A DNA stretch of 21,843 nt from contig JALAGF010006649.1 of the NCBI GenBank assembly GCA_030167865.1, forward strand, positions 62,001 through 83,843. Direction: 5' to 3'. Position 1 is the first letter of the stretch. Each line of letters begins with the position of its first letter. Both the position numbers and the translations under genes were made by a program. Source of the DNA: Craspedostauros australis (lineage: Eukaryota). Shown here in pieces: positions 1 to 21,843 of this stretch. Under the pieces are notes generated by a model. That model saw only the letters and a program-made list of their open reading frames with translations, was not told where the DNA came from and ran no database searches.

Positions 1-148
1 ACAAGCTCGCTTCCGATCAGCGTGGTGCCAAACAAGTGCGACCTGCATACTCCTGAATACCCATACAAAACAAGCTTGGGACACAATACTTCCACCTGTC
101 GCACGCACAGCACATCCTTCCGAATCATTATACATTGTCCATACGAGC

Positions 149-3025
149 ATGGTGGCGATAACCAACAACGCACAGCGCATGCAGCAGACACAAAGGAGCA
201 GCAATATCAGTGGCAACAGTAGCAGTAACAGTAGCAGTAACAGTGACAGTAGCAACGTTGATGGCTGGAGTGGTGACAGTCGACCACAAATACGAGCACG
301 AGCAGACGTGGAGAATCCCGCAAGCAACCAACCAGCAAACTCAGGAGTTTTGCGGCCGTCCAACACCGTTGATGCTCACTCAATGCCTTCACATGCATCA
401 TCGCAGTGCCCGGATTTGCGGCCTCCGCTGTCACCATCCTCGACGACCGCATTCCCACCACACACAGCAACACAAGCATCTGAGCCAGCATCAAGCACGG
501 CGTCGCAGCTGACACCGCGATCGGCCTCCGTCTCGCTCACCTCCCACAATCCCAAGATCAAGGCGAGATTCTCACCATTCGCGGATGACACCCTTCTGCC
601 GATCCCGGGAAAACTCGTGATGGCCGCGTCAACGATGGCGACATCGCCGTACATTTCCGTTTCTCCCACAACATCAGGGACAACAACAGCAGCAGCAGAC
701 GGGCCGTTCATTACCAATGCCCAAAGCGAATGCATGCTCATGTCATTGCGAGGCAAGACGCAGAAGCACCCCATCATCATCCAGCCTGTGATGGAGCCTG
801 TCTACTCCTACCTTCACGAACCACACCACGCAGCTTGCACATCACCAATCACAACACGATCGATACCGTGGGAACTTCTGCCGGCCACCATGGTTCCGAA
901 TGATGAGGGAGATCTGCAGCAACATCCCCAAAGTCAACGCAGAGGACGACGCCAGCATCATCTCGACTGCCACCACAACGCTACTGCGGATATCCACAAT
1001 CCAACAACGCCAAACAGACAGAGCAGCAAACGCTACACCAACGATGAAGTTCCATGCACCACAGCCAGCAACGGCGAGACTTCATCCGTTACCGCGCCAA
1101 CCCAAGCAGCGACCACAAACGAATGTCATGTTCCGAAGCAGAATTCCAATTCCGGCGACGCGCCCGTTCTCAAATCTTGTCTCAAAACAGCTACTCCCAC
1201 TGCTGCGGCGACGAGCCATGTTTCTCATCTTGCGCTGTCGCGGTCTCAAACCAGGACAAGTGCTGCTGCGGCTTTATCGCCACCCTCCATCAAATCCATC
1301 GCCTTCACACGCACCAAGCCACCAACGGGACGGCGCGTGACGGGATTGTGGAATGCCGAATCATCGTTCACGCGTCTTGCGGAACACACTGTTTCGCACA
1401 CGCTGTCCTTCCTTCCCCTTCTGGATCAGCTCCGCTTCGGCAGGACCTGCTTGCGTCATTCCGCTATCGTCCACGAAGTTAAGGACCATTGGCGTCACGT
1501 GGATGCCACCACGCTCGTGCAACGCCTGCATGCTCATTTCACCGTCAGCAGCGGTCACGCTTGTGCTGAGGCTACCACTACGAGTACGACTCTTGGCGAC
1601 GGCTGCGGAAGCACAAGTGCGGATACCGATGCTCACATCGCCATCAACAATGCTGCTGCGGTCGACACCATCGCGCATGCATCAACTGCGAAACCGTTCC
1701 TGAGGCGATCCAAGTCCCAAGCAACAGCAGGAATATCGGCCGCTGCAGCTCGACCCATTGCGGAACGTGTGGGAAAGCAGCTGGAGAAGCTGCTGCAGCC
1801 CCATCTGTCGCACATCAACGCCCTTGTTGTCCGTCATATTGGTGACCGGCTGTCGGCCCACTCCTGGCTGCCCAACGCGACCAACCTCCGACACCTTACG
1901 CTCACCCACTTCCGCGATCTCACGGACACGCATCTGCATGTCATGTGCATATCATCGACGCCCCACAACCAACGCATGCGTTCCAAGACGTTGCCTTTGA
2001 GGGAGCTCACCTTGTCGCACTGCCCCGCACTCACATCCATGGCATCCATCTCGCGCCATTGTCCCAGACTCGTCAAGCTCAACCTCCAGGGATGTCGCAA
2101 GATCCAGCGCATCGACAGCCTCAAACCGCTCCTGGCAACAGCTCAAGCGAACGGAGTCGCGCTGCGCGATGGAGGCGTTGCGAGGCCCAGTAATAGCGGC
2201 AACAAACTGAGCGGTCTATTCGCATCAGCGCCGTCCGACACGAACGCGACGTCAAAGCCGCTGCTGTCATCACTGTTCTCGGCTCCCAAACCACAGCCTC
2301 CTGCGCAGAACAAGTCGGGCATTTCATCGCTGTTCGCCCCGCCCAAGGCGCAGACACCGAATGCGTCTTTGGCGGCCTTGTTTGCGCAGCCATCATCATC
2401 CAATCCTGCAACGCAGCCAACCAACACGAACATGTTCTCTGGGTTGTTTGCTGCGCCGCAGACTGCAACCCCAACCACATCATTGCCCTCCCTGTTCGAT
2501 GCTCCATCTCAAGCAACGCAGCAACGGACCGAGCAAGCAGTTGGTGATGCAACTACTGCGAGCGTCAAAGCAACTACGAGTGGGGGGAAGGAAGATCCAA
2601 AAGCAACTCCCGTTGCAGAAGACGATGATGCCCCGCTTGCCACTACACCCCCACGCAACACGACTGCCAATCCGTTGGAGTCACTGTTTGCCCCTCCTGG
2701 CATGTCCCCATGCCGCAACCTGGCAGCCCGCAACACACCAACGACGAACACCTTTGGCACGAACGCAACTCCGCCCGGCCTCACCGAGCTCAACATCCTC
2801 GACACGGGCATCACGGTCTCACAATTTTGCAAGGACCTGCAGCCTCCGCACATCCTTCTGGAGCGTCTCCATATCCAGGGCCACAGCAACAAGAGCAACA
2901 CGGAACGGCTGTTGCAACTCATCCCGAACCTGTTGGTGCTCAACATTCAGCAGCAACCGCCCGTTCAGGAATGCCAGAGCCTCGCCACCAACGGGCGGTT
3001 GCTTGCGAACAGTCAATCGAGCTGA
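149..3025 (+). CDS. F-box / leucine-rich-repeat (FBXL/AMN1-like) protein with long disordered N-terminus, 958 aa
   Basis: Uninterrupted 958-codon ORF. F-box-like segment FTRLAEHTVSHTLSFLPLLDQLRFGRTCLRHSAIVHEVKDHWRHVD (~1367-1504). Cys-containing LRRs NLRHLTLTHFRDLTD, PLRELTLSHCPALTS and RLVKLNLQGCRKIQRI (~1880-2125). Further LRR-like units GLTELNILDTGIT, LLERLHIQG and NLLVLNIQ (~2777-2950). The first ~400 aa are S/T/P/Q-rich. The start codon is not independently verified. Confidence 0.8.
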   Translation: MVAITNNAQRMQQTQRSSNISGNSSSNSSSNSDSSNVDGWSGDSRPQIRARADVENPASNQPANSGVLRPSNTVDAHSMPSHASSQCPDLRPPLSPSSTTAFPPHTATQASEPASSTASQLTPRSASVSLTSHNPKIKARFSPFADDTLLPIPGKLVMAASTMATSPYISVSPTTSGTTTAAADGPFITNAQSECMLMSLRGKTQKHPIIIQPVMEPVYSYLHEPHHAACTSPITTRSIPWELLPATMVPNDEGDLQQHPQSQRRGRRQHHLDCHHNATADIHNPTTPNRQSSKRYTNDEVPCTTASNGETSSVTAPTQAATTNECHVPKQNSNSGDAPVLKSCLKTATPTAAATSHVSHLALSRSQTRTSAAAALSPPSIKSIAFTRTKPPTGRRVTGLWNAESSFTRLAEHTVSHTLSFLPLLDQLRFGRTCLRHSAIVHEVKDHWRHVDATTLVQRLHAHFTVSSGHACAEATTTSTTLGDGCGSTSADTDAHIAINNAAAVDTIAHASTAKPFLRRSKSQATAGISAAAARPIAERVGKQLEKLLQPHLSHINALVVRHIGDRLSAHSWLPNATNLRHLTLTHFRDLTDTHLHVMCISSTPHNQRMRSKTLPLRELTLSHCPALTSMASISRHCPRLVKLNLQGCRKIQRIDSLKPLLATAQANGVALRDGGVARPSNSGNKLSGLFASAPSDTNATSKPLLSSLFSAPKPQPPAQNKSGISSLFAPPKAQTPNASLAALFAQPSSSNPATQPTNTNMFSGLFAAPQTATPTTSLPSLFDAPSQATQQRTEQAVGDATTASVKATTSGGKEDPKATPVAEDDDAPLATTPPRNTTANPLESLFAPPGMSPCRNLAARNTPTTNTFGTNATPPGLTELNILDTGITVSQFCKDLQPPHILLERLHIQGHSNKSNTERLLQLIPNLLVLNIQQQPPVQECQSLATNGRLLANSQSS
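208..256 (+). repeat. Imperfect 12-bp coding tandem repeat (AACAGTAGCAGT) encoding a Ser/Asn tract
   Basis: ggcaacagtagcagtaacagtagcagtaacagtgacagtagcaac encodes GNSSSNSSSNSDSSN. Confidence 0.75.
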
Positions 3026-3956
3026 TGCTTTGTCCCAAGCGGACAATTTTGGGCGACGTCAAGGGTACTCAAACGTAATTGTAAAAGCACATAGGTACAC
3101 ATAATAGACGAGCATAGATTCAATACGACACATTCATGTGCTGTTCCATTGCGATGACCAGCGTGGGACACGTACCCGTGCTCGTGCCGTAGCTGCATCA
3201 GCATGCCGGAGGCCGTCCAGTAGCGCCGCCGTTTGCCAACTCTGCTTTAATTGATACACGACGTGCGAAAAGAGTTGTATCAAAGCTGCGCAAGGACAGA
3301 ATGGTGGGTCGCGATTTTCTCCTTTTTCCTCAGTTTGTGCGAGTGTGCGTCCTGTGCGCGTGTTTGAGTTTGGTTGGCTGGTTGGTTGATGGATCGACTC
3401 AGAGTTCCCGCACATTTTGACCCGTGCCAGCAGAGGACATTGGATCCCTGATCATGATGGGTGTTGTCTTGTTTGTCTTTGTCTCTGTTTTTGCCTGTTC
3501 GTTGGATCCGCGAAGGAATTGATTTTGTGACCAGTCGCCAGGCATGCTGTGACACGCCCAGCGCAACATGACCATGCCGCCGTGTCCAAGACCGGAAATC
3601 TCTCGCGAACACCAAACCGAAACATGTCGAGAGTCATTTGGAGAGGTTAAATGCTGCGGCCCACATCTCATAATTATTAAGCTCGGCCGTTCCACTTCAA
3701 CTCCGTTCGTATGCCGACACCCAAGACCTCCCGCAAACCCATCGGTCGCTTTGTTGCGGCTCTTTTGTTCGTGTTACGCAACACAAAGTCTCTTTGCTGT
3801 GCGCGTGTTAGCGCTATGTGTTCATCCAACTGCTCGCACAAACACAAACACGAGTATTGGAATGATCGCGCCACAAAAACACAACTGACCACACAAGACA
3901 GAGAAAGAGAGAAAGGGAGACGGACAGAGGAAGCTGAAGGCAGAGCAACAAGAACC

Positions 3957-5228
3957 ATGTCAATCGGACGACTGGAAGATGAAGCGTCTCAGCATGAACG
4001 TCGCGATCTCGAAGATGTGCACGTGAAGCAGAGCGTCGACGCGGATGTAGAATTGGGCCGTGATGATGGTGGATGCCCGTCTTGTGATTTCGCGACAGCG
4101 TCTGCCACAGGTCCATTGTCCATGGACGATACCATCACGAGTAGGAGCGGTACGGAGATGAAGATGATGGCTTCTGGAAGCGGCCCCTGTTGGTTTGATG
4201 ACGACGATGTCGATGCTGAGGAGGGACACGGCTGCTCTGTTGACTCTGAATTCTCTGAATCAGATGCATCTGCTGCGGTGGCGCACGCTGGGAGCTGTGG
4301 ACAAGCAAATGCCAAAGCATCTTCAACGATCCCTCACCAAAGTGAACACAAAAGTCAAGACGAAAGTCAACACAGAAGAGAGCAGGACGAGTGGAACGGA
4401 GCGTGCTTCATCCAAAGGGACGACACCAACAAGAGCAACGACAACCTGGAAGAGTCATCGTGCTGGTCCGGCAGAACGTCGTCATCATCGCTATGGTCGT
4501 CCTTCTCCTCAATGCGCTCAATGCGATCATCCACCTCATCGCTACCATGCTGCATCTCAGACGATGATGTGCTCTCCAAATCGCCGATGCTGCCTACGTT
4601 CGCCACACCACCACCACCAGTGGCACAGAATGTGTGTGCGTCAACACCCACAGTACCAACCGTTGCAGTCGATAAACAACACAAGAAAGCGCATTCCGCA
4701 TTCCTGCACACCTTCCGCCATCAACTGCTAGTATTCGCAGCGGCATTCTGTTTGGATACGATCGCGACAACCGCATCAGGTGCGGCCGTGCTCGTCACGC
4801 ACGCCGTCTTGATCAGCACATGGCTGTACAGCCATCCCACAAGCAGTGATGTGAAGATCGTGGCAACAGCCGCGACGTATTTGGTGGGACAATGGGGTCA
4901 AACGTTGGTGGGTGAGATGCAGTCACAGTACCCACCGCTGGCATTACCAGGTGCAGCGTCTGCGACGGCGACAGCCATGATGACTATCATCATGGTAATG
5001 TCGCTTGTCAGTTGCTTCTCTGCATGCATGATCACGATGTTCGCAGGAACTGAAGCTTCCAATACTCATGGATGTGATCTGGGGGACGACGACGATTGCG
5101 AGAACAGCAACAACAACTACATCTACAACAACGATGACATCAGCGATGATGGCATTTCAGCGGATCTTGCCCAAGGGGAATGGCAAGACCTGAGGGGTTG
5201 GGAGTATGAGAGCATGAATCAAGTCTAG
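3957..5228 (+). CDS. Hypothetical membrane protein: acidic/Ser-rich N-terminus, 3-4 hydrophobic segments, acidic C-terminal tail (423 aa; ORF is open upstream to 3711)
   Basis: Long ORF. The ATG at 3957 lies in an aaccATG context after a GA-rich, UTR-like stretch, so it is preferred over 3711. Hydrophobic blocks QLLVFAAAFCLDTIATTASGAAVLVTHAVLISTWLY, VKIVATAATYLVG and AMMTIIMVMSLVSCFSACMITMF. No family recognised. Confidence 0.6.
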   Translation: MSIGRLEDEASQHERRDLEDVHVKQSVDADVELGRDDGGCPSCDFATASATGPLSMDDTITSRSGTEMKMMASGSGPCWFDDDDVDAEEGHGCSVDSEFSESDASAAVAHAGSCGQANAKASSTIPHQSEHKSQDESQHRREQDEWNGACFIQRDDTNKSNDNLEESSCWSGRTSSSSLWSSFSSMRSMRSSTSSLPCCISDDDVLSKSPMLPTFATPPPPVAQNVCASTPTVPTVAVDKQHKKAHSAFLHTFRHQLLVFAAAFCLDTIATTASGAAVLVTHAVLISTWLYSHPTSSDVKIVATAATYLVGQWGQTLVGEMQSQYPPLALPGAASATATAMMTIIMVMSLVSCFSACMITMFAGTEASNTHGCDLGDDDDCENSNNNYIYNNDDISDDGISADLAQGEWQDLRGWEYESMNQV

Positions 5229-5765
5229 AGAGTGATGCATTCCATACACACCATACTAGTAGAACAGACAATAGAGCATTCTTGCACAAGGCTATTGCAA
5301 ACAACAGTTCCGCATGGTTGAAGTACCACTCAAATATTGTACATTGCATTCCCAACGAACGCGAGTGGAGGAAGGATGATGTACATACAAAGAGAGTTTG
5401 CTATTTCGTTTTGTTAGCGAGGATTGCGTTTGATGAATGTGTCGGCAGTGATCGATTGGAGTTGTGCTGATGAGATGGAGCAGCACGACGACGCCTGCTT
5501 TGCGTTTCTGAACTTGATTGTAGATGATCCTTCCAACTATCATCTCCGACAAGCCACGTCCATTGGCAACGCCGTGATGTTGCACAGCGAGAACGTCGTG
5601 CACGCCCTGACATCAACCAATCATTCATTCACCGATCCATTCACCCGATACAGATCAATGGACACAATCCTCTTCTTCGGTTGCGGTCAACCGCGTTCAT
5701 TCTGTTCGTGTTTGTCGTTCATGTTCATGCTCATGTTCGCGTGGAGTGCGCAGAAGCCTCATTGC

Positions 5766-8700
5766 TTAAGAGGTTTGCTGCGGTCGACGGAAGTTGTTGC
5801 GGAACTTGCGCAAGCCTCCAAAGCTGCGCGAGCCGCCGGATCCCTGAGATTCATCGCTCCGCCTGCCGGATGACGATCGCGAGCCGTTGCGCTTTGGCAC
5901 TCCGTTCTCGCGATTCTCCTGGCTGCTCGTGCTCTCCTTGGAGCCGCTGAACTTCACATCCGGAAAGTCGGCGGAGAATCCTTGCGCTTGCTGCTGCTGC
6001 TGTTGTTGCTGCTGTTGTTGCTGCTGGTGGAATTGCTGCTGCTGCTGCATTGGGACACGGTGTCCATAGGATGCCTGGACGCGCTGCGTCGCCGCTGCGG
6101 CCTGTCCTGGACGGGATGCGGCGGAATGTCTGGTGGTCTGGGTGGTGCCGGAAGCAGCGGTGTTGCTTGGGGAGATGCCATCAGCTGGGGCGCTGGCAAA
6201 GTCCATCGCGCCCTGCGAGAAGAAGGCGTGCTCCAGGACATGTCTCATGGAGTTCAGGCGCTGGTGTGGGTCGTGGTGCAGCATCCTTCGGAGGAGGTCA
6301 CGGCCGGCCTCGTTCTCAGGCGACACATGCTTCAGTGCCTTCTTGATGCTGTTCTCGTCCCACAGTCCGATCTTGGCGGTCTCCGTGTTGCTCATGGCGC
6401 GTTTGCCACGGCAGGCGTACGGTCCGAGCGGGACACCGGCGATGGCTTCGTACACAACAACACCGAAGGCCCAGATGTCGTACGTGGTGTGGGCTGGGAT
6501 TGGCACGACGGTGGCGACGAAGTTCTTCTTGCCGACAGCTGGGCGTCGGTTCTCAACCTGGATGGACTCGGGAGGGTGGTAGAATCCACGGCTTGGGTCG
6601 GTGCCACCACCAAGTGGCACACTTCCGCCAACACCGAGCAGCTTCCAGCGGCTGCCGAACTTGCCGATGTTGTGGGTTCCGAAGTCCCCGTGGATGATGC
6701 CATGCTCGTGCATGTGGAGGAGCGAGATACCGATCCTCTTGAGGGCCTTCGGTGGGAATGGCTTCCCGTTCTTCCTCATGTCAAGCATGAGATTCTCGGC
6801 GGTGGTGTCAGCGCCTTCCATCGTGATGCAGTAGCCTGGTTCGGCCATGGCCTCCGAGTATGCCGCATGCTGGACGGTGTGGTGCACGCTGATGATGGCG
6901 GGGACGTAGTGGCGCGACAGCTGGAACTCCTTGCGGATCTTGAGCTCGCGCTCGACGATCTCGGAGCGGGAGGTGAGCTTGGCGATGACCTGCTGTCCCT
7001 TCTCGCGTCGGATGTGGCGCAGCTTATCCTCGATGCTTTGCTGCGAGCGGCTGGTGAGAGTGGAGCGCATGCTCGTCTTGGAGGCACCGGAGATGTGGGA
7101 GGCGTCGTCGAACTCCTCGATGTAGTCGTCGGCTCCGTTGTCGTTCTTCTCCTCGTGCAGCACGGTGAAGGCGCCACCGCTGTTGGGTGGTGGGTCGTAT
7201 CGCAGGGCGTAGAAGATCTGCGTGTCGGACACTGGGTTGGTGTATGCCGGCCTCTGGTTGACGACCTCAAGGGTGTTGAAGAGTCGCAGCATGACGCGCA
7301 TCTCGTGCTTGCACACAGGGGTGGCAGCGGCGAGGGCAATCTTGCCATCCGGGCCTTCGATATGCGCCAAGGCCAGGACCTGCGGCTGGGTGCACGACTG
7401 CAGGATCTTGGTGACGACCTGGTGGTACAGATCCTCGGTGTTGGCGATGATGTGATTCCACGAGTAGTGATGTGGGATCAGCTGCGCGCGCACCTTCTCC
7501 GAGATGTCGATGGGCATGTCGCGCTTCAGGAGGTTGTGGACGATGAAATGGGAGTGCTCCTTGTCTGTGGCAACCTGGATTGGCAGAAGTCCCGTGGGAC
7601 GGTCCACCTGCGTGGCGAGGTCCGGCGCGTGGTTGAGAAGTCCCATGATGGTTCGATCGTCAGCGTTGTGCTTGAAGGCCAAGTGCAAAGGAGAATGGCC
7701 TTCCCCATTGAGGACCGCCGCACCCTCTGGGTATTGCATGAGGATGGCATTGGTCACGGCCGACGTGCACTGGAACTTAATGGCTGTGGCAACTGGCAGG
7801 TCTCCGTTCATGTCGGTCCTGGACACGGCTCCAGCGAAGCATGTGAGGAGGGTCTTGACGACCACAGGGTCGACGACTTCTCCGCATCGCAGCAACAGGT
7901 GCAGCGGGAGGTCGCCATTCTCGTCGGTGCGCTTGGCGGAGGCAAAATTCTCCGCCAGGAGTGCGGTGATGACACCGATGGAGGCGTGGTTGCGGCAGGC
8001 GATGTGCAGTGGCAGACCACCTCCGGAGTTGTTTGGCGGGCGGTACACCATCGTGTAGGCTCCCTCTGGCGATTTGGACAGGAGGAACTTGATGGCATCG
8101 ACCGCGTCGTAGTTGGCAGCGACGTGGATGGGCAGACGTCCCATCTTGTCGGTGTCGTTGATGCCCTCCTTGTAGGCGCTGTAGATGATCTCAAGCGCTG
8201 CGAGGTTGTCGTGCGCAGAGGCGTGGTGGATTGGCAAGGCGCCCATGTTGTCGCGGTGGATGAGTGCCTTGGGGTACAGGACCAGCACCATGTCGATGAG
8301 GAGAGTCCACGCACCGTTGTGGCGCGCGATCTTGTGAAGGGCCAGCTCCCCGCTCTTGAGGTCTGGGGCCTCCGCCAGCTCCGGGTGCTTGTCGAGGATG
8401 TTCTCGACCATGGCCCAGTTCTCTTCCTGGATCTCGCGGAAGAGCTCGGTGAGCTGCGCGCTGTCCACGTAGGCGGCCACCTGCCGGCCTGTCTGCGCTG
8501 GTGTGATCTGGCGTTCGCGGACGATGGGTGCTGCCTGTGGCTGCGGGGCCATGTGCTTTGGTGATTCGAGGTGCCTCATGACCTCCGGGCTCTGTCGTGC
8601 CATTGGCGGAGCCGACTTGCGGAATGGTGTCGTCTCGTTCTCGCGGGCTACATCGAGGTCATCGCGCGTCCTGCTGCCGCGGTACATGGCCTGCACGTTG

Positions 8701-11700
8701 GTGACGGCGCGCAGGACATCATCCTCGGATGGTCCTGGGATCGGCGAACTCTTGTAGTCGCGCCACGCACGCTGGATCATCATGGCGGCCGTGCGACGTG
8801 CGAGGAGCATCTCGAAGACGTACATGCGAGACACGAAGACGCGCCATGCGCACTGGATGGTGAGTGCGGCTCCGTGGATGCGGCGGGATGCCACGAGATC
8901 CATTGCCTGCTTCATGCGGTAGGTGCACTGGATGGTGATGGCGGCTTGGCGCATGTGTTGGAAGTAGTCACGGCAGAGCTTGCCGCGGACGATCTTCTGG
9001 ATGGTGGAGACCGCCTTGAAGAACTTGGCGGAACGCATGGACTCGATGCGGTCGAAGGCCTCACGGCGCAGGAAGACCTTGGAGCGGCCGAGCTGGAGAC
9101 CTGCGACGGCGCAACGCGAGGCGAAGTCGAGGGACATGAAGTCCTCGCGAGATTCTGGGCGTGCGACGTGGCCTGAGGACTCGCGACGGTGCTTGTCGGA
9201 TTGCCTCTTCTTGAGGCGGCGGCGGTCCTCCGGGGTCATGACAGAGGATTCCACGACGGTGTTGAATGGGAGGTTGTGGATGCCTGTGACGATCTTGTTC
9301 TTGGCGCCGTTGTCGCGGGTCTTGCGGATGGCGTAGGCTGGGGAGGCGAGCGATTCGCGGCGTCTGCGCTCCTGTTCCAGAGCGGTCATCTGAAGATCGT
9401 GGTCCATCTCCCAGAGGTTGAGGGCGATATTGCCGATGAGGCGCTTGAGCTCGGCGTCGGTGTCGTTCTCGACACGGTGGGCCAGAGAACCAGGCGCGAA
9501 GGATGGGCGACTGGATGCCTTCTCGCGTTGGTCACCAAGGATGTAGTACCGGGCGAGGAAGATGTCATGCGCGTAACGCGTGGGGTAACCGGCTCTGGAG
9601 ACACGGACAGCCTCGAGGACACCACCGCAACGCAGCTGCTCGACGATGTTCTTTGGCTCGAAGAAGTCTGGGATGAGCTCGTCGTTTGGCTTGAGGCAGC
9701 GGATGTAATGCGGCACGGTCTTCTCGATGCGGCTGCGCAGGATGCGGAGCTGGCTGGAGAACTGCGAGGAGACGCTCTTGGTGGCGACGGTACCACGTCC
9801 GGCTCTGTCCTCGGATCGCACGAAGCGGTTGATCTCCTGCAAGAACTCGAAGTCGCTGGACTTGAGGAGCTCGGAGGAAGCGGCTGGGAGCTGATCCTTG
9901 TTCTTTTCGATCCATGATTCGGTGGTGTACTCGACGAGGCCGGCATAATGCTCGATGGAGAAGACGTGGTCGACGCGTTGGGCAGAGGTGGCGCTGAAGC
10001 GCTGGTGGCGGTCGCAGCGAGCGTAGAAGTATCGGCATAGCTTGGTGTCGGTGGTGCGTGGGAGGATGCACTGCTCATCGAGGAGGGCGAGGATACCGGT
10101 GTGCTTCTGGTCGATGAGGTCTAGGACGTCCTGGTTGTCTGGGAAGGAGATGAACTTCCACATGATGCCCTCGCGTTCGTACTCCTGCTGCTCTAGCTTG
10201 AAGACGTACCTGTTGAACTGCTGCTGCAGGGCCTCGTTGGTGTAGTTGATGCAGAGCTGCTCGAATGAGTTGACCTCGAAGGTTTCGAAGCCGAATATAT
10301 CTAGCACTCCGATGGAGGCCGCACCCTGGCCCTGTCCTCTGGTGTCGTCGTAGATGCTGGCGTTGATGCGCTCGACGAGGTAGTCGAATGCCGCGCCGTA
10401 GACCGCCTTGATGAGGGCCTCGCAGGCCTTGGCCGACTCCTCGATGGTGAGGGGCTTGTGCACCGTCTCCCCGCCTGCCAGGATGGCGCGGCTGGTGAGG
10501 GCCGCTGCCAATCCGTCAAAGGTGATTCCGAGGAGGGAGGCGCAGGCCAGGGCTGCCTTGGTCTTGTCTAGCTTGCATGAGTCGAAGTCCTTGGAGGGCG
10601 TGAAGCTCATGTTTCCGGCGAAGAGGACGGCGGAGATGAGACGCATGATGTGCTGGATGGTCTCTGGCATGAAGCCGATGGTGATCATGGCCTCGAGCAT
10701 CTCGAAGTGGTTGTCCTCATCGGAGACGCCGTCGCGACGGTCGAAGGTTCCGGAGTCGCAGAGGAGGCGGAAGTCCTTGCAGGTCTTGCCGCCGATGTAG
10801 AAATCCTGGCGTTCCTTGGCCGTGGCGGCCTGGAGGAACTGGTAGAAGATGTGGTAGTTGCGCTCGCCCAGCGAAGGACGGATGAGACGGACCTTCTCCA
10901 GCAGGTAGGTCTCGATGGAGGCGCCCGAGAGCTTTCCTGACTTGTTGAAGGAGATGTCTATGTACTTTCCGAAGCGACTAGAGTTGTCGTTGCGGATGGT
11001 GCGCGCGTTACCGAATGCCTCGAGGATTGGATTGGACTGCAGCACCTGCTGCTCGATGGAGACGCCCTGCACTCCGTTGGCGGGAGAGGCGGGGCTCATG
11101 GAGGCCGGCTGACGCGGGGACTTGGAAGGCGTCGATCGCAGCGACTCGTCGGACCTGCGCTTGGAGAGCATGGCGAGGTAGTTGAGGACGATCTTGGTGG
11201 TGACCGTCTTTCCGGCGCCGGACTCCCCGGAGACCAGGATGGACTGGTTGGCCGGGATGACGGCCGGAGCGCCCCTCCCGCTGTAGAATTTCTGGTTCTC
11301 CAAGCCGCGGATCATCTGGCGGTAGGAGTCGTCGGCGGTGGAGTAGACGTGCGGCTGCAGGCGCTTGGAGGAGGGCTTGGCGGGGGCGCGGCCCTTCTTG
11401 GGCGTCTGGAACTTGGTGGGCGAGGCGCCCTGCGGCTCGTTGGGCTGGCCGATGCCCGACTCTCCCTGGATGCGGTAGTGCTCCATGATCTCCGGCGAGT
11501 AGAGGTCCATGCGCTTGAAGGGGTTGATGGCGATGAGGATGGGGCCGGTGGAGGTGTAGATGATGTCGGAGTCGTACCTGAGGCGCAGGGAGTGCAGAAT
11601 GGCGGGCTCGTGCAGGTGCGTGAGCTCGATGAGGTCGTCCACGCCGCCGACGACGGAGCTGGATATCTGCGTGGAGGGCGAGGCCACGACGCCCGCTTCC

Positions 11701-12044
11701 GCGTCCTCCCCGCTGGCGCGGAAGGAGGAGGGGAGGTTGCGGAGCTTGATGTCGTCATGGTCTGCCGTCTTGAGCTGTTCCGGATCCACGGAGACCTCCA
11801 CGCAGAAGTCCTCCTCGTCCTGGAAGTACTGCGATCCGCTGCGCTTGGGCGGTCCTGGCCGCGCTCCTGAGTGAGAGGGCCGGTGGATCGCGGCGCTGGT
11901 GGCCTCGATGCTCACGTCCTTCACCAGGGTCAGCACGATGGTGCCGTCGCCGGCTTCGGACTCCTTCTTCTCCACGATCACCGCGGGCACCCATCCCCAG
12001 TGGGACTCTTTGCGTCTCAGCCACACGTTCTGGTTCAGCTCCAT
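5766..12044 (-). CDS. Unconventional myosin heavy chain, 2092 aa: SH3-like N-terminus, motor, ~5 IQ, ankyrin repeats, kinase-like domain, polyQ tail
   Basis: Motor motifs: DDLIELTHLHEPAILHSL, IYTSTGPILIAINPFK, P-loop GESGAGKT (11228-11205), switch I LEAFGNARTIRNDNSSRFGK, ERNYHIFYQ, switch II DIFGFE, NSFEQLCINYTNE, HYIRCLKPN, SH1 QLRCGGVLEAVR, LGRSKVFLR. IQ motifs IQKIVRG, IQCTYRM, IQCAWRV, IQRAWRD, VQAMYRG (~9015-8660). Ankyrin-like G-x-LPLH repeats (~8450-7515). Kinase-like region (~6995-6219). Strong GC3 bias, no intron needed. Myosin class not assigned. Confidence 0.97.
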   Translation of the reverse strand: MELNQNVWLRRKESHWGWVPAVIVEKKESEAGDGTIVLTLVKDVSIEATSAAIHRPSHSGARPGPPKRSGSQYFQDEEDFCVEVSVDPEQLKTADHDDIKLRNLPSSFRASGEDAEAGVVASPSTQISSSVVGGVDDLIELTHLHEPAILHSLRLRYDSDIIYTSTGPILIAINPFKRMDLYSPEIMEHYRIQGESGIGQPNEPQGASPTKFQTPKKGRAPAKPSSKRLQPHVYSTADDSYRQMIRGLENQKFYSGRGAPAVIPANQSILVSGESGAGKTVTTKIVLNYLAMLSKRRSDESLRSTPSKSPRQPASMSPASPANGVQGVSIEQQVLQSNPILEAFGNARTIRNDNSSRFGKYIDISFNKSGKLSGASIETYLLEKVRLIRPSLGERNYHIFYQFLQAATAKERQDFYIGGKTCKDFRLLCDSGTFDRRDGVSDEDNHFEMLEAMITIGFMPETIQHIMRLISAVLFAGNMSFTPSKDFDSCKLDKTKAALACASLLGITFDGLAAALTSRAILAGGETVHKPLTIEESAKACEALIKAVYGAAFDYLVERINASIYDDTRGQGQGAASIGVLDIFGFETFEVNSFEQLCINYTNEALQQQFNRYVFKLEQQEYEREGIMWKFISFPDNQDVLDLIDQKHTGILALLDEQCILPRTTDTKLCRYFYARCDRHQRFSATSAQRVDHVFSIEHYAGLVEYTTESWIEKNKDQLPAASSELLKSSDFEFLQEINRFVRSEDRAGRGTVATKSVSSQFSSQLRILRSRIEKTVPHYIRCLKPNDELIPDFFEPKNIVEQLRCGGVLEAVRVSRAGYPTRYAHDIFLARYYILGDQREKASSRPSFAPGSLAHRVENDTDAELKRLIGNIALNLWEMDHDLQMTALEQERRRRESLASPAYAIRKTRDNGAKNKIVTGIHNLPFNTVVESSVMTPEDRRRLKKRQSDKHRRESSGHVARPESREDFMSLDFASRCAVAGLQLGRSKVFLRREAFDRIESMRSAKFFKAVSTIQKIVRGKLCRDYFQHMRQAAITIQCTYRMKQAMDLVASRRIHGAALTIQCAWRVFVSRMYVFEMLLARRTAAMMIQRAWRDYKSSPIPGPSEDDVLRAVTNVQAMYRGSRTRDDLDVARENETTPFRKSAPPMARQSPEVMRHLESPKHMAPQPQAAPIVRERQITPAQTGRQVAAYVDSAQLTELFREIQEENWAMVENILDKHPELAEAPDLKSGELALHKIARHNGAWTLLIDMVLVLYPKALIHRDNMGALPIHHASAHDNLAALEIIYSAYKEGINDTDKMGRLPIHVAANYDAVDAIKFLLSKSPEGAYTMVYRPPNNSGGGLPLHIACRNHASIGVITALLAENFASAKRTDENGDLPLHLLLRCGEVVDPVVVKTLLTCFAGAVSRTDMNGDLPVATAIKFQCTSAVTNAILMQYPEGAAVLNGEGHSPLHLAFKHNADDRTIMGLLNHAPDLATQVDRPTGLLPIQVATDKEHSHFIVHNLLKRDMPIDISEKVRAQLIPHHYSWNHIIANTEDLYHQVVTKILQSCTQPQVLALAHIEGPDGKIALAAATPVCKHEMRVMLRLFNTLEVVNQRPAYTNPVSDTQIFYALRYDPPPNSGGAFTVLHEEKNDNGADDYIEEFDDASHISGASKTSMRSTLTSRSQQSIEDKLRHIRREKGQQVIAKLTSRSEIVERELKIRKEFQLSRHYVPAIISVHHTVQHAAYSEAMAEPGYCITMEGADTTAENLMLDMRKNGKPFPPKALKRIGISLLHMHEHGIIHGDFGTHNIGKFGSRWKLLGVGGSVPLGGGTDPSRGFYHPPESIQVENRRPAVGKKNFVATVVPIPAHTTYDIWAFGVVVYEAIAGVPLGPYACRGKRAMSNTETAKIGLWDENSIKKALKHVSPENEAGRDLLRRMLHHDPHQRLNSMRHVLEHAFFSQGAMDFASAPADGISPSNTAASGTTQTTRHSAASRPGQAAAATQRVQASYGHRVPMQQQQQFHQQQQQQQQQQQQQAQGFSADFPDVKFSGSKESTSSQENRENGVPKRNGSRSSSGRRSDESQGSGGSRSFGGLRKFRNNFRRPQQTS
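5986..6047 (-). repeat. CAG/CAA trinucleotide repeat encoding polyglutamine in the myosin tail
   Basis: (ctg/ttg)n on the + strand; protein reads MQQQQQFHQQQQQQQQQQQQQAQ. Confidence 0.9.
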
Positions 12045-12143
12045 CTTGCTATCTGTGTTTGTGGCTGTGTCTGCGTTTCTCTATGTCTGCGTTTGGCTTT
12101 GTTTCTCTGTTGCAGTGCAGTGCTTAGGATATCAATGTCGATG

Positions 12144-12172
12144 CCAATAGCGATACCAATAGCAATACCAAT
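12144..12172. repeat. 12-bp tandem repeat (CCAATAGC[G/A]ATA x2.4) giving three phased CCAAT pentamers upstream of the myosin start
   Basis: ccaatagcgata ccaatagcaata ccaat, 100-128 bp upstream of the myosin ATG. A regulatory role is unproven. Confidence 0.6.
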
Positions 12173-12285
12173 TGAATGAAAGGAAGGAAAGACCCGGAGC
12201 GCCACTAATCCACCAACCAAGAAAGTTTGGAAGGAAGGTTGTTCGGTGGAGAAAGGCTGCTTCTTGGTCTGCCTGTTGTTTCTTC

Positions 12286-12351
12286 TTGCTACGCTTGCTT
12301 GCTTGATGCGCTTGCTTGGTTGCTACGCTTGCTTGGTTGCTACGCTTGCTT
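12286..12351. repeat. 17-bp minisatellite (GCTTGCTTGGTTGCTAC x2.5 plus a degenerate copy)
   Basis: Two exact copies at 12310-12326 and 12327-12343, a partial copy after them and a degenerate copy before them. Confidence 0.8.
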
Positions 12352-12935
12352 TGCGATTGCCGTCGACTGGCTTGCCTCCTTGGTTTGGCTTCTGCCTTCG
12401 ATTTGAATTTGTGTGAAAGGTGAAGACCAAAGACGACGCAGTTTCCTGATCCGTCTCGGAGCGGCTTCTTGGTGTGCTTGTGTCTTGGTTGTGTCCCGAG
12501 AGGGGGGCTGTGCTGTTTTGTGTGTTGTGTCACGATGGCGCGATGGCACGATACTGCTGCACTCTCTGTGTTGCGCTGTGTCGTCCTGTACCGCGAAGGC
12601 CCTGGTTTTGTGCAAAATGGTCGATTGGAGTTGGCGGACTGGTCTTTTTGTGTGCTTTTCTTGCCGCTTCTGCGTTCTTGTGAATGGGACGGAATTGGCT
12701 TGCGGTTGCGTTACGGTTGATCGTGCGGCGCACATCGACGAGAACAACTGTATCAACGACCTTTTTGAATCCGATCTGCTTAATGCGGGCAAGAGGAGTT
12801 GTCAACAACACAGTTTTATTCAGTTCTGAATAATTCAATAAATGAGTCTGAATAACTGTCAACGGCGAATCATTGGGATGGTCGTTATTTGCGCTCAGAA
12901 CGACAACGACAACGACGAACAAACCGACTTCATTC

Positions 12936-13013
12936 ACGTCACATCCTCTTCCGAACGATGTGACACCTGTCACAACGTGCAATCGCAACGTTAAAGTGGT
13001 TAAATGACGTTAA
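12936..13013. promoter_or_regulatory. Putative cis-regulatory module: four ACGT cores (two TGACGT in opposite orientation) around a perfect TGTGACA-N2-TGTCACA inverted repeat
   Basis: ACGTCA 12936-12941; TGTGACAccTGTCACA 12959-12974; AACGTG 12974-12979; AACGTT 12987-12992; TGACGT 13005-13010. Lies in a relatively AT-rich, non-coding stretch. Confidence 0.35.
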
Positions 13014-13633
13014 TAGAGGTTATACATATGCCACCAACATGTGTCATCCAAATCCAACGCCAGATTCTGTCTGTCTCTCTTGCTGACAGGGACTCCCCCT
13101 CCTTTGCGTAGTCGTATTTGCACGAGCTCTTCGCATTCGTCGGTATCCACGCTCCCACTGCCAAGATGATACTCACCTCTCCGTCCTCAGCACAAAAGGT
13201 ATCTCTTGAAACAGAACCGTACGTAAGCGCACGTACTATTATGAGTCGCCCACAGCCGTGCCCACAGTAGCAGCCACGGCAAGAGGGCAGCAGGAGCGCA
13301 GCTGCAGTTCTTGTTCTGTGGGAGTCTGAACCAGAAGCATGACCGCTCACATGGTTCTTATCACATGAATCTCTCACTCGTCGGACGCAGGCGTCAGGGA
13401 ATTCTCGAGATCTTCGGTGTGGGAGAACAATAGATCGTGGGAGTCTCTGTGGTGGGTGGCATCATGCTCCACATGCCAAAGAGGAGGTGCACTCCCTTGG
13501 AGGAGTCGAACCAGACTTGATCAGCACATACTTCTTCCATCATCGCATCATCGTATCCGCACACCATTGCACCACCACGAGCGAGGCAACTATTGCACCT
13601 TCAACTCCTTTCTCAATCACTGAGCACATCATC

Positions 13634-13658
13634 AAGCAACGTTAAGCAACGTTAAGCA
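13634..13658. repeat. 10-bp tandem repeat AAGCAACGTT x2.5
   Basis: aagcaacgtt aagcaacgtt aagca; a related aagcaacgta occurs at ~13679. Confidence 0.7.
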
Positions 13659-13968
13659 CAGGTCAGGCATCGTGGATCAAGCAACGTAACACAACGCAAC
13701 GCAGCACTCCATCGGTTGAGACTGATACTGAGACCACTTGCGCCACTACTACCACTACTACTACCAGCACGCACAAGGCGACAACTCCCCTTCGTCTTGG
13801 TCGGAGAGACAGCTGCTGCCCAGCACAGCCATTAAACGAACGGTCAAGGTAACATCGCACCAGATCAGATCAGGCCACATCAGTGTCACAAGAACTCTTC
13901 GATTCAAGTCGCAACACGTTGGATCAGATCAGCGCAGATCTCTCTCTCTCTATACTCCAGAGCCAACC

Positions 13969-14352
13969 ATGATCCACTCTGTGCTTCTGCTCTTCGCCGA
14001 TGACAGCATCAGCAATCGAAATGTCGTACGTGGTGAGAACAATCACAAAGACGATGACGGCAGCTTCGCACGATGGCATCTCTGTGCCAACTTCATTCGA
14101 GCAGCAAGATCGACGATTGCCGTTGTTGTCTTGCTCCCCTTCATCATAACTATGGGAATCTTCATGCTTCCGCTGGTTGTATTTGGCCGGTGCGCATGTC
14201 GATGCATGGCCAGTTGCGATGCCTCGACGCATAATCGTTGGGCAATGAGGGAAGATTCTGGAAGCGACACGATGGAGGACGACACCGATTCGCCAACCAT
14301 TCAGTCGAGACGTTCGCCTGTTCATCACCGAAGGAGGTTACGGAGTCGATGA
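13969..14352 (+). CDS. Possible small single-pass membrane protein, 127 aa, with juxtamembrane Cys cluster
   Basis: ATG in a ccaaccATG context. Hydrophobic stretch IAVVVLLPFIITMGIFMLPLVVF followed by GRCACRCMASC, then an acidic segment and a basic tail. No homology recognised; may be non-coding. Confidence 0.3.
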   Translation: MIHSVLLLFADDSISNRNVVRGENNHKDDDGSFARWHLCANFIRAARSTIAVVVLLPFIITMGIFMLPLVVFGRCACRCMASCDASTHNRWAMREDSGSDTMEDDTDSPTIQSRRSPVHHRRRLRSR

Positions 14353-14844
14353 AGGCTGCATTACTTCAGAATGCAAGGAGCGTATTGTGGACGGGATGGA
14401 TCTACAATATTCCACTCAATTTCATATTCTGCCGAGGCAACACTGCCGATAGAGCGAGAATTGCTCTACTCCGCATCTGTTTCATCACATGCGGCAAGCG
14501 TCCCTCGTGGCAACCGCTGGCTCTTCTCCGTCTCAAGAGCATCATCATCAACATCGATGAAAACCTCCCCGCTTTCGAACCGGATTATGGTGGTGATCGC
14601 AGTTGCACTCTTCACACAAGTATCCACGCACCATTCATCCACTCCATCGATAACAATCATTTATTTGCTCATGCATATGATGAATCATTTGATGGACGAG
14701 CAATCATTACGCAGACTGGTATCTGGTTCTTCAAACTGCTCTCTATCCATCTCTGTCTCTAGAGAGAGATTAGCAGTCCGTGGTGTAATTTAAATAGAGT
14801 GCCTGTGGAGTACACGGTATTAACAACGATTATCGCAAATTATT

Positions 14845-15886
14845 CTAATTCAACAACGACTCGAGGTTCTCCAATGTTACACCAGTCGCTGCATCATCGC
14901 CCAGCTCCTCCACGATCTTGTTGGCGCCCGTAAAGTCTTCTCCCGCCGTGTAGCTCGACTTCGTCACGATGCACGCAATGCCTGCCGCCATGGCAGCACC
15001 CAGACCAATGTGCGAATCCTCCACGATCACGCATTTCGACTTGTCCAATCCCATCGTGTCGACCGCCAGGTTGTAGACATCTGGAGCAGGCTTCTTCTTC
15101 TGCACCATGTCGCCGGCGAAAATCTGGAACTTGGCGGCGCGGTCCGGTCCCATCAGTGTCTGGACAAGGTTGCGCACCTGGTGGCCGAGTACAGACACAA
15201 CCAAAGAAAAAGAAACGAAGAGCGTGATGGTGATGATGACGATGATTGGAAGAATAGAGAGGAAGTGGATGAGTCTACCAATGTACTGGTACTCCGTGGA
15301 TGCCAACACCAAATCAAGCCCAATGAAAACAACTGCAAACCACCTCAATCATGTGCGCATGACGTACCGCCTTCTCGTTGCTGGTCGAGCAAACCGCCAG
15401 TCGCAAATCTGCGGCGATAGCATCATCGATGATACGCAGTACACCGGGACGCAATGGGACACCACCCGTCTTGATCATGTCCATGAAGATGTCGGTCTTG
15501 CGCAGATGCAGCTCCTTGACCTTGGCAGGTCGATCGTCGCCTTCGGGAAAGCCCTGCGGCCAACCAACTTCATTCCAATGCGCCGTCATGCGTTCCTTGC
15601 CGCCACCCACTTCCAGCAGCTTGCCGTAACGTTCCACGTCCCAGTCCGTGTTCAGGTTGTTCTCTTCGAACGCGATGTTGAAGGCAGGACGGTGCGCATC
15701 CCTCTCCGTGTCTGCCAACACGCCGTCCATATCCCAAAGGATGGCCTCCAGCTCGGCATTCAGTGCCGTCGTGCCAGCACGGGCGCCCGTGGATCGGTGG
15801 GACTGCTGCTTCGAAATGGCGAATGCCTGAACGGAGCCAATAGAGCCAGCCAATGCGATCGCAGCAATTGTAATGGATTTCATCAT
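14845..15886 (-). CDS. cbbY: Plastid-targeted CbbY-like HAD phosphatase (xylulose-1,5-bisphosphate phosphatase family); exons 15886-15368 and 15177-14845, 283 aa
   Basis: HAD motif I WDMDGVLADTERDAHRPAFN, then YGKLLEVGGGKERM, LRPGVLR and motif II AVCSTSNEKA. After the intron: VRNLV, AGDMVQKKKPAPDVY and motif IV VIVEDSHIGLGAAMAAG. N-terminus MMKSITIAAIALAGSIGSVQA|FAI is a signal peptide plus ASAFAP-like motif. Confidence 0.92.
15178..15367 (-). other. Spliceosomal GT-AG intron (190 nt, phase 0) in cbbY
   Basis: Donor GCG|GTACGT at 15367 and acceptor CAG|GTG at 15178, with a pyrimidine-rich tract upstream of the acceptor. Removal joins two ORFs in different frames into the conserved SNEKAVRNLV. 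Confidence 0.9.
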
Positions 15887-16481
15887 CGTGAAGCAAAAGT
15901 GCATGGAGCAGAGCACTTCTCCCTGGAACAGTCTTCTTGTGTCAACGAAAAGAGGATCGGAAAAGATGAGGGAAAGGTATGTCCAGTGGCTTGGATTGCA
16001 TGGCAGATGCAATTGTCCACACGAAGATCGGCGGATGGAGGATCTTGTTTCGTGCCGCCTCTGTTGTGTCGGATGATGTTGGACTGACGTTGCTTGGCCA
16101 CTTCCGACTCACACGAATCAAATGGTATCTTTGTCCGAACACCCGATTCCGCAAGCTCCGGAAAGAAGTCGTCCACGAATGCTGGCACAGATCAATCACA
16201 TACTCTGCGGTGACAAGCGCGGCACACGCATTATATGCAATATGCCATTGCCGATGGCATCGATGCAGCATGCTGGGATACACCTCCCGTATTCTCGTAG
16301 TGTCCTTACATATAATAGTTCTATAATAGTTTACATCATCCTGCTTCGTCCAAGCCAATGGTGATGCTCTTCCCAAAGGTCGCGCATTTGCAGCCATTTC
16401 ACCATGTTGCTGTGTCTTTGCCACAGCATCTTTCTCAAACACGCAGTGTCAGCAACGCAATGCCCTGCAGTACATGGTTCC

Positions 16482-16955
16482 TCACACGGCGTATAGCTTC
16501 GTCACGCCATTTTCCTCCACAGGGATGATCTTGGCGTTGCTCTTGCGCAGGACCTTGTACTCGAAGGTTGCCAATTCGTATCTCCGTCGCAGCTCTTCCT
16601 GCTGCTGCTGCCGTATCTGCTCCCTCCATAGCACATCGTTCGGCACGGCGCCATTCGATGTGATTTGCTCTATCGCGACGACGAAGGAGATGGCGTAGAA
16701 GAAGATCCCGGCCGGCAGCAGATTGGCCGTGTCGACCACGGCAACTTCGCAGATCAGCGCGATGAGGCAGAACAGATACGATCTCCGCCTCAGCGACACC
16801 ACGGGCACCTTCTCTCCCGCACCTTGTTCGAATCGCATCGTATTGTCGAGGTATCGTTCCATATCGAGCTGGCGCAGGGCGATGGCGGGGGCATCGCATC
16901 GTCTGCTGCGTGTCGCTTGCGTCTGCAGGCTGTGCAAGGCGAGATCTTCCATCAT
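16482..16955 (-). CDS. Hypothetical protein, 157 aa, two adjacent hydrophobic segments plus charged helical C-terminus
   Basis: SYLFCLIALICEVAVV and LLPAGIFFYAISFVVAI, followed by EQIRQQQQEELRRRYEL. GC-rich coding-like composition against flanks; CA-rich leader upstream. No family recognised. Confidence 0.5.
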   Translation of the reverse strand: MMEDLALHSLQTQATRSRRCDAPAIALRQLDMERYLDNTMRFEQGAGEKVPVVSLRRRSYLFCLIALICEVAVVDTANLLPAGIFFYAISFVVAIEQITSNGAVPNDVLWREQIRQQQQEELRRRYELATFEYKVLRKSNAKIIPVEENGVTKLYAV

Positions 16956-17676
16956 GCCTCTGTATTGTTGAGCGTCGGATGTATGTAAGTGGGTGTGCAG
17001 ATGTGTTGCTGTTGTATGCTGTGGACGTCACAGTCGCAAACAGTCGTATCGTGTGATTTTATGGAACACACAGAATCCGGTTGGTCATTGTGTGATGTGC
17101 ATGCCCTGCCGATCCACTGTTGGTGTCACCACAAGCAACGAGAACATTCAGAATTTCTCCCCCAGTCTGTTCGAGAGAACGATCGGCGCATTCTGCTCCC
17201 ATCTCGCTTCGTCTCTTCCTCCGCTGTGCCACGCATACATGCCACATCTTGCACGAGTGTCAGTCCGGTGCATTTGTGCTCGTACCATCCCGTGGCGTAC
17301 TCATACCGTACCATGGCTCTGCAACGGAACATTGCGTTGCGTTGTGTCACGTTGTTTTGTGTTTGTGACATCGATTTGACTTGCGACGCCTCACTTTTTC
17401 TGTCGTGTGAATGGATCACGCTGGACGAAAATGGCGTGTTTCCAACGCATCGTATTTGACTCAATCGACCACATTCGGTTTTGGCGCCAAGAAATCGGAT
17501 GGTGATGACTTGGCTCTTCTCTGCCGTCCACCGAAACAGCGTCAGCTGATGTGCCGAAACACACATCAACGCTTCAGATGTTTGCGATCTCTCTCTCTTG
17601 TACGAGTACCAGACGGTAGACCAGAAAAAGATCCAACCCGACAGCAGTAGTCGTAAGGAAGGAAGAGAGAGAGAGA

Positions 17677-18750
17677 ATGACGATGATGAAGAGACCAGAA
17701 CGATCCATGATTCTGTGGGCCATGGCGTTGTGCGTGCTGGTTACGAGTAGATGTGATACAACAGCAGCGTTCACGGCAAGCAAACAATCGCATCGAAGCC
17801 AGAGATATCACCATGCCAACTCAGCCGGCCATGCCTTCGGCGAGAAGCACGTTCTGTCCGGATCGTCTCTTCATGTCCCATCTCACAATTCAGGTTCCGC
17901 AGAGAGTTCATCATCGTTCGAATTGACAGCCACAACCAACAAACAAGCTTCTATGGGCATCCAGTCAGCTGCTTTCTCTGCACTGTTGGCATCGGCTTTG
18001 ACGTCAGTCCTGGCATTTGCACCGTTGCCATCGCATGCTGCAGACGCTGCATCCGCCGTGCCAGCAGAACAGACCACCGCATCAACATCAGCAGCAATCG
18101 AAACTGCGGAAGCCCTTGGATTTAAAGTGCGTACCGGTCGCCCGGATCGCACATCCATCAAGTTGCCAACTGGCGAGGGGATTGATCGGAATGTCCTGCA
18201 GAGGCAGAAATCTTCCCTCGGCGGACTCGTCTTCCTTTCCAACGCGCAGGAGCGTCCACCTTCCACTGGCGTCCTGTTCATTACCGTGCAGCAATGGGAT
18301 GATGACGTCGATGGCAACAAGAACCGCATCCTGGCCGGCGCCAAGGTCCCCATGACGAAAGTCATCTTCCCGTTCCAATTCACGTTGGGTCCCCAGAATG
18401 TCAAGAGCGGAGTCGCACTGGCGGATTGGACAACCGCTTTGGCCGGTGATGATCTGCTGGTGCAGACTTTCTCCTGCCCACCTGCGGCGACAAGCGGTGA
18501 TAGAGCCGTCGCCACGAACATCTGCCCACCGAGTGAGCGCGAGTTTACTGGGAAGGGGATCTCAAAATGGTTGCCCGATGTTTCCTTCCTGCTGTCGTCT
18601 GGCGGAAAAGAAGACGGGGCAACGTCATCTTCCGAATCAGATGTGGAACCTGTGGGACTTCGAGCGGCCGTGGGCATGGGATTAAGCCGCCAGAACATCG
18701 AGACGAAGCAACCAGCTGCTGAAGCGGTTCGTTCGGCCGATGATTTTTAG
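17677..18750 (+). CDS. Predicted plastid thylakoid-lumen protein, 357 aa, with CcmI/CycH C-terminal-like (Ig-like) domain
   Basis: Signal peptide MILWAMALCVLVTSRCDTTAA|FTA (ASAFAP-like), S/H-rich transit peptide, and a second hydrophobic signal AAFSALLASALTSVLAFAPLPSHA|ADAA. The mature part contains GVLFITV...RILAGAKVPMTKVIFPFQFTLGPQNV...DDLLVQ. The exact start Met is uncertain (17677/17683/17686/17707). Confidence 0.75.
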   Translation: MTMMKRPERSMILWAMALCVLVTSRCDTTAAFTASKQSHRSQRYHHANSAGHAFGEKHVLSGSSLHVPSHNSGSAESSSSFELTATTNKQASMGIQSAAFSALLASALTSVLAFAPLPSHAADAASAVPAEQTTASTSAAIETAEALGFKVRTGRPDRTSIKLPTGEGIDRNVLQRQKSSLGGLVFLSNAQERPPSTGVLFITVQQWDDDVDGNKNRILAGAKVPMTKVIFPFQFTLGPQNVKSGVALADWTTALAGDDLLVQTFSCPPAATSGDRAVATNICPPSEREFTGKGISKWLPDVSFLLSSGGKEDGATSSSESDVEPVGLRAAVGMGLSRQNIETKQPAAEAVRSADDF

Positions 18751-18813
18751 AGAGAGTGCAACACATTCGTGGTGGACACCAATCGCAGGAACTCGCCTTT
18801 CAATGAATTGCGA

Positions 18814-18848
18814 AGTCGTTGAGTCGTTGAGTCGTTGAGTCGTTGAGT
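18814..18848. repeat. 8-bp tandem repeat AGTCGTTG x4
   Basis: Four perfect copies plus AGT, in the 3' flank of the 17677-18750 gene. Confidence 0.85.
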
Positions 18849-19145
18849 GATGGGAGTAAGTTTGTGTATCAACACGCATGGTCATGAAATCTCAAGGACA
18901 ACATCGAAGTACGTAATGGATCACAGTTGAAATCATATTATACAATCTACTTATGTCAACTTAGTGAAGCCTTTATGTATGTTTCATCCTGTGAAGATGA
19001 ATGGTTATTGATTGATCAACTAATATAAACCTATTCGGAGCTTACTCGTATGGTATGCCTGTTCGCAGAGATCGATCTACGTGCACATTATGGATGGGGA
19101 AGCTGGACAGAAATCACAATAGAAGCCGAGTGTACCACTCTCTTT

Positions 19146-20555
19146 CTACACGCTCCTCAGCTCCGGGTAATCGGCAACAACGTCCCTGAGTGTGAGCGTC
19201 TCGAATCGATCCTCGGGCGTCCACAGAATCTCGGCACTCTGCAGGCTATCGCCGACCTTGACATCTGCCGCGATGCGTCGCAAGGCGTCTTCGACGTCCG
19301 CCCTGGTGTTTCCCGTGACCTTGGTCGAGTCACCGTCGATGGCGAGGATGATGGTGATGACCGCCATGGTGGCCTTGTCGGAGGAGGTGGGGAGGTTCGA
19401 GCTGGACTGTCGCCTTCCTGTGTAGTCCACGCCGCCGTACTTGGAGACCTGCTCTTGCTCAAACTTGCTTCTCTCCGTGACGGACTTGGTTTGGAAGTCA
19501 CGGAGGGCCTTGTTGTTGTTGCGGTAGTGCTGGTAGGAGGTGGAGGCCGAGACGATGGACGACTTGCGTCGCAGCAGCTCGATGGCGACCTGGCTGGTCA
19601 AGGACTGGACGCCCATTCGGCTGTCGGTTTGAGCGGTGTCGCTGAGGCGCTTCAGGGCACTGAGGATGGAATTGGGATCATCCCTGTTGGGAACCTCCAT
19701 GCCGATGGAAACCTGGACCAAGGAAGTGCCGGGTCCCAACGGCGTCACGACGTCGTCGTTATCGCCCCAAGACGAGCCCCAGGTGGACGTCGCCACGTTG
19801 CTGGCCGAGTTGGTGAAGCTCCTTGCGGCGCTCGCGATGACGTACAGCACGCCCCCGAAGAAGAGAAAATCGAAAAAGCTCGGTCCACGGCTGACCGCCA
19901 TCACGCCGGCGCCACCATAGTACACAGGGGCGGGGGCATATCCGATTCCAGGAGTTGTGATGATTGGGCTGTAGGTCGGTGCTATGATCGTCCTGGGTCG
20001 CGTGTATCCGTATCCGCCTCTGGAGTAACCGCCGACGCGAGGTGAGGAGGATCGCATTGGACGAGACATGGAGGTTGATGATCGGGGCGATGAGAAGGAT
20101 CCACCCATGCGACCGCCTGACATGGCAGCGTCGGCTTGAAGAGGAGATGCAAGCAGCGCAAACATGAGCGCCATCGTTGCTCCCATCATCACGGTCATCT
20201 GCCTGTTTTCGTTGTTCTCCGACAAGGCTTGGATCATGGAGACGAGGGCAGGCTTTGGATTGTGTAGTGGCTTGTCCATCATCTCTGGTTCTGCATCCGC
20301 AGTCGCCATCAGGGCGGATGGTGCTGCTGAACTCTCAAGCTTTGGAAGCTGGCGTTGATGTCGTTGATGGCTGTGATCAGCGTGGTGGTTCCCACTCAGC
20401 CACGGACTCTGGACACCAAGCCTCATGGCTGGTCTCGAAGCCGTGGATGGCTTTGCGGCTCTCCATGCCGGTGTGAAAGCTGTTGCGTGTCGTGATGACA
20501 CAGCGAGGCAAGCGATGAACGCTGCGGCTGGTCCTGGTCTGGCAGAGAGTCTCAT
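19146..20555 (-). CDS. FLAP1: FLAP1-like / DUF1517 plastid membrane protein (fluctuating-light acclimation protein 1 homologue), 469 aa
   Basis: Hallmark A|AMSGGRMGGSFSS after an AxA-ending hydrophobic segment. G/Y/P-rich loop, TM FFDFLFFGGVLYVIA, then SLVQVSIG, ALKRLSDTAQTDS, ELLRR, FQTKSVTERSKFEQE, VITIILA, DVEDALRRIA and C-terminal AEILWTPEDRFETLTLRDVVADYPELRSV. The leader has a signal peptide plus ATA|FTP. Confidence 0.9.
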   Translation of the reverse strand: MRLSARPGPAAAFIACLAVSSRHATAFTPAWRAAKPSTASRPAMRLGVQSPWLSGNHHADHSHQRHQRQLPKLESSAAPSALMATADAEPEMMDKPLHNPKPALVSMIQALSENNENRQMTVMMGATMALMFALLASPLQADAAMSGGRMGGSFSSPRSSTSMSRPMRSSSPRVGGYSRGGYGYTRPRTIIAPTYSPIITTPGIGYAPAPVYYGGAGVMAVSRGPSFFDFLFFGGVLYVIASAARSFTNSASNVATSTWGSSWGDNDDVVTPLGPGTSLVQVSIGMEVPNRDDPNSILSALKRLSDTAQTDSRMGVQSLTSQVAIELLRRKSSIVSASTSYQHYRNNNKALRDFQTKSVTERSKFEQEQVSKYGGVDYTGRRQSSSNLPTSSDKATMAVITIILAIDGDSTKVTGNTRADVEDALRRIAADVKVGDSLQSAEILWTPEDRFETLTLRDVVADYPELRSV

Positions 20556-20578
20556 GTTTGTTTCTTCTGGTTGACGTG

Positions 20579-20619
20579 TGTTGGTAGTATTGTTGGCAGT
20601 ATTGTTGGTAGTATTGTTG
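20579..20619. repeat. 12-bp tandem repeat TGTTGG[T/C]AGTAT x3.4 in the FLAP1 5' leader
   Basis: tgttggtagtat tgttggcagtat tgttggtagtat tgttg, 24-64 bp upstream of the ATG. Confidence 0.8.
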
Positions 20620-20658
20620 TGTACTATGAGTACTATAATATCATATATGTTGGCAACC

Positions 20659-20681
20659 TTGTGAGTTTGTGAGTTTGTGAG
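20659..20681. repeat. 8-bp tandem repeat TTGTGAGT x~3
   Basis: ttgtgagt ttgtgagt ttgtgag, just upstream of an AT-rich, TATA-like patch (20631-20649) in front of FLAP1. Confidence 0.7.
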
Positions 20682-21829
20682 CTCTATGGATGTATCGGTG
20701 CAGATGCACTAGTGAGGACTCAGCACTGCCCTGGCCTTGTCTCTATTGTGATGTAATATGGTCTGGTCTGGTATGGTACAACCAGAGGATCGAATTCTCT
20801 TCAGAGTAACCGACAGGATGGGATGGGCTACGGCTTGCACCAGTATTGGTACGAGTAGCTCGTGTGCAAGTGATCGTCCAAATGTGCCGTCTATGCTTGT
20901 CGTCGGTGTCAATGGAAGAGACCGGTGATGATGTGGTCTCCGACGTGGTCTTTGGTGCTGCTGCCTGGTGTTGATGTGATTGCCTTCGCTGATAGTGACG
21001 ACGATGACGATGGTGATGGTGATGGCGGCAATTGGACAAGGTTGGTCTTGCTCCTTGCCTCCATTCCGCTCTTGGTGGTTCCGTGGCGTGGATCCTGTGT
21101 CGTCCACGATCGCGGTGCGTGAGCGTGGGCTCGGTTTTGCTGTGTTCGCTCTTTTTCCTGACATCGTTGTTCGTCGTCCATGATGGTATCTTGTTTGCAA
21201 CGTGTCCTTTCGGATTCGTTCGGCACACGATCCAGTCCCGTGTATGTTTGGGGTTCTCGGGAAAACTGTATCATATCCTCACTCATGAGTCAGCATGATT
21301 GGAAATTGATGACAACAAATTCGTGTGATGAGGGACGCACTAATCGAATTCAATCTCTTTTCATTCACGACTCAGTGGGATGTTACCTTTCGTCACAACC
21401 ACTCCAAAACAACGAACGAGGAATGGCAAGAGACACCAATGATGCCAGTCCTTGCACTCCACTCTGCCATGCTCTGCCATACTCTGCTCTTGCTCCTATG
21501 ATTCTTCACCAACACCATCTCCTTCAAGTTTGTTGCTTTCTGCTAATCTACGATCTACTTGGGCAATCCTACCCTGTCCTGCCTCTCCATCCGTGTCGTC
21601 TCTCCCTCTCTCTCCTCCGATGAAGTATCCATCTGATTGATGTCAAGTCCGCGGGCAAAGGGATGGATTCGAGTTCGCAAGATTCTTCCTTGATACCAGA
21701 ATAGCCTCTCTTGGTGTTCCTCTTCATCTCCTCCGTCTTGGTGCCGCCATTCGCAAACCCGATTGATCCTGCCTGGGCAAGTTTGGTCGTCATCGCTCGT
21801 TGGCGCTTGGGGGTTTCAACGACCCGCCT

Positions 21830-21843
21830 GGGGGGGGGGGGGG
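21830..21843. repeat. Poly-G homopolymer (at least 14 nt) running off the window end
   Basis: Directly visible; truncated by the window edge. Confidence 0.85.

Follow-up and report, generated by a model that had tools for sequence, protein, structure and literature searches.

The window, a stretch of 21,843 nucleotides from Craspedostauros australis (contig JALAGF010006649.1), contains an ORF whose protein consists of a low-complexity N-terminal region, an F-box-like bundle and two LRR groups that are separated by a disordered insert. Seven copies of a short motif are found in the insert. The features are as follows, with the type of evidence in brackets.

149–3025, + strand: ORF encoding 958 aa, stop codon included (translation)
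149–1315, + strand: N-terminal ~390 aa of low complexity and weak conservation (family alignments)
1331–1351, + strand: R-R-V-x-G-L-W segment, aa 395–401, conserved in the family and immediately ahead of the F-box (alignments A1 and A2)
1364–1495, + strand: F-box-like helical bundle, aa 406–449, divergent from the Pfam profile (AlphaFold2, alignments)
1820–2134, + strand: N-terminal LRR group of four predicted β-strands and a helix (AlphaFold2, VIA-align)
2147–2764, + strand: disordered insert, aa 667–872 (~206 aa), at the LRR4/LRR5 boundary (pLDDT)
2207–2233, + strand: motif 1, LSGLFASAP, starting at aa 687 (translation)
2264–2290, + strand: motif 2, LSSLFSAPK, starting at aa 706 (translation)
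2321–2347, + strand: motif 3, ISSLFAPPK, a strict F-x-P-P copy starting at aa 725 (translation, family alignment)
2369–2395, + strand: motif 4, LAALFAQPS, starting at aa 741 (translation)
2435–2461, + strand: motif 5, FSGLFAAPQ, starting at aa 763 (translation)
2483–2509, + strand: motif 6, LPSLFDAPS, starting at aa 779 (translation)
2675–2701, + strand: motif 7, LESLFAPPG, starting at aa 843, an almost invariant family signature (translation, family alignment)
2705–2716, + strand: S-P-C-R, aa 853–856, a conserved S-P-x-R immediately 3′ of motif 7 (family alignment)
2783–2965, + strand: C-terminal LRR group with predicted strands at aa 880–883, 906–910 and 930–934 (pLDDT 83–96)

The true N-terminus of the protein may lie more 5′, because the reading frame is open upstream as far as the start of the window. 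Relatives that were aligned to the window by tblastn begin to align only at position 1307, and a tblastn search with the longer relative P0003 found no extra C-terminal exon past position 3025. In the segment that precedes the F-box, R395, R396, G399 and W401 are invariant in alignment A1, and the tryptophan is almost invariant in alignment A2.

AlphaFold2 predicts the F-box bundle and an LRR solenoid of 4+3 repeats at pLDDT values of 83–98, including values of 90–98 for the F-box helices (aa 406–449). The N-terminal LRR group comprises strands at aa 558–561, 582–586, 619–623 and 643–645 and a helix at aa 656–662. The best structural matches of the model are FBXL2, FBXL17 and FBXL5, and these matches span both LRR halves. 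FBXL2 (6o60_C) is matched with a Foldseek E value of 1.5e-4 and a VIA-align Z score of 16.2 over 227 residues (model residues 16–555 onto chain residues 9–276). FBXL17 and FBXL5 give VIA-align Z scores of 15.4 and 14.7, respectively, within a range of 13–16 for FBXL and other LRR solenoids. The InlB LRR is aligned over 188 residues (model residues 32–549 on chain residues 54–242; rmsd 3.9–4.0), which indicates that the two LRR groups belong to one solenoid. An earlier note on this DNA had proposed an AlphaFold check of whether the LRRs close across the insert, and they do so in the model, as both groups align onto continuous solenoids.

Profile matches of the protein itself are sparse. The Pfam LRR_4 match at aa 617–659 (E 2.2e-4) is sub-threshold, with 21.8 bits against a cut-off of 27. 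No Pfam F-box family matches the 958-aa protein at E ≤ 1 or the aa 400–460 segment alone at E ≤ 0.01, and P0002, the closest relative, likewise lacks any Pfam F-box match. The F-box assignment draws on homology and on the model: aa 390–464 align to residues 210–287 of P0003 (E 6.6e-10), and this alignment covers the Pfam F-box-like domain of P0003 (residues 236–275, 40.6 bits). Pfam F-box, F-box-like and LRR_4 domains are present in relatives, with F-box or F-box-like above the gathering cut-off in 38 of 51 scanned proteins and at E ≤ 0.01 in 47 of the 51. The identification of the window protein as an FBXL-like F-box/LRR protein, with a disordered insert splitting its predicted solenoid, is supported by these homologies and by the model. 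The F-box/LRR receptor that had been suggested for this ORF is upheld in its FBXL-like fold and in its homology to the F-boxes of relatives, although its own F-box gets no Pfam match. Because neither the 958-aa protein nor P0002 has a Pfam F-box match, Skp1 binding is uncertain in their subclade.

FBXL2, FBXL17, FBXL5, Skp2 and KDM2B also have an N-terminal F-box bundle followed by an LRR solenoid. The window protein differs from these FBXL proteins in the ~206-aa motif-bearing disordered loop within its solenoid and in having only 4+3 LRRs. Literature searches found no description of an FBXL solenoid that is interrupted by a disordered motif-array loop and, among the matches listed for diatom F-box/LRR/SCF proteins, nothing on the present family.

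The insert is modeled with pLDDT values of about 40–51, mostly below 50, except for a local increase to 63 around motif 7, in which a one-turn helix is predicted at aa 844–847. The insert is rich in S, T, P and A (A27, P24, S21 and T21 among 164 residues) and is flanked on both sides by confidently predicted LRRs. An assignment of the insert as degenerate LRRs was rejected, given the absence of strands in the model, the three hydrophobic residues per unit and the many prolines.

The seven copies are non-randomly organized. Motifs 1–6 start 19, 19, 16, 22 and 16 aa apart, and motif 7 starts another 64 aa on. The spacers separating copies 1–6 are 11–17 aa long and each contain 0–1 acidic and 0–2 basic residues. 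Seven of the eight Phe residues of aa 670–860 are located in LF dipeptides. When aa 670–860 were shuffled 20,000 times with composition preserved, the [LIFMV]xxLF pattern occurred 0.105 times on average and LF followed by P within 1–3 residues occurred 0.236 times; a count of seven was reached in 0/20,000 shuffles for either pattern. At the DNA level, Tandem Repeats Finder detected no tandem array over the motifs in positions 1900–3100 and reported only an unrelated 11-nt unit at 1931–1956. A DNA repeat search retrieved only 17-nt motif cores of 71–76% identity, and the L and F codons vary among the seven copies. The earlier description of the insert is borne out: seven [LIF]xxLF motifs lie at exactly the places that had been given, motifs 1–6 start 16–22 aa apart, the array is not a DNA tandem repeat and an S/T/P/A-rich segment of low pLDDT separates the LRR groups.

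Of 1.84 billion representatives searched with a profile, 734 matched at E ≤ 1e-3, including 49 at E ≤ 1e-30; the proteins behind the conservation counts are mostly from metagenome contigs, and several are fragmentary. The strict motif is present in 1–9 copies in 72 of the 87 best matches (183 motifs in 57,569 residues) and in 5 of 65 weaker generic LRR matches (6 motifs in 40,424 residues). The motif has the consensus L-x-S-L-F-A-P-P-[P/G] in the family, and relatives contain 1–10 copies. The family does not depend on high valency, because most relatives hold just a few copies (1–3 in 56 of the 87 best matches). A logo of 185 motifs contains L0 in 146, S+2 in 115, L+3 in 168, A+5 in 89, P+6 in 127 and P+7 in 151, with flanks that are merely S/T/P/A-biased. 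The F and P positions of the logo are partly circular, since the search pattern fixed F and required a nearby P, but L0, S+2, A+5 and the exact proline positions were left free.

In the 49-sequence alignment, the residues of the last motif are conserved about as well as the LRR core (L in 49/49, L in 48/49, F in 47/49, P850 in 47/49 and G in 38/49), and the spacer columns are mainly gaps or unconserved. The S-P-x-R that follows motif 7 retains S in 40/49, P in 44/49 and R in 35/46 sequences, and LFxxPGx[ST]P is shared by 34 of the 87 best matches but by 0 of the 65 controls. The motif 3 position is also aligned in 49/49 family members, with F in 47/49. Compared with P0002, the window protein is identical at 20 of 30 aligned residues of the motif cores versus 50 of 126 aligned residues elsewhere in the insert. 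The check that the earlier note proposed, whether relatives keep the motif as their spacers diverge, comes out positive, with copy number varying as well.

These data bear on a reading in which the array has no function and arose by expansion of low-complexity sequence, or else stems from a retained intron or a faulty gene model. No RNA run was found on record for the organism. A single 490-nt contig of one run, whose kind is guessed to be RNA, is identical to and collinear with positions 2623–3110; of the array it includes the last motif alone, together with the stop codon; moreover, further long ORFs in other frames overlap the region. Against this reading, the motif is kept at the peptide level in the 72 motif-bearing relatives despite differing codons and spacers, the insert stays in frame and aligns collinearly with relatives, and the array is retained in the transcriptome-derived proteins P0177 and P0169 (MMETSP records). 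A lack of function is largely refuted, and we assign it a negligible probability.

Dozens of related proteins also keep the motif, and the array is therefore probably a set of docking sites built into the protein for a putative partner. That the window protein belongs to a pennate-diatom FBXL-like family, whose disordered-loop motif array docks one external partner with avidity, is reasonably likely in our estimate. In the mechanism that we infer, which includes binding, avidity, phospho-control and SCF assembly, the lineage-specific FBXL-like proteins presumably act as substrate receptors in SCF ubiquitin ligases. The last copy, fused to S-P-x-R, would be the ancestral, almost invariant anchor, and the upstream copies would be older duplicates that are maintained at the peptide level and whose number sets the valency. 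Each copy would provide a weak docking site in the form of a one-turn L-x-x-L-F helix halted by prolines. The array as a whole would avidly bind one external partner and keep it beside the LRR surface and the SCF core, and the role of the partner may be that of substrate, regulator or localiser. Beside the anchor copy, S-P-x-R likely serves as a switch that is phosphorylated by proline-directed kinases of the CDK/MAPK type.

F-box/LRR proteins are usually held to select targets by their folded LRR surface. The diatom family has kept 1–10 motif copies in a loop of that surface while spacers and codons have fully diverged, and L-x-S-L-F-A-P-P would be a new short linear motif with an almost invariant copy beside S-P-x-R. 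To our knowledge, short linear motifs have scarcely been mapped in diatoms, an ecologically dominant algal group. The motif array offers a handle on an otherwise uncharacterised presumed ubiquitin ligase.

The last copy may be almost invariant for structural reasons instead of for docking. In a cis-regulatory arrangement, the motifs, chiefly the last copy, would fold onto the LRR surface of the same protein as a pseudo-substrate or lid and be freed by phosphorylation of S-P-x-R. The location of the last copy ~25 aa ahead of LRR5, its LRR core-like conservation and its pLDDT of 63 compared to ~45 in the flanks, together with the short helix, are consistent with such a lid. However, a pLDDT of 63 falls short of a confident docked pose, and a single cis site leaves the varying number of upstream copies unexplained. 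A complex prediction with the split LRR halves and a 41-aa piece around motif 7, run without an alignment, scored 0.02 against a mark of 0.34, which speaks neither for nor against docking in cis. We consider cis-regulation unlikely.

Cohesive self-association was also weighed against the docking array. FG domains consist of Phe-centred repeats with uncharged polar spacers. The LF dipeptides in the uncharged S/T/P/A/N/Q linker might similarly act as stickers that drive self-association, condensate formation or partitioning into an FG-like phase at the nuclear pore. As in FG nucleoporins, Phe-centred motifs occur every ~16–22 aa with uncharged polar spacers, and the spacers of copies 1–6 resemble FG domains in composition and spacing; G follows F in 17 of 183 family motifs, and P0002 contains two SLFG. 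The window protein differs from FG nucleoporins in that FG is absent from all seven motifs and their spacers and is rare in the family; the sole FG of aa 670–872 is at residue 869, past the last motif. The likeness to SLFG nucleoporin repeats that had been drawn for the array hence does not extend to membership. The motif (L0, S+2, A+5 and PP) is also far more specific than stickers require, and the presence of only 1–3 copies in most relatives argues against them. A sticker function is very unlikely.

Likenesses to the FAM21 LFa repeats and the Dcp2 motifs had also been drawn. FAM21 similarly carries many short LF motifs in a long disordered region, and the number and quality of its repeats set avidity, according to the available excerpt, in which LFa is defined as L-F-[D/E]3-10-L-F and binds retromer VPS35 (PMC3374753). 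The array is not a member of this class, as no acidic stretch joins its LF pairs; unlike in the LFa excerpt, the pairs are 16–22 aa apart with spacers of 0–1 acidic residues, and the motifs are followed by prolines. The Dcp2/DCP1 HLMs are described, in the excerpt available, as several leucine-rich motifs that lie in a disordered tail, become a short helix on binding to the LSm domains of Edc3/LSm14 and act through avidity (PMC3877753). The one-turn helix predicted at motif 7 resembles an HLM, but the protein context is different, HLMs as given in that excerpt have neither the proline cap nor the invariant F, and no LSm partner is implied. An L-x-x-L-F spacing identical to that of the array is found, in the excerpted sources, in the TEAD-binding helix of YAP and the Vpr-binding motif of HIV-1 Gag p6. 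Both of these LxxLF motifs occur singly, in animal or viral systems that are unrelated. We know of nothing that points to the existence of their partners in diatoms.

The F-x-P-P core of the motif is also that of the P-motif, which is published as a RAD51/DMC1-binding element. In the available excerpts of two reports, FxPP is found in BRCA2 PhePP (FVPP), RAD54B (FIPP), FIGNL1 and yeast Rad54, the RAD51AP1 P-motif has W, and the P-motif of BRCA2 TR2 is located around F3298 with S3291 nearby; P-motifs bind a conserved RAD51/DMC1 site with oligomers preferred, and their essential residues are F at position 1 and P at position 4 (10.1101/2023.10.05.561053; 10.64898/2026.03.22.713441). If the copies are FxPP P-motifs, the array would dock oligomeric RAD51/DMC1, with one copy per filament protomer. 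The SCF receptor would then read recombinase filaments or the proteins bound to them, or ubiquitylate either, and S-P-x-R would give cell-cycle control, like the CDK site near the BRCA2 TR2 FxPP. SCF action on RAD51 has a precedent in FBH1, which limits RAD51 on chromatin as part of an SCF ligase; as a point against the P-motif reading, the FBH1 paper contains neither an FxPP nor an FxxA term (PMC12946210).

The array of the window protein contains both essential residues, with F in 7/7 copies and P at position 4 in 6/7; P is at position 3 in 2/7. In the family, P occupies position 3 in 127/185 and position 4 in 151/185 motifs, and the higher frequency at position 4 fits that position as the essential proline. 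P-motif proteins likewise have an F-x-P-P core with a better conserved position-4 proline in a disordered region, and BRCA2 TR2 also has a P-motif adjoining an S-P site. However, the resemblance could well be due to chance, because the core comprises three fixed residues in a proline-rich region. The flanks are mostly uncharged, with 0–2 basic residues per spacer at unfixed positions and a conserved R/K only at the last copy, 9–10 residues past F, whereas BRCA2 PhePP binding needs flanking basic pairs according to the excerpt, in which P2408 was not probed (10.1101/2023.10.05.561053). The window family further differs from P-motif proteins in its conserved L0, S+2 and L+3, which are not in the published P-motif, in its up to 10 tandem copies and in its F-box context. 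A diatom SCF receptor with a putative phospho-switchable multivalent P-motif array, recognising the RAD51/DMC1 filament and coupling ubiquitylation in mitotic repair or meiosis, is improbable, as is recombinase docking itself. If true, it would be the first F-box protein to read a recombinase filament via a motif array and the first instance of tandemly multiplied P-motifs; F-x-P-P as a recombinase-binding element would link SCF ubiquitylation to RAD51/DMC1 filaments in an undescribed way.

The array was also searched for outside the family. With the 10-copy region of P0029 as a query, six proteins were retrieved at E ≤ 0.1, all of them family members except P0168; this search has little power, as low-complexity sequence is penalised by HMMER. 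P0168 has a WDR3-like WD40 N-terminus and a C-terminal half that is, by eye, close to the family member P0165, and it is probably a chimeric gene call. A degenerate DNA pattern of two FAPP motifs 30–60 nt apart matched at least 118 loci in metagenome contigs; for 128 pattern matches, none of the ORFs of ≥30 aa fit the family HMM, and the matches were mostly out of frame or bacterial low complexity; the pattern tells little about how widely the array occurs. No usable match was obtained in the ESM Atlas with aa 680–860, and nothing relevant was found in the literature on motif strings such as SLFAPP or LxxLFxPP. The named relatives are all pennate diatoms. The source name of P0009, whose F-box is above the cut-off, is that of a Cylindrotheca scaffold that also bears an orthologue of the myosin gene neighbouring the ORF in the window.

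The LRR solenoid of P0001, the FBXL-like F-box/LRR protein under study, is interrupted by a disordered loop containing seven short motifs. Its reading frame is open as far as the 5' end of the window. An AlphaFold2 model of residues 390–958, built with a 49-sequence family alignment (mean pLDDT 68, pTM 0.61), delineates the following elements.

Features of P0001
Window 149–3025, plus strand: ORF of 958 residues, the single long ORF of this plus-strand region
Residues 406–449: helical bundle (F-box-like), pLDDT above 90
Residues 558–645: four LRR strands
Residues 667–872: insert, pLDDT about 40–51
Residues 880–934: three LRR strands, pLDDT 83–96

The top PDB match of the model by Foldseek is FBXL2 within the SKP1 complex (E 1.5e-4). 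In VIA-align, model residues 16–555 are superposed onto FBXL2 chain residues 9–276 (227 residues, Z 16.2), and FBXL17 and FBXL5 score Z 15.4 and 14.7, respectively. Ordinary LRR solenoids, InlB among them, superpose over 188 residues drawn from both sides of the insert, and these fall on one continuous stretch of the solenoid chain. Because this alignment spans the insert, the two LRR groups form one closed solenoid in the model with the insert as its loop, in agreement with the earlier note, which described a solenoid split by an insert. After the last motif (window 2783–3025), P0001 has about 100 residues with three LRRs versus about 280 residues in its longer relative P0003, and no further exon was found downstream of the ORF.

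The proposed F-box identity is borne out by the fold and the family but not by a domain match in P0001 itself. The Pfam scan of P0001 returned no F-box match and only a below-threshold LRR_4 match. A word-based protein search with P0001 yielded two relatives, and a three-protein profile searched against 1.84 billion representative proteins gave 734 matches with E<=1e-3, of which 49 have E<=1e-30. An F-box or F-box-like domain exceeds the Pfam gathering cut-off in 38 of the 51 relatives scanned and reaches E<=0.01 in 47, and residues 390–464 of P0001 align with the P0003 segment that carries the Pfam F-box-like domain. The F-box of P0001 and of its closest relative, P0002, has diverged past Pfam detection, so that Skp1 binding by P0001 is putative. 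Immediately upstream of the F-box, an R-R-V-x-G-L-W segment (residues 395–401, window 1331–1351) is invariant or nearly so family-wide and could be an N-terminal F-box extension or a basic targeting signal.

The seven peptides listed in the earlier note are present exactly in the P0001 translation, starting at residues 687, 706, 725, 741, 763, 779 and 843 (window 2207–2701). Motifs 1–6 are spaced 16–22 residues from start to start, and motif 7 lies 64 residues beyond motif 6. Seven of the eight phenylalanines in residues 670–860 belong to an LF dipeptide. Composition-preserving shuffles of this segment contain a mean of 0.105 [LIFMV]xxLF matches, and none of 20,000 contains seven. Tandem Repeats Finder detected no tandem array over the motif region, a DNA repeat search recovered only 17-nt motif cores with 71–76% identity, and the Leu and Phe codons vary between copies, as had been claimed. 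Thus, the motif pattern is real, far beyond chance, and maintained at the peptide rather than the DNA level.

The motif is a signature of the family. A strict pattern, [LIFMV]xx[LM]F with a P no more than two residues further on, occurs in 72 of the 87 best matches, which derive mostly from metagenome contigs and include fragments, and is missing from 60 of 65 weaker matches (generic LRR proteins). Copy numbers are pattern-dependent: by the strict pattern they range from 1 to 9 (one copy in 26 proteins, two in 15, three in 15 and at least four in 16), and a looser pattern gives a maximum of 10, in family member P0029. The logo of 185 motifs, in which F and a nearby P are fixed by construction, reads L(146)-S/A/Q-S(115)-L(168)-F-A(89)-P(127)-P(151)-P/G(101), with only an S/T/P/A bias in the flanks. 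Across the 49 aligned family sequences, conservation of the last copy (L 49/49, L 48/49, F 47/49, P 47/49, G 38/49) equals that of the LRR core, and the residues after it are also conserved (S 40/49, P 44/49, R 35/46). A second copy (residues 725–733 in P0001) is aligned in all 49 sequences, and the spacer columns are mostly gaps or unconserved. The extended signature LFxxPGx[ST]P is found in 34 of the 87 best matches versus none of the 65 weaker ones. P0001 and P0002 have the same residue at 20 of 30 aligned motif-core positions versus 50 of 126 aligned positions in the rest of the insert, which is the pattern of kept motifs and diverging spacers for which an orthologue check had been proposed.

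All relatives with a source name come from raphid pennate diatoms (Cylindrotheca fusiformis, Amphora coffeaeformis, Nitzschia inconspicua, Entomoneis/Amphiprora, Pseudo-nitzschia heimii and P. multiseries); the N. inconspicua protein, KAG7345754.1, is annotated 'F-box domain containing protein'. Two named relatives from MMETSP transcriptomes keep the array, and the insert therefore belongs to the mRNA in relatives. Given these transcriptome-derived proteins and the peptide-level conservation, an origin of the array in artefact, intron or drift is hardly credible. In public runs, part of the locus was found in one run only, as a single contig collinear over 2623–3110. The neighbouring gene is as follows.

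Window 5766–12044, minus strand: myosin-IQ-ankyrin-kinase gene

This uninterrupted 2092-residue ORF combines a myosin head and an IQ motif with ankyrin repeats and a protein kinase domain at the C terminus. Precomputed Pfam annotation shows the same architecture, at ~2000 residues, in many diatoms, both pennate and centric. The best named matches to the myosin protein (72–78% identity) are from Nitzschia, Bacillariaceae, Seminavis and Pseudo-nitzschia, which assigns the window to a pennate diatom. By source names, the C. fusiformis relative P0009, which has six insert motif copies and a Pfam-positive F-box, and the Cylindrotheca myosin orthologue P0286 directly follow one another as gene models of a single scaffold; the F-box/myosin pair thus appears syntenic between the window and Cylindrotheca, with P0009 as the positional orthologue.

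The analogies drawn earlier with known motif arrays largely fail. FG repeats require an FG dipeptide, which is missing from the seven motifs and spacers of P0001 (the sole FG in residues 670–872 is at 869, past the last motif), and FG-repeat membership is ruled out; a role as FG-like cohesive stickers is quite improbable. The FAM21 LFa motif is defined as L-F-[D/E]3-10-L-F (PMC3374753). The P0001 spacers between copies 1 and 6 are 11–17 residues long with 0–1 acidic residues, which rules out LFa membership, although the avidity logic is common to both arrays. Dcp2 HLMs, described as leucine-rich helical motifs binding LSm domains (PMC3877753), resemble the P0001 motifs in general terms only.

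The FxPP P-motif matches the family motif core more closely than LFa, FG or HLM. According to two reports, it occurs in BRCA2 (PhePP, TR2), RAD54B, FIGNL1, RAD51AP1 and yeast Rad54, binds a conserved RAD51/DMC1 site, favours oligomers and stabilises filaments, and both its first-position phenylalanine and its fourth-position proline are essential (10.1101/2023.10.05.561053; 10.64898/2026.03.22.713441). In BRCA2 TR2, a phosphorylated serine adjoins the P-motif, and phosphorylation abolishes the stabilising effect (10.1101/2023.10.05.561053). Recombinase binding by the array would fit F-x-P-P as the most conserved, C-terminal half of the family motif and the stronger retention of position-4 than position-3 proline (151 versus 127 of 185 in the family; 6 versus 2 of 7 in P0001). 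However, the core is short and chance matches are likely in a proline-rich context, the basic flanks important in BRCA2 PhePP are absent from the P0001 array, and the conserved upstream L, S and L lie outside the published P-motif; we consider this reading unlikely.

In its anatomy this is a short-linear-motif array: 3–5 residues are conserved, the spacers are polar and disordered, the number of copies varies, and one copy is an ancestral anchor. Motif enrichment, conservation, disorder and the F-box/LRR frame are shown by the analysis; as to function, we infer that the array most likely docks one external partner, which would be kept beside the LRR surface and, via the F-box, beside the SCF core. 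Docking of the anchor copy in cis on the LRR of P0001 itself has a small chance of being correct; in the AlphaFold2 model, the pLDDT of motif 7 is raised to 63 and a one-turn helix is formed. For an array that docks an external partner, the S-P-x-R tetrapeptide after the anchor copy suggests a phospho-switch. It matches a proline-directed kinase consensus, that of CDKs being [S/T]-P-x-[K/R]. P0001 is a presumed FBXL-like receptor whose disordered loop carries a conserved motif, and the loop is the new part: no description of the motif, family or architecture was found in the literature covered, most of it outside subscription journals.

Two relatives have unusual architectures. P0040 (1048 residues) carries the F-box and LF array followed by a Proteasome subunit match (PF00227, residues 846–965, 27.7 bits, cut-off 22.4). 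Eight of the ten members of its cluster are equally 1048 residues long and lie on different contigs; P0040 may be a genuine fusion, or two genes may have been merged repeatedly in gene calling. P0168 (567 residues) joins a WDR3-like WD40 N-terminus to the family motif array and C-terminus, close by eye to those of family member P0165, and is probably a chimeric gene prediction. Elsewhere in the window, a 469-residue ORF at 19149–20555 on the minus strand contains a DUF1517 domain (E 4.3e-38).
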